In this document: in pieces, positions 1 through 35,486 of the stretch | How the letters are laid out: each line of letters opens with the position of its first letter | Numbering within the stretch: the stretch's first letter is position 1 | Assembly (NCBI GenBank): GCA_964357075.1 | Contig: CAYHJR010000001.1 | Coordinates: 1 to 35,486 of the forward strand | DNA from: an uncultured Candidatus Saccharibacteria bacterium | Lineage (GTDB): Bacteria; Patescibacteriota; Minisyncoccia; Phycocordibacterales; JAKFXT01 | Reading direction: 5' to 3' | Length of the DNA: 35,486 bases | The notes under the pieces: generated by a model | Seen by the model: the letters and a program-made list of their open reading frames with translations, nothing else | Told to the model about the DNA's origin: nothing | The model's database searches: none | Made by a program: the position numbers and the translations under genes

Positions 1-606
1 GATTTTCGCATTGGCGATAGTGGTGTTTCCTCCCGTTTGATTAAATGTATCAATAGACGCGGAACGAGAGCTTAACTCGACATTGTTAAACGAAAGGATG
101 CCCCCCTCATTCCTTAGCATGGGAAAGGATTGAAAACTACCGCTGATAAAAAGAAATTGTCCGCCATAGCGTATGGAGGCGTGTTGAACAGTGCTTATTG
201 AGCCATGGTGAAAAATTATTGCTCTCCAGTTATTGGATGATGAAGGAAAAGAGCTGCTGCCATCGCCATTGGTGTCGCCCCCGGCGATGTCATCTTTATA
301 TGATGTAAAAATTATCGGCGCGTCAGCTGTGCCAGATGCATTTAACATTCCCTCAACATCCAAAGTGGAAAAAGAATTTTTGAATTTAACCACAACCCCC
401 GGTTCTATAATTAACGTCAGTCCAGGAGGAATATTTACGTCAGAATCAATTACATATGGACTATTAGCAAGAGTCCAAGAGGTATTACCAGAGAGCGCGC
501 CAGGGGGCAAAAAAGTTGCGGCAAGCGCTACATTGTGCGTGAAAAATGAAAAAAAGAGCGATACAACAAGTATGAGAAAAATCTGTATATAAACACGACA
601 ACTCAT
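1..606 (-). CDS. secreted/cell-surface protein, N-terminal part only (3' end runs off the window)
   Basis: Missing from the ORF track because there is no stop in the window. ATG at 606..604, open through position 1 (202 codons). MSCRVYIQIFLILVVSLFFSFFTHNVALAAT is a signal/anchor helix. It is followed by TSWTLANSPYVIDSDVNIPPGLTLIIEPGVVVKF...PIIFTSYKDDIAGGDTNGDG, typical of beta-helix-type surface proteins. The plus-strand ORF 233..592 is its antisense shadow. Confidence 0.6.
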   Translation of the reverse strand, partial: MSCRVYIQIFLILVVSLFFSFFTHNVALAATFLPPGALSGNTSWTLANSPYVIDSDVNIPPGLTLIIEPGVVVKFKNSFSTLDVEGMLNASGTADAPIIFTSYKDDIAGGDTNGDGSSSFPSSSNNWRAIIFHHGSISTVQHASIRYGGQFLFISGSFQSFPMLRNEGGILSFNNVELSSRSASIDTFNQTGGNTTIANAKI

Positions 607-641
607 TTTTCCAATTACCTCTTGACTCAACATTATTAGAA

Positions 642-1298
642 TTATACCAGATTTTTCTCTATAATTTTCATTAATTCTTGCGCTTCGGCCTTGTAGTCGT
701 CTGTGGAAGGGATTACTGGTTTTTCAAAAATAATGACAATTTTTCTTCTGCGAAGTAGAAAATCAATCAATCTCATCTCGAAAACACCGGAAATTGATAC
801 CGGTATTATTAAAGCCCCGGTTTTTAATGATAGAAACGTAACACCGCCGTGCGCCGGTAGAATATTGCCATCTTCAGTTTTTTCTCCTTCGGGAAAAATG
901 AAAACCGAACCGGCACCGTTAATAATTTCCACATGGGTTTTGAGTGATTTTTCGTAATCGTGCTTCCCTACTTGAGCTCTATACGCTCCCCAAATTTTAA
1001 AGAACCATTCACGATAAAACAGCCATTTTAATACAGCTTTTCTGTTATAGAATTCTTTTTCGCGAGAAACATAAAAAATCGGCATAAACCTTGAAAACAT
1101 CGGTAGAGCGGCAGGGAGCAATATCGGGTCAAGTTCGCTCGAATGATTGCTGGCGAATATAAGCCCGCCTTTAAGATTTTTTAGATTTTCCAGCCCACGA
1201 ACTTCAAAAGACCCGAATATATACAAAATGATTCGTGTCGGTATCCAAATGGAGGTCTGCAATATAAAAGGAATTATTTTTTTCAGCCGTCGCTTCAT
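642..1298 (-). CDS. plsC: 1-acyl-sn-glycerol-3-phosphate acyltransferase (PlsC family)
   Basis: HX4D acyltransferase motif (NHSSELD) and FPEGEKT block; N-terminal membrane helix. Confidence 0.85.
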   Translation of the reverse strand: MKRRLKKIIPFILQTSIWIPTRIILYIFGSFEVRGLENLKNLKGGLIFASNHSSELDPILLPAALPMFSRFMPIFYVSREKEFYNRKAVLKWLFYREWFFKIWGAYRAQVGKHDYEKSLKTHVEIINGAGSVFIFPEGEKTEDGNILPAHGGVTFLSLKTGALIIPVSISGVFEMRLIDFLLRRRKIVIIFEKPVIPSTDDYKAEAQELMKIIEKNLV

Positions 1299-1310
1299 AG
1301 GTTTTTTTGT

Positions 1311-1784
1311 TTATCCTCTATTCAGTATAAAAAGAAGCGAGAGAAGACCGCCAAGCGTCCACCAGAAAAAAATGTCGGGAACAGCTAAAATTTTGGCGAC
1401 GAATGGAAGATAAGAAGTTACGACGGTTTCGTCAATAATGGTCGCGACGGCAATAATTATAAGCCCGGAAACAACGACGGTTATGAGTAGACCTTCAGCC
1501 AATTTTGGTATTGGGTTCCAAGGGAAAACAACGGAAACGGCTTGGCGCACAACCCAAAATACCAAAAGAGTAAAAATTACAAAAAGGATTGATTCCATTG
1601 CGGCGTTTCCCCACCAGTCCTTTGTAAAATTCAAAAGATAATCGGTATAAGGGAAAAGATTATACAGAAAGACAGCAATTGGTATAGAAAAAATAACCGA
1701 AAGGCCGGCGCTTTTGCCAAAATATAAAAGCGCCGAAAGTGCCACAGCAAGAAGAACTATGATTCCAATAATATCAAAAGGCAT
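1311..1784 (-). CDS. integral membrane protein, function unknown (at best CvpA-like)
   Basis: 157 aa made almost entirely of hydrophobic helices. Tightly spaced with plsC on the same strand. Confidence 0.55.
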   Translation of the reverse strand: MPFDIIGIIVLLAVALSALLYFGKSAGLSVIFSIPIAVFLYNLFPYTDYLLNFTKDWWGNAAMESILFVIFTLLVFWVVRQAVSVVFPWNPIPKLAEGLLITVVVSGLIIIAVATIIDETVVTSYLPFVAKILAVPDIFFWWTLGGLLSLLFILNRG

Positions 1785-1790
1785 AAGAAC

Positions 1791-1821
1791 AGCTTATAGC
1801 TGCTAGCTTCTAGCTTACAGG
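1791..1821. repeat. degenerate heptanucleotide array (AGCTNNN) x4
   Basis: agcttat agctgct agcttct agcttac agg, read directly. Lies just upstream of the membrane-protein ATG (1784). Confidence 0.85.
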
Positions 1822-1869
1822 AAAATCTCAAAAATCAGAAACCACTTATTCACCCTTCTGTTGTATCTG

Positions 1870-1897
1870 GCAGCTGAAAGCTGGTAGCTGGAAACTA
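1870..1897. repeat. degenerate heptanucleotide array (NNAGCTG) x4
   Basis: gcagctg aaagctg gtagctg gaaacta, read directly. Lies just downstream of the dnaJ stop (1903). Confidence 0.85.
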
Positions 1898-1902
1898 GTT
1901 TT

Positions 1903-2979
1903 CTACATTCCCTCTTTGCGTAATTCTTCCAAAAGCTTTTTTGTTTCTTTGGACAGTTTTTGCGGCATTAGGATTGTGATTTTGATGAGTAGGTCGCCAC
2001 GTCTGTTTCTTTCATACGGCACTCCGCGGTCTTTAACGCGCAGAACTTCACCGTGAGAAATACCGGCCGGGATTTTTATGGCAACGTCTCCTTCAAGAGT
2101 TTTAACGGCGTAATCTGCACCCAAAAGAGCGTCGGTCAGTTTTACGCTGATTGTTGTTGTTAAATTATTTCTGTCGCGCGAAAGTGTATGGTGTTTTTTG
2201 ACATATATTTTTACATAAAGGTCCCCCGAAACGCCGTTTTGCACGGCCTCACCTTTTTGCGAAAGCCGTATTACTTCACCGCTTTCAATCCCCGCCGGAA
2301 CGCCAATTGTAATTTCTTCTTGTTTTTTCAGTATTCCTTGTCCATGACAAGTGCCACATTTTTCTTTTGGTATTTTTCCGCTTCCTTTACAGACAGCGCA
2401 TTCGCGAGTAACGCTAATAGAGCCGAAAAATGAACGTTTATTTTCGCGGATTTTACCATTGCCATTGCAGGTCGCACATTTGTCCAGTGTAGTGCCTGGT
2501 TTTCCGCCTGTTCCTTTGCAAACTTCACAAACGCCTATTTTAGACAGAAGGACTTTTCTCTCAACGCCGAAGACACTTTCCTCAAAAGTTAGCTCCAAAT
2601 CAATTGATATATCACGGCCACGATTCACCCTCTCACGCGTGCCGCCAAAGAAATCACCGAATATGTCTCCCAAATCATCGACATTAACGTTGCCAAATCC
2701 TTGGCCGGAGAAATTACTGAAATCAAAACCATTGAAACCGGAGAATCCTTGAGCGCCACCACCGCCTCCTCCGAATGTCTGTCCGTAGGCGTCGTACTCG
2801 GCTCTCTTTCTATCGTCAGAAAGAATGGCATAGGCCTCGTTTAATTCTTTAAATTTATCACTGCTACCACCTTTTTTATCAGGATGATACTTATGGGCCA
2901 TTTTATGAAAGGCTTTTTTTACATCGTCTTTGGTAGCGTTTTTTTCTAAGCCCAGAATGTTGTAATAGTTTTTCGCCAT
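1903..2979 (-). CDS. dnaJ: molecular chaperone DnaJ
   Basis: J domain with HPD (YHPDKK), a G/F-rich linker, and four CxxCxGxG zinc motifs ([32 protein letters not shown]). Confidence 0.97.
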
Positions 2980-2992
2980 ATTCTTTACTACA

Positions 2993-3022
2993 AATCTAAT
3001 TTAGATTGATACATCTTGTCAA
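2993..3022 (-). promoter_or_regulatory. candidate sigma70-type promoter for dnaJ
   Basis: Minus strand reads TTGACA (3022..3017), an 18-nt spacer, then TAGATT (2998..2993), 13 nt before the dnaJ ATG. It overlaps the palindrome AATCTAA-T-TTAGATT (2992-3006) and sits downstream of a terminator. Confidence 0.3.
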
Positions 3023-3075
3023 ATTTTAAATCATGATTTAGAAATCATTAAAACAAAACTATTGAATAATAAGCT

Positions 3076-3332
3076 AACAAAAAAACCGCCTCAAGCTGAG
3101 AGACGGCGAATAAATGGATAAGGTGACAGCCCCATTCCGCATCCAGATCGGTTCACCCAATTCTAGTAATGGGTTAATCTCGTACACCGGGGAGCGACCC
3201 CAGCATCGTATAATTCCGACGTCCTGGCCCAAGATGGGGGTGTCCTCCTTTGTCTTTGTTACTCTTCCAACTGTGGTTGTCTAGATGCCCCCCCAGAGAC
3301 TAAGGTAAAGGAAGACACAACCACATACTACT
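3076..3332 (-). ncRNA. unclassified structured RNA candidate in the dnaK-dnaJ spacer (about 255 nt)
   Basis: A GC-rich island in an AT-rich genome. It has its own promoter-like signal upstream and an intrinsic terminator downstream. Several strong helices are visible, e.g. GUGUCUUCCUUU/AAAGGAGGACAC, UGGUUGU/ACAACCA and CUGGGG-ucgcu-CCCCGG. No convincing ORF. Confidence 0.4.
3079..3106 (-). terminator. rho-independent terminator
   Basis: Minus strand: CCGUCUC-UCAGCUU-GAGGCGG (7-bp stem including one G-U pair) followed by UUUUUUU. Confidence 0.6.
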
Positions 3333-3338
3333 GAATAT

Positions 3339-3367
3339 AATATAACAAAAGCGATTTTCCATTGCAA
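3339..3367 (-). promoter_or_regulatory. candidate sigma70-type promoter for the RNA candidate
   Basis: Minus strand reads TTGCAA (3367..3362), a 17-nt spacer, then TATATT (3344..3339), directly after the dnaK stop. Confidence 0.4.
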
Positions 3368-3381
3368 CAGCTCAGGAATTA

Positions 3382-5319
3382 TTATTTCGTTTCGGCGTCG
3401 CGGATTGGCGGCTCTTCCCCGTTTTCTTTTTTATCTTCCATTTTTTCTTCCGTTGCTTGTTGTTTGTCGTTGGTGGCTGGTTGTTCGTTGTTCGTTGTTT
3501 GTTGTTGGTTCTGCTTATACATCATTTCACCAATTTTTGAGACCTCTCCAGAAAGGGCTTCCAATGCTTCTTTTAAGCCCGTCCCAGTTTCTTTGGCTTT
3601 TTTAAGTTCAGTGATTTTTGTTTCAATTCCAGTTTTAATATCGGCTGAAACCTTGTCCCCGGCATCTCGAACAGCTTTTTCGGCGGTGTGAATTAATTGG
3701 TCGGCTTGATTTCTCATTTCGGCTTCTTCTTTTTTCTTTCTGTCGTCCACTTCGTGTTCTTGCGCTTCTTTTTTCATTCGTTCAATTTCCGCATCGGTTA
3801 GACCCGAGCGCGCTTCTATGCGAATTGATTGTTCTTTGCCGGAGGCCTTATCTTTGGCTTTAACTTGCAATATGCCGTTCACGTCAACATCAAAGGTAAC
3901 TTCAATCTGCGGTAGCCCTCTCGGAGATGGTGGTATGCCGTCTAAAATAAATCTTCCTAAGCTTTTATTGTCAACTGCCATAGGACGTTCCCCTTGAGTG
4001 ATGTGAATTTCAACCGAGGTTTGATTGTCGGCCGCCGTAGAAAACACTTGCGACTTACTGGCCGGAATATGGGTGTTTTTTTCTATCAAATGAGTAGTAA
4101 CATTTCCCAATGTTTCTATGCCAAGCGAAAGCGGAATAACGTCAAGTAAGAGCACGTCTTTAACATCTCCCTGCAGTATTCCCGCCTGAATAGCGGCGCC
4201 AATCGCCACCACTTCATCCGGATTGATTGATTTGTTTGGTTCCTTATTAAATAAGTTTTTAACCGCCGCCTGTATGGCCGGCATTCTAGTTTGTCCGCCG
4301 ACCAGAATTACTTCATCTATTTCGGTAAATTGTATTTTTGATTCGGTAATGGCTCTTTTACTAATTTCTACGGAACGGTCAATAAATGGTTTGGCCAATT
4401 CCTCCAATTTTGAACGGCTTAATTTGAGTAACAGATGTTGCGGGCCTGAAGCGCCGGAGGTGATAAAAGGAATATTTATTTCTGTTTCAATCGTAGTCGA
4501 AAGTTCATGCTTGGCTTTTTCGGCCGCTTCATCCAATCTCTGCACCGCCAAGGGGTCGTTCATTATGTCTATACCGCTCTCTTTTTTAAATTCACCGGCA
4601 ATGTATTGCATCACAGTTCTGTCTATATCGCGTCCGCCCAAGTGAGAGTCGCCGTCAGTCGATTTTACTTCCAGTGTGTCATTGCCTTCGGCGTCATGTA
4701 TGACTTCCAAAATGGAAATATCAAAAGTTCCGCCACCAAAGTCAAAAACAGCTATTTTTTCATTTTTCTTTTTATTAAAACCATAGGCCAAGGCAGCCGC
4801 CGTCGGCTCGTTTATTATTCGCTTAACAGTCAAACCGGCAATCGCCCCGGCGTCTTTGGTGGCTTGCCGTTGCGCGTCGTTAAAGTAGGCCGGAACCGTA
4901 ATTATGGCTTCGGTTATTTTTTCTCCAAGCTTGGCCTCGGCATCATTTTTTAATTTTTGCAAAATGAAAGCCGAGATTTGTTCCGGTGTGTAATATTCGT
5001 CTCCGAGTTTTACTTTGACTCCTCCGTTATCACTTTTTTCTATTTTGTAAGAAGTATTTTTGGCGTCCTTTTGAACCGCTTCTTCACTAAAGGAGTGGCC
5101 GATAAAACGTTTGATGCCATAAACGGTATTTTGCGGGTTTGTAACCGCTTGGCGCTTGGCCAATTGTCCCACCAATCTTTCTCCGGTTTTGGAAATTGCC
5201 ACAATTGAGGGCGTGGTGCGCACTCCTTCGGCATTTTCAATAATGCGCGGCTCCCCGCCTTCAATTATGGCGAGGGCGGAATTCGTAGTTCCCAAATCTA
5301 TGCCTAATATTTTTGACAT
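3382..5319 (-). CDS. dnaK: molecular chaperone DnaK (Hsp70)
   Basis: [17 protein letters not shown] and [11 protein letters not shown] motifs; full-length Hsp70 with a low-complexity Q/T/N tail. Confidence 0.98.
3452..3514. repeat. heptanucleotide array (GTTGNTN) x9 inside the dnaK 3' end
   Basis: gttgctt gttgttt gtcgttg gtggctg gttgttc gttgttc gttgttt gttgttg gttctgc. That is 63 nt, or 21 codons, encoding roughly [21 protein letters not shown]. Confidence 0.8.
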
Positions 5320-5332
5320 TTTTTTATTTAAA

Positions 5333-5908
5333 TTAATTTTTATTGAAATGTCCGACTCTGACCTTGGCCGGATTAATTACTCTCTCTCCGATTTTCCAGC
5401 CACTATCAAGGAGCGCTGTTATGGTATCGTCCTTTGAATTATCGCTGACCAAGTCCTGTCCCAAGGCCTCGTGTTCGGCGGGATTAAATTTTTGGCCGAT
5501 TTCCGCTTTTATTTCACTCAAGCCCAAGCTATTAAACGCCGATTGAATTTGTTTTGCAATCCCTTGGAAATTTTCGGGAATTTGACCCAAATTTTTGGCG
5601 CGATTTAGGGATTGAAGCGCGGGTAAAATTGCTTCAAGAGCGATTGACACTCCTAGATTTTTTGCCCCCTCCCTCTCCTCTTTAAAGCGATTTAGGGCGT
5701 TCGCGTAATCGGCCCTGGCTCTCTGCCAGCCCAAGAGATTTTCTTGGCGTTCCGCCTCGCAAACTTTGAGTTTTTCTTTTAATTTGCGAAGCGGGTCTGG
5801 CCCATTTTCCCCGTCTTCTTCTATGGTAATTTCCGAATCGGCGTTTGTATTATTGTCGCCGTTCGCATTTTCGTCAAGAGTTTCCTTTTTTTCCTCGTCT
5901 TTTTTCAT
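5333..5908 (-). CDS. grpE: nucleotide exchange factor GrpE
   Basis: Sits immediately upstream of dnaK. Coiled-coil N-terminus, and a C-terminal FNPAEHEAL...[16 protein letters not shown] block typical of GrpE. Confidence 0.9.
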
Positions 5909-6048
5909 ATAAAAGTGGCTTTTTCTTTGTTTTAATTCCTTAATTTCGGAGATAGGTTTGAAAGAACTTGCACAGCGCGACTGGCGCGAGCAGAGAAAAT
6001 TTTCAGCAGAAAATTATTCGTGTCTTTCAAACCCATCTTAAAAACATT

Positions 6049-6456
6049 TTAACGTTTAGACCACTGCGGGGCCTTGCGGGCCTTCTTGAGGCCGAATTTC
6101 TTGCGTTCTTTGGCGCGCGGATCGCGTTTTAGGAAACCGGCATGTTTTAAAACGGGACGGAGATTGCCGTCTATTTCAATTAAAGCCCTGGCTATGCCGT
6201 GTCTTATGGCTTCCGCTTGAGCATTTATGCCACCGCCCGAAACTTTGGCCGACACCGCAAAAGAGGTTTCAACTGGACCACTTTTAAGGGCTTCTGTCAC
6301 AATATGTTGATGTTCGCGAATGGCAAAATATTGCTTCAAATCTTTCCCGTTCACGGATAAGGAATTTTTGCTGGCTTTGGTTAGCCGGACGCGAGCGATG
6401 GCGTTTTTACGGCGGCCAATGCCCTCGGTATATTTATCGGTTTTGGTTGTTTGCAT
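6049..6456 (-). CDS. rpsI: 30S ribosomal protein S9
   Basis: GGGINAQAEAIRHGIARAL and a C-terminal ...RKAPQWSKR. Confidence 0.95.
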   Translation of the reverse strand: MQTTKTDKYTEGIGRRKNAIARVRLTKASKNSLSVNGKDLKQYFAIREHQHIVTEALKSGPVETSFAVSAKVSGGGINAQAEAIRHGIARALIEIDGNLRPVLKHAGFLKRDPRAKERKKFGLKKARKAPQWSKR

Positions 6457-6461
6457 AATAT

Positions 6462-6812
6462 TTATTCGGAAATTTCCAAGTTTTTAAGCATAAGAGAGCG
6501 ATGTTTTATTTTCGGAAGCATGCGGGAGACGGCGTGACGGATTAATTCTTCCGTTCCTTTTTTACCGCGCACGTTTTTGGCCGTACTTTTTGTCATTCCG
6601 CCGGGGTATCCGGAGTAGCGGGTATGAGTCATTTGTAAAAGTTTTTTATCGGTAATGGAAATTTTACCGGCGTTTATGATATTTACTTTAGCGCTCGGTA
6701 CGACATTTTTTCTGAAGGTCGGTTTATCTTTTCCACTAAGTAAAGTGGCGACTTTGCTTGCCAGGCGTCCCAATTTTTGTTCCGTTGCATCTATTGTGTG
6801 AGAGTTATTCAT
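6462..6812 (-). CDS. rplM: 50S ribosomal protein L13 (short form)
   Basis: IDATEQKLGRLASKVATLLSGKDKP...YSGYPGG...AVSRMLP; sits upstream of rpsI as usual. Confidence 0.9.
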   Translation of the reverse strand: MNNSHTIDATEQKLGRLASKVATLLSGKDKPTFRKNVVPSAKVNIINAGKISITDKKLLQMTHTRYSGYPGGMTKSTAKNVRGKKGTEELIRHAVSRMLPKIKHRSLMLKNLEISE

Positions 6813-6846
6813 GATTGATTTTTAAGGAATTGCATTCGTTATTTTT

Positions 6847-7194
6847 CTAAACAAATTCAATCAAAGCACGCTCACTGCTGTCGCTCTTTCTGATCGGTAA
6901 TTTAACGATTCTAGTGTATCCTCCGGAACGTTTCTCAAATTTTTTAGCGGTTTCAAACAGTTTATCCAGAAAAGAATTGCTTCCCAAGCGAGCGGAAAGC
7001 AAACGTCTGGTGGAAAGATTATCGATTTTAGCTTTAGTGATAAGTTTTTCCACGATTGGGCGAATTTCTTTGGCTTTGGCGACAGAGGTCACCATTTTTT
7101 GTTTCAAAATAAGCGTGCGAGTTAAGGAACGCACCAGCGCTTTTTTCTGATTGTCTTTTCTATTGAAAGCCCGACCTTTTTTGTGATGACGCAT
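6847..7194 (-). CDS. rplQ: 50S ribosomal protein L17
   Basis: MRHHKKGRAFNR...GGYTRIVKL; follows rpoA. Confidence 0.93.
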   Translation of the reverse strand: MRHHKKGRAFNRKDNQKKALVRSLTRTLILKQKMVTSVAKAKEIRPIVEKLITKAKIDNLSTRRLLSARLGSNSFLDKLFETAKKFEKRSGGYTRIVKLPIRKSDSSERALIEFV

Positions 7195-7211
7195 ATGTGA
7201 TTTTTCTAATT

Positions 7212-8171
7212 TTATTTTAGATTGACTCCGTATCCAGCCAACATTTTTTTGATTTCTTGAATTCCTTTGTTTCCAAGTCCGTCGATGTCAAGAATATCCT
7301 CTTCTCTTTTTCGAGCTAGCCCTCCTAGAGTGCGAATATTCGCGGTCGTCAAAGCATTAATGGTCCTTTGTGATAAATCCAAAGTTTCAATTCTCGTCTT
7401 TAACAATTCCGGGTCCACCATTGATTTACTTTCACGAGGGGAAGCCACTTCTTCTTTAACCGGCAAGGCATAGTCCTCTTCCTTAAAGCCGACAATTGAT
7501 CTTAATTGATTTATCATTATTTCAATCGATTTCTCAAGCGCTTCGCGCGGGGTAATAATGCCGTCCGTTTCAATAAAAATTTTAAGACGATTAAAGTCGG
7601 TCCTGTTTCCAACGCGCATATTTTCCACTTCGTAGTTCACGCGTCTTATCGGAGTAAAGCTGGCGTCAAGGGCGATTGAACCGATGTCCACTTTCTCTTT
7701 TTGCAGATTTTCTTTTGAAACATAGCCAATACCTCTTTCAACTCTGATTTCCGCCTCAAAAGAAGCGTTTTTTTCGGTTAAGGTCACAATGTGCTGGTCT
7801 TTGTTGACTATTTCAACTTGTCCCGGTGCTTGTATGTCTTTGGCGCTAACGTCTTTTACTCCCTTAGCCGAGAGAGTCAAAATTTGCGGCTCATCGGAAA
7901 GCACTTTGATACGAATACGCTTCAGATTTAAAAGAATGGTCACCATGTCTTCCTTGGCGCCCTGTAGAGTTGAAAATTCATGATTAACCCCTTCGATTTT
8001 GACATGCGTAATTGAGGCCCCCGGTAGCGAGGAGAGAATAATTCGTCTGAGCGAATTACCCAGAGTGTGCCCGTAGCCCGGATAAAGACCGTCTATTTCA
8101 TAAGTTCCGCTGGTTGCCGTTTCCTCAACCACTTTTGGTTTTGAGGGCAAAATGACGTTAATTTCAGACAT
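7212..8171 (-). CDS. rpoA: DNA-directed RNA polymerase subunit alpha
   Basis: N-terminal dimerisation domain (GHTLGNSLRRILLSS-like) and a C-terminal domain (LDLSQRTINAL...). Canonical position after rpsD. Confidence 0.95.
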   Translation of the reverse strand: MSEINVILPSKPKVVEETATSGTYEIDGLYPGYGHTLGNSLRRIILSSLPGASITHVKIEGVNHEFSTLQGAKEDMVTILLNLKRIRIKVLSDEPQILTLSAKGVKDVSAKDIQAPGQVEIVNKDQHIVTLTEKNASFEAEIRVERGIGYVSKENLQKEKVDIGSIALDASFTPIRRVNYEVENMRVGNRTDFNRLKIFIETDGIITPREALEKSIEIMINQLRSIVGFKEEDYALPVKEEVASPRESKSMVDPELLKTRIETLDLSQRTINALTTANIRTLGGLARKREEDILDIDGLGNKGIQEIKKMLAGYGVNLK

Positions 8172-8233
8172 GGCGTGTTTTAGTTAATTAAAAACGAATA
8201 ATGATTCTAATACAAAAATCACCGATTGACAAC

Positions 8234-8845
8234 CTATCGACTATAAAATTCCAAGACGCCGGAAAGATCAAAATGAAGTTCTGGACGCGAATAATTTGGA
8301 ATTTGTTTTACTAAACCCTCGCCTTTTTTAATATCGAAAGTTACCCAGGAAGGCGCGGTATAATCTTTTAATCTTTCCTCAAGGGTTGCAAAAAGTACGC
8401 TTCCTTTGCTCCCCTCTCTTATTTTAATAATGTCGCCGACTTTAACTTCAGCCGAAGGAATGGTATTTTTGCGTCCGTTCAATAATATGTGGCCATGAGA
8501 AACCATTTGGCGCGAAGCTCTCCTGGTTGGAGCCAAGCCAAGGCGATAGACCACGTTATCCAATCTTTGCTCCAATGAGTGATAAAGATTTTCAATCGGC
8601 TTTGTTCCTTTGATTTTATTCGCCCTTATGACGTAATTTTTAAATTGTTTTTCCATAATGCCGTAGGTGTAGCGGACTTTTTGTTTTTCCAAAAATTGCC
8701 GGCCGTATTCGCTTCTGACACCTCTTCGTTTTTTGCTGTTTTGTTCGCTTCTTGATTGGGACAGGGCAAATTTTTGCGTCTGACATTTTTCAAACACGGC
8801 GGCGCCCAATCTTTTTCCTATTTTATATTTTGGTCCTACTTTCAT
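8234..8845 (-). CDS. rpsD: 30S ribosomal protein S4
   Basis: YGRQFLEKQKVRYTYG...RLDNVVYRLGLA.TRRASRQMVSHGHILLNG (S4 domain). Confidence 0.95.
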   Translation of the reverse strand: MKVGPKYKIGKRLGAAVFEKCQTQKFALSQSRSEQNSKKRRGVRSEYGRQFLEKQKVRYTYGIMEKQFKNYVIRANKIKGTKPIENLYHSLEQRLDNVVYRLGLAPTRRASRQMVSHGHILLNGRKNTIPSAEVKVGDIIKIREGSKGSVLFATLEERLKDYTAPSWVTFDIKKGEGLVKQIPNYSRPELHFDLSGVLEFYSR

Positions 8846-8892
8846 GATACGAATGGTTACGAATTTAAACGAATGATACGAATTATGACTAA
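8846..8892. repeat. ACGAAT-rich leader element, copy 1 (fills the whole rpsK-rpsD spacer)
   Basis: Coding strand: ATTCGTATCATTCGTTTAAATTCGTAACCATTCGTATC followed directly by the rpsD ATG. Confidence 0.85.
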
Positions 8893-9327
8893 TTAAATGC
8901 GTCTTGGTTTCGGCGGTTTTGGCCCATTATGCGGAATGGGCGTAACATCTTTAATTGAAAGAATTGACACGCCTTTTCCGGCAAAGGCCCTAATGGCCGA
9001 TTCTCGTCCCGAGCCCACTCCTTTGACAATGACGTCAGCGTCCTTCATGCCAACCGCAACCGCTTTTTCGCCGATCAATTCTCCGACTTTGGCGGCGGCG
9101 AAAGGAGTTCCTTTTTTAGCTCCGGTAAAACCCAAAGAACCGCTTGATGACGAGCAAACAGCATTACCTTTCTTGTCGGTCAGGAGAACGCGGGTATTGT
9201 TGTAAGTCGATTCAACGTAAAGAATTCCGATATCCAATCTTTTTTTGGCAGATTTGGAAAGCGACTTATCCCTAAGTTTCTGGTCAACTTCCCCGCCGCT
9301 TTTTGTGGCAATGCGTTTTTTTCCCAT
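8893..9327 (-). CDS. rpsK: 30S ribosomal protein S11
   Basis: YVESTYNNTRVLLTDKKGN...GFTGAKKGTPFAA; canonical order. Confidence 0.95.
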   Translation of the reverse strand: MGKKRIATKSGGEVDQKLRDKSLSKSAKKRLDIGILYVESTYNNTRVLLTDKKGNAVCSSSSGSLGFTGAKKGTPFAAAKVGELIGEKAVAVGMKDADVIVKGVGSGRESAIRAFAGKGVSILSIKDVTPIPHNGPKPPKPRRI

Positions 9328-9336
9328 AATATTATT

Positions 9337-9717
9337 CTAAGTCTTTTCAACTTTACGTCTGCCGGAGGCCATTGTTTTTCTAACATTGCCGCGCACGGTT
9401 CTCGAATTGCTTTTGGTGCGCTGCCCCCGTGCCGGCAAATGCTTGGCGTGTCGGCTTCCCCTAAAAGTTTTAATATCTTTTAGTCGCTTGATATTTCCGG
9501 CAACCATACGGCGCAAATCTCCTTCTATCTTCAAACTCTCTATGACGCTTCTCAAGGAGTTTTCCTCTTCTTTGGAAAGTTCATTCGTTTTTTTCGCTCC
9601 CGAAACTTTGGCTTTTTTCAAAATATTACCGGCAGTTCTAATACCAATACCATAAAGCGCCGTCAAGGCGTATTCTATTCTTTTATTATCCGGCAATGTA
9701 ATTCCAACTATGCGCAT
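9337..9717 (-). CDS. rpsM: 30S ribosomal protein S13
   Basis: MRIVGITLPDNKRIEYALTALYGIG...RGQRTKSNSRT. Confidence 0.95.
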   Translation of the reverse strand: MRIVGITLPDNKRIEYALTALYGIGIRTAGNILKKAKVSGAKKTNELSKEEENSLRSVIESLKIEGDLRRMVAGNIKRLKDIKTFRGSRHAKHLPARGQRTKSNSRTVRGNVRKTMASGRRKVEKT

Positions 9718-9718
9718 A

Positions 9719-9832
9719 TTATCCTTGTCTTTGTTTATGTCTTGGGTTTTCGCAAATAACGCTGATTCGACCTTTGCGTCGAATCATTTTGCACTTAGCG
9801 CAAATTTTTTTGACAGAAGCTCTTATTTTCAT
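9719..9832 (-). CDS. rpmJ: 50S ribosomal protein L36
   Basis: Below the ORF-track size cutoff. My own translation is [37 protein letters not shown], with ATG at 9832..9830 and TAA at 9721..9719. Confidence 0.9.
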
Positions 9833-9883
9833 GATACTAATGGTTACGAATGAATGCCCCGGCGGTAGCCGAATGATACGAAT
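9833..9883. repeat. ACGAAT-rich leader element, copy 2 (with a 16-nt GC-rich insert)
   Basis: Coding strand: ATTCGTATCATTCG-GCTACCGCCGGGGCAT-TCATTCGTAACCATTAGTATC followed directly by the rpmJ ATG. Confidence 0.85.
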
Positions 9884-9901
9884 AACTTATTGATTTACAC
9901 T

Positions 9902-10123
9902 TTATAGTCGGCGCGTTATTTTCCCCTTTTCCTCGTTATACGGGTCAAGCTCAATTTCAACGGTATCTCCAATCAAAACCCTGATCCTGTGCAGGCGCAT
10001 TTTGCCCGAAAGATAACCGAGCATGATTTTCTGACCCTCCTTCAATTCAACGCGAAAAAGCGTATTTGGAAGCGCCTCTAAAACAACTCCGATTCGTTTT
10101 TCCTTTTCTTTTCCAAGACCCAT
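9902..10123 (-). CDS. infA: translation initiation factor IF-1
   Basis: [62 protein letters not shown]... (S1-like). I use the internal ATG at 10123, because the 28 codons the track adds upstream are not IF-1-like. Confidence 0.9.
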
Positions 10124-10159
10124 TACAATCGATTTTCTACAGAACGCTATTGAAACGCG

Positions 10160-10252
10160 ATGATAACACAGATAGTGCAAAATCGTCAACTTCAAAAAAT
10201 GCCCCATTTCTGCGGTTTTTGAATATTACTACAATATGCCCCAGATGGTCAA
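10160..10252 (-). promoter_or_regulatory. two candidate sigma70-type promoters upstream of infA
   Basis: Minus strand has TTGACC (10252..10247), 18 nt, TAATAT (10228..10223); and TTGACG (10189..10184), 18 nt, TATCAT (10165..10160). Confidence 0.3.
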
Positions 10253-10278
10253 ATTTCACCTGTAAGCTTAGGGGAATC

Positions 10279-11640
10279 TTATATAGCACCGAGAATGTTT
10301 ATCTTTATTTTCCCCCTGTCTTCCGGAAGGGCTGATTTCCATTTGGGGATAAGAGAGGTTTCCGCTTTTTCAATTCCGGAATAATTTTTATAGATGTCGT
10401 TTACCAGATTTTTCGGTATACCCAAGAGGTCTTCTTTCAATTTTTCGGAATCAATCACGTAGGTCAAAGTGGTCGCGCCGGAAAGCGCAAAAGGAAATAC
10501 TCCGGTTTGCCACGGACTGCCTTCTTTGGGGTCCGGCTCAATAGCTAATTTATCGAAATAATTGGAAGTTATATTTTCGTCTCTGTAATCGTCTATATAT
10601 TCTTTGGCCAAATTTCTGGCCATTTGCTCTTTGGAGATTACGACCGCGTTAACCACCGCTTTAATTTCAACTTCACTGCTTTCATCACTTGAAATCGATT
10701 CGAAACTTATATAAATGGCCTTGTCGTAAAGAATAAAACTATTCGGCACTTGTTCTTTGATTCTATTGGTCAATTTGTCCTTGAGAGTAATCATGAGTTC
10801 TTTTCTCGCCAGTTCAATGTCCAAAGCGGAGGCGGTTTTAATGGTTCCTTCAAAACCTCCGGTCATCGGCACTTTTGACCGGCCGTAGAATTTTTCGTAG
10901 CGAGGGTCGCCCTTAAAACCAGGAATCGTAAAATCAGTCAAATCTATATTGTATTTTTCTCCCGCTTCATCGGCCGCAACTTCTATCTCAATACTCCCGG
11001 GTGTAACTACATTTCCCTTTTTTGTTTGACCGGGGACGACGATAGATGATTCGATTCTGTAAATCAAACCATCCGGTGTTAATAGACGAGTATTTTTAAT
11101 TAGGCGTTGTGGCTGGCTGTTGTAATCGTTATAAATTACCACTTTGCCTCGGGCGCGTTTCTCGACTTTCTTTTCACCGGTTGTGGAGACGCTTTTCTTT
11201 TGAGTTTCGTTTAAATTTATAACCTCAAACCCTAGCTCATTTTCTTGAGGATTCTTTTTAGCCATGAAAGATTTATTTATGACTACGGACCTTTGTTTTG
11301 GTTCAATTGTAACAGTCGCTCCGGCATTAAAAAATAAATATAAAAGATATATCGCCCCGACTCCGGCCAAAAACAAGAAGAAAAATAGAATTTTTTTGAA
11401 TCCAAATCCTTCGCCGCCGTTACTGGCCGGAATTATTGGTTTCGAATCATCGGAAGACGCCTTTATTGAAAATTTATCTTTGCTTTGCGCCGAAATTTCA
11501 TTGTTGGTATTATGCGCCCTCTCTATTTGCTTGCCAGAATCAAAAAAGCTTTCTCTTGGCGTTCTTAAAGGAACGGGAATGCTTCTTATCCCCTTAATTT
11601 CTTTGGGCGGTATGACATCTTGTATTATTTTCCTTTTCAT
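10279..11640 (-). CDS. single-pass membrane protein with a large extracytoplasmic domain, function unknown
   Basis: About 85 aa of polar N-terminus, then one TM helix (ILFFFLFLAGVGAIYLLYLFF), then about 350 aa with no motif I can name. Sits 40 nt downstream of the FtsA/PilM-like gene. Confidence 0.6.
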   Translation of the reverse strand: MKRKIIQDVIPPKEIKGIRSIPVPLRTPRESFFDSGKQIERAHNTNNEISAQSKDKFSIKASSDDSKPIIPASNGGEGFGFKKILFFFLFLAGVGAIYLLYLFFNAGATVTIEPKQRSVVINKSFMAKKNPQENELGFEVINLNETQKKSVSTTGEKKVEKRARGKVVIYNDYNSQPQRLIKNTRLLTPDGLIYRIESSIVVPGQTKKGNVVTPGSIEIEVAADEAGEKYNIDLTDFTIPGFKGDPRYEKFYGRSKVPMTGGFEGTIKTASALDIELARKELMITLKDKLTNRIKEQVPNSFILYDKAIYISFESISSDESSEVEIKAVVNAVVISKEQMARNLAKEYIDDYRDENITSNYFDKLAIEPDPKEGSPWQTGVFPFALSGATTLTYVIDSEKLKEDLLGIPKNLVNDIYKNYSGIEKAETSLIPKWKSALPEDRGKIKINILGAI

Positions 11641-11680
11641 ATTTAAAATCCTGATTTATATTTTAGCACGGAGATTAATT

Positions 11681-12898
11681 TTAATTGTAAACATCCTCCA
11701 AAACCTGCTTATTGGCGTTGGCAAAGGAAGCGGAGATAGCCAAAATCGCGTCGAATCTTATATCAAGCCCGAAAGTGCAGCTATCGGCCAGAGAGGCGGC
11801 ATCCAAAGTGTGAATTGAAAAACCGTGGGGTACCAGAGTTTGGCTGGCAAAACCCATTTTAATAATGGCCGGGCCGAACATATCTTTAATGTCGGTATCC
11901 ACGAATATGTAAATATTTTCCGGAATGGCCACTTCTTCGGATAAATTAACCAGTGCTTTTTCAAGGTAAGAAAACCAGAGACCTTGAGTTTCCTCTACAA
12001 CGGGAACAAAACTTTTCTCTTCTTCTTTGGACATTTTTTTGTCGTGATAAAGTCCCAAACGGAAAAGGGCGTCTTCCGGGGTTGTTTTCATTTTTCCGGC
12101 AATTAATCTTGAGAGAGAATGCTTGCCGAACGGAAAGGAAACAGTTTCCAAAAGCGCGTGGTCTTTTATAAGGGAAACTTCCGAGACGTCGCTGCCGACC
12201 GTCACGAAAAGGAAATTGCTTTTGGAATCCACCCTATTTCTTATGGCGATAAAAGCGGCTAACGATAGCGGCTCAATCACGATGGGCGCCGGAGTGATGT
12301 TTCTTATAATTCTCGAAATGGCCTCAATCAAATTTTTATCAATTTGTGTCTTGAATATGGAAAGTTCAACTCCTTCAGCCACTTTGCCGTAGGGATTATC
12401 ATTATGATAACCATTTATTTTAATTTCAATTATGTGCTCCTGAACCGTATAAGGACTGCTGCCAAGCAGAATCTCTTTGTGCGCCTCCGGTAATAGGGTG
12501 CGATGAGAGGTAATAAGATTTTTTACGAGATTTTGAGAAATTGTGAAAGGTTTTTTTTCTTGGTGGGTAATAATTGAGGTGTGTGATAGGTAATAGGGTT
12601 CCGCTATTATGCAGCAAACCTCTTCGGCCACGTAGCGTTTTTTGCCCAAAGAGGAAGAACGCAGGGCTTTGGCTATATCCATTAAAACCTGTTCCAGCGA
12701 TGAAAGAGCCAGAGGCAGGGCCTGCTTATTTAGAAGTGTGCCGATTTTTTGTTCCCCGGAAACGGTATAAAGAATGTGCGGCACACCTTTTCTAATTTCG
12801 ACTACGGCACCCCGGGCGTTCCCTTTACCGGCGTCCAAAAATAAAATCAGCTTTATTTTGTTGGTTTCTTTTGTTGAGAAAAATGAAAAAAGATTCAT
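11681..12898 (-). CDS. divergent actin-fold (FtsA/PilM-like, ASKHA) protein
   Basis: The N-terminal LFLDAGKGNARGAVVEI resembles the phosphate-1 strand. FVTVGSDVSEVSLIKDHALLETVSFPFGKHSLSRLIA resembles the DxGGGTTD...IPxGG block of FtsA/PilM, but the glycine motifs are degenerate. Confidence 0.5.
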   Translation of the reverse strand: MNLFSFFSTKETNKIKLILFLDAGKGNARGAVVEIRKGVPHILYTVSGEQKIGTLLNKQALPLALSSLEQVLMDIAKALRSSSLGKKRYVAEEVCCIIAEPYYLSHTSIITHQEKKPFTISQNLVKNLITSHRTLLPEAHKEILLGSSPYTVQEHIIEIKINGYHNDNPYGKVAEGVELSIFKTQIDKNLIEAISRIIRNITPAPIVIEPLSLAAFIAIRNRVDSKSNFLFVTVGSDVSEVSLIKDHALLETVSFPFGKHSLSRLIAGKMKTTPEDALFRLGLYHDKKMSKEEEKSFVPVVEETQGLWFSYLEKALVNLSEEVAIPENIYIFVDTDIKDMFGPAIIKMGFASQTLVPHGFSIHTLDAASLADSCTFGLDIRFDAILAISASFANANKQVLEDVYN

Positions 12899-12935
12899 CC
12901 TGTTAGAAGTTAAGTATTTAAGGGCGCATTACCAG

Positions 12936-12971
12936 AAAAAGAGCCATTGGGCGAATTCGTCTTTATGGCTC
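12936..12971 (-). terminator. candidate intrinsic terminator downstream of alaS
   Basis: Minus strand: GAGCCAU, a 17-nt loop, AUGGCUC, then UUUUU. A second inverted repeat (12953-12964 / 12989-13000) overlaps its loop. Confidence 0.4.
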
Positions 12972-13032
12972 GGAAACAGAAAAATGATAAAGACGAACTT
13001 CTAGTAGGACCCATCGCCGAATTATAGCAGAA

Positions 13033-13067
13033 AAAGCTTTCGGCTTTCAGCTTCCAGGTGTTAGTTT
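13033..13067. repeat. degenerate heptanucleotide array
   Basis: aaagctt tcggctt tcagctt ccaggtg ttagttt, just downstream of the alaS stop (13075). Confidence 0.7.
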
Positions 13068-13074
13068 CTTAAAT

Positions 13075-14865
13075 CTAGCTCAATGTTCCTTTGATACGGC
13101 GGATACCGGCGGAGATGGCTTCTTCTTTTTGAATTTTAAAAATGGCTTTCCGAACGTTTCCGTCAGGCCCCACTACACTTCCAAGGTCGGAAGTGTTATG
13201 GACATGCGGTCCGCCGCAGAATTCCAAACTAAAGTCCCCAATTTTATAAACCCGAACCTTATCACCGTATTTTTCTTCAAAAAGACCGATAGCGCCAAGT
13301 TTTTCCGCCTTCTCAATCGGCAAATCTTCAAAGGTGACCGGCATGGCTTCATCAATTTTTTGATTTACCAAATCTTCCACTTTTTTCTTTTCTTCATCAG
13401 TCATTTTACGGTCAAATGAAAAATCAAAACGAAGACGCTCCGGGGTAATATTACTGCCCTTTTGAGACACTTTTTCTCCCAGGGTCTGCTTTAGGGCTTT
13501 GTGCAGAAGATGAGTAGCGGTGTGATATTTAACAGACATGTCGCTTGCATCAGCCAATCCCCCCTTGAATTTCTTTTCCGCTCCGACTCTGGACAGCTCC
13601 TGGTGTTTCTTCATTTCCTCTTTGAATCCCGCCTCATCCACTTCTTTTCCCTCCTCTTTGGCCAACTCTTTGGTCATTTCAATTGGAAAACCGAAAGTGG
13701 AAAAAAGTATAAAGGCCTCATGACCGGTAATTTTTCCGGTAGAAAGTTTTTTGAATTCGCGCAAACCGTCGGTAAGTGTTTTTCTAAAACGATTTTCTTC
13801 TTCGGTGATTTCTTTTTTGATTTCAGAAACTTTTTCCTTCAAGTTCGGATAAACGTCTTGATATTTTTCAATCACGACTCCCGAAAGAAGAGCCAAATCA
13901 CCTTCTCTCATTTTCAATTTATCGCCGGAAAATATTGCCCGGCGTAAAAGACGGCGCAGAATATATCCTTGGTCGGTATTAGACGGGGTGACGCCGTCGG
14001 CAATCAAAAACACGGAAGTTCGTATATGGTCAGCTACTATGCGTTTTGCTTTAATATCGTGCTCGATGGAAAAATCATCAATTTTCCGCATTATCGGCTC
14101 AAACAAATCCGTTTGGAAAATATTGTCTTTTCTTTGCATCAGCATGGCCAAGCGTTCGAGTCCAGCGCCGGTATCAACGTTTTGCTGTGTAAGTTTTCCG
14201 ATTACTTTCCCGTCTTTCTTTTGAAATTCCATGAAGACGTCATTCCAGAACTCTACGATTTTTTGACCATCCGTTGCTTTAAGAAAATTTTCTTTAGAAA
14301 GCTCGCCCAGTCCCTTTTCCGTAAGGTCATAAAACATTTCCGTATCGGACCCGCAGGGCCCGTTGTTTCCCGGGCTCCACCAATTATCTTTAACACCCAA
14401 AAAATATATTCTTTCTTTTGGTATGCCCAAGGACTCCCAGACCTCAGCCGACTTTTCATCCTTGGGCGCGTTTTCATCACCTTCAAAACAGGTTATATAG
14501 AGGCGTTTTGGGTCAAGGCCGAGTCCCTCTTCTTTTGAGGTAATAAATTGATAGCTCCAGGTTATGGCTTCGTCTTTAAAATATGAGCCGAGCGACCAAT
14601 TGCCAAGCATTTCAAAAAAAGTGACGTGGGTGTTGTCCCCGACTTCTTCTATGTCTTGTGTCCGGACGCATTTCTGGACGTTCACCAGCTTGTCCCCCTC
14701 CGGGTGAGGTGTTCCCATTAAATAGGGAATCAAAGGTTGCATGCCGGCTGTCGTAAAAAGGACAGACGGGTCATTTTCCGGAACAAGCGAAGCGGAAGGT
14801 AAAATGGCGTGTCCGCGGGACTTAAAAAAAGATAAGAAGCGCCGGCGAATTTCTTCAGATTTCAT
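13075..14865 (-). CDS. alaS: alanine--tRNA ligase, short form (catalytic, tRNA-binding and editing domains; no C-Ala domain)
   Basis: RFLSFFKSRGH...FTTAGMQP at the N-terminus. Editing-domain motifs HTATHLLHKAL and CGGPHV. The protein ends about 30 aa after the editing domain: 596 aa, versus about 870 in typical bacteria. Confidence 0.95.
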   Translation of the reverse strand: MKSEEIRRRFLSFFKSRGHAILPSASLVPENDPSVLFTTAGMQPLIPYLMGTPHPEGDKLVNVQKCVRTQDIEEVGDNTHVTFFEMLGNWSLGSYFKDEAITWSYQFITSKEEGLGLDPKRLYITCFEGDENAPKDEKSAEVWESLGIPKERIYFLGVKDNWWSPGNNGPCGSDTEMFYDLTEKGLGELSKENFLKATDGQKIVEFWNDVFMEFQKKDGKVIGKLTQQNVDTGAGLERLAMLMQRKDNIFQTDLFEPIMRKIDDFSIEHDIKAKRIVADHIRTSVFLIADGVTPSNTDQGYILRRLLRRAIFSGDKLKMREGDLALLSGVVIEKYQDVYPNLKEKVSEIKKEITEEENRFRKTLTDGLREFKKLSTGKITGHEAFILFSTFGFPIEMTKELAKEEGKEVDEAGFKEEMKKHQELSRVGAEKKFKGGLADASDMSVKYHTATHLLHKALKQTLGEKVSQKGSNITPERLRFDFSFDRKMTDEEKKKVEDLVNQKIDEAMPVTFEDLPIEKAEKLGAIGLFEEKYGDKVRVYKIGDFSLEFCGGPHVHNTSDLGSVVGPDGNVRKAIFKIQKEEAISAGIRRIKGTLS

Positions 14866-14903
14866 AATACGAATAGTTACGAATTAAATCGAATGATACG
14901 AAT
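14866..14903. repeat. ACGAAT-rich leader element, copy 3
   Basis: Coding strand: ATTCGTATCATTCGATTTAATTCGTAACTATTCGTATT followed directly by the alaS ATG. The element also supplies the last codons and the TAA of the MGMT gene. Confidence 0.85.
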
Positions 14904-15189
14904 ATACAGTAAAATCTTTGGCCTTTCCAGTTTGTTTCATAGCGCCTTCTTTTTTTAATAATTTGATTTTTTTCTTAACTCCTCCGCGATTGTAATTGCC
15001 GATTTTTCCGTCTGAACGAATAACCCTGTGGCAAGGAATGGTTTTATCAAAATTAGCAGACATTATGGTGCCAACGGCGCGCGAGGCACCGGGATTTCCG
15101 GCGCGGCGCGCCACTTCCCCGTAGGAAAGCGTTTCTCCCCGTGGAATATCGCGCACTACTTTTTGCACCCTTTCTCCAAACAAACTCAT
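14884..15189 (-). CDS. methylated-DNA--protein-cysteine methyltransferase family protein (single-domain MGMT/Ogt)
   Basis: Active-site PCHRVI motif with the cysteine retained, plus the helix-turn-wing region YGEVARRAGNPGASRAVG. Confidence 0.85.
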   Translation of the reverse strand: MSLFGERVQKVVRDIPRGETLSYGEVARRAGNPGASRAVGTIMSANFDKTIPCHRVIRSDGKIGNYNRGGVKKKIKLLKKEGAMKQTGKAKDFTVYSYHSI

Positions 15190-15190
15190 G

Positions 15191-15961
15191 CTACTTTTTT
15201 TTCTTACTTTTCAAATCGGCACTGGCCGCTTCAAATCTGTAATTGCAGTACTGACATGTCTCATTATTTTTGGGAACCACTTCTCCCAAGAGACACTGTT
15301 TGATTTTTGGCAGCAACTCATCAATCCAAAAAGTATCTCCCACGCAGGGCAACAAAATCATATTAAACTCCAATTTTCCGTCGAAAGAAGCGACATCTTT
15401 CCGGCCGTTTACATAAACAAAGTATCCGGTATTAGACACCTTGAAACCATTTTTACGCAATAACCATTGATACACCTCCATCTGTCTTTTGTATTGCGCG
15501 CCAAGGTCGCCATCCAAAGTTATTTCGTCTTTTTTAGAAGTCGCTTTGTAATCAACAACCAGGAGTTCGCCGTCAGAGTTTATCCAAACGTCGTCAACTC
15601 CGCCGCGGACGGAAAGGTTCGTCTCTTTGTCAACGTACTCAACCCCCTGCGACATGGCGTTTCTCCACTTATTCATATCGGGGTGTTTGAACGGCACGGC
15701 ATTCACTCCGTACTTCACCATTATCTCGTGCGGATTTTGTTCTTCCCGCAAAATATCAAATTCTTTCTTAAGAAGTTCGTCAACTGCGATGTTAAGCGTC
15801 AAGGGATAGGTGCTTGGCCTTCCTATTCCCAATCTTTGGTCAAGATAGAAACATTTTGGGCATTCTAAAAACAAATCAAGCTTTGACCTTGAAATCCGAA
15901 AAGGTTTAAGGTCTCCTGGGTCAAAATTGCCCCGCGCTCTTACTTTGTACGCGTATGCCAT
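15191..15961 (-). CDS. PD-(D/E)XK nuclease (RecB/Cas4-like) with cysteine clusters
   Basis: N-terminal SRSKLDLFLECPKCFY (RecB/AddB/Cas4-type start), core GGVDDV...LLVVDYKAT (D...D/ExK), QMEVYQWL (QxxxY), and a C-terminal CQYC plus further Cys residues. No cas genes nearby. Confidence 0.75.
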   Translation of the reverse strand: MAYAYKVRARGNFDPGDLKPFRISRSKLDLFLECPKCFYLDQRLGIGRPSTYPLTLNIAVDELLKKEFDILREEQNPHEIMVKYGVNAVPFKHPDMNKWRNAMSQGVEYVDKETNLSVRGGVDDVWINSDGELLVVDYKATSKKDEITLDGDLGAQYKRQMEVYQWLLRKNGFKVSNTGYFVYVNGRKDVASFDGKLEFNMILLPCVGDTFWIDELLPKIKQCLLGEVVPKNNETCQYCNYRFEAASADLKSKKKK

Positions 15962-15962
15962 T

Positions 15963-16406
15963 TTATCCTTTTAGTTTGCTTTCAACGTCCCACAATAATT
16001 CCGAGAACATAAAAATAGTTAGAATCGTTGCCATCGTAGCAAGGGTAAAATAGCCAAAGCCGACCGTAATGCCGACGCCGGCCGAAACCCACATACCGGC
16101 CGCCGTGGTAAGCCCCTCCAATTTGTTTTCATGATAAATAATTACGCCTCCGCAAAGAAATCCTATGCCGGTTGCGATTGCGGCCATAACATAAAGAGGG
16201 TTGACCCCTCCTTGCGGGAACTGTTCCATTGCCATTATTGAAGCAATAATAAAAAGGCATGAACCCAAAGATACTATTGAATAAGTGCGCAAACCGGCTG
16301 TTTTGTGGGCTATAGTTCGCTCTATGCCAAGAAATCCTCCCAAAAACATTGCAACAAGCAATTTTATCAAAAGCGGCAAATTTTGCGCTAAAAAATTCTC
16401 AAACAT
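15963..16406 (-). CDS. MgtC/SapB family membrane protein
   Basis: LLVAMFLGGFLGIERTIAHKTAGLRTYSIVSLGSCLF is the MgtC signature region; 4-5 TM helices. Confidence 0.85.
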   Translation of the reverse strand: MFENFLAQNLPLLIKLLVAMFLGGFLGIERTIAHKTAGLRTYSIVSLGSCLFIIASIMAMEQFPQGGVNPLYVMAAIATGIGFLCGGVIIYHENKLEGLTTAAGMWVSAGVGITVGFGYFTLATMATILTIFMFSELLWDVESKLKG

Positions 16407-16408
16407 AT

Positions 16409-17284
16409 TTAGAATCTATTCTCGCACAGCATCTTCCCTTCTTCAAGCACTCTCAAAAGCTTGGGGCCGGTCAAGCCGACAGAACGCAAATCCTTTTCAT
16501 TTTCATTAATCGTCCGGCATAAAACAATTTTGTTTTGGAGAAGCATATTTTTTTCATTTTTGGAAAGGGTGGTTAAGGCCGTTATGGGGTGAATTCTGGT
16601 TTCTTCTATCAAATCCTGGAGATTCCCATAGCGCGGGTATGTCCAGCTTAACACTTTAAGTCCTTTGCAGTTTGCGTAATGCACCGCCGCTTTGGAAAAT
16701 TTTGTGTTTGTTATAAGCCAACCCTCATCAATTGCTCGCTCTCCCCTTTCGGAGCGATATTTTTTTACATCTTCAACGCGGGAATTTACATAAAGCGCCA
16801 CTTTTAAATCCGATTTCATGCCGAGTTCATTATGAAATTTAACTTCTCCAATCAAATATTTTTTATCATTATAAGCCACAAGGTCCACTTCGTGTTCAAC
16901 GCATGAACCCTGCATAATGACGCCGGTCTCTACAGTAAAACCTTTGGCTTTAAAAATTTCACCGATAAAATCCTCAAACGGATATCCCGACGGTCCGAGG
17001 TCGAGTACCGCTCTTTTAAGGGAGTAGCGAAGCGCGGCCGGTTTTTCAATGCGTCGCAAATGGTCATAGGAGCGCTTGTATATCAAATTGGTCGGCATTC
17101 CCTGATGAACCTCGCCTTTGACCACCTTCAAAACAGCTGAAACGGCCTTGTCGGAGGCGCCGGAGCGATGAAGCGAGTGCACCAGCTTGGAAGCGTCAAA
17201 TGCCTCCAATTCTCCGTTTTCTTTTCGCACAAGCAGTGGTTTTCGCATCGGGATATTATAGTTTACCCGCTTAAGTTTTACCAT
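16409..17284 (-). CDS. ATP-cone domain fused to a restriction-endonuclease-like (Mrr/PD-(D/E)XK) domain
   Basis: N-terminal LVRKENGELEAFDASKLVHSL...LIYKRSYDHLRR...AALRYSLKRA resembles an ATP-cone. The middle FEDFIGEIFKAKGFTVE...HEVDLVAY...LIGEVKFH resembles a D...ExK nuclease core. The start could instead be the ATG at 17248. Confidence 0.7.
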   Translation of the reverse strand: MVKLKRVNYNIPMRKPLLVRKENGELEAFDASKLVHSLHRSGASDKAVSAVLKVVKGEVHQGMPTNLIYKRSYDHLRRIEKPAALRYSLKRAVLDLGPSGYPFEDFIGEIFKAKGFTVETGVIMQGSCVEHEVDLVAYNDKKYLIGEVKFHNELGMKSDLKVALYVNSRVEDVKKYRSERGERAIDEGWLITNTKFSKAAVHYANCKGLKVLSWTYPRYGNLQDLIEETRIHPITALTTLSKNEKNMLLQNKIVLCRTINENEKDLRSVGLTGPKLLRVLEEGKMLCENRF

Positions 17285-17323
17285 AAAATTTTATACGTCC
17301 TTGGATTTCCCAGATTTTCTCTG

Positions 17324-17358
17324 CAACTACCGACTACAAACTAGTGACTACCCACTAT
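17324..17358. repeat. 35-nt heptamer array (NNACTAN) x5; on the coding strand this is UAG every 7 nt
   Basis: Coding strand: aTAGtgg gTAGtca cTAGttt gTAGtcg gTAGttg. The first TAG is the mnmA stop codon. Homologous to 28545-28579. Confidence 0.9.
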
Positions 17359-18491
17359 TTAATTATTCCACCCCCCAAGCAAATTTCCCCATTATAAAAA
17401 ACAACAGATTGCCCCGGCGAAACCAGAATTGATTTTTTGAAGGTAACAATGTTTTTTAGGACTCTATTCCCCAAGGCTAAGCCTTGGTAGCTACCAAGGC
17501 TTAGCCTTGGGGGGTTTGAGCTAACGGTGCAAAGGTGTTCTTCTCCATGATAACGAATCTGTGCTTTAATTTTCCGATCTTTAAATTCCTCCTCTATCCA
17601 ACTAATCTTTTCTAATTCGTAAGTCGCTTGCCCGCCTAAATTTTTACTCCGTGAAAATTTAGGCGGGTGAAGAACGTGAGAAACAACGATTTCATTTTTT
17701 GAAACATTTTTTTTGACGACATAATACGGTTTATCATTGGGGGTTTTTTTGTTGACTGTAAAGCCGTGCCGTTCGCCAATCGTATGAAACAGAGCCCCTC
17801 TGTGCGTGCCTATGATTTCTCCTTTTTCGTTTAAAATTTTCCCTTTTTTCTCCGACATAAAATGTTTTAGGAATTGCTTCATATCAACATTGGATATAAA
17901 GCAAAGTCCTTGGCTGTCTTTTTTCTCTGCCGTAGCAAGTTTGGCTTTTCTCGCAATCTCTCTTACGGCTTCTTTTTTCAGATGACCAACTGGGAACAAA
18001 ATATGTCTCAATTGTTTCTGTGTTAATGTCCAAAGGAAGTATGTTTGATCTTTTCCTTCATCGTCTCCTCTTAAAAGCTGGGCGCTGGAAGCTGGGCGCT
18101 GGAAGCTGATTTTCGCATAGTGCCCGGTAGCCACGTAATCGGCGCCATTTTTTAAAGCCCATTTTAAGAAGGCGCCGAATTTAACGTGCTTATTGCAAAA
18201 AACATCCGGGTTTGGCGTTCTGCCAGCTTTATACTCCGAAATCATATAATCAATAACTTCCTTTTTATATTCCTTTTCCAAATCAAGCGTTATAAAAGGA
18301 ATGCTAAGGTGAGCCGCGACCTTCATGGCGTCCAACCTGTCTTCTCTCCAAGTGCAAGGTATAAACTCGGGTTGCCAGACCTTTATAAAAACACCCGTGA
18401 CATTGTATCCGGCTTTTTTGAGTAGATATGCCGACACTGAAGAGTCCACTCCCCCGGATAGGCCAACAAAAACTTTTTTTCTCTCGCTCAT
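17355..18491 (-). CDS. mnmA: tRNA 2-thiouridine(34) synthase MnmA
   Basis: PP-loop VFVGLSGGVDSSV, and a C-terminal SPGQSVVFYNGEICLGGGII. I start at the MSERKK ATG (18491), because the track's extra 16 codons run into a hairpin. Confidence 0.93.
   Translation of the reverse strand: MSERKKVFVGLSGGVDSSVSAYLLKKAGYNVTGVFIKVWQPEFIPCTWREDRLDAMKVAAHLSIPFITLDLEKEYKKEVIDYMISEYKAGRTPNPDVFCNKHVKFGAFLKWALKNGADYVATGHYAKISFQRPASSAQLLRGDDEGKDQTYFLWTLTQKQLRHILFPVGHLKKEAVREIARKAKLATAEKKDSQGLCFISNVDMKQFLKHFMSEKKGKILNEKGEIIGTHRGALFHTIGERHGFTVNKKTPNDKPYYVVKKNVSKNEIVVSHVLHPPKFSRSKNLGGQATYELEKISWIEEEFKDRKIKAQIRYHGEEHLCTVSSNPPRLSLGSYQGLALGNRVLKNIVTFKKSILVSPGQSVVFYNGEICLGGGIIK
17469..17512. repeat. 44-nt perfect palindrome inside the mnmA coding sequence
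   Basis: CCCCAAGGCTAAGCCTTGGTAG / CTACCAAGGCTTAGCCTTGGGG. Encodes roughly PRLSLGSYQGLALG. Confidence 0.95.
18075..18109. repeat. heptamer array (aagctgg gcgctgg) x2.5 inside mnmA
   Basis: aagctgg gcgctgg aagctgg gcgctgg aagctga. Encodes SFQRPASSAQL. Confidence 0.9.
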
Positions 18492-18531
18492 ACACCTAAC
18501 TTTATTCAAAAAGTCCAAAAACACAATGATA

Positions 18532-18556
18532 ATCCCCAAGGTTTAACCTTGGGGAT
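18532..18556. repeat. perfect hairpin of the CCCCAAGG family in the mltG-mnmA spacer
   Basis: ATCCCCAAGGTT-T-AACCTTGGGGAT (12-bp arms). Confidence 0.9.
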
Positions 18557-18570
18557 TTAAGAGAAAGTGA

Positions 18571-19542
18571 CTAAAAACTGTTGAGATAGCGTTGTTTGTT
18601 TTGAACGTGTTTTTCATGTGTCTCCGCGAAATAAAATCTTCCCGATCTGTCGGTTAAATAAAATAGATACTTAGTCGGTTGCGCCGAAAGGGTTGCTTTG
18701 ATTGATTCAATCCCGGGGTTTGATATCGGAGTGGGCGGCAATCCTCTGTTCTTATAAGAATTATATGGGGAAGTGGTTGCCAAATCTTCGGTGGTCAATT
18801 GATAAGTGTTTTTACCGATTGCATATTGGAGGGTAGCATCCACTTGAAGCGCCATGCCTATTCCCATGCGTTTCCATAAAATGCTGGCAACGGCCTTTTG
18901 ATTTTCAAAATTTTGGGCTTCTTTTTCTAAAATTGAAGCCATAATTATGATATCTCCTTTCGATTTGCCAAAAGCCCGCACTTCCCCTTCAATTTTTGAA
19001 AAACGCTGATTAAATGTCTCTTTCATTATTTCAACCACTTCTTCGGCAGTTGTCGATTGCAAGAAAAAATAAGTGTCCGGGTAAAGATATCCTTCGAAGG
19101 GCTGGGCAATTTCAATAAATTTTGCCTCATCGCACAAAGGAAGAATTTCTTTACAAATTCTTGCCATTTCTTTAACCGTTATCCCTTCGGGAAAAGTGAC
19201 ACGCAAAGTGTCCAGTTTGTGGTCTCCCTCCGTTAATCTTCTGACAACCACGAATAAATTTTCCTTTTTTGAAAAGAGATAACCGCCGGCCACAACCGTG
19301 TCCCCGGAATCAAAAAGTTTAACGGAGATAGCGAATAAGGAAGGAAAAGAAATCACCTTGCGCTCTTCAAGAATTTTTCCCGCTCCCAAAACGGAAACTC
19401 CCTTGGGAATTACCACCATATCGTTTACGGGAAATTGCTGTGGCGGACTAAAAAAGATTCCGTATAAAACGAAGGCAAAAAAGAAAATAATACTTAGAGC
19501 GACACCCAAGAAACGTCTTTTTTCACCGATATATTGAAGCAT
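18571..19542 (-). CDS. mltG: endolytic transglycosylase MltG (YceG family)
   Basis: N-terminal TM helix, a YceG-like domain with LQVDATLQYA, and YNSYKNRGLPPTPISNPG. Confidence 0.88.
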   Translation of the reverse strand: MLQYIGEKRRFLGVALSIIFFFAFVLYGIFFSPPQQFPVNDMVVIPKGVSVLGAGKILEERKVISFPSLFAISVKLFDSGDTVVAGGYLFSKKENLFVVVRRLTEGDHKLDTLRVTFPEGITVKEMARICKEILPLCDEAKFIEIAQPFEGYLYPDTYFFLQSTTAEEVVEIMKETFNQRFSKIEGEVRAFGKSKGDIIIMASILEKEAQNFENQKAVASILWKRMGIGMALQVDATLQYAIGKNTYQLTTEDLATTSPYNSYKNRGLPPTPISNPGIESIKATLSAQPTKYLFYLTDRSGRFYFAETHEKHVQNKQRYLNSF

Positions 19543-19547
19543 AATAC

Positions 19548-20858
19548 TTAACGGGGTAAATTTCTTGGCGGTTCGGCTTTTCTAGAAGTAACGCGTTCAA
19601 CGGTCGGCGTTTGCAAAACGGTTCCAACCGGATGAAATATGGTCGCTAATTCTTCGCTGCTTAATACAAAGTTTTGTTTTTGATGCGGAGCGTGGAAGAA
19701 CTGTCTTCTTCTGTAGCCATCAACAATGCGATAACGCCTGTAGGTTTCCCGTGTATGAGTTATGTCTTGCCATGGATAATCAAAATCTGTAGATTTGAAT
19801 GGAGAAAAATTATTGTATGAATAAGCCATTCTTTTATCAGTTTCAATAAAATCCACACCGCCATAAACCCGCATTAAATTATTAAGGGCTGGTCCTCTCA
19901 TTATATAATTTTCATGATTCGCAAAATAAATCGCCCGAACACCGACGTCAAAAGCCGGTTTTGTAATACTTCTTTCGAGGCGCTCAATGGTCATTTCTTC
20001 ACCTTTAGTTGGACGGCGTTTAAATTCAAATTTACCGCCTTGATCGCTTTCGGAAACTTCTTTCATCCCATCATAAATTTTTGAAATTATATCGCGAGTT
20101 TCATCTGCCCATGTTGTTTTATGGAACCAACTGCCGCCGCGGGATTTTTCTCGATGGGCTCGGAAGCCGATTTGATACCAAAAATATTCCCCCTTTTTGA
20201 TATTGCTCATTAACTCTAAAATCGATGTAAAGGGGTCAACTTTGAATTCCTCTTTCGGGTCTTTATCTAAACTATAATCCAAATATGTTTTTATTGGATA
20301 TGGGTCAGGCAGATTTAATCTATAATAGACGCCGAATAAATTGTATTTTTTCGGGTCATAATGGGCCAGCATGTCGGTATAATCCGGAACTTCAGTAAGT
20401 TCGATGTTGGGATACTGTCCATAAAAATTAGATTCAACAACATCCTTTAAGACAGTTTTTCTAGTCCAAACATAGAAATGCAGATTCCCTTCAAACGAAG
20501 CGACTTCAAATGTGAAGTAATGCCGAACTCGGCCGATTATATATCTTTTATGCCACTCGCCTTCTCCGCCAATAGCATTTAGCCCGGATAATACCACTTC
20601 CATAGCTAATGGCGATTTGTATACTTCGGGAGGGAGTTTCATTTCTAGGAGCACGTATTCTTGAGTGGCAATATAATTGGAACGGATATAGTTTACCCAG
20701 ACGCGCCAAAACACAAGCGCGAGCGCCATCGGCAGCCATACTGGAGAAGTAATATAGAGAATTTGATACACCAAAACCGCCTGTTCGCTGGTGTAATATT
20801 CGAATGTTTTAGAAAAAAGTTCGAAAAGGGCATCCATTGTTCCCATATTGTAACGCAA
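19548..20858 (-). CDS. hypothetical membrane-associated protein
   Basis: A 436-aa ORF with an N-terminal hydrophobic helix (ILYITSPVWLPMALALVFW) and no motif I can assign. Sits 5 nt from mltG. Confidence 0.55.
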   Translation of the reverse strand: MRYNMGTMDALFELFSKTFEYYTSEQAVLVYQILYITSPVWLPMALALVFWRVWVNYIRSNYIATQEYVLLEMKLPPEVYKSPLAMEVVLSGLNAIGGEGEWHKRYIIGRVRHYFTFEVASFEGNLHFYVWTRKTVLKDVVESNFYGQYPNIELTEVPDYTDMLAHYDPKKYNLFGVYYRLNLPDPYPIKTYLDYSLDKDPKEEFKVDPFTSILELMSNIKKGEYFWYQIGFRAHREKSRGGSWFHKTTWADETRDIISKIYDGMKEVSESDQGGKFEFKRRPTKGEEMTIERLERSITKPAFDVGVRAIYFANHENYIMRGPALNNLMRVYGGVDFIETDKRMAYSYNNFSPFKSTDFDYPWQDITHTRETYRRYRIVDGYRRRQFFHAPHQKQNFVLSSEELATIFHPVGTVLQTPTVERVTSRKAEPPRNLPR

Positions 20859-20907
20859 AAAATGACTTTTGAGGAGTCGTCTTTTGGTAAATATTTATTT
20901 CAACTTT

Positions 20908-21948
20908 TTAAATAACCGCGTATTTCCCCTCCTTATTCTTTTTAAAGTATTTGGGATTTTGCAAATTAACCGCGATAGTATTTTCTTTTACGTATCGCTC
21001 TTTAAGCACTTTATCCACCACTTCCTGTTTGGTAAGCGGACCATATTTCTTGATAATCTCCCTAATCACGTCTTTAACGACGCCGGTAGAATATCCCCAT
21101 TCGGAGAGCGCGTATAAACCGCGGCCGACCAAAACAAAACGCTTATCTTTTATGAGTTCATTGTGACAAGTGGCGACGTGGGCTTCGCGGTCAAACAATT
21201 GTTTTATGGATTTGGCGACTTCCGTGAAATGCATCGGGGAGCCGTGACGGCGAATGGATAAATAGGCAAAATCTCGCATACCCTTGGCTTTAACATTTGA
21301 AGAATGCGAAACGCCCCATTCGCCGAGAGGGTTGCGTCCGATTTTTTTAGAAAGATAAAGCCAGCGTTTGGCGATTTCTTCATTTTTGTATTTTTCCGAA
21401 ATATCCTTGAGATTATCCAAAAATGAAGCGACCATCTCGGATTCCGGTATCAAAGCATCGTCTTCAAGCGATTCGTAAAGCTTTTTCAAAGACAATTCCA
21501 CTTTGTCGGCAAGTTCATCATCAATAAACCAGCGATGATGGAAATGTTCGTCTTCTTTGCGCTTCTTAAATGCATCTCCCAAGACCAGAAGAAAATGGAC
21601 GCAATTTTGCGTTCCGCGGTCATCGGAAATTTTTTTCAAAAAATGAGATTCTGACACTACATTTCCCAGCGAATCAATCGATTGCTGCAACTCCTCCAGA
21701 GCTTCTTTTTCTTTGATATAAGACGGCGATTTGCGTATCACTCCAAAAGAATAATTCTCGATTTGACGCACTCTTTCACGGGTAATCTTGTAGGTCTTGC
21801 CGATTGCCTCAAGCGTCATACGCTCGGGTGTTTTACCGAGTCCATAGCGATTTATGACCACATTCGCCGCGCGCTCCGGGAGCGCACTAAGCAGTCTTTT
21901 GACGACCTGTTTGGGCTTGAAATTCAATTTAAATACCATAATTACCAC
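20908..21948 (-). CDS. sigma-70 region-4-like HTH protein with a C-terminal HARE-HTH-like domain
   Basis: RYGLGKTPERMTLEAIGKTYKITRERVRQIENYSF is a sigma region 4.2 HTH. The C-terminal MHFTEVAKSI...VLVGRGLYALSEWGY resembles HARE-HTH/RpoE-delta-like domains. Confidence 0.7.
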   Translation of the reverse strand: MVIMVFKLNFKPKQVVKRLLSALPERAANVVINRYGLGKTPERMTLEAIGKTYKITRERVRQIENYSFGVIRKSPSYIKEKEALEELQQSIDSLGNVVSESHFLKKISDDRGTQNCVHFLLVLGDAFKKRKEDEHFHHRWFIDDELADKVELSLKKLYESLEDDALIPESEMVASFLDNLKDISEKYKNEEIAKRWLYLSKKIGRNPLGEWGVSHSSNVKAKGMRDFAYLSIRRHGSPMHFTEVAKSIKQLFDREAHVATCHNELIKDKRFVLVGRGLYALSEWGYSTGVVKDVIREIIKKYGPLTKQEVVDKVLKERYVKENTIAVNLQNPKYFKKNKEGKYAVI

Positions 21949-22011
21949 AATTGCAGTGAATTCATTTTTAGCACTTTAAAGAAATTCCGTCAAGGGGCTT
22001 AAAAACTTCCC

Positions 22012-22143
22012 CTATTTTAATAAACTCATCCAAGGTTTTTGGAATACTAGCGTTATTCCTATGGCTGGAATCATAATAATCCCAAAAAACACAAATATTA
22101 TTATTTTAATTAACTTGAAAATGAGTCCTAAAAAACCATCCAT
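22012..22143 (-). CDS. possible 43-aa hydrophobic peptide immediately after leuS
   Basis: My own translation: MDGFLGLIFKLIKIIIFVFFGIIMIPAIGITLVFQKPWMSLLK. The ATG is 4 nt after the leuS stop. One TM-like helix. Below the track cutoff. Confidence 0.3.
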   Translation of the reverse strand: MDGFLGLIFKLIKIIIFVFFGIIMIPAIGITLVFQKPWMSLLK

Positions 22144-22147
22144 AAAT

Positions 22148-25093
22148 TTAATTTTTTACCACAAAATTAATAATCTTACCCTTGACATACACGACCTTTT
22201 CGAACCCGCCCAAAATCCACTTTCCAATTATCGGGTCGGATTTTGAAAGTGAAATAACTTTTTCTTCCAAAGCGTCATTGTCAACCTCTATCATACCGCG
22301 GGTCTTGCCATTAACCGAGACCGGCAAATAGATATTTTTCTTTATCAGTTTTTTCCTATCATGTTTCGGCCATGGCGTAAGATGAACGTTTTTTTTATTA
22401 CCAAGATTATGCCAAATTTCTTCCGTCAGATGAGGAGCAAAAGGTGAGAGCAATTTCAAAAATATTTCAAAATCCTTTCTTGAAACAGAGTTGGATTTTT
22501 CAAATTCGTTGGAAAGTATCATCAGAGAGCTAACTGCCGTATTCATTTTAAGCTCTTCAATATCCTCCCCCACTTTCTTAATCGTCTTATGCATTAAGGA
22601 ATCCAGTTCTTTACTTGTTGGTTGTTGGTTGTTGGTTGTGAGTTTTTCCTGAAGCTTCCACACCCTTTCTATAAAACGACGACACCCGACCATGCTATCT
22701 GTATTCCAAGCAATCGCTTGCTCAAACGGTCCCATAAACATTTCATATAATCTCAAGGTGTCAGCTCCAACTTTCTCAATAATGGTGTCCGGGTTTATGA
22801 CATTGCCTTTAGATTTACTCATCTTTACTCCCCCTTCGGCTAGGATTAATCCGTGGGAAGTTCTTTTCTTGTAAGGTTCTGATGTGGGTACCAGTTTTAA
22901 ATCGTAAAGAAACTTGTGCCAAAATCTTGAATACAAAAGGTGAAGCGTGGTGTGTTCCATTCCGCCGTTATACCAATCCACCCCGTTAGAGGTGGGCTCA
23001 CGCTGCGGGCCCTCGCGACCTCTAACGGGGCGAGCCGTCAGCCAATATTTTAGGTTTTTTTGCGAGGCAAACTCCTTTTTATTTTTAGGGTCAGTGTAGC
23101 GAAGATAATACCAGCTTGAGCCGGCCCAATTTGGCATCACGTCTGTTTCGCGTCTGCCTTTGCCTTTGCATTTTGGGCATTTGACGTTTACCCATGAAGA
23201 GATATTCGCCAAAGGCGATTCGCCGGTATTTGTCGGTTTATAGTTTCTAACTTTTGGAAGCAATACCGGTAATTGCTTTTCCGGCACCGGCACAAAGCCG
23301 CATTTCTCGCAATGTATTATAGGTATCGGTTCACCCCAGTAGCGCTGCCGCGAGAAAACCCAGTCACGCAGTTTAAAAGTTGTTGTTTTTTTACCCCTCA
23401 CAAACTTGGTGATTGCCCACTTGGCTTTTTCACTATCCATTCCGTTAAATTTTCCGGAATTAACAACGACTCCTTCCCCCGTATAACAAAAACTTTCCTT
23501 GTCCCAGCGTGAGAGCCAAATATCCAACTCCGCATGAACAATTTTTGGGTATGCAATCTCATTTTTAGAGAACCAAACAATTTCATAACTTTCCTTTTCT
23601 TCCTGACTTCTTTCTTCTTGGGCTTCATCAATAAGCTCAAACATTACGGCGTTAGTGAAAGATATTCTATTTTCGTCTTTATGCGCCGCATAATATTCCG
23701 CTCTGGCAACACCCCCCATTACTTTTACCAACTTTAAATTGGTGTATCCAGTTTCTTCTCTGGCTTCTCTTCTTGCCGCTTCAACCAAATCCTCCCCCTC
23801 ATGAACCCCGCCCATGGGAAAAGTAGTCCAAGGCTGTTTTTTCCACTTTAAACATAAAATCTTGCCGTCCCGAGGATTTCTGATAATTGCGTGCACATTC
23901 CTTCTTTCTACAATTTTTTTACCTTTGCGTGGTGGGTTGTATATATCTATTCTATTCGGAATTACAACTTCTCTTATCGGCAAATTAAATCTTTTAGCAA
24001 ATTCAAAATCCCTATCATCATGCGCCGGCACCGCCATAATAGCGCCGGTGCCATAATGTCCGAGAACATAGTCCGCGACATATATAGGAATTTCTTCTCC
24101 GTTTGCCGGGTTAATTGCCATCAAACCATCGAGCTTTACTCCCGTTTTTTCTCTGCTTGCGTCCGTTCTCTCCTTCTCATTAATTCTAGAAGCAAATTCA
24201 AGGTACATCTTAACCTCAAGAGAATTTTTTACTTTATCTTTGTGGGTTTTTATTAATTCATGCTCCGGCGCTACCACTAAATAAGTGGCGCCGAAGAGAG
24301 TGTCGGGCCTCGTGGTAAAAACTGAAATAGCTTCCAACTGTCGGCTTTTAGCTTTTAACTTTTCTTCACCCTGAAAGCTGGAACCTGAAAGCTGAAAGCT
24401 GACTAATGCTCCTTCGCTTCTGCCTATCCAATTTCTCTGCTGTGTCACAACTTGCGGTATATAATCAACCAAATCTAAATCTTTATGAAGACGGTCGGCA
24501 TATTTGGTAATAGCCAGCATCCATTGTTCTTTATCGCGCTTTTCGGTTGGCCCATCACAACGCTCACATTTTCCATCTACAACCTCTTCATTGGCCAAAC
24601 CAATTTTACAATTCAGACACCAATTAATCGGCACCTTGGCTTTGTAAGCCAATCCTTTTTTGAAAAGCTGTAAAAAAATCCATTGTGTCCATTTATAATA
24701 TCTCGGGTCAGTAGTATTAATTTCACGCGACCAATCAAAGGAAAAACCAATTTGTTTCAATTGTCTTCTAAAAGTGTCTGTATTTTGTTTGGTAACAATT
24801 TCTGGGTGAATTCCGGTCTTGATTGCATAATTTTCAGTCGGCAATCCAAAAGCGTCCCACCCGATTGGATAAAGCACGTTATACCCTTCGGAACGGCGCT
24901 TCCTCGCAATTATGTCCATGGCCGTGTTACTCCTAATGTGGCCAACGTGGAGTCCATCGCCTGATGGATAAGGGAACTCTATAAGACCGTAAAATTTTTT
25001 CTTTTTAGAAGGAAATTGAGCATTGTCTATCTTTTGCTTACCCCAAATCTTCTGCCACTTCTTCTCAATCTTTTTATGGTCGTACTGATGCAT
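22148..25093 (-). CDS. leuS: leucine--tRNA ligase carrying an inserted Nudix domain and repeat-derived insertions
   Basis: HIGH (GLHVGHIRS), KMSKS (VKMSKSKGN), CP1 editing motifs (TTRPDTLFGATYLVVAPEH, GTGAIMAVPAHDDRDFEFA), and RDWVFSRQRYWGEPIP. The start is taken at MHQYDHKKIEKKWQ (25093). Confidence 0.95.
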   Translation of the reverse strand: MHQYDHKKIEKKWQKIWGKQKIDNAQFPSKKKKFYGLIEFPYPSGDGLHVGHIRSNTAMDIIARKRRSEGYNVLYPIGWDAFGLPTENYAIKTGIHPEIVTKQNTDTFRRQLKQIGFSFDWSREINTTDPRYYKWTQWIFLQLFKKGLAYKAKVPINWCLNCKIGLANEEVVDGKCERCDGPTEKRDKEQWMLAITKYADRLHKDLDLVDYIPQVVTQQRNWIGRSEGALVSFQLSGSSFQGEEKLKAKSRQLEAISVFTTRPDTLFGATYLVVAPEHELIKTHKDKVKNSLEVKMYLEFASRINEKERTDASREKTGVKLDGLMAINPANGEEIPIYVADYVLGHYGTGAIMAVPAHDDRDFEFAKRFNLPIREVVIPNRIDIYNPPRKGKKIVERRNVHAIIRNPRDGKILCLKWKKQPWTTFPMGGVHEGEDLVEAARREAREETGYTNLKLVKVMGGVARAEYYAAHKDENRISFTNAVMFELIDEAQEERSQEEKESYEIVWFSKNEIAYPKIVHAELDIWLSRWDKESFCYTGEGVVVNSGKFNGMDSEKAKWAITKFVRGKKTTTFKLRDWVFSRQRYWGEPIPIIHCEKCGFVPVPEKQLPVLLPKVRNYKPTNTGESPLANISSWVNVKCPKCKGKGRRETDVMPNWAGSSWYYLRYTDPKNKKEFASQKNLKYWLTARPVRGREGPQREPTSNGVDWYNGGMEHTTLHLLYSRFWHKFLYDLKLVPTSEPYKKRTSHGLILAEGGVKMSKSKGNVINPDTIIEKVGADTLRLYEMFMGPFEQAIAWNTDSMVGCRRFIERVWKLQEKLTTNNQQPTSKELDSLMHKTIKKVGEDIEELKMNTAVSSLMILSNEFEKSNSVSRKDFEIFLKLLSPFAPHLTEEIWHNLGNKKNVHLTPWPKHDRKKLIKKNIYLPVSVNGKTRGMIEVDNDALEEKVISLSKSDPIIGKWILGGFEKVVYVKGKIINFVVKN
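22614..22641. repeat. heptamer array (GTTGTTG) x4 inside leuS
   Basis: cttgttg gttgttg gttgttg gttgtga. Encodes TTNNQQPTS. Same word family as the dnaK tail array. Confidence 0.85.
22981..23030. repeat. GC-rich hairpin element in frame inside leuS
   Basis: CCCCGTTAGAGGT, 24 nt, ACCTCTAACGGGG (13-bp perfect arms). Encodes part of TARPVRGREGPQREPTSNG. Confidence 0.9.
24324..24400. repeat. eleven-unit heptamer array inside the leuS CP1 region
   Basis: gaaatag cttccaa ctgtcgg cttttag cttttaa cttttct tcaccct gaaagct ggaacct gaaagct gaaagct. Confidence 0.85.
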
Positions 25094-25122
25094 TAGAGAA
25101 ATATACCTTATAGAAAGATAAG

Positions 25123-25152
25123 TTGACAATATTTTATAATTTCTGATATAAA
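25123..25152 (+). promoter_or_regulatory. candidate plus-strand promoter diverging from leuS
   Basis: TTGACA (25123-25128), 17-18 nt, then ATATAA/TATAAA (25146-25152). Confidence 0.35.
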
Positions 25153-25157
25153 GCTCT

Positions 25158-25283
25158 TAACGTTGGAGTAGGCCGTGAGATTAGTTGAGGCCGAAAAACG
25201 AGGCGTTTGTGGGACGCCTACAATGGGACTTTGCCCAAGAGACCAACACCCCCAGCCGGACATGTGCCGGCTGTTGTTTTTTT
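25158..25283 (+). ncRNA. candidate small RNA (about 125 nt), class unknown
   Basis: GC-rich. Bounded by the promoter-like signal and by a plus-strand intrinsic terminator. Internal helices are GTTGG/CCAAC, GGCC/GGCC, AGGCGT-ttgtggg-ACGCCT and TGGG-actttg-CCCA. Confidence 0.35.
25253..25283 (+). terminator. rho-independent terminator (plus strand)
   Basis: CAGCCGG-acatgtg-CCGGCTG followed by TTGTTTTTTT. Confidence 0.55.
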
Positions 25284-25289
25284 AACCCC

Positions 25290-25380
25290 AACTTCCTTTT
25301 GAGTTGCCTTGCACAGCCCGACTGGGGCGAGCAGAACAATTCGCCAGCAGGTGAATATGTGTGCAAATCAAAAGGAAGTT
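25290..25380. repeat. 91-nt extended imperfect hairpin
   Basis: 13-bp perfect outer arms AACTTCCTTTTGA / TCAAAAGGAAGTT, a 7-bp inner stem TTGCACA / TGTGCAA, and an apical GGCGA / TCGCC. Confidence 0.8.
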
Positions 25381-25453
25381 AAAGAAATATTGATTTAATT
25401 TAAATTTTAAATTCTATCTACCCCTCGCATTGCTCGGAATCTCAGATTTAAAA

Positions 25454-26548
25454 TCAGATTTTGAATTCTATGACATCACCATCTTTTACTATGTATTCCT
25501 TACCTTCGGTTCGAACCAATCCTTTCTCTCGCGCATTTGCGTAAGAGCCGGCATCTAGCAAATCTTTCCAAAAAATTACTTCGGCGCGTATAAATTTATC
25601 CTTAAAATCATTATGAATGGCCATGCCGGCAATCGGGGCGGTGCTTCCTTTGTGTATTGTCCAAGCGCGGGTTTCATCCTCTCCCGTCGTAAAGTAAGTC
25701 ATTAGTCCCAAAATTTCGTAACTCTTTTTTATAAGCTCATCTATACCATCACTTCCGGACAATTCATTCTTAAACGCTTCCCTCTCTTCCGCTGTAAAAT
25801 CTTTAATCTCCTCCTGCACCTTGGCGTCAATCACGACAGGCTGGCTTTGCGTCTCTTTGATATATCGAACAGTTTCTGAAAATGCTTCTTTGTCGTATTC
25901 GTCCAAATTTTTCCCACCGGCTTTTTTGTTAAGTCCGTAAATAACCGGTTTCATGGTTAGTAAATTAAGTTGTTTGACCACTGGCATCTCCTCTGCGCTT
26001 ATAGGACATATTCGTGCGAATAAGCCGGTCTCTAAATTTTTCTTGATTTTTTCTAATACCCCGCTTTCTATAAGGGCTTCTTTGTCTCCTCTTTTAACTT
26101 CTCTTTGAATGTTTCCGAGGCGTTTAGCCACCGACTCCAAATCGGCTAAAATAAGTTCTAAATTTATGGTTTCAATATCTCGTTTTGGATTAATGTTTCC
26201 ATCAACGTGGACAATGTCCGAGTCCTCAAAAATTCGCACTATTTCCAAAATCGCATTGGTTTCTCTGATGTTGGCCAAAAATTTATTACCGAGTCCTTGT
26301 CCTTCTGAAGCACCCTTCACAAGTCCGGCAATATCCACAAACTCAACCACCGCTGGAATAGTTTTGACTGATTTAGAAAATTCCGACAATTTCCACAATC
26401 TTTCATCGGGCACGGCCACAACCCCAACCGATTGGTCAATGGTGCAAAATGGATAATTCTCCATGGGCACCGACTTTTTAGTGAGCGCATTAAAAAGCGT
26501 CGATTTCCCGACATTCGGTAAACCTACAATTCCAATAGATAAACTCAT
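25454..26548 (-). CDS. ychF: redox-regulated ATPase YchF (Obg-like)
   Basis: GIVGLPNVGKSTLFNALT, a TGS-like C-terminus, 364 aa. Confidence 0.95.
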   Translation of the reverse strand: MSLSIGIVGLPNVGKSTLFNALTKKSVPMENYPFCTIDQSVGVVAVPDERLWKLSEFSKSVKTIPAVVEFVDIAGLVKGASEGQGLGNKFLANIRETNAILEIVRIFEDSDIVHVDGNINPKRDIETINLELILADLESVAKRLGNIQREVKRGDKEALIESGVLEKIKKNLETGLFARICPISAEEMPVVKQLNLLTMKPVIYGLNKKAGGKNLDEYDKEAFSETVRYIKETQSQPVVIDAKVQEEIKDFTAEEREAFKNELSGSDGIDELIKKSYEILGLMTYFTTGEDETRAWTIHKGSTAPIAGMAIHNDFKDKFIRAEVIFWKDLLDAGSYANAREKGLVRTEGKEYIVKDGDVIEFKI

Positions 26549-26757
26549 ATATCTTCCGGCGTTAATCCTGTGTGTTTGGCTATACGGACGAGCATGCGAG
26601 GGCCAACTTCTTCATTATTATTGTGGAAAGCAAAAGTATAATCAGAATACCCAGGACGAGACAAGATTCTGTGAGACCCCCGCTCTCTTTTTATTTCCCA
26701 GCCAATTTTTATCAACGCCCTAAGTACGCGTGAAGATTTAACCGCGGACCACTTCAT
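26545..26757 (-). CDS. hicA: type II toxin HicA (mRNA interferase family)
   Basis: 70 aa. LIKIGWEIKRERGSHRIL...H...EVGPRMLVRIAKHTGL is the HicA/YcfA pattern. Its stop overlaps the ychF start (ATGA). Confidence 0.85.
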   Translation of the reverse strand: MKWSAVKSSRVLRALIKIGWEIKRERGSHRILSRPGYSDYTFAFHNNNEEVGPRMLVRIAKHTGLTPEDI

Positions 26758-26989
26758 ATTTGAAAAGCCGGTTTACCGAGGGAAAAACATTACCCTGTTC
26801 CATTTTGTCGGCAAGGGTGCGCAAAGCAATGGCACTTACTTTATGTTGCGCCTCCTTTTTGCTAAGACCATAGGCCATTACTCCCGGCATATTCGGTATT
26901 TCGGCAATCCAACGTCCATCTACCTCTTTTTCAAATTCAACAATAAGGGGGCTGGATGTTTTTACTTTAATTTTTTTCCTCGTATTCAT
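26738..26989 (-). CDS. hicB: type II antitoxin HicB-like (UPF0150 fold, no obvious DNA-binding domain)
   Basis: LIVEFEKEVDGRWIAEIPNMPGVMAYGLSKKEAQHKVSAIAL is the HicB N-domain pattern. It overlaps the hicA start by 20 nt. Confidence 0.8.
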   Translation of the reverse strand: MNTRKKIKVKTSSPLIVEFEKEVDGRWIAEIPNMPGVMAYGLSKKEAQHKVSAIALRTLADKMEQGNVFPSVNRLFKYEVVRG

Positions 26990-26997
26990 ACCGTAGC

Positions 26998-27006
26998 ATT
27001 ATACCA
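26998..27006 (-). promoter_or_regulatory. extended -10 element (TGGTATAAT) 8 nt upstream of the hicB ATG
   Basis: Minus strand reads TGgTATAAT-gctacggt-ATG, which implies a leaderless or very short-leader transcript. No good -35. Confidence 0.4.
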
Positions 27007-27069
27007 TAAGGCAGATTTTTTGTGAGCGTGCATGTTAAAAAGCGTGGATTTCCCGAGATAAAGCCTGAT
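27004..27069 (-). pseudogene. decayed duplicate of the ychF 5' coding end (P-loop region)
   Basis: The core TCGGGAAATCcACGCTTTTTAAcatGCaCGCTCACaAAAAA matches ychF TCGGGAAATCgACGCTTTTTAA-tGC-GCTCACtAAAAA (26479-26520) apart from a few substitutions and a small indel. It translates as ..LGKSTLFN.. but is not an intact ORF. Confidence 0.55.
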
Positions 27070-27072
27070 ATG

Positions 27073-27116
27073 ATTAATCCCTTATTTATATCTATAGATA
27101 TAAATAAGGGATTAAT
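27073..27116. repeat. 44-nt perfect AT-rich palindrome
   Basis: ATTAATCCCTTATTTATATCTA / TAGATATAAATAAGGGATTAAT. Confidence 0.95.
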
Positions 27117-27132
27117 GTAAAGTTGATTTTTA

Positions 27133-27360
27133 TTATTTGATTTGCTTATTTGACCACCACTCTCTGGCAACATAGAGAACGCCTAAACCGACCGTAATTA
27201 AAACAGCTTGTGTGATGGTCATGGTTATTTGGAAAATAGCTTCAATAAATGCCCAAATTCCAACTAACATTGCAACACCAAAAATTAGAGCCCCAAAGAT
27301 TGTTGCTGTGGCACTTTTAATTTCTCTTGAGTGTTCTTTGATTTTTTCCCACTCGTTCAT
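27133..27360 (-). CDS. small two-TM membrane protein, unknown function
   Basis: 75 aa with two hydrophobic helices after a polar N-terminus. Confidence 0.45.
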   Translation of the reverse strand: MNEWEKIKEHSREIKSATATIFGALIFGVAMLVGIWAFIEAIFQITMTITQAVLITVGLGVLYVAREWWSNKQIK

Positions 27361-27385
27361 ATTTCTTGTTTAATAAATCAATTAT

Positions 27386-27976
27386 TTATTTAGCTAATTT
27401 CCCCAGTTTAGCAATTTTATCGCCCCATTTAGTTCGCTGTTCTGGGTCGAGGCGTTGAATTGGACCGATTGAGGTGACGTGTGCTGGCCAAATCCCGCAA
27501 AACCACAGTATCCCGCGCCTGATCTCATTGCTGTAATCACCTATCAAAAGCCAAGTCAAAAATGGGTGCTGGTCCATAGTAATAATAACGCGAGCGGTTT
27601 TTCCTTTTAAAAGTTTTTGCCATGTGCCAAGAAGCGAGCCCTTGTTCATTCTGAAAGCAAAACCAGGCAAAAGAAATCTATCAAAAAGACCTTTTAATTT
27701 TGCCGGCATAGTACTCCACCAGTTTGGATACGCAATAACAATGTGGTCCGCCCAATTAAAATCCCCTTGCAGTTTAACCAAATCCAGCTCAAGCGCCTGT
27801 ATTACTTTGTATCCTTTGTGAAGTATCGGGTCAAATTCCAAATCGCTGATATTAACCCGGCGCACATCGTGCCCCGCCTGGCGCGCCCCCTCTTCATAGC
27901 GCGTAGCCAAATAACCGCAAAAAGAATCCCAATCCGTGTGCCCCAAAAGAACTAATATCTTTTTTTTGTGCGTCAT
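27386..27976 (-). CDS. flavodoxin-like fold NAD(P)H oxidoreductase (Flavodoxin_2 / KefF-MdaB-like)
   Basis: KILVLLGHTD...ADHIVIAYPNWWSTMPAKLKGLFDRFLLPGFAF is typical of NAD(P)H dehydrogenase (quinone) family proteins. Confidence 0.8.
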   Translation of the reverse strand: MTHKKKILVLLGHTDWDSFCGYLATRYEEGARQAGHDVRRVNISDLEFDPILHKGYKVIQALELDLVKLQGDFNWADHIVIAYPNWWSTMPAKLKGLFDRFLLPGFAFRMNKGSLLGTWQKLLKGKTARVIITMDQHPFLTWLLIGDYSNEIRRGILWFCGIWPAHVTSIGPIQRLDPEQRTKWGDKIAKLGKLAK

Positions 27977-27989
27977 TTTAACTAAGAAC

Positions 27990-28214
27990 TCACTTCATCA
28001 TTTGCTGAATTTCCGCTTGATGTTCTTGCATTACGGCTAATGCGGCGCTTTCCTGTCCCTCACCCCTCTTCACTCTCTCCTCAATTTTTTTGGCAATCGT
28101 TCCAAAAAAATCTGGATTTTTCTGGACTAAATCCAGGATTTTATCTTGCTCCACCTGCGGCAAACTTTTAAGCTTGCTCTTCAAAAGGGAACGAAACAAA
28201 AAATTCTGTAACAT
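27990..28214 (-). CDS. hypothetical small helical protein
   Basis: A 74-aa ORF that is charged and helical-looking, with no motif. Its position after atpC is the only support. Confidence 0.35.
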   Translation of the reverse strand: MLQNFLFRSLLKSKLKSLPQVEQDKILDLVQKNPDFFGTIAKKIEERVKRGEGQESAALAVMQEHQAEIQQMMK

Positions 28215-28287
28215 AAGTTACATTTTATCAAAAAAAGAAAAAACTTGTAACGGTTATCAACAGCCCGACATTTTGAACAAAAAATAT

Positions 28288-28521
28288 TCAAACAAGAATA
28301 AGGACTTCTTCCAGTGAAACTTTTATAACCCCTTTCTCTATTTTAAAATTAGAAACGTTTTCGTTATTTTTTACCACAATGACCCCCTCCTTTAAAGCGC
28401 TGACAAGCGGCATATGCTTCGGCAAAATCGTCATCTCTCCTTCGCTTCCGGGAAGCGTGACAGAAGACGCTTCTCCGTGGAAAAGAACTTCTTCAACATT
28501 GGCAATAGTTAGATTTATCAT
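28288..28521 (-). CDS. atpC: F1 ATP synthase subunit epsilon, short form (beta-sandwich only)
   Basis: INLTIANVEEVLFHGEASSVTLPGSEGEMTILPKHMPLVSAL. The ATG at 28521 is preferred over the track's GTG at 28548. The C-terminal helical hairpin is absent. Confidence 0.8.
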   Translation of the reverse strand: MINLTIANVEEVLFHGEASSVTLPGSEGEMTILPKHMPLVSALKEGVIVVKNNENVSNFKIEKGVIKVSLEEVLILV

Positions 28522-28544
28522 TGTTTGAAATTTTGTTATTTTCT

Positions 28545-29988
<1,444 letters not shown>

Positions 29989-30067
29989 ATTAATAAATTA
30001 GATCGAATAGCACAAACACTATTTTATTCGTTGAATTTGTGGTCATTCGTAGATTCGTACTTAACGG

Positions 30068-30994
30068 CTATTTCAGCACTTCAATACCGCTCACAATTTC
30101 CGACATCTCTCTCGTGATAATGCCTTGCCTTTCCTTGTTATAGTCCCGAGTCAAATTTTTTACTACATCGCGAGCCTTGTCTCCGGCGCTTTTCATCGCC
30201 ACCATTCTGGCCGAATGTTCCGAGGCCTTTGATTCCAAAGCCGCGTAAAAAATTATAGTTTCGGCCAGAAATTCCAATAAATTATCCAAAACGGTTTCCG
30301 CGTCCGGCTCATAGGTGTAAGCGACTTTTTTTTCTTTTGGTCCGCGATAAAAAAGGGAGGCATATTTGCCCTTGCGCGGCCGTACGCTTAAAAGCACCTC
30401 CTCAATCTCTTTCGGGACTAAAGGGAAAATTTGGTGAGAGGTTGCTTCCTGGGCAAAAGTAGAAATAAAATTGCTATAAACAATATAAACCTTGTCAAAT
30501 CGTCCTTCCCGAAAATTCTTTTCCGCTTCGTGTCTTAGGTGGACAACGTCGAAAAGCGAAATCTTGTCATCAAACGATTTTTGAGAAAAAATTGTTTCAT
30601 ATTTGCGGCGCGCCACAAATTCGGTTGCCTTGCGGCCGATAGTGATAAATGAGGCTTTGCCTTCCAACTTTTTCTCTTTAATTAGGCGCGACAAAAGCCG
30701 AAGTACGGCGCTGTTTAAACTTCCGGCCAGTCCTCTGTCGCTGGTTATAACTATAAAAAGCGCTCTTTTTATGTCGCTGCCATTTTTTTCTCCAATCAAT
30801 GGATGCTTTGTAAATTCGTGCTGGGAAATAATGCGCTTTAAAATTTTGAAGGCGGAAAAAGCATAAGGTCTTGCCGAAAGCGCCCATTCCTGGGCCTTGC
30901 GCATTTTGGCGGCCGAAACCGCTTCCATGGCTTTTGTGACCTGTTCGGTTTTTTTGACAGCCCGTATTTTTGCTTTGACTTGTTTTAATGACAT
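30068..30994 (-). CDS. atpG: F1 ATP synthase subunit gamma
   Basis: MSLKQVKAKIRAVKKTEQVTKAMEAVSAAKMRKAQ, and a C-terminal ERQGIITREMSEIVSG. Confidence 0.93.
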   Translation of the reverse strand: MSLKQVKAKIRAVKKTEQVTKAMEAVSAAKMRKAQEWALSARPYAFSAFKILKRIISQHEFTKHPLIGEKNGSDIKRALFIVITSDRGLAGSLNSAVLRLLSRLIKEKKLEGKASFITIGRKATEFVARRKYETIFSQKSFDDKISLFDVVHLRHEAEKNFREGRFDKVYIVYSNFISTFAQEATSHQIFPLVPKEIEEVLLSVRPRKGKYASLFYRGPKEKKVAYTYEPDAETVLDNLLEFLAETIIFYAALESKASEHSARMVAMKSAGDKARDVVKNLTRDYNKERQGIITREMSEIVSGIEVLK

Positions 30995-31002
30995 ATTGGG
31001 TA

Positions 31003-31037
31003 GAGTTATGAGTTAAGAGTTATGAGTTACGATTTAA
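31003..31037. repeat. heptamer array (GAGTTAN) x5; on the coding strand this is UAA every 7 nt
   Basis: Coding strand: tTAAatc gTAActc aTAActc tTAActc aTAActc. The first TAA is the atpA stop. The array ends 8 nt before the atpG ATG. Confidence 0.9.
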
Positions 31038-32575
31038 GAAAAGAAGGTGAATAGAGTAGATTTTAATTTTTCTTCCGTTTCGGATGTGAGATCGCGAGTT
31101 TGGCGAATTGAATTCAAAACTTCTCTCCCTTTCGTCTCAAGATGCAATTGCAAATTTTTTTCGGTTTCTTTCACCTTTTCAATCGGTGTCTCATCGAAAT
31201 AACCGTTCACTCCGGCGTAAATCACGGCGACTTCGATCTCAAATGGCAAAGGTTCCAGTTTGTATTGAGTCAAGAGTTCGGATAAACGGCGCCCTTTATC
31301 AATCCGCTCTTTGGTCTCCTGGTCCAAATCTTGCGAGAATTGCATAAAGGCCTCCAATTCGCGGAACTGCGCCAATTCCAAACGAATTTTGGCTGCCACC
31401 TTTTTCATGGCTTTGGTTTGAGCGGCGCTACCGACGCGGGTCACGGAAATTCCGACATTAATGGCCGGTTTCATTCCTTTATTGAACAAATCCATATCAA
31501 GATAAATCTGTCCATCGGTAATTGAAATAACATTCGTCGGAATATAAGCCGAAACATCTCCCTCTTGCGTTTCAATAATTGGAAGTGCCGTCAAGGACCC
31601 TCCGCCTTTTTCTTTGGAAAGTTTGGCGGCTCGCTCCAAAAGGCGCGAGTGCAAATAAAACACATCTCCCGGATACGCCTCGCGCCCCGGCGGGCGTCTC
31701 AAAATTAAAGCCAATTGGCGATAAGCCACGGCCTGTTTTGACAAATCATCGTAAACAACAAGCGCGTCTTTCCCTTTCTCCATAAAATATTCACCGAGTG
31801 CGGCTCCCGCGTACGGCGCCAAAAACTGAAGCGCCGAGGGCGCGCTGGCCCCGGCGGAAATCACTATAGTGTATGAAAGGGCCCCCTTTTCTTCCAATTC
31901 TTTTACCAAACGAGCGGTTTTTGATTCTTTTTGACCTATCGCCACATAAATGCAAATCGGGCGATTACTCTCTTCCTCGTTTTTTTGATTAATTATGGCG
32001 TCAATCGTTAAAGCCGTTTTGCCGGACCCGCGGTCGCCAATTATTAATTCCCTTTGACCGCGTCCAATCGGCACCATGCCATCAATCGCTTTGAGTCCTG
32101 TGTGTAGCGGAGTGTTAACCCCTTGGCGGTCAATCACGCCATAGGCCTCTCTTTCTATTGGGTACACCGCGCTTTCCTTAATGGCGCCCTTTCCGTCCAA
32201 AGGTTCCCCCAAAGGGTCAATTACTCTTCCCAAAAATCCTTCGCCAACCGGAATAGAGAGCACTTTATGCATTCTTTCCACTTTCATCCCCTCTTTGACA
32301 CGACTGGTATCTCCCAAGATGATTACGCGGACACTTCCTTCTTCCAAGTTCAAAACCATGCCGTAAAGCGAACTTTTATTTTGCAAAGTTTCCTTCAATG
32401 ATTTTTCATCGTTTTCCAAAAACATTATCATTTCCGACATAATGGCGTTGTTCAAACCTTCAATTTCCGCCACGCCATCACCAACGGTTAAAACCACGCC
32501 GGTTTCTGATTCTTTGGCGCTCGGCGTGAATTTTTCGATTCTCTGTATTATTTTTTCAATCAGTTTTTCATCCAT
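31034..32575 (-). CDS. atpA: F1 ATP synthase subunit alpha
   Basis: Walker A GDRGSGKT, plus AYPGDVFYLHSRLLERA. Confidence 0.98.
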   Translation of the reverse strand: MDEKLIEKIIQRIEKFTPSAKESETGVVLTVGDGVAEIEGLNNAIMSEMIMFLENDEKSLKETLQNKSSLYGMVLNLEEGSVRVIILGDTSRVKEGMKVERMHKVLSIPVGEGFLGRVIDPLGEPLDGKGAIKESAVYPIEREAYGVIDRQGVNTPLHTGLKAIDGMVPIGRGQRELIIGDRGSGKTALTIDAIINQKNEEESNRPICIYVAIGQKESKTARLVKELEEKGALSYTIVISAGASAPSALQFLAPYAGAALGEYFMEKGKDALVVYDDLSKQAVAYRQLALILRRPPGREAYPGDVFYLHSRLLERAAKLSKEKGGGSLTALPIIETQEGDVSAYIPTNVISITDGQIYLDMDLFNKGMKPAINVGISVTRVGSAAQTKAMKKVAAKIRLELAQFRELEAFMQFSQDLDQETKERIDKGRRLSELLTQYKLEPLPFEIEVAVIYAGVNGYFDETPIEKVKETEKNLQLHLETKGREVLNSIRQTRDLTSETEEKLKSTLFTFFS

Positions 32576-32586
32576 CCCGTTAAAAA

Positions 32587-32967
32587 TTATGGTTTGATAA
32601 CATGATAAAGTTCCAGCAATTGATTTTTATGCGTCTTGTCCACTCTTTTTTCTGTTGTGTCTATTCTATATCCGCTTATTAAATTTTCATCGATTTTATA
32701 TAAAATATTTCTTCCGCTTATAAAAGTGCCATAATTTGATTCAATATTTGATTTTATTTTTTGTGATAATTCTTTGCCACTTATGACGACCGCATTGTTA
32801 TACCCCTTGATTCTTAATGATTTTAAATCGGATATGATTTTTTTCCAGATTTTTCTCTCGCCTCGCTTTTCAAAGTAACTATTGAGATTTAAAACAAAAG
32901 ATTCTAGAGATTTCTCCGATTCCCCCGCCTTTTTTATTAGAATTTCAACGATTTGCTTTGTGGTCAT
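32587..32967 (-). CDS. atpH: F1 ATP synthase subunit delta (OSCP), short form
   Basis: Sits between atpF and atpA. The C-terminal ...KIDENLISGYRIDTTEKRVDKTHKNQLLEL matches the delta C-terminal pattern. Only 126 aa. Confidence 0.7.
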   Translation of the reverse strand: MTTKQIVEILIKKAGESEKSLESFVLNLNSYFEKRGERKIWKKIISDLKSLRIKGYNNAVVISGKELSQKIKSNIESNYGTFISGRNILYKIDENLISGYRIDTTEKRVDKTHKNQLLELYHVIKP

Positions 32968-32975
32968 ATACGCGC

Positions 32976-33422
32976 TTAATGTTTTTCTCGCAATATTTTT
33001 TCTGCCGCCAGAGTTGCCATTCGCGCAATCGATTCTTTTGACCTCAAAATAGCTTCCTCTTCCAGACGCTTGCCAAGTTCCACAGCTTCCTTCAGCAATT
33101 TCTCTTTTTCCTTTTCCGCGTCCATTAGTGCTCTTTCTTTCATTTTAATCGCCTCCGTTTTTGAAGAAGACAAGAATTCCCGGGCTTCTGCTTTGGCCTT
33201 ATCATGTATTTCTTTACCGTCAATCTCCGCTTTTTCCAAACTTTCTTTGGCGGACCTTGCGTCTTCTACTCCTTTTTCCATCAAACCCTTTCTCTCATCT
33301 ATAATTTTTAAAAGCGGCTTGTAAAGAAAACGTTGCAAAACAAAAAGCAAAATGCAGAAGTTTATTATCTGCACCAAAAGGAGCTTCCATTCAATGCCAA
33401 ATACTGATGAGATCTCTTGCAT
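32976..33422 (-). CDS. atpF: Fo ATP synthase subunit b
   Basis: One N-terminal TM helix, then a long charged coiled coil. Operon position supports the call. Confidence 0.85.
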   Translation of the reverse strand: MQEISSVFGIEWKLLLVQIINFCILLFVLQRFLYKPLLKIIDERKGLMEKGVEDARSAKESLEKAEIDGKEIHDKAKAEAREFLSSSKTEAIKMKERALMDAEKEKEKLLKEAVELGKRLEEEAILRSKESIARMATLAAEKILREKH

Positions 33423-33462
33423 GATTGATTTTTAAGGAGTGCTAACGACTATAAAAATCATC

Positions 33463-33540
33463 ACCCCTCACTTGCTATATTTTTATTATTTATTACTAAA
33501 ATACATTTAGGTGATTTATTGCTACTGGCAAGTGAGGGGT
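33463..33540. repeat. 13-bp perfect inverted repeat pair ACCCCTCACTTGC / GCAAGTGAGGGGT with a 52-nt AT-rich spacer
   Basis: Read directly. Lies in the unusually long (241 nt) atpE-atpF spacer. The arms are related to those at 35325-35419. Confidence 0.9.
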
Positions 33541-33663
33541 TAAGTAAATTATAGTCCCGAGCACCTTTTTTCATTAAATCCTTTATTTCATCCAATTCTT
33601 TTTGTATTGGTTATATTAATCAACGAAGACCCTTACATGACAAGGTGCTTGGTCCTTAATTTA

Positions 33664-33938
<275 letters not shown>

Positions 33939-33960
33939 TCGACTTTTTTCTTCTTTTCCT

Positions 33961-33999
33961 CTGTCCTGAAAGCTGGCAGCTAGAACCTGTAAGCTGTCC
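33961..33999. repeat. heptamer array (NNARSCT) x5
   Basis: ctgtcct gaaagct ggcagct agaacct gtaagct gtcc. It abuts the atpB stop (33999-34001). Confidence 0.85.
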
Positions 34000-34745
34000 T
34001 AATAATGCTCCGCCACCGCTACTTTGATAAAAAACAGGGTGAGCAAAGCAAATACCGCCGCTTGAATCAAGGCAACAAAAACCTCAAACATCATCATCGG
34101 AACCGGCAATATCACCGGCACAAAGAAAATGATAATGGCTATTACCACTTCTCCGGCAAAGATATTACCAAACAATCGGAAAGAAAACGAGATAAGGCGG
34201 GCGAGCTCGGAGAAGAGGTCAATTATGCCGACGGCAAACGAGAGAACGGATTTGAAGTTAAAAAATTTTCCAAGATAATGAAAAATTCCAAGTTGTTTTA
34301 TTCCGGCAAATTCAATTACCAGAAATGAAATTATGGCCAAGGCCAGCGTCACATTAAGGTCGGTGTTGGCCGAGCGAAAGAGGGGCTCAAATGCTTCTTT
34401 GCCGTCATGTATTGTATGAAATCCGATACTCCCCACCCCGGGAATAAATTGAATTATGTTTGAGATTAAAACAAAAAGAAAAATTGTAATGATTAAAGGA
34501 AAATATTTGCGCGCTAAATCTTCGCTTTCCAGTGTTGAGGCGGTGTATGAGTATATTCCGCCAACGGCAATTTCTCCGACTGTTTGCAAACGTCCGGGCA
34601 ATATTTGAATGTTTTTGAAAATAAAAAAAGCAAACGAAACCAACAACAAGGTCGCGATAAACGACATTAAAAACGTATTGGTAATAGGAAATCCGGCGAT
34701 TTCGCCGACTCTCTCCGCCGCTAAATTAATGTGAATACCATTCAT
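33999..34745 (-). CDS. atpB: Fo ATP synthase subunit a
   Basis: Multi-TM protein with the conserved SFSFRLFGNIFAGE (essential Arg) region. Confidence 0.93.
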   Translation of the reverse strand: MNGIHINLAAERVGEIAGFPITNTFLMSFIATLLLVSFAFFIFKNIQILPGRLQTVGEIAVGGIYSYTASTLESEDLARKYFPLIITIFLFVLISNIIQFIPGVGSIGFHTIHDGKEAFEPLFRSANTDLNVTLALAIISFLVIEFAGIKQLGIFHYLGKFFNFKSVLSFAVGIIDLFSELARLISFSFRLFGNIFAGEVVIAIIIFFVPVILPVPMMMFEVFVALIQAAVFALLTLFFIKVAVAEHY

Positions 34746-35083
34746 CCCATTAGAAAGTCGCTCGCGATAGGAAACGCGAACACCTTTGAATTACTGTTAA
34801 ACTTGATTTCTCGGTCATATGTCTTTTTGTCTTTTTCCGTCGTAGCGACTTCTAACGGGATAAATACACAAAACGCCCTGAAATGGGCATAGTGAGTATA
34901 GCAAAAAATCTTCTTTTGCGCCAAGCAAAGCAAGTACCCTCATAGGACGGCCCTATGGAGTTTAGGAGATTTGACTTCTGGATTTGTGCAATCTGACAAG
35001 CCTTTATCGACTTCAGTATGTCTTTAACGTTCTTCTTTCAATCATTTTACCACTAGCATAATTTACTACTAACATAATATATA

Positions 35084-35126
35084 AATAGTGAAAATACCTA
35101 CGATCGTTGGTATTTTCACTATTTTT
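35084..35126. terminator. 15-bp perfect hairpin with flanking T-runs (possible bidirectional terminator/insulator)
   Basis: AATAGTGAAAATACC-tacgatcgtt-GGTATTTTCACTATT followed by TTTAAAAATTTTT on the plus strand. Confidence 0.45.
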
Positions 35127-35324
35127 AAAAATTTTTAAAATTGGACATACAGACATGATGAAAGGGGGGCGGGAAGAAAGAAAATAAAGTGGAAAAGCAG
35201 AGATGTCTGTGGGATTTGAAACAAAGGTATTTTTGAGATATCCTTCCCTAAAAGCTAATAGCATCCACCAGAGGACGGATCAGTCCTTTGGCTGGGAAAG
35301 CTAGAAGCTTATTATGCGCCAATA

Positions 35325-35419
35325 GCCCCTCACATGCTTAAAATATTAAATCCTAGTTTTGTGGGGTGAAGTTGTTGGTCGAAAATTTACATGTAGCCAA
35401 AATACTGCATGTGAGGGGC
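35325..35419. repeat. 13-bp perfect inverted repeat pair GCCCCTCACATGC / GCATGTGAGGGGC with a 69-nt spacer
   Basis: Read directly. The right arm overlaps the first four nucleotides of tRNA-Ala. Confidence 0.9.
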
Positions 35420-35486
35420 CTATAGTAAAATGGTATTACGGATCCATGGCATGGATCAGGTCCGGGTCCGATTCCCGGTAGGTCCA
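35416..35486 (+). tRNA. tRNA-Ala (anticodon GGC), complete to the discriminator base at the window edge
   Basis: Manual cloverleaf: acceptor GGGCCTA/TAGGTCC with G3-U70, U8, D arm GTAA-AATGGTA-TTAC, anticodon arm GATCC-AT GGC AT-GGATC, variable AGGT, T arm CCGGG-TCCGATT-CCCGG, discriminator A. Oddity: T-loop position 55 is C instead of U. Confidence 0.75.

Follow-up and report, generated by a model that had tools for sequence, protein, structure and literature searches.

The STRR repeats of heterocystous cyanobacteria are intergenic tandem heptamers with a few preferred words per genome, namely CCCCAGT (STRR1), TTGGTCA (STRR2) and CAACAGT (STRR3). REP/BIME and Rickettsia palindromic elements (RPE) are genome-specific short repeats of another kind, placed after stop codons and in inverted arrangements; RPE also insert in frame within genes. 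Finally, HutP and TRAP are dedicated proteins that each bind a single regulatory leader, through (UAG-N4)n and (G/UAG-N2-3)n sites, respectively.

According to a 2007 survey, as relayed by two later papers, heptamers are over-represented as the unit of long SSRs (LSSR) in many prokaryotes, with polymerase slippage as the proposed origin; also on record are a bias toward intergenic DNA, words particular to each genome, inverted pairs, and a high rate of turnover among close relatives (PMC4679880, PMC4692102). Marine Beggiatoaceae carry direct repeats of TAACTGA in 2-6 copies, mostly a few nucleotides upstream of start codons (MacGregor 2015, PMC4679880). These occur in a Shine-Dalgarno-poor genome, where some belong to operons for ribosomal proteins and occasional ones lie within ORFs (PMC4679880). 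The intergenic heptamers GGGAATC of Xanthomonas and GGGGAYT of Nostoc, some of them in inverted pairs able to form stem-loops, vary extensively in length and sequence between close relatives (Rehm et al. 2015, PMC4692102). The STRR repeats, which the sequence-only reading of the present DNA had taken for the sole precedent, are thus joined by the long SSRs and by these three words. Our literature searches found no report of heptamer repeats in Patescibacteria.

The window, that is, the whole stretch of 35,486 nt analysed here, comes from a groundwater bacterium of the Paceibacteria (CPR) and contains the period-7 arrays of Table 1. All ten stretches cited in the sequence-only reading read as it stated, and the arrays are real and non-random.

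Table 1. Heptanucleotide arrays of the window, unit by unit, with their setting and, for the stretches first cited, the word found on re-reading.
Array	Position	Strand	Setting	Stretch first cited, with word on re-reading
(CC)TGTAAGC TAGAAGC TAGCAGC TATAAGC T	1791..1821	-	pre-start, AGCT core; ends 6 nt upstream of the ATG of ORF 1311-1784	1791-1821, AGCTNNN x4
TAGTTTC CAGCTAC CAGCTTT CAGCTGC CAG	1867..1897	-	post-stop, CAGCTTY family; begins 5 nt beyond the dnaJ stop codon	1870-1897, NNAGCTG in 3/4 units
(AACNAAC)n, period 7/21	3451..3510	-	encodes the DnaK C-terminal tail, rich in Q/N/T	
AAGCTTT CGGCTTT CAGCTTC CAGGTGT	13033..13067	+	CAGCTTY family, soon after the alaS stop	13033-13067, NNNGCTT in 3/5 units
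TAGTGGG TAGTCAC TAGTTTG TAGTCGG TAGTTGC	17323..17357	-	begins with the mnmA stop codon	17324-17358, NNACTAN in 5/5 units
CAGCTTC CAGCGCC CAGCTTC CAGCGCC CAGCTT	18075..18108	-	within mnmA; 14-nt unit at 100% identity; encodes ISFQRPASSAQL	
(ACAACCA)x3.6, perfect	22615..22639	-	encodes the variable LeuRS linker	
TCAGCTT TCAGCTT TCAGGTT CCAGCTT TCAGGGT GAAGAAA AGTTAAA AGCTAAA (arrays)	24344..24402	-	within leuS	
AT-rich stretch, ~2 clean TTTAAAT copies (TRF 2.1 copies)	25394..25421	-		
TAGTTTG TAATCAC TAGTTGG TAATGAG TAGTGGA	28544..28578	-	begins with the atpD stop codon	28545-28579, ACTA and ATTA in alternation
TAAATCG TAACTCA TAACTCT TAACTCA TAACTCT	31002..31036	-	stop-phased; unit 1 contains the atpA stop	31003-31037, GAGTTAN in 4/5 units
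GTTAAGC GTTAATT GTTAAAA GTTAATT GTTTTAA	33897..33938	-	pre-start; ends 5 nt upstream of the atpE ATG	33897-33938, NNTTAAC in 4/6 units
GACAGCT TACAGGT TCTAGCT GCCAGCT TTCAGGA CAG	33961..33998	-	degenerate, CAGCTTY family; directly 3' of the atpB stop codon	33961-33999, ARSCT (weak)
3-unit AGCT array	35291..35311	.	between ORF 35013-35264 and tRNA-Ala	

Like LSSR and STRR repeats, the arrays consist of head-to-tail 7-nt units, with an excess of that period, a preference for non-coding DNA and genome-specific words; the likeness to long SSRs, as far as the 2007 survey is relayed, includes the proposal of slippage. Turnover is found as well, in the presence or absence of arrays at orthologous junctions and in a leuS linker homogenised to different words. 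The long SSRs of that survey, as relayed, are however long and near-perfect, whereas the arrays of the window have only 3-6 units, with lag-7 identities of 0.50-0.84 in spacers (the array at 22615-22639 alone is perfect), and belong to several word families within one genome. They form a degenerate, short-array variant of the class. Compared with STRR repeats they are much shorter and less uniform, and many of them abut stop or start codons. The setting of the TAACTGA repeats is similar in its stop-containing heptamers, start proximity and Shine-Dalgarno-poor genome; but TAACTGA is a single fixed word, while the window has several degenerate families, many phased on the upstream stop, which comparison with relatives reveals as recent junction expansions. 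GGGAATC and GGGGAYT are G-rich words able to build G-quadruplexes, in contrast to the AGCT-, TAG- and TAA-based words of the window, devoid of G-runs. No tandem STRR1-3, TAACTGA, GGGAATC or GGGGAYT occurs in the window, and TAACTGA is absent from it even as a single copy.

The periodicity was compared with shuffles and with coding sequence, as the sequence-only reading had proposed. Intergenic autocorrelation in the window peaks at lag 7 (z=4.5), with a second peak at lag 14 (z=2.9), and coding sequence has no overall lag-7 excess. A lag-match detector returned 5 period-7 arrays in strictly intergenic segments, where 0.06 would be expected on the basis of 100 dinucleotide-preserving shuffles (shuffle maximum 2); every other period in the range 4-15 gave 0-1 arrays, except for three at the harmonic 14. 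No other period between 5 and 12 is in excess in the window. An exact 4-mer is repeated in at least 4 successive units in five cases at period 7 and in none at periods 5, 6 and 8-12; AGCT recurs eight times at lag 7 and never at other lags from 4 to 15 (lag 14 left out). Period 7 accounts for 12, and period 14 for three, of the 32 TRF rows of the window. A 50-kb control from E. coli contained one period-7 array and no core runs. The window has 3.2 kb of intergenic DNA, of which ~308 nt (~10%) is array sequence, located in 7 of the 27 spacers of at least 15 nt.

Period 7 is in excess across the lineage. The 80 related loci contain 79 period-7 arrays against 4.9 ± 1.9 expected, with 50 at period 14 and at most 28 at any remaining period. 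Exact-core runs at period 7 number 35 in intergenic and 10 in genic sequence, compared with no more than 8 at other periods, and 93 of 146 arrays are intergenic, though intergenic DNA makes up only ~9% of the sequence. Chance, low-complexity composition or an assembly artefact could be invoked from the shortness of single arrays and from two stretches that are non-significant alone: the array at 35291-35311 is too short, and the weak one at 25394-25421 was dropped as a significant array in view of its copy number. This explanation is refuted by the period-7-specific excess over dinucleotide shuffles, by the exact-core runs, by the negative E. coli control and by the recurrence of the pattern across 80 other genomes. 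Moreover, a sequencing read is longer than any array, and the 31002-31036 array is unchanged in L081, an ENA assembly made independently from the same population (99.4% identity over 1610 nt). We regard this explanation as vanishingly improbable.

At least four unrelated word families (CAGCTTY, TARTNNN, TAACTCN and GTTAANN) coexist within 35 kb. To this extent the core word does differ from locus to locus, as first proposed; but CAGCTTY-type arrays recur at six window loci, with 20 pattern matches against 0.23 expected, and the TARTNNN element is found twice. The arrays following mnmA and atpD are ~77% identical over ~47 nt, a similarity that extends past the array itself, and are placed in one register relative to their respective stop codons. 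Judging by this alignment, a single element of ~47 nt has been copied to give both stop-phased (TARTNNN)5 arrays. Words are shared at 7/7 positions in 5.1% of comparisons within genomes and in 0.7% between them; AGCT, CTAG and AATT arrays are each restricted to different genomes; and L072 has one 31-nt array in identical form at two sites. The word families are genome-specific, and the recurrence of a word within a genome requires a copy mechanism or a shared constraint.

The description of units as a conserved core with variable positions calls for correction. The number of invariant columns, 2.89 against 2.48 under a random-substitution model, is a small but significant excess, by a test made conservative by a score-based detector that misses the most degenerate arrays; taken individually, only 2 of 70 arrays are significant, and strong selection on the cores was rejected on these grounds. 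Palindromic cores are enriched (15 of 39, with 4.1 expected). Duplication of 14-nt blocks, each made of two units, accounts for most of the core-and-variable pattern, and identity at lag 14 equals or exceeds that at lag 7: 0.75 against 0.70 in the pooled arrays, 0.76 against 0.50 at 28544..28578, and 0.75 against 0.60 at 33897..33938. A perfect 14-nt x2 duplication is present at 31002-31029 (TRF, 100% identity).

The arrays are positioned close to gene ends. In co-directional spacers of at least 90 nt, the distance to a gene end is 10 nt or less for 37 of 50 arrays, where 11.3 are expected, although longest-ORF gene calls may inflate the start-proximal share. Their density is three times higher in co-directional than in divergent or convergent spacers. 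Of 1272 gene ends, 8 have a stop codon with further stops at +7, +14 and +21; no other period yields more than one such case. In the window, the arrays at 1791-1821, 33897-33938 and 31002-31036 each end 5-8 nt before an ATG.

The junctions of the atp operon can be followed in related genomes, with conserved coding flanks. The atpA|atpG spacer of the window, 39 nt long and filled by its array, corresponds to 3-5 nt in L082, L083 and L084. The next spacers measure 130 nt (atpG|atpD) and 27-54 nt (atpD|atpC); the true start of atpC is probably the ATG at 28521, in which case the latter is ~54 nt. In L083, L084 and L085 the three junctions are mostly 2-6 nt (one is 13 nt), down to 2 nt for atpD|atpC in L083 and L084. 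L086 falls in this group at atpG|atpD and has a 30-nt spacer at atpA|atpG. L082 has 57 nt at atpG|atpD and 66 nt at atpD|atpC, the latter with a different array, CCTACAA TTTACAA CTTACAA CCAACAA. Both atpB|atpE arrays (33897-33938 and 33961-33998) are missing from the orthologous spacers of relatives; at the site of the second, which L082 and L083 lack, a conserved AAGGTCGATTATTA directly follows the stop in L083. None of the 86 related loci contains a copy of the window's elements. The arrays are derived and dispensable.

Beyond the spacers described in the sequence-only reading, arrays also occur within genes, where period 7 is about as frequent as period 6 and far above periods 5, 8, 10 and 11. 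Those of leuS fall within variable linkers or within an insertion that keeps the frame. The arrays at 24344..24402 coincide with a 14-residue in-frame insertion (42 nt, or 6x7) relative to the closest orthologues. The linker array reads (ACAACCA)3+ACAAGTA in the window, and the same codon positions of L082 carry (ACAAGTN)4-5; concerted evolution has driven one orthologous array to a different word in each genome.

The sequence-only reading had offered function or an active repeat-generating process; the short junctions of relatives, the 42-nt leuS insertion, the 14-nt re-duplications and the linker homogenisation favour the latter. The arrays look like the fast-turnover microsatellites known from other bacteria rather than a new punctuation code. 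We hold with moderate confidence that they are heptanucleotide microsatellites of the STRR/LSSR type, which expand tight junctions by slippage and are filtered by selection on the reading frame. They would be generated when blocks of 7 nt and 14 nt are duplicated locally in tandem, by slippage during replication or by unequal exchange; a preference for 7 nt is an empirical property of many bacteria. Their turnover would be fast. In this Paceibacteria lineage, where stop-to-start gaps of 2-6 nt are taken as ancestral, neutral tandem duplication at a tight junction would be limited to the stop codon and a few spacer bases. Such seeding would make several (TARNNNN)n arrays stop-phased, and would explain why arrays hug gene ends. 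We infer this stop-codon seeding, as well as slippage itself and the near-neutrality of its products.

Inside genes the same process would operate, with survival only of frame-preserving amounts in tolerant loops, such as the 42-nt insertion and the linker of leuS. After expansion, point substitutions would diverge the units, and further slippage would partly re-homogenise them into A-B-A-B patterns. Some arrays would in addition have been copied between loci.

Two features are not predicted by simple slippage: the reverse-complement pairs and the hairpins of relatives. Arrays that share a spacer are reverse complements at 6/7 positions or better in 13 of 18 cases, and this orientation is favoured by 14 to 2; the window arrays 1867..1897 and 1791-1821 are such partners (6/7). 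In relatives, spacers with two arrays fold into long hairpins, some of them perfect (mean z about -4.3), and in L023, L056 and L063 perfect stems of 20-30 bp span the distance from stop to start. The non-random clustering of arrays at gene ends, the recurrence of words within a genome, the enriched palindromic cores, the slight excess of invariant columns and the lack of length polymorphism between the window and L081 also weigh against the microsatellite reading. It is conceivable that the arrays are selected intercistronic RNA modules, with a 5' arm at the stop and a complementary 3' arm at the start forming an interrupted hairpin. Such modules would couple or insulate the translation of neighbouring cistrons, or stabilise mRNA segments, independently of Shine-Dalgarno pairing, and their stop-phased units would close every reading frame. 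The anchoring of arrays to stop and start codons, their presence in the atp operon and the period-7 specificity of stop-phasing are consistent with such a role. So is the lack of Shine-Dalgarno sites in this genome, where SD-like motifs precede start codons at the background frequency (6/42 vs 13.6%), a setting that recalls that of the TAACTGA repeats. Leaders of the ATTCGTAACC type were also noted in this genome.

The same folding analysis speaks against RNA modules as well. Array-free spacers in those genomes are similarly structured (mean z -3.0), and the array spacers of the window fold no better than shuffles (z of +0.23, +1.09 and -0.92); a stable RNA structure was rejected for the latter, while paired arrays in relatives do fold. 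In addition, the atp operon of the nearest relatives works with junctions of 2-6 nt, and the same heptamers are found within coding sequence. Closure of all three frames is partial: on the sense strand it is achieved by 54% of the arrays that follow stops and by 71% of those that precede starts, compared with 21% and 58% on the antisense strand, so that about half of the arrays close three frames and the bias is modest, with similar numbers of stops per unit on both strands. Any period not divisible by 3 would close frames equally, including periods 4, 5 and 8, and we rejected stops in three frames as a general function. All in all, selected RNA modules are in our view unlikely.

Searches for known signals gave no sign of a defined element. 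At the gathering threshold and E<=0.1, Rfam recognises only the tRNA-Ala in the window, and the arrays match no family. No sense (minus-strand) promoter or terminator consensus occurs in the arrays; their sole overlap is that of the 35291..35311 array with a plus-strand promoter-like consensus at 35288-35315. Between 28000 and 35486, where several arrays lie inside the atp operon, no intrinsic terminator-like site overlaps an array. In a broader form of the functional reading, for Patescibacteria without Shine-Dalgarno sites, slippage would be no more than the way to generate and tune a selected intercistronic element: (UAR-N4)n and the arm pairs would bridge stop to start and set coupling, insulation or mRNA stability, and the 7-nt register would match what a ribosome or an OB-fold/cold-shock-domain protein covers. 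We judge this decidedly unlikely.

The near-copies in fixed register, both after mnmA and atpD and in L072, evoke small non-autonomous mobile or copy-paste elements of the REP/BIME, MITE or RPE kind, with the heptamer period as an internal feature; their targets would be gene boundaries and, now and then, in-frame sites in coding sequence. Genome-specific word families and inverted pairs would fit such elements, the window resembles REP/BIME and RPE in post-stop placement, and the in-frame arrays of leuS and mnmA recall by analogy the in-frame insertions of RPE. Unlike them, the window has no stable palindrome, defined ends or associated transposase, and REP and RPE are not known to contain 7-nt tandem units or locally duplicated 14-nt blocks of the sort found here. 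Terminal inverted repeats and target-site duplications were not recognised, Pfam scans revealed no transposase or RAYT-like gene among the scanned window proteins, and the TAGT element has only two copies, neither with a stable palindrome. Most arrays differ in word and unit number, and local duplication, as in the perfect 14-nt blocks, suffices to produce them. The leuS linker arrays occupy orthologous sites and are homogenised locally, and the window's elements do not reappear in the 86 related loci. Mobile elements are, on this evidence, quite improbable.

A period of exactly 7, next to start and stop codons, could also reflect a protein that binds single-stranded nucleic acid, reads RNA or DNA in a 7-nt register and regulates translation or termination. 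The (TAR-N4)5 arrays have the spacing of HutP sites, and their triplet core at a fixed short interval is analogous to the targets of HutP and TRAP. Candidate binders are a HutP-like factor on (UAG-N4)n, a cold-shock-domain protein or ribosomal protein S1; the slight excess of invariant columns would agree. Csp, S1 and CsrA have been proposed for the TAACTGA repeats (PMC4679880). UAG-N4-type spacing is seen in three window arrays; most arrays have other cores, and in contrast to the single leaders of HutP and TRAP there are many arrays, with unrelated cores, sited after stops inside operons. One protein would have to read at least four unrelated word families in 35 kb and other words in each related genome, one CAGCTTY member (13033..13067) in the orientation opposite to the others, and arrays within coding sequence. 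The arrays are missing at the orthologous junctions of close relatives, and no candidate protein was identified. This makes a dedicated binding protein highly improbable.

CPR genomes are regarded as streamlined, yet about one tenth of the scarce non-coding DNA in the window comes from a period-7 process, and the same repeat process adds residues to essential enzymes such as LeuRS. The heptamer bias of prokaryotic microsatellites is thereby extended to a large uncultivated radiation. In practice, the arrays can mislead start-codon calls and spacer motif searches in these genomes. Should the functional reading be true, they would represent a new type of intercistronic signal. With their tight, alignable junctions, the 80 species loci offer a comparative system in which to ask why the unit is 7 nt, and how junction expansion affects the translation of operons without Shine-Dalgarno pairing.

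The intergenic sequence of the window carries a clear seven-nucleotide period. Its autocorrelation peaks at lags 7 (z=4.5) and 14 (z=2.9); coding sequence of the window overall shows no lag-7 excess. In strictly intergenic segments, a lag-match detector returns five period-7 arrays against 0.06 expected from dinucleotide shuffles, three at the harmonic 14 and none or one at other periods. Exact 4-mer cores kept in at least four units occur at period 7 exclusively, and AGCT recurs at lag 7 (eight times) but at none of the other lags between 4 and 15 (lag 14 left out). A 50-kb control from E. coli, including its atp operon, was negative for period-7 arrays. The atpA-atpG array is identical in L081, an independent assembly of the same groundwater population. 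The stretches for which the sequence-only reading had proposed degenerate heptanucleotide arrays all read as 7-nt units with a common core, save a weak one (25394-25421) and a short one (35291-35311). Within the available sequence, neither a missing period-7 excess over shuffles nor absence from an independent assembly can be held against this observation, which is confirmed.

The window is a complete NCBI contig of 35,486 nt and 41.8% G+C, with almost all genes on the minus strand. In descending coordinates, the atp operon (atpB-E-F-H-A-G-D-C) is followed by a flavodoxin-like gene, HicA, ychF, leuS, a sigma-70-r4 protein, yceG and mnmA; by an Mrr-like nuclease, MgtC, a PD-(D/E)XK nuclease, MGMT and alaS; by infA-rpmJ-rpsM-rpsK-rpsD-rpoA-rplQ; and by grpE-dnaK-dnaJ. 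Judged by its AtpD and AtpG relatives, the organism belongs to the Patescibacteria, class Paceibacteria (Parcubacteria), with an AtpG identity to the nearest genomes of only 72-78%. Over 1610 nt, the window matches a low-coverage contig of the Hainich H41 groundwater metagenome at 99.4% identity. Shine-Dalgarno-like tetramers (GGAG, GAGG, AGGA) at positions -20 to -4 occur in 6 of 42 genes, at the background of random positions (13.6%): Shine-Dalgarno pairing seems to be unused in this organism.

Decisive for the origin of the arrays is how the junctions compare with those of the closest relatives (loci L082-L086), whose flanking coding sequence is alignable. Their atp junctions mostly measure 2-6 nt, for example TAA-AAT-ATG at atpA-atpG and TAA-AA-ATG at atpD-atpC. 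Longer ones are atpG-atpD of L084 (13 nt), atpA-atpG of L086 (30 nt), and atpG-atpD and atpD-atpC of L082 (57 and 66 nt), the last with its own period-7 array, different from that of the window. The repeat-bearing junctions of the window span 39 nt (atpA-atpG), 130 nt (atpG-atpD) and 27-54 nt (atpD-atpC). In the atpB-atpE spacer, AAGGTCGATTATTA is common to the window and its relatives, and the window adds two flanking arrays that the relatives lack. The window arrays are thus derived and specific to the lineage, and the operon can function without them. Separately, a conserved element of about 140 nt (…ATGGATCCCGTAGTAGAAAATGGCATTAGAG…GAGCGATGCCATTTTTCACTAC.GG ATG) stands before atpA in three relatives and before atpF in one of them; with a mere 11 nt between atpH and atpA, the window lacks it.

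Period-7 arrays are a lineage-wide property. Among 80 Paceibacteria species loci (atpD ± 10 kb, 1.33 Mb), there are 79 intergenic arrays at period 7 against 4.9 ± 1.9 expected, 50 at period 14 and at most 28 at any other; exact-core runs number 35 intergenic and 10 genic at period 7, and at most 8 elsewhere. Co-directional spacers hold three times as many arrays per kb as divergent or convergent spacers. Of 50 arrays in spacers of at least 90 nt, 37 are no more than 10 nt away from a gene end (11.3 expected), though start-proximal arrays may be overcounted under the longest-ORF rule for starts. Where a spacer holds two arrays, they are mostly reverse complements (13 of 18 pairs at 6/7 or better; this orientation is favoured 14 to 2), and such spacers fold into long hairpins, with a mean z of -4.3 (e.g. 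loci L056, L041, L051, L023 and L063). Palindromic tetranucleotides, mainly AATT but also CTAG, AGCT and TTAA, make up 15 of 39 conserved cores (4.1 expected). An identical heptamer is shared seven times more often by arrays of different spacers of one genome than between genomes; AGCT arrays are almost restricted to the window, while those with CTAG or AATT come from other genomes.

Independently of array presence, co-directional spacers of 50-200 nt in the 80 loci are far stabler than dinucleotide shuffles (mean z about -3, 59% below -2). They include many classic hairpin-plus-T-run terminators, alongside long A/T-rich hairpins reaching from stop to start codon.

Arrays also occur inside genes. 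The LeuRS of the window has a 14-residue insertion (42 nt, 6 × 7) exactly at heptamer arrays of the CAGCTTY family detected by TRF, and its linker reads (ACAACCA)3+ACAAGTA where L082 has (ACAAGTN)4-5, in the same codons. The latter is a case of concerted evolution of an orthologous array, and the array-making process acts inside genes as it does in spacers. As side observations, the LeuRS of the window, like those of L082 and L083, carries a NUDIX domain inserted behind its editing domain, and a second window-specific insertion of 18 residues, LTARPVRGREGPQREPTS, has no recorded heptamer signal.

Two 14-nt blocks are perfectly duplicated, and identity at lag 14 (0.75) is no lower than at lag 7 (0.70), which shows that two-unit blocks were recently duplicated; this also gives the A-B-A-B look described by the sequence-only reading as a conserved core plus variable positions. 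Invariant columns average 2.89 against 2.48 in a random-substitution model, a real but small excess.

On the coding (minus) strand, three window arrays open with the upstream gene's own stop codon, and a further stop recurs at each 7-nt step. Of 1272 gene ends, 8 have a stop codon with further stops at +7, +14 and +21, three of them in the window; each other period from 4 to 12 gives at most one equivalent run. The post-mnmA and post-atpD arrays are not independent: over about 47 nt, a stretch that covers the "variable" positions and extends past the array, they align at about 77% identity. The CAGCTTY family (20 overlapping pattern hits, 0.23 expected) occupies six loci: after dnaJ, before ORF 1311-1784, after alaS in opposite orientation, after atpB, and inside mnmA and leuS. 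Several words do coexist, but these six loci and the two related arrays mean that the idea of a separate core word for each locus is only partly right.

Coordinates and sequences of features in the window and related loci
Feature	Position	Strand	Detail
Post-mnmA array		minus	TAGTGGG TAGTCAC TAGTTTG TAGTCGG TAGTTGC
Post-atpD array		minus	TAGTTTG TAATCAC TAGTTGG TAATGAG TAGTGGA
Post-atpA array		minus	TAAATCG TAACTCA TAACTCT TAACTCA TAACTCT
Perfect 14-nt × 2 blocks	31002-31029; 18075-18108
leuS	22148-25129		features at residues 409-529 and 698-715
Promoter-like site	35288-35315	plus
ATTCGTAACYATTMGTATY leader	8843-8864; 9830-9851; 14863-14884; 29935-29956	minus	19 nt
Spacers with this leader	8846-8892; 29938-30067
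Longer element, rpmJ and atpD	9862-9883; 29967-29988
CCTTAAAAATCAATC leader	6810-6827; 33420-33437	minus	15 nt
CTGCTCG…TGTGCAAG motif	25308-25334; 5967-5993	minus
Same motif, L082	7368-7394
G+C-rich stretch	3060-3330	minus	dnaK-dnaJ spacer
TACGAAT/ATTCGTA arms, L069	3701-3801
140-nt element 5' of atpA	L082 2256-2393; L083 8316-8455; L084 749-888
140-nt element 5' of atpF	L083 7316-7483

Four features speak against slippage as the full account: arrays pair as reverse complements within spacers, with perfect stems in relatives; the same words recur at several loci of one genome; two near-identical elements follow two different stop codons in one and the same register; and palindromic cores are enriched. 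Jointly, these features leave room for a REP/MITE-like copy mechanism, for inverted copies generated by template switch, and for selection acting on RNA hairpins that reach from stop to start codon where Shine-Dalgarno sites are lacking. Several results speak against a required function in the window. Its array spacers fold no better than shuffles, and the arrays have no Rfam match and no promoter or terminator consensus, the promoter-like site being the sole overlap. Moreover, sense-strand stop enrichment is modest, only about half of the arrays close all frames, and the relatives manage without them. With at least four unrelated word families within 35 kb, it is unlikely that one sequence-specific protein binds all the arrays.

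Other elements adjoin start codons. The leader ATTCGTAACYATTMGTATY abuts, in the same register, the ATG of the unrelated genes rpsD, rpmJ, alaS and atpD, and could be a translation leader or regulatory site in a genome without Shine-Dalgarno sites; rpmJ and atpD have about 50 nt of upstream sequence in common. ATTCGTA occurs 17 times (4.65 expected) at a spacing of 9-10 nt, not 7, with three ACGAAT words (reverse complement) near the stop codon in the atpG-atpD spacer and similar hairpin arms in L069. Another dispersed sequence, CCTTAAAAATCAATC, is identical directly 5' of ATG in ORF 6462-6812 and atpF. The motif CTGCTCG-NNN-CAGTC-NNNN-TGTGCAAG, conserved upstream of leuS and grpE and in the orthologous ychF-leuS-side spacer of L082, has a 4-bp stem around the CAGTC loop with compensatory changes (GCGC/GCGC, GCCC/GGGC, GTGC/GCAC); it matches no Rfam family and may be a structured regulatory element. 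The 402-nt dnaK-dnaJ spacer holds a G+C-rich stretch that folds at -94.4 kcal/mol (z=-2.9 against shuffles), ends in a hairpin and T-run (GCCGTCTCTCAGCTTGAGGCGGTTTTTTT) and matches no Rfam family even at E≤0.1, a candidate non-coding RNA of about 250 nt.

We conclude that the arrays are degenerate heptanucleotide microsatellites that arise when 7- and 14-nt blocks are duplicated in tandem, probably by slippage, and that the same process turns them over. Where genes ancestrally abut, the sole neutral duplication at the junction would be that of the stop codon and a few spacer bases, which may explain why (TARNNNN)n arrays are phased on the stop codon and why arrays are anchored to gene ends. 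Within genes, only frame-preserving amounts persist, in tolerant loops, as shown for leuS. Between the function and the active repeat-generating process first suggested, the derived junction arrays, the leuS insertion and the duplicated blocks favour the process, and the first interpretation is supported in part.

There is published precedent: heptamers are the over-represented unit of long SSRs in many prokaryotes, with polymerase slippage as the hypothesis (PMC4679880, PMC4692102). TAACTGA repeats lie a few nucleotides 5' of start codons in the Shine-Dalgarno-poor genomes of Beggiatoaceae (PMC4679880), and GGGAATC and GGGGAYT repeats form inverted pairs with high turnover (PMC4692102). The literature searched held no report of such arrays in Patescibacteria. 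Nothing found requires a new kind of system: the window arrays are a new member of the known prokaryotic heptanucleotide repeats, short, degenerate and anchored at stop and start codons, and such repeats are now documented across a CPR class.

Follow-up and report, generated by a model that had tools for sequence, protein, structure and literature searches.

The window, i.e., the whole stretch of 35,486 nucleotides analyzed here, comes from a 783-kb, 86-contig Patescibacteria MAG from groundwater (42% GC). Four copies of a short element are found in it, all on the minus strand and each flush with an ATG: those of rpsD, rpmJ, alaS, and atpD. Pfam matches for the window genes are S4, AlaRS, ATP synthase beta subunit, IF-1, and an MGMT-type domain, while the rpmJ ORF translation has the L36 N-terminal signature. 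The four flush ATGs match the N-termini of the orthologues. Read on the minus strand, each copy consists of the L module ATTCGTATCATTCG, either a 5-nt spacer or an 18-nt insert (GCTACCGC(C/A)GGGGCATT(C/A), here I1), the 19-nt right (R) module ATTCGTAACCATTCGTATC, and the ATG. The R module has four matches in the window with two or fewer mismatches and none in 100 shuffles. The original prediction had described one common element abutting the start codons of four unrelated genes, with its words recurring at 9-10 nt, about one helical turn. Both statements hold: all four copies are confirmed, and ATTnGTA words are spaced by 9, 10, and 10 nt. The GC-rich insert that it had seen in two copies is also present, but it is 18 nt rather than 16 nt long and substitutes for the 5-nt spacer.

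The copies, which are called A-type right arms below, differ in completeness. At rpsD and alaS only the right arm is found. The rpsD arm (8846..8883, minus strand; 11 relatives aligned at the RpsD N-terminus) has its L module at 8870-8883, the 5-nt spacer at 8865-8869, and the R module at 8846-8864, followed by the ATG at 8845-8843. The alaS arm (14866..14903, minus) has the L module at 14890-14903, the spacer at 14885-14889, and the R module at 14866-14884. As had been noticed from the sequence, this arm supplies the last codons and the stop of the upstream MGMT-like gene: the tail YSYHSI is encoded from the left module, and the stop codon lies at 14884-14886. At rpmJ the right arm carries insert I1 (9833..9883, minus; L 9870-9883, I1 9852-9869, R 9833-9851, ATG 9832-9830) and is preceded by a stump of a left arm. 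This degenerate 18-nt remnant, AGTGTAAATCAATAAGTT (9884..9901, minus), stands directly after the infA stop; together with the last A of that stop it begins AAGTGT and agrees with the family left end AAGTACAAATCAACGAATG at 13 of 19 positions.

Both arms are present at atpD. The right arm, again with I1, occupies 29938..29988 (minus; L 29975-29988, I1 29957-29974, R 29938-29956, ATG 29937-29935). It is followed by a core (29989..30025, minus) at the position that the nuclease gene holds in the full cassettes described below, and by a left arm (30026..30064, plus) with four ATTnGTA words and a terminal CTTAA. The left arm is inverted relative to the right arm and starts 4 nt past the atpG stop (30068-30070), and its minus strand retains a vestigial cassette start, TACGA ATG ACC. 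An inverted copy facing the atpD element was thus rightly recognized, although it had been taken for a partial one: it is a complete four-word left arm (30026-30059) plus CTTAA. The long-range hairpin suggested between the two fares poorly, with a z of -1.2 that is no better than shuffles. A fifth site, upstream of the infA promoter-like site, is tentatively assigned to the family by sequence resemblance (GGGGCATATTGTAGTA ... ACCGCAGAAATGGGGCAT, 10199..10245, minus). The word ACCGCAG-AAAT-GGGGCAT reported there earlier (10199-10216) is real and lies beside GGGGCATATTGTAGTA, but it is probably a decayed relic only. At the gathering threshold, Rfam 15 finds a single tRNA in the window, and at other array loci rRNA, a group I intron, and tRNAs.

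Genome-wide, about 28 loci carry ATTCGTA-like word arrays. Identity among the arms with I1 is 88-95% over 50-55 nt and does not extend into the flanks, which are unrelated. Three kinds of ends can be distinguished. The A-type end consists of the L module, an optional insert, and the R module with the terminus TATC or TATT. The B-type end has one further word and a tail (..ATTCGTAT ATTGGTA TCGYGTTA). The C-type end is the left arm on the opposite strand (..CATTCGTTGATTTGTACTTAA). At about ten loci, the entire intergenic spacer is made up of an imperfect inverted repeat formed by facing left and right arms. Tandem forms such as L-I2-R'-L-I1-R are also present, and contigs of the assembly end at these repeats. 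Among 22 copies of the R module, only one of 50 substitutions falls in the ten ATTnGT core positions (p = 3e-15). Since substitutions avoid the cores, it is the phased words that are conserved and not the whole sequence.

Several loci show further arrangements. GC-rich hairpins are found inside arms, always between the inner and the outer words, at C11:6303-6337 of the window genome (G000; CCTGCCTGTGCGTGTCCGCACGCAGACAGG), at loci L139-L155 of G038 (CCCCGACGCTTCGGTCGGGG..), and at L097 of G055. Since this is the site of the inserts I1 and I2, these inserts may be reduced hairpins. A composite without a gene lies in the 23S-5S spacer of the window genome (C20:11749-11829, L038), in reverse orientation to the rRNA; the 3' end of 23S is at about 11845, 5S is at 11176-11281, and a 23S fragment contains a group I intron (Rfam RF00028). 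At C72:922-938 (minus), three ATTTGTA words in the A-type arrangement stand in frame within a 450-aa ORF (384-1736), which may represent an in-frame arm insertion.

The position of the A-type end relative to start codons is unusually exact. Among the 23 terminal R ends in the window genome, 16 have an ATG at +2 and one at -1 (ATTCGT directly followed by ATG; binomial 1e-22), and all 17 of these ATGs are real gene starts. The bias toward genuine start codons expected from the four window copies is therefore seen among the genome-wide copies as well (16-17 of 23). The genes concerned are rpsD, rpmJ, alaS, atpD, ssb, a Cu-ATPase gene, an RNR-beta-like (nrdB-like) gene, rplK, nusG, pilC, obg, dnaB, rplC, yqeY, and others, named mostly from N-terminal sequence, with Pfam applied to the window genes only. 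The other end of the element behaves differently: it lies 1-17 nt from the upstream stop, or far more in long spacers. The variable distance on the left indicates that remnants of the ancestral spacers remain there, and the asymmetry between left and right argues against simple trimming by deletion. Anchoring is kept even where a spacer is 104-331 nt long and offers further ATG triplets that are not used, which argues against a bare ATG as the target site. The six A-type ends that are not flush lie at convergent gene ends, in the rRNA (23S-5S) spacer, or within an ORF; at least two of them belong to reversed arms that abut the stop codon of a convergent gene.

The A-type end also occurs in other CPR MAGs, as found by a pattern scan of all GTDB species genomes. 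The pattern included the ATG and gave 26 matches against about 17 expected by chance, and array structure is seen in the CPR matches only. When five other CPR genomes were searched with a pattern lacking the ATG, seven new A-type ends were found, four with the ATG at +2, one at +1, and two not flush. Newly flush starts include those of rpmJ, mraZ, a probable dnaA, and a probable efp. Altogether the A-type end is flush in six genomes of distant CPR lineages. B-type ends in the five genomes run on into the outer word and are never flush, and in the A-type the host ATG takes the place of that outer word. In G069, G057, and G038, gene-less copies have the full terminus and are mostly not flush; they end a few to about 30 nt before the next ATG or are buried in other repeats. 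Anchoring thus characterizes the A-type but not the family at large. The novelty lies in this A-type right arm, whose TATC or TATT stands directly against a genuine ATG. In G069, tatD (L122, C8:39700-40150) seems to start at an ATG of an element terminus (GTATGTTTAAC), giving MFNYIDIH where the protein of G057 (L170) has MKYIDIH, which suggests that an arm end can donate a start codon and the first codons.

The origin of the arms is indicated by a small nuclease gene. The sole PF13366 gene of the window genome (C9:15184-15504) lies in the nusG-rplK spacer between inverted and direct word arrays. It matches GxxExxY models only (PF13366 and TIGR04256) and not GIY-YIG. The left arm (TACAAATATACGAATGGTCGCGAAT..) includes the ATG of the gene, TACGA ATG GTC GCG AAT encoding MVAN. 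The right arm, which is of the A-type, extends to the rplK ATG and shares 94% identity with the atpD copy. In one Kaiserbacteria MAG and one Saccharibacteria MAG, a GxxExxY/PDDEXK_3 gene likewise stands immediately upstream of an A-type end; the L module there codes for the C-terminal IRIIR, and the TAA within ATTCGTAA is the stop codon. The same layout is found at 13 stand-alone PF13366 genes in the order (window genome included) as well as in the Kaiserbacteria and Saccharibacteria cassettes. The two arms of a cassette are inverted copies of each other, mostly with the ATG in the left arm and the C-terminus and stop in the right. The 12 further cassettes of the order use lineage-specific words (e.g., ATTTGTA, ATTCGCA, ATTCGTG, and ATCCGTG), and their right arrays end -1 to +10 nt from the ATG of the next gene.

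Nuclease gene and dispersed arrays also co-vary. In a sample of 61 genomes across the order, one per family, PF13366 is found in nine of nine array-rich genomes and in six of 52 array-poor ones (Fisher p = 2.9e-7). Several genomes, G031 and G063 among them, have a PF13366 gene without dispersed arrays; searching G031 with its cassette-type pattern ATTYGTG gave zero matches. G072 (L048, L068) has 13 ATTCGTA arrays, six of them flush with starts, and no PF13366 match was detected in it; this may be due to incompleteness of the MAG or to persistence of the arms in the absence of the gene. The ATTYGCA pair pattern, applied to G034, has its only match in the arm of the cassette itself; the rest of that genome has 11 ATTCGTA-type pairs. 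PF13366 also occurs inside frames of 760-907 aa in G003 (C21:2240-2578), G035, G049, G051, G063, and G073, apparently as a result of in-frame insertion of the nuclease domain into large host genes. The function of PF13366 is listed as "Unknown" (PMC3424549), and a search of the literature found no published description of GxxExxY-associated repeats. Taken together, the assignment of the element as a right arm from a modular repeat family that is dispersed in the genome and associated with GxxExxY genes is well supported.

Relatives of the window genome lack the element at the same places. The rpsK-rpsD, atpG-atpD, and infA-rpmJ spacers, compared in 8 to 11 relatives per locus including four congeners, are mostly 2-35 nt long and without the element, and the infA stop and the rpmJ ATG are separated by only 2-6 nt. 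Three congeners and one genome of the same family have neither an excess of ATTCGTA pairs over a reversed-pattern control nor PF13366; the fourth congener also has no pair excess, and its PF13366 domain occurs only within an 887-aa frame. The sole other contig with an identical RpsD, from a Hainich sample, has an identical spacer including the arm, while an exact-protein look-up for L36 returned no contig on record. The rpsK-rpsD spacer of another genome of the order (L020, G014) is filled from stop to ATG by a different array, AAACTT repeated every 8-9 nt or so, and spacer-filling arrays of unrelated words may be common in the order.

No SD-type purine motif is found in the arm 5-10 nt before the start. 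The missing Shine-Dalgarno (SD) sequence had been noted before, correctly, but it is a property of the whole genome and not of the element: SD-like motifs precede 69 of 709 ORF starts, against 69 in a control window. The window MAG has no 16S gene, and its anti-SD state is read from relatives. The 16S 3' tails of a congener (GGATTAATTCAAGA; L160, G004) and of two members of the order (GGAATATTTCAATT, L161, G038; GGAATTTTTCAAAT, L163, G016), compared with GGATCACCTCCTTA, are without CCUCC. It is reported that a subgroup of Parcubacteria has lost the anti-SD (PMC9297842). The copies are not substitutes for SD sequences, because the organism initiates without SD pairing everywhere. Altered pairing with a changed 16S tail was also considered and rejected; the tails of relatives (GGAUUAAUUCAAGA etc.) are complementary to the words over at most 3-4 nt. 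Note that the arm and the start region fold worse than 84-99% of shuffles (z = +1.0 to +1.7).

From these observations, the window copies are probably gene-less derivatives of the arms of a nuclease cassette, with words that are likely bound by a protein and with an A-type end anchored to starts. A full cassette runs from the host stop through an inverted TACGAAT-type left arm with the nuclease ATG and the nuclease gene to the right arm, in which direct ATTCGTA-type words code for the C-terminal IRIIR and are followed by the TAA stop and then the host ATG. Gene-less copies would have entered formerly tiny spacers in this lineage, the arms being presumably mobile. The ATTnGT cores, which recur once per helical turn, most likely serve as binding sites for a protein, the cassette nuclease being the obvious candidate. 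The A-type arm lacks the outermost word of the full arm and terminates exactly at the A of a genuine ATG. Two processes may contribute to this anchoring. One is insertion or copying specific to the junction, e.g., nuclease-triggered templated repair or resolution at the ATG. In the second, the arm would be tolerated or selected as an A/U-rich, unstructured leader free of start codons, which would spare SD-independent initiation. No consistent target-site duplication is found at the junctions, where the AT shared by word and ATG blurs the boundary. Against this explanation stand also the G072 arrays with no PF13366 match and the genomes with the gene but no dispersed arrays, and a PD-(D/E)XK protein of about 130 aa is not a known transposase. 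More tentatively, A-type ends could be the ends of a selfish cassette that were placed against genuine start codons in distant CPR lineages and then became a universal SD-free leader; this is rather unlikely.

The start-codon anchoring itself can be read in several ways, and we rank junction-specific insertion or repair together with tolerance as an SD-free leader first, followed by selection as a leader, a ribosome relay, and a leaderless promoter. If the arm is a portable leader for SD-independent translation that is kept because it boosts or standardizes initiation, in line with the shared translational leader or enhancer suggested in the original prediction, the cassette would be its origin only. 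The lack of SD usage throughout the genome and of the anti-SD in relatives, the low structure of the arm with its start, and the absence of ATG, GTG, or TTG within the arm would all suit such a leader, as would the 17 genuine starts that are flush (five of them of ribosomal-protein or nusG genes) and the recurrence of flush ends in the six CPR genomes. However, congeners express the orthologues behind spacers of 2-35 nt that lack the arm, the six exceptional A-type ends lie where no leader is needed (convergent gene ends, rRNA spacer, ORF interior), and the same word arrays are not flush in G069, G057, and G038. One of the flush-end genomes is moreover a Saccharibacterium, a group that usually retains the anti-SD, and the constraint on phased cores is more suggestive of a protein that binds DNA or RNA than of a simple lack of structure. 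A leader kept for its function is therefore doubtful. In the relay, a mini-ORF beginning at the left-arm ATG would stop at the TAA or TAG of the R module, at a distance of 11 nt from the host ATG, and pass the ribosome on by SD-free re-initiation. The frame of the first ATG is open up to the R module in six of nine gene-less composites, against three of 18 other frames (p of about 0.001, for copies that are related to one another; the first ATG is the left-arm ATG in all but one composite). The mini-ORFs stop at -14, -11, or +5, a TAA or TAG is present at -14..-12 in 15 of 17 flush arms, and the nuclease ORF of full cassettes ends at the same place. But ATTCGTA words are poor in stop codons, so that open frames are partly compositional, and many co-directional spacers are long (with a median of 48 nt according to a crude gene call), so that re-initiation is not obligatory. 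With the rpsD, rpmJ, and rplK copies (right arm only or with a stump) having no ATG-initiated ORF to feed the stop, and with the atpD and nrdB composites stopping 42-55 nt early, we consider a relay improbable.

Two readings place the function of the arm in transcription. An outward-facing promoter from which transcription starts at the A of the ATG, producing leaderless mRNAs, would explain the exact spacing. The hexamer at -13..-8 is mostly nAnnAT (AACCAT, AACTAT, AATAAT), it is a perfect TATAAT in the nrdB-like copy, and TGn stands immediately before it in the ATTTGTA variants. TANNNT is enriched about 2.5-fold at -15 and -12 before operon-first genes (those with at least 60 nt of spacer upstream, by a crude longest-ORF gene call), suggesting some leaderless or short-leader mRNAs. 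On the other hand, a sigma-70 consensus scan of 8000-16000, a range that covers three copies (atpD is outside it), finds no site ending in an R module, and from the only nearby sigma-70-like match, which precedes alaS, the arm would be transcribed. The tRNA genes have canonical TTGNNN-17-TATAAT promoters and thus point to an ordinary sigma factor. The 18-nt insert shifts any surrogate of a -35 element by 13 nt with conservation unaffected, the key A is replaced by G in the copA and G071 copies, and most copies lie within conserved operons. Such a promoter is accordingly unlikely. A promoter of the Bacteroidetes type (TTTG/TAnnTTTG) was considered as well; some word junctions are similar to it, but it was rejected given the ordinary sigma-70 regions upstream of tRNA genes. 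The original prediction had also proposed a binding site for a regulator coordinating ribosomal, aminoacyl-tRNA synthetase, and ATP synthase genes. Operators for an OmpR/PhoB-like factor acting on direct repeats phased 10 nt apart would fit the helical phasing and the invariant ATTnGT cores between variable inter-word bases. Yet the downstream genes have no common theme (e.g., ssb, Cu-ATPase, pilC, obg, dnaB, and a methyltransferase gene), copies are also found in the 23S-5S spacer, at convergent gene ends, and reversed, congeners lack the sites at these genes, and the presence of the sites tracks the nuclease gene and not a regulator. A regulon is very improbable. The remaining suggestion, a REP/MITE-like element with an insertion preference, turns out to be the best supported, in the form of gene-less nuclease-cassette arms missing from the spacers of relatives.

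If the more tentative reading of a start-anchored selfish end is true, insertion anchored to starts, or resolution after insertion, would be a choice of target without a described precedent; mobile DNA would show a novel type of target specificity should the anchoring reflect how insertion takes place. The start-anchored ends would then also constitute a natural experiment on start-codon choice in the absence of the anti-SD. The same 38-51-nt sequence is tolerated before 17 unrelated genes, of which many are probably essential, in a compact Parcubacteria genome, and the shared arms limit what upstream sequence bacteria without the anti-SD can require at their start codons. For the GxxExxY/PDDEXK_3 family, the phased arrays of ATTnGTA words provide a concrete candidate substrate.

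The closest known system is that of the NTS/SRM repeats and the Ssn nucleases, which are of the GIY-YIG type (Chenal et al. 2025, PMC11893778). In both systems a repeat that is dispersed in the genome, often around important genes, also stands on either side of a small nuclease gene, and the presence of the gene and the abundance of the repeat co-vary (across phyla in PMC11893778). They differ in that the nuclease here belongs to the PD-(D/E)XK GxxExxY family instead of GIY-YIG, and its role is a putative one. The repeat consists of phased direct 7-nt words, whereas theirs is a hairpin, and here the inverted arms contain the start and the stop of the gene, with one arm type anchored to start codons.

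Similarities are also found with REP/REPIN-RAYT systems, which likewise comprise short non-autonomous intergenic repeats, single or as inverted doublets, and one helper gene flanked by the repeats. However, REPs are palindromic hairpins, while the arms here are made of direct words that fold worse than shuffles. The 0.78-Mb window genome has four matches to Y1_Tnp (PF01797; Y1 transposases, IS200/RAYT-like) at C56:4140-4505, C6:6588-6887, C18:6959-7180, and C15:7618-7854, and none of the four is flanked by ATTCGTA arrays. Like MITEs, Correia elements (CREE), and pneumococcal BOX elements, the copies are small and modular, have optional internal modules, are adjacent to genes, and could alter their expression. 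They have MITE-like imperfect terminal inverted repeats of 72-78%; at atpD, 29940-29957 and 30034-51 are 78% complementary. Unlike in those elements, no consistent target-site duplication is found and the partner gene is not a recognized transposase gene. Moreover, the right end of the element here directly adjoins the start codon and is not scattered within the spacer, and the arm codes for part of the partner protein.

What the first reader, a model, noticed from the sequence alone, without database searches (positions are those of the whole stretch)
17469..17512. 44-nt perfect palindrome translated in frame within MnmA (reminiscent of Rickettsia palindromic elements)
CCCCAAGGCTAAGCCTTGGTAG|CTACCAAGGCTTAGCCTTGGGG is a perfect 22+22 palindrome. 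Each half is itself a hairpin (CCAAGGC-TAA-GCCTTGG). It lies between the conserved CTV and SPGQSVVFYNG blocks of the MnmA C-terminal domain, where this protein is about 15 residues (45 nt) longer than E. coli MnmA as I recall it. A related hairpin, ATCCCCAAGGTT-T-AACCTTGGGGAT, sits at 18532-18556 just upstream of the same gene. In-frame palindromic insertions in essential genes are known from Rickettsia (RPEs). Here they would indicate a small mobile or recombinogenic hairpin family in a reduced genome.
Basis: partly seen in the sequence, partly recalled or inferred. Interest (0 to 1): 0.62.

Follow-up and report, generated by a model that had tools for sequence, protein, structure and literature searches.

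The report
Translated REP-like hairpin doublet in MnmA
The perfect 44-base palindrome inside the tRNA-thiolation gene mnmA of this ultra-small groundwater bacterium is real. It is a copy of a tiny hairpin repeat (CCAAGG-5 bases-CCTTGG, usually paired head to head) found near hairpin-cutting transposase-like genes in metagenome contigs that look like the same bacterial group, and it is often read as protein inside loops of housekeeping enzymes.

Summary
Observation confirmed. Window 17469-17512 is a perfect 22+22 palindrome, in frame in mnmA (minus strand). It adds about 16-17 residues in a loop between two strands of the C-terminal barrel. The extra residues are absent from 21 aligned MnmA relatives and from solved MnmA structures. 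The element is in three assemblies and in contigs of six of seven sequencing runs, with strain variants, so it is not an artefact.

It consists of two inverted copies of a 17-nt unit, CCAAGG-N5-CCTTGG. A third unit forms the hairpin just upstream of mnmA.

In those loci the gap is 5 nt in 317 of 321 units. The two N5 are reverse complements in 80 of 112 doublets. About two thirds of doublets lie in long open frames of housekeeping genes, including three more MnmA genes.

Fifteen of the 120 loci carry a Y1/IS200-like gene whose model best matches the REP-associated tyrosine transposase structure 4ER8. Units flank or sit inside that gene in 14 of them.

Best reading: a REPIN-like doublet of a REP/RAYT-type family, tolerated in a disordered loop. 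This is a new variant of a known kind (intragenic REPs, Rickettsia RPEs).

The parts
17469..17512 (.). 44-nt perfect palindrome: a head-to-head doublet of two hairpin units (REPIN-like), translated in frame on the minus strand as (P)PRLSLGSYQGLALG within MnmA
   Evidence: Sequence and inverted-repeat search. Fold -26 kcal/mol, z -8.6. Insertion relative to 21 relatives and PDB MnmA. Architecture falls within the family's range: spacer 6, outward extension 2, arm 22 against a median of 20.
17471..17487 (.). Unit A: CCAAGG-CTAAG-CCTTGG
   Evidence: The 5-nt gap matches 317 of 321 units in the metagenome loci.
17494..17510 (.). Unit B: CCAAGG-CTTAG-CCTTGG. Its N5 is the reverse complement of unit A's, so this is an inverted duplicate, not a direct one.
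   Evidence: 80 of 112 metagenome doublets show the same inverted N5 relation.
18531..18557 (.). Solo unit with an extended 13-bp stem (core 18536-18552, CCAAGG-TTTAA-CCTTGG). It is intergenic, 13 nt after the mltG/yceG stop and 39 nt before the mnmA start.
   Evidence: -12.5 kcal/mol, z -5.6. The same N5 class appears as a doublet in metagenome locus L178.
17355..18491 (-). mnmA (tRNA 2-thiouridine(34) synthase), the host gene. The palindrome-encoded residues are 328-342 in the numbering of the 379-residue translation.
   Evidence: Pfam. PDB hits 2hma, 2der, 9hlv at E about 1e-87. In the AF2 model (pLDDT 84.8) residues 328-345 have pLDDT below 50, between strands 319-325 and 348-356.

Best explanation
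The palindrome is a REPIN-like doublet: two inverted copies of a 17-nt hairpin unit, CCAAGG-N5-CCTTGG. The unit belongs to a small repeat family found in many metagenome contigs that look like Patescibacteria (CPR).

The family behaves like REP/REPIN elements. It occurs as solo hairpins and head-to-head doublets, and it clusters at, around and inside genes for a Y1/HUH (IS200-like, RAYT-type) single-strand DNA nuclease. That nuclease is the inferred mobilising or maintaining enzyme.

In these gene-dense contigs a copy landing in a gene would survive only if it keeps the frame and sits in a permissive loop. The constant boxes contain no stop codon in any of the six frames, which makes this easy.

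Here a doublet entered, or was built in, the loop between two strands of the MnmA C-terminal barrel. This happened after the split from the nearest sampled relative (66% identity) and before the divergence of the local strains. It is now translated as a disordered surface loop of about 15 residues. At strain level the palindrome is decaying by uncompensated point changes.

Shown: the palindrome, the insertion, the family, its coding bias, the association with the Y1 gene, and the loop location in the model. Inferred: mobilisation by the Y1 enzyme, translation and tolerance of the insert, the presence of a Y1 gene in this particular genome, and the Patescibacteria assignment of most host contigs.
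For: - **Insertion.** Searches show the extra residues are lacking in all relatives.
- **Real DNA.** Three assemblies and six sequencing runs carry it.
- **Family.** The doublet pattern (about 0.08 chance hits expected per 1e12 nt) gave at least 120 metagenome loci and none in 2.9 million viral contigs. The gap is 5 nt in 317 units, against 3 with gap 6 and 1 with gap 10. The N5 pairs are inverted in 80 of 112 doublets, across many recurrent N5 classes.
- **Coding location.** Of 112 doublets, 63 lie in stop-free spans of at least 150 aa. Hosts include UvrA, UvrB, UvrC, TopA, DnaE, RecG, PheT, MiaA, IscS/SufS-like, YchF and MnmA. Doublets lie in long frames at 67-76%, against 73-87% for random positions in the same contigs.
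- **Enzyme link.** Five host ORFs are Pfam Y1_Tnp. Fifteen of 120 doublet loci hold such a gene, against 1 of 80 control Patescibacteria loci (Fisher p = 0.003). In 14 of the 15, units lie within or within 300 bp of the gene. In L163 and L198, doublets flank both ends.
- **Enzyme identity.** The only NCBIfam hit is REP-associated tyrosine transposase. The best fold match is 4ER8, a RAYT bound to a REP hairpin, at E = 1e-5, ahead of IS608 and ISDra2 TnpA. The H-F-H motif and tyrosines are invariant in 28 homologues. Among the 120 best homologues listed (of more than 6000), every one that carries an organism name is from CPR groups.
- **Tolerance.** The insert has pLDDT below 50 between two strands in a confident model.
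- **Strain alleles.** The alleles keep the insert but carry 3 synonymous and 2-3 non-synonymous uncompensated changes in the palindrome.
Against: - The window's own genome could not be searched. Whether it holds a Y1 gene or more units is unknown. The 35-kb window has no Y1 homologue and only three units, all at mnmA.
- No empty-site allele was found in seven runs, so mobility at this site is not shown directly.
- No target-site duplication or conserved flanking motif was found. The classic GTAG/CGTC REP tag is absent (11 of 570 flanks, about 9 expected).
- The Y1 protein scores well below NCBIfam's RAYT cut-off (36 against 80 bits).
- 80 relatives' mnmA loci (1.2 Mb) have no such unit, so the family is patchy.
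- Only 28 of the 120 doublet loci show nucleotide similarity to the control Patescibacteria loci. The taxonomic assignment of the rest is inferred.
- At orthologous sites in diverged genes the N5 of both units differ together. Simple insertion followed by neutral decay does not predict this.
Confidence: 0.75

Rival explanations
1. Local, transposase-independent origin. A pre-existing short hairpin in or near mnmA was copied and inverted by replication template switching (quasi-palindrome or fold-back synthesis at the self-complementary AGCT centre). The doublet would then be a mutational by-product, not a transposed element.
For: - All three units in the window lie within 1.1 kb, at mnmA.
- The relative L003 has a solo unit in another mnmA loop.
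- The unit loops differ as TAA against TTA, as expected for an inverted copy.
- The palindrome centre is the self-complementary AGCT.
- No target-site duplication and no empty site were found.
Against: The same doublet architecture, with the same constant boxes and a 5-nt gap in nearly every unit, recurs in at least 120 unrelated loci and clusters around Y1 genes. Purely local mutation does not explain a shared 12-nt constant core or the recurrent N5 classes across samples. Template switching could still be how solo units become doublets.
Confidence: 0.13
2. A host-selected nucleic-acid signal. The hairpin would be kept inside genes because the DNA or RNA structure itself does something, for example as a binding site for a domesticated Y1 protein, a control point for transcript processing or stability, or a replication or repair signal.
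For: - At orthologous sites in genes whose flanks are only 71-83% identical, the doublets persist with intact boxes. Their two N5 differ in a coordinated way: MiaA L108/L109, MnmA L127/L170, UvrC L137/L175, IscS L088/L126.
- The Y1 family itself carries a unit-derived QGxPL segment at a conserved position.
- MnmA is hit at three independent loops, where about 0.1 hits are expected.
- Hosts are enriched in repair and replication genes, as reported for REPs in other phyla (PMC3733652).
Against: - Three strain alleles of this very element carry 5-6 uncompensated changes in the arms.
- Positions, orientation and reading frame vary freely: frames 30/23/10.
- The N5 classes are discrete and recurrent. 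That fits replacement or conversion from other copies better than compensatory point mutation.
- 80 Patescibacteria mnmA loci lack any unit.
Confidence: 0.1
3. Assembly artefact or a chance palindrome.
For: Palindromes can arise from chimeric fold-back reads, and coverage in the ENA contigs is low (cov_3).
Against: - The element is present in the NCBI MAG, two ENA assemblies and Logan contigs of six runs from two studies, with strain variants.
- The gene continues in frame on both sides.
- The chance expectation is 3.5e-9.
Confidence: 0.01

Closest known systems
REP / REPIN elements with RAYT (REP-associated tyrosine transposase; E. coli TnpA-REP, PDB 4ER8), including the intragenic REP dimers described by Di Nocera et al. 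2013 (PMC3733652)
   Same: - Short hairpin units of 17-27 nt per arm.
- Solo units and head-to-head doublets that fold into a longer hairpin.
- Units flank a Y1/HUH gene on both sides, as in a REPtron.
- The enzyme's best fold match is 4ER8.
- Copies sit inside genes, often as dimers, notably uvrA, uvrB, uvrC and dnaE. PMC3733652 reports the same for Opitutus and Rickettsia.
   Different: - No GTAG or CGTC tag.
- The conserved part is the stem itself (CCAAGG/CCTTGG), with a variable 5-nt centre whose length is almost invariant.
- The same boxes recur across contigs of 29-65% GC from many samples.
- About two thirds of doublets are intragenic, not a minority.
- The Y1 protein is below the RAYT equivalog cut-off and carries a unit-derived segment in frame.
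Rickettsia palindromic elements (RPE; Ogata et al., as summarised in PMC10969869)
   Same: Palindromic repeats inserted in frame into unrelated housekeeping genes of a reduced genome and translated as extra peptide segments that appear compatible with the fold.
   Different: - RPE-1-type elements are about 150 bp and encode a conserved peptide of about 50 aa. This element is 44 nt (15 aa), and its peptide depends on frame: PRxxLG, QGxxL or KxxPW.
- RPEs have no known dedicated enzyme. Here a Y1 gene is associated.
- The phylum is different.
IS200/IS605 TnpA (IS608, ISDra2) and their hairpin ends / PATEs
   Same: A Y1 HUH fold and recognition of hairpins in single-stranded DNA (an established property of that family).
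   Different: - No IS-like left and right ends and no tnpB were seen.
- The repeats are symmetric doublets, not asymmetric subterminal hairpins.
- The gene is flanked by repeats of the dispersed family.

Membership tests
REP/REPIN-RAYT | Short (20-40 nt) palindromic unit able to form a hairpin | tested here: met
   A 17-nt core with a 6-bp stem, extended by flanks. The doublet folds at -26 kcal/mol.
REP/REPIN-RAYT | Units commonly paired in inverted orientation (REPIN/BIME-like doublets) | tested here: met
   The window's element is such a doublet. 80 of 112 metagenome doublets have inverted N5, but the scan pattern itself required two units.
REP/REPIN-RAYT | Many copies within one genome | not testable with these tools
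The window holds 3 units. 39 of the 120 metagenome loci hold 3-7 units.
REP/REPIN-RAYT | A RAYT-type Y1/HUH gene flanked by the repeats (REPtron) | tested here: met
   Met for the family: 15 of 120 loci, with units within 300 bp in 14, and both flanks occupied in L163 and L198. Fold best match is 4ER8. Not testable for the window's own genome.
REP/REPIN-RAYT | Unpaired GTAG or CGTC tetranucleotide at one end of the unit (PMC3733652) | tested here: not met
   GTAG in 11 of 570 outward flanks (about 9 expected). CGTC in 2.
REP/REPIN-RAYT | Predominantly extragenic location | tested here: not met
   67-76% of doublets lie in long open frames, against 73-87% of random positions.
REP/REPIN-RAYT | Enzyme reaches the curated RAYT model (NCBIfam NF047646, cut-off 80 bits) | tested here: not met
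   35-36 bits. It is the only hit, but below the cut-off. Pfam Y1_Tnp is passed by two of the three tested (30.5 and 40.9 bits against 23); the third scored 22.5.
Rickettsia palindromic elements | In-frame insertion into unrelated protein-coding genes | tested here: met
Rickettsia palindromic elements | Element of about 100-150 bp encoding a family-specific conserved peptide | tested here: not met
   44 nt (34-44 nt in the family). The peptide differs by frame. The RPE size is taken from PMC10969869.
MITE (TIR + TSD) | Target-site duplication flanking the element | tested here: inconclusive
   No conserved flank or obvious duplication. No empty site was available to define the boundaries.

The most novel reading that the evidence does not exclude
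The CCAAGG-N5-CCTTGG hairpins are not just tolerated junk. They would be a system, spread widely across CPR bacteria, in which a Y1 nuclease keeps rewriting the same permissive loops of essential genes.

The evidence that leaves this open:
- At orthologous sites in MnmA, MiaA, UvrC and IscS the boxes persist while both N5 are swapped together between recurrent classes.
- MnmA is occupied at three different loops.
- The enzyme gene itself carries a unit in frame.

That would mean targeted re-insertion or conversion at hairpins. It would amount either to a nucleotide-level signal maintained inside essential genes or to an enzyme-driven source of loop variation in reduced genomes.
Probability: 0.2. 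Interest if true: 0.8.

Novelty: new variant of a known kind. Interest (0 to 1): 0.58.

Why it matters
- **Annotation.** Short, odd-looking 12-17-residue inserts such as PRxxLG..QGxxL or SKGSPW in CPR housekeeping proteins may be repeat-derived rather than functional motifs. The repeats can also create false N-terminal extensions, as with the 394-aa call for this mnmA.
- **Range.** It suggests that REP/RAYT-type biology extends to Patescibacteria, with a different recognition logic: a conserved stem box and no GTAG/CGTC tag.
- **Testability.** It gives a defined substrate (CCAAGG-N5-CCTTGG) and a small enzyme for biochemical tests.
- **Evolution.** In these gene-dense contigs most copies are translated. 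The system therefore offers a natural experiment on how selfish hairpins shape protein loops, and on why repair, replication and tRNA-modification genes are hit so often.

Tried and rejected
- **Own-genome census.** This test is still missing.
- **Relatives.** 80 Patescibacteria mnmA loci (1.2 Mb, at most 57% identity) contain no CCCCAAGG..CCTTGGGG hairpin. The window's own genome and L003's genome did not appear among the returned genome-contig loci.
- **Empty-site allele.** None was found in seven runs, and none among metagenome loci.
- **GTAG/CGTC tag or a conserved target motif.** Absent.
- **A possible decayed copy in alaS** (14426-14466, CCAAGGACTCC...CCTTGG). Rejected: the peptide PKDEKSAEVWESLG is native and aligns without a gap to the relative's AlaRS.
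- **Viral contigs.** No doublet.
- **tRNA-mimic idea.** I considered that the hairpin mimics a tRNA anticodon arm for MnmA autoregulation. I dropped it because the loops differ between copies (TTAAA, GCGGT, CTAAG) and none resembles the Lys, Glu or Gln anticodon loops (reasoning from the sequences).
- **Restriction-site origin** (StyI-type CCWWGG ends). Dropped as a source of palindromes, because the CAAG/CTTG overhangs are not self-complementary.
- **Sequence search of the Y1 protein against PDB.** No hit. The fold search was needed.
- **Literature.** No paper in the library combines RAYT/REPIN or RPE with CPR, Patescibacteria or Parcubacteria.

Full report
**1. The observation**

Window 17469-17512 is CCCCAAGGCTAAGCCTTGGTAG|CTACCAAGGCTTAGCCTTGGGG, a perfect 22+22 palindrome. 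About 3.5e-9 such palindromes are expected by chance in 35.5 kb. As single-stranded DNA it folds at -26 kcal/mol, z = -8.6 against shuffles.

It lies on the coding (minus) strand of mnmA, 17355-18491. Pfam finds the tRNA_Me_trans HUP, PRC-barrel and C domains, and the closest solved structures are 2hma, 9hlv and 2der at E about 1e-87. It is read as (P)PRLSLGSYQGLALG between ...HLCTVSSN and NRVLKNIVTFKKSILVSPGQSVVFYNG.

It sits 13 nt after the stop of the upstream yceG/mltG gene and 39 nt before the mnmA ATG.

**2. Not an artefact**

The window is an NCBI MAG contig of a groundwater Patescibacterium. Two ENA assemblies of replicate 0.1-µm filters from the same well (Hainich H41) carry the same gene. 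The palindrome is identical in one and has one change in the other.

Logan contigs of six of the seven runs found, from two studies, also cover the palindrome. They reveal two further strain alleles:
- Allele A has three changes in one arm, all synonymous.
- Allele B has two changes, both non-synonymous.

No allele compensates its changes in the other arm, and no contig skips the element.

**3. It is an insertion**

The pneumococcal MnmA aligns with a 14-residue gap exactly at the palindrome peptide. In an alignment with 21 relatives, including the closest at 66-70% identity, the window's protein alone has 16-17 extra residues.

An AlphaFold2 model (pLDDT 84.8, pTM 0.85) puts residues 328-345 at pLDDT below 50, in the loop between strands 319-325 and 348-356 of the C-terminal barrel. 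A tolerated surface loop is therefore the most likely reading. That is inferred from the model, not shown experimentally.

**4. Anatomy**

The palindrome is two copies of a 17-nt unit, CCAAGG-N5-CCTTGG. They are in inverted orientation (N5 is CTAAG then CTTAG), joined by TAGCTA and flanked by CC and GG. The upstream hairpin is a third unit (N5 TTTAA) with a 13-bp stem. These are the only units in the window.

The syntenic contig of the nearest sampled relative (L003, GCA_038063555.1) lacks the insertion. It does carry a solo unit, CCCCAAGG-GCGGT-CCTTGGGG. That unit lies in another loop of its own mnmA and is read in the same frame, as TPRAVLGE.

Eighty more Patescibacteria mnmA loci (1.2 Mb) carry none.

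**5. The family**

A scan of metagenome contigs for the doublet architecture, CCAAGG-N5-CCTTGG-N(0-10)-CCAAGG-N5-CCTTGG, expects about 0.08 chance hits per 1e12 nt. The same pattern gave nothing in 2.9 million viral contigs.

Within those 120 loci:
- The gap inside a unit is 5 nt in 317 cases, 6 nt in 3 and 10 nt in 1.
- In 80 of 112 distinct doublets the two N5 are reverse complements. A limited set of N5 classes recurs across samples: ACTCC, TCTCA, ACTAC, ACCGT, GATGC and others.
- The window's CTAAG and TTTAA classes occur in other contigs: L087, L171, L116, L191 and L178.
- The window's element is typical in arm length and spacer.
- Six of the loci are from Hainich wells H41 and H51.
- Two more copies with unrelated flanks appear in the runs that hold the window.

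**6. Where the copies sit**

Of the 112 doublets, 63 lie in stop-free spans of at least 150 aa. Away from contig ends, 67-76% lie in long frames, against 73-87% of random positions in the same contigs. The elements are therefore barely excluded from genes.

Hosts are housekeeping genes: UvrA (2), UvrB, UvrC (3), TopA (3), DnaE (2), RecG, PheT (2), MiaA (2), IscS/SufS-like (3), YchF (2), prepilin peptidase (2) and a PurL-like protein.

Three more are MnmA genes, hit in two other loops. L160 carries a doublet in the variable linker. L127 and L170 carry one in the same loop as L003's solo unit.

The encoded peptide depends on frame: PRxxLG, QGxxL or KxxPW. The constant boxes have no stop codon in any frame (and directly from the sequence).

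**7. The enzyme link**

Five host ORFs form one family that Pfam calls Y1_Tnp, IS200-like. tblastn finds such a gene in 15 of the 120 doublet loci, against 1 of the 80 control loci (p = 0.003). In 14 of the 15, units lie inside the gene or within 300 bp of it.

In L163 the gene (5427-6080) has doublets at 5360-5393 and 6087-6120. In L198 the gene (2882-3562) has doublets at 2610-2650 and 3573-3613. This is the REPtron layout.

- The protein's only NCBIfam hit is REP-associated tyrosine transposase, though below the cut-off.
- Its AF2 model (pLDDT 81.7) best matches 4ER8, a RAYT bound to a REP hairpin, ahead of IS608 and ISDra2 TnpA.
- The H-F-H motif and tyrosines are invariant in 28 homologues.
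- Among the 120 best homologues listed (of more than 6000), every one that carries an organism name is from CPR groups.
- Many of these genes carry a unit in frame near residue 50, which gives a conserved QGxPL segment.

**8. Dynamics**

At the strain level the window's palindrome decays without compensation.

Across deeper divergence the picture differs. At orthologous sites in genes whose flanks are 71-83% identical, the doublets persist with intact boxes. Both N5 differ in a coordinated way. Examples are MiaA ACCGT/ACGGT against TCCGA/TCGGA, and MnmA ACTCC/GGAGT against GATGC/GCATC.

Because the N5 classes are discrete and recurrent, I read this as replacement or conversion from other copies, not compensatory point mutation. 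That reading is an inference. It keeps open a more interesting possibility of targeted re-insertion or maintenance at hairpins.

**9. Comparison with what is known**

REPs, REPIN doublets and RAYTs are well known. Di Nocera et al. 2013 (PMC3733652) already reported REPs inside genes. More than half of those were dimers or groups, and they were notably in uvrA, uvrB and dnaE. [quoted passage not shown] RPEs of about 150 bp are the classic in-frame case (PMC10969869).

This family shares the hairpin units, the doublets, the flanked Y1 gene and the intragenic copies in repair and replication genes. It differs in five respects:
- It lacks the GTAG/CGTC tag.
- Its conserved part is the stem box, with an almost invariant 5-nt gap.
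- The same boxes recur across very different contigs.
- Most copies are intragenic.
- The enzyme is divergent.

I found no paper linking RAYT/REPIN or RPE to CPR bacteria. Earlier notes of this scan report similar hairpins in other CPR genomes. I treated them as leads and tested the enzyme association on independent loci here.

**10. Verdict**

The best explanation is a REPIN-like doublet of a REP/RAYT-type family, tolerated in a disordered MnmA loop (confidence 0.75). This is a new variant of a known kind.

The main gaps are three:
- No empty site was found.
- There is no biochemical proof that the Y1 protein acts on these hairpins.

Noticed in passing
window 17631-17667 (mnmA, minus strand): A second, unrelated in-frame hairpin in the same gene: CCCGCCTAAATTTTTAC-TCC-GTGAAAATTTAGGCGGG, encoding PPKFSRSKNLGG (pLDDT below 50 in the model). 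It is shared only with the relative L003, where the stem shows a compensatory synonymous pair (CCG/GGC becomes CCA/GGT). Many metagenome contigs with unrelated flanks match it, so it looks like another dispersed hairpin family.
   Followed up: partly
window 22981-23030 (leuS, minus strand): A GC-rich 13-bp-stem hairpin, CCCCGTTAGAGGT-24 nt-ACCTCTAACGGGG (-19.5 kcal/mol). It lies in frame next to the GGxEH-type core of LeuRS. It is an 18-residue insertion (LTARPVRGREGPQREPTS) relative to the LeuRS of L003, which is 75.5% identical.
   Followed up: partly
window 27073-27116: A second perfect 44-nt (22+22) palindrome, AT-rich (ATTAATCCCTTATTTATATCTA|TAGATATAAATAAGGGATTAAT). It is intergenic, 16 nt after the stop of the ORF at 27133-27360. 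It is unrelated in sequence to the CCAAGG family but has the same length.
   Followed up: no
window 35080-35127: A 48-nt near-perfect palindrome (92% complementary), TATAAATAGTGAAAATACCTACGA|TCGTTGGTATTTTCACTATTTTTA, in a gene-poor stretch.
   Followed up: no
window about 18078-18110 (mnmA): A tandem direct repeat, GCTGGGCGCTGGAA x2.3, in the variable linker of MnmA (SFQRPASSAQ). This is the same loop that carries a CCAAGG doublet in the MnmA of metagenome locus L160.
   Followed up: no
window 22148-25129 and L003 3029-5875: LeuRS carries a NUDIX-like domain between its synthetase segments. PF00293 is listed for the L003 orthologue, and the window protein has the GGVHEGEDLVEAARREAREETGY motif.
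   Followed up: no
metagenome loci L127, L160, L170 (MnmA); L088, L126, L184 (IscS/SufS-like); L108, L109 (MiaA): Among 63 ORF-embedded doublets, three are in MnmA (about 0.1 expected), three in cysteine desulfurase-like genes and two in MiaA. tRNA-modification and thiolation genes are hit unexpectedly often, alongside the repair and replication genes.
   Followed up: partly
loci L096, L107, L114, L131, L135, L145, L168, L181 (Y1 genes); alignment A3: The RAYT-like genes themselves contain an exact CCAAGG-N5-CCTTGG unit in frame near residue 50. In genes where the DNA unit has decayed (L163, L198) the peptide QG(I/L)P(I/L) is still conserved (Q54 and L58 nearly invariant).
   Followed up: partly
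loci L091, L102, L103, L113, L125, L141, L146, L152, L192 (Ga0315911 contigs): A different context for the same 17-nt unit: arrays of direct repeats about 48 nt apart (caaaacCCAAGGnnnnnCCTTGGtgagtct...) inside what look like repetitive ORFs. They may belong to a different organism or element class.
   Followed up: no
window 18492-18539: The 394-aa gene call for mnmA in the ENA assemblies starts at a TTG inside the upstream hairpin. The hairpin creates a spurious 16-residue N-terminal extension (MGIIIVFLDFLNKVRC).
   Followed up: partly
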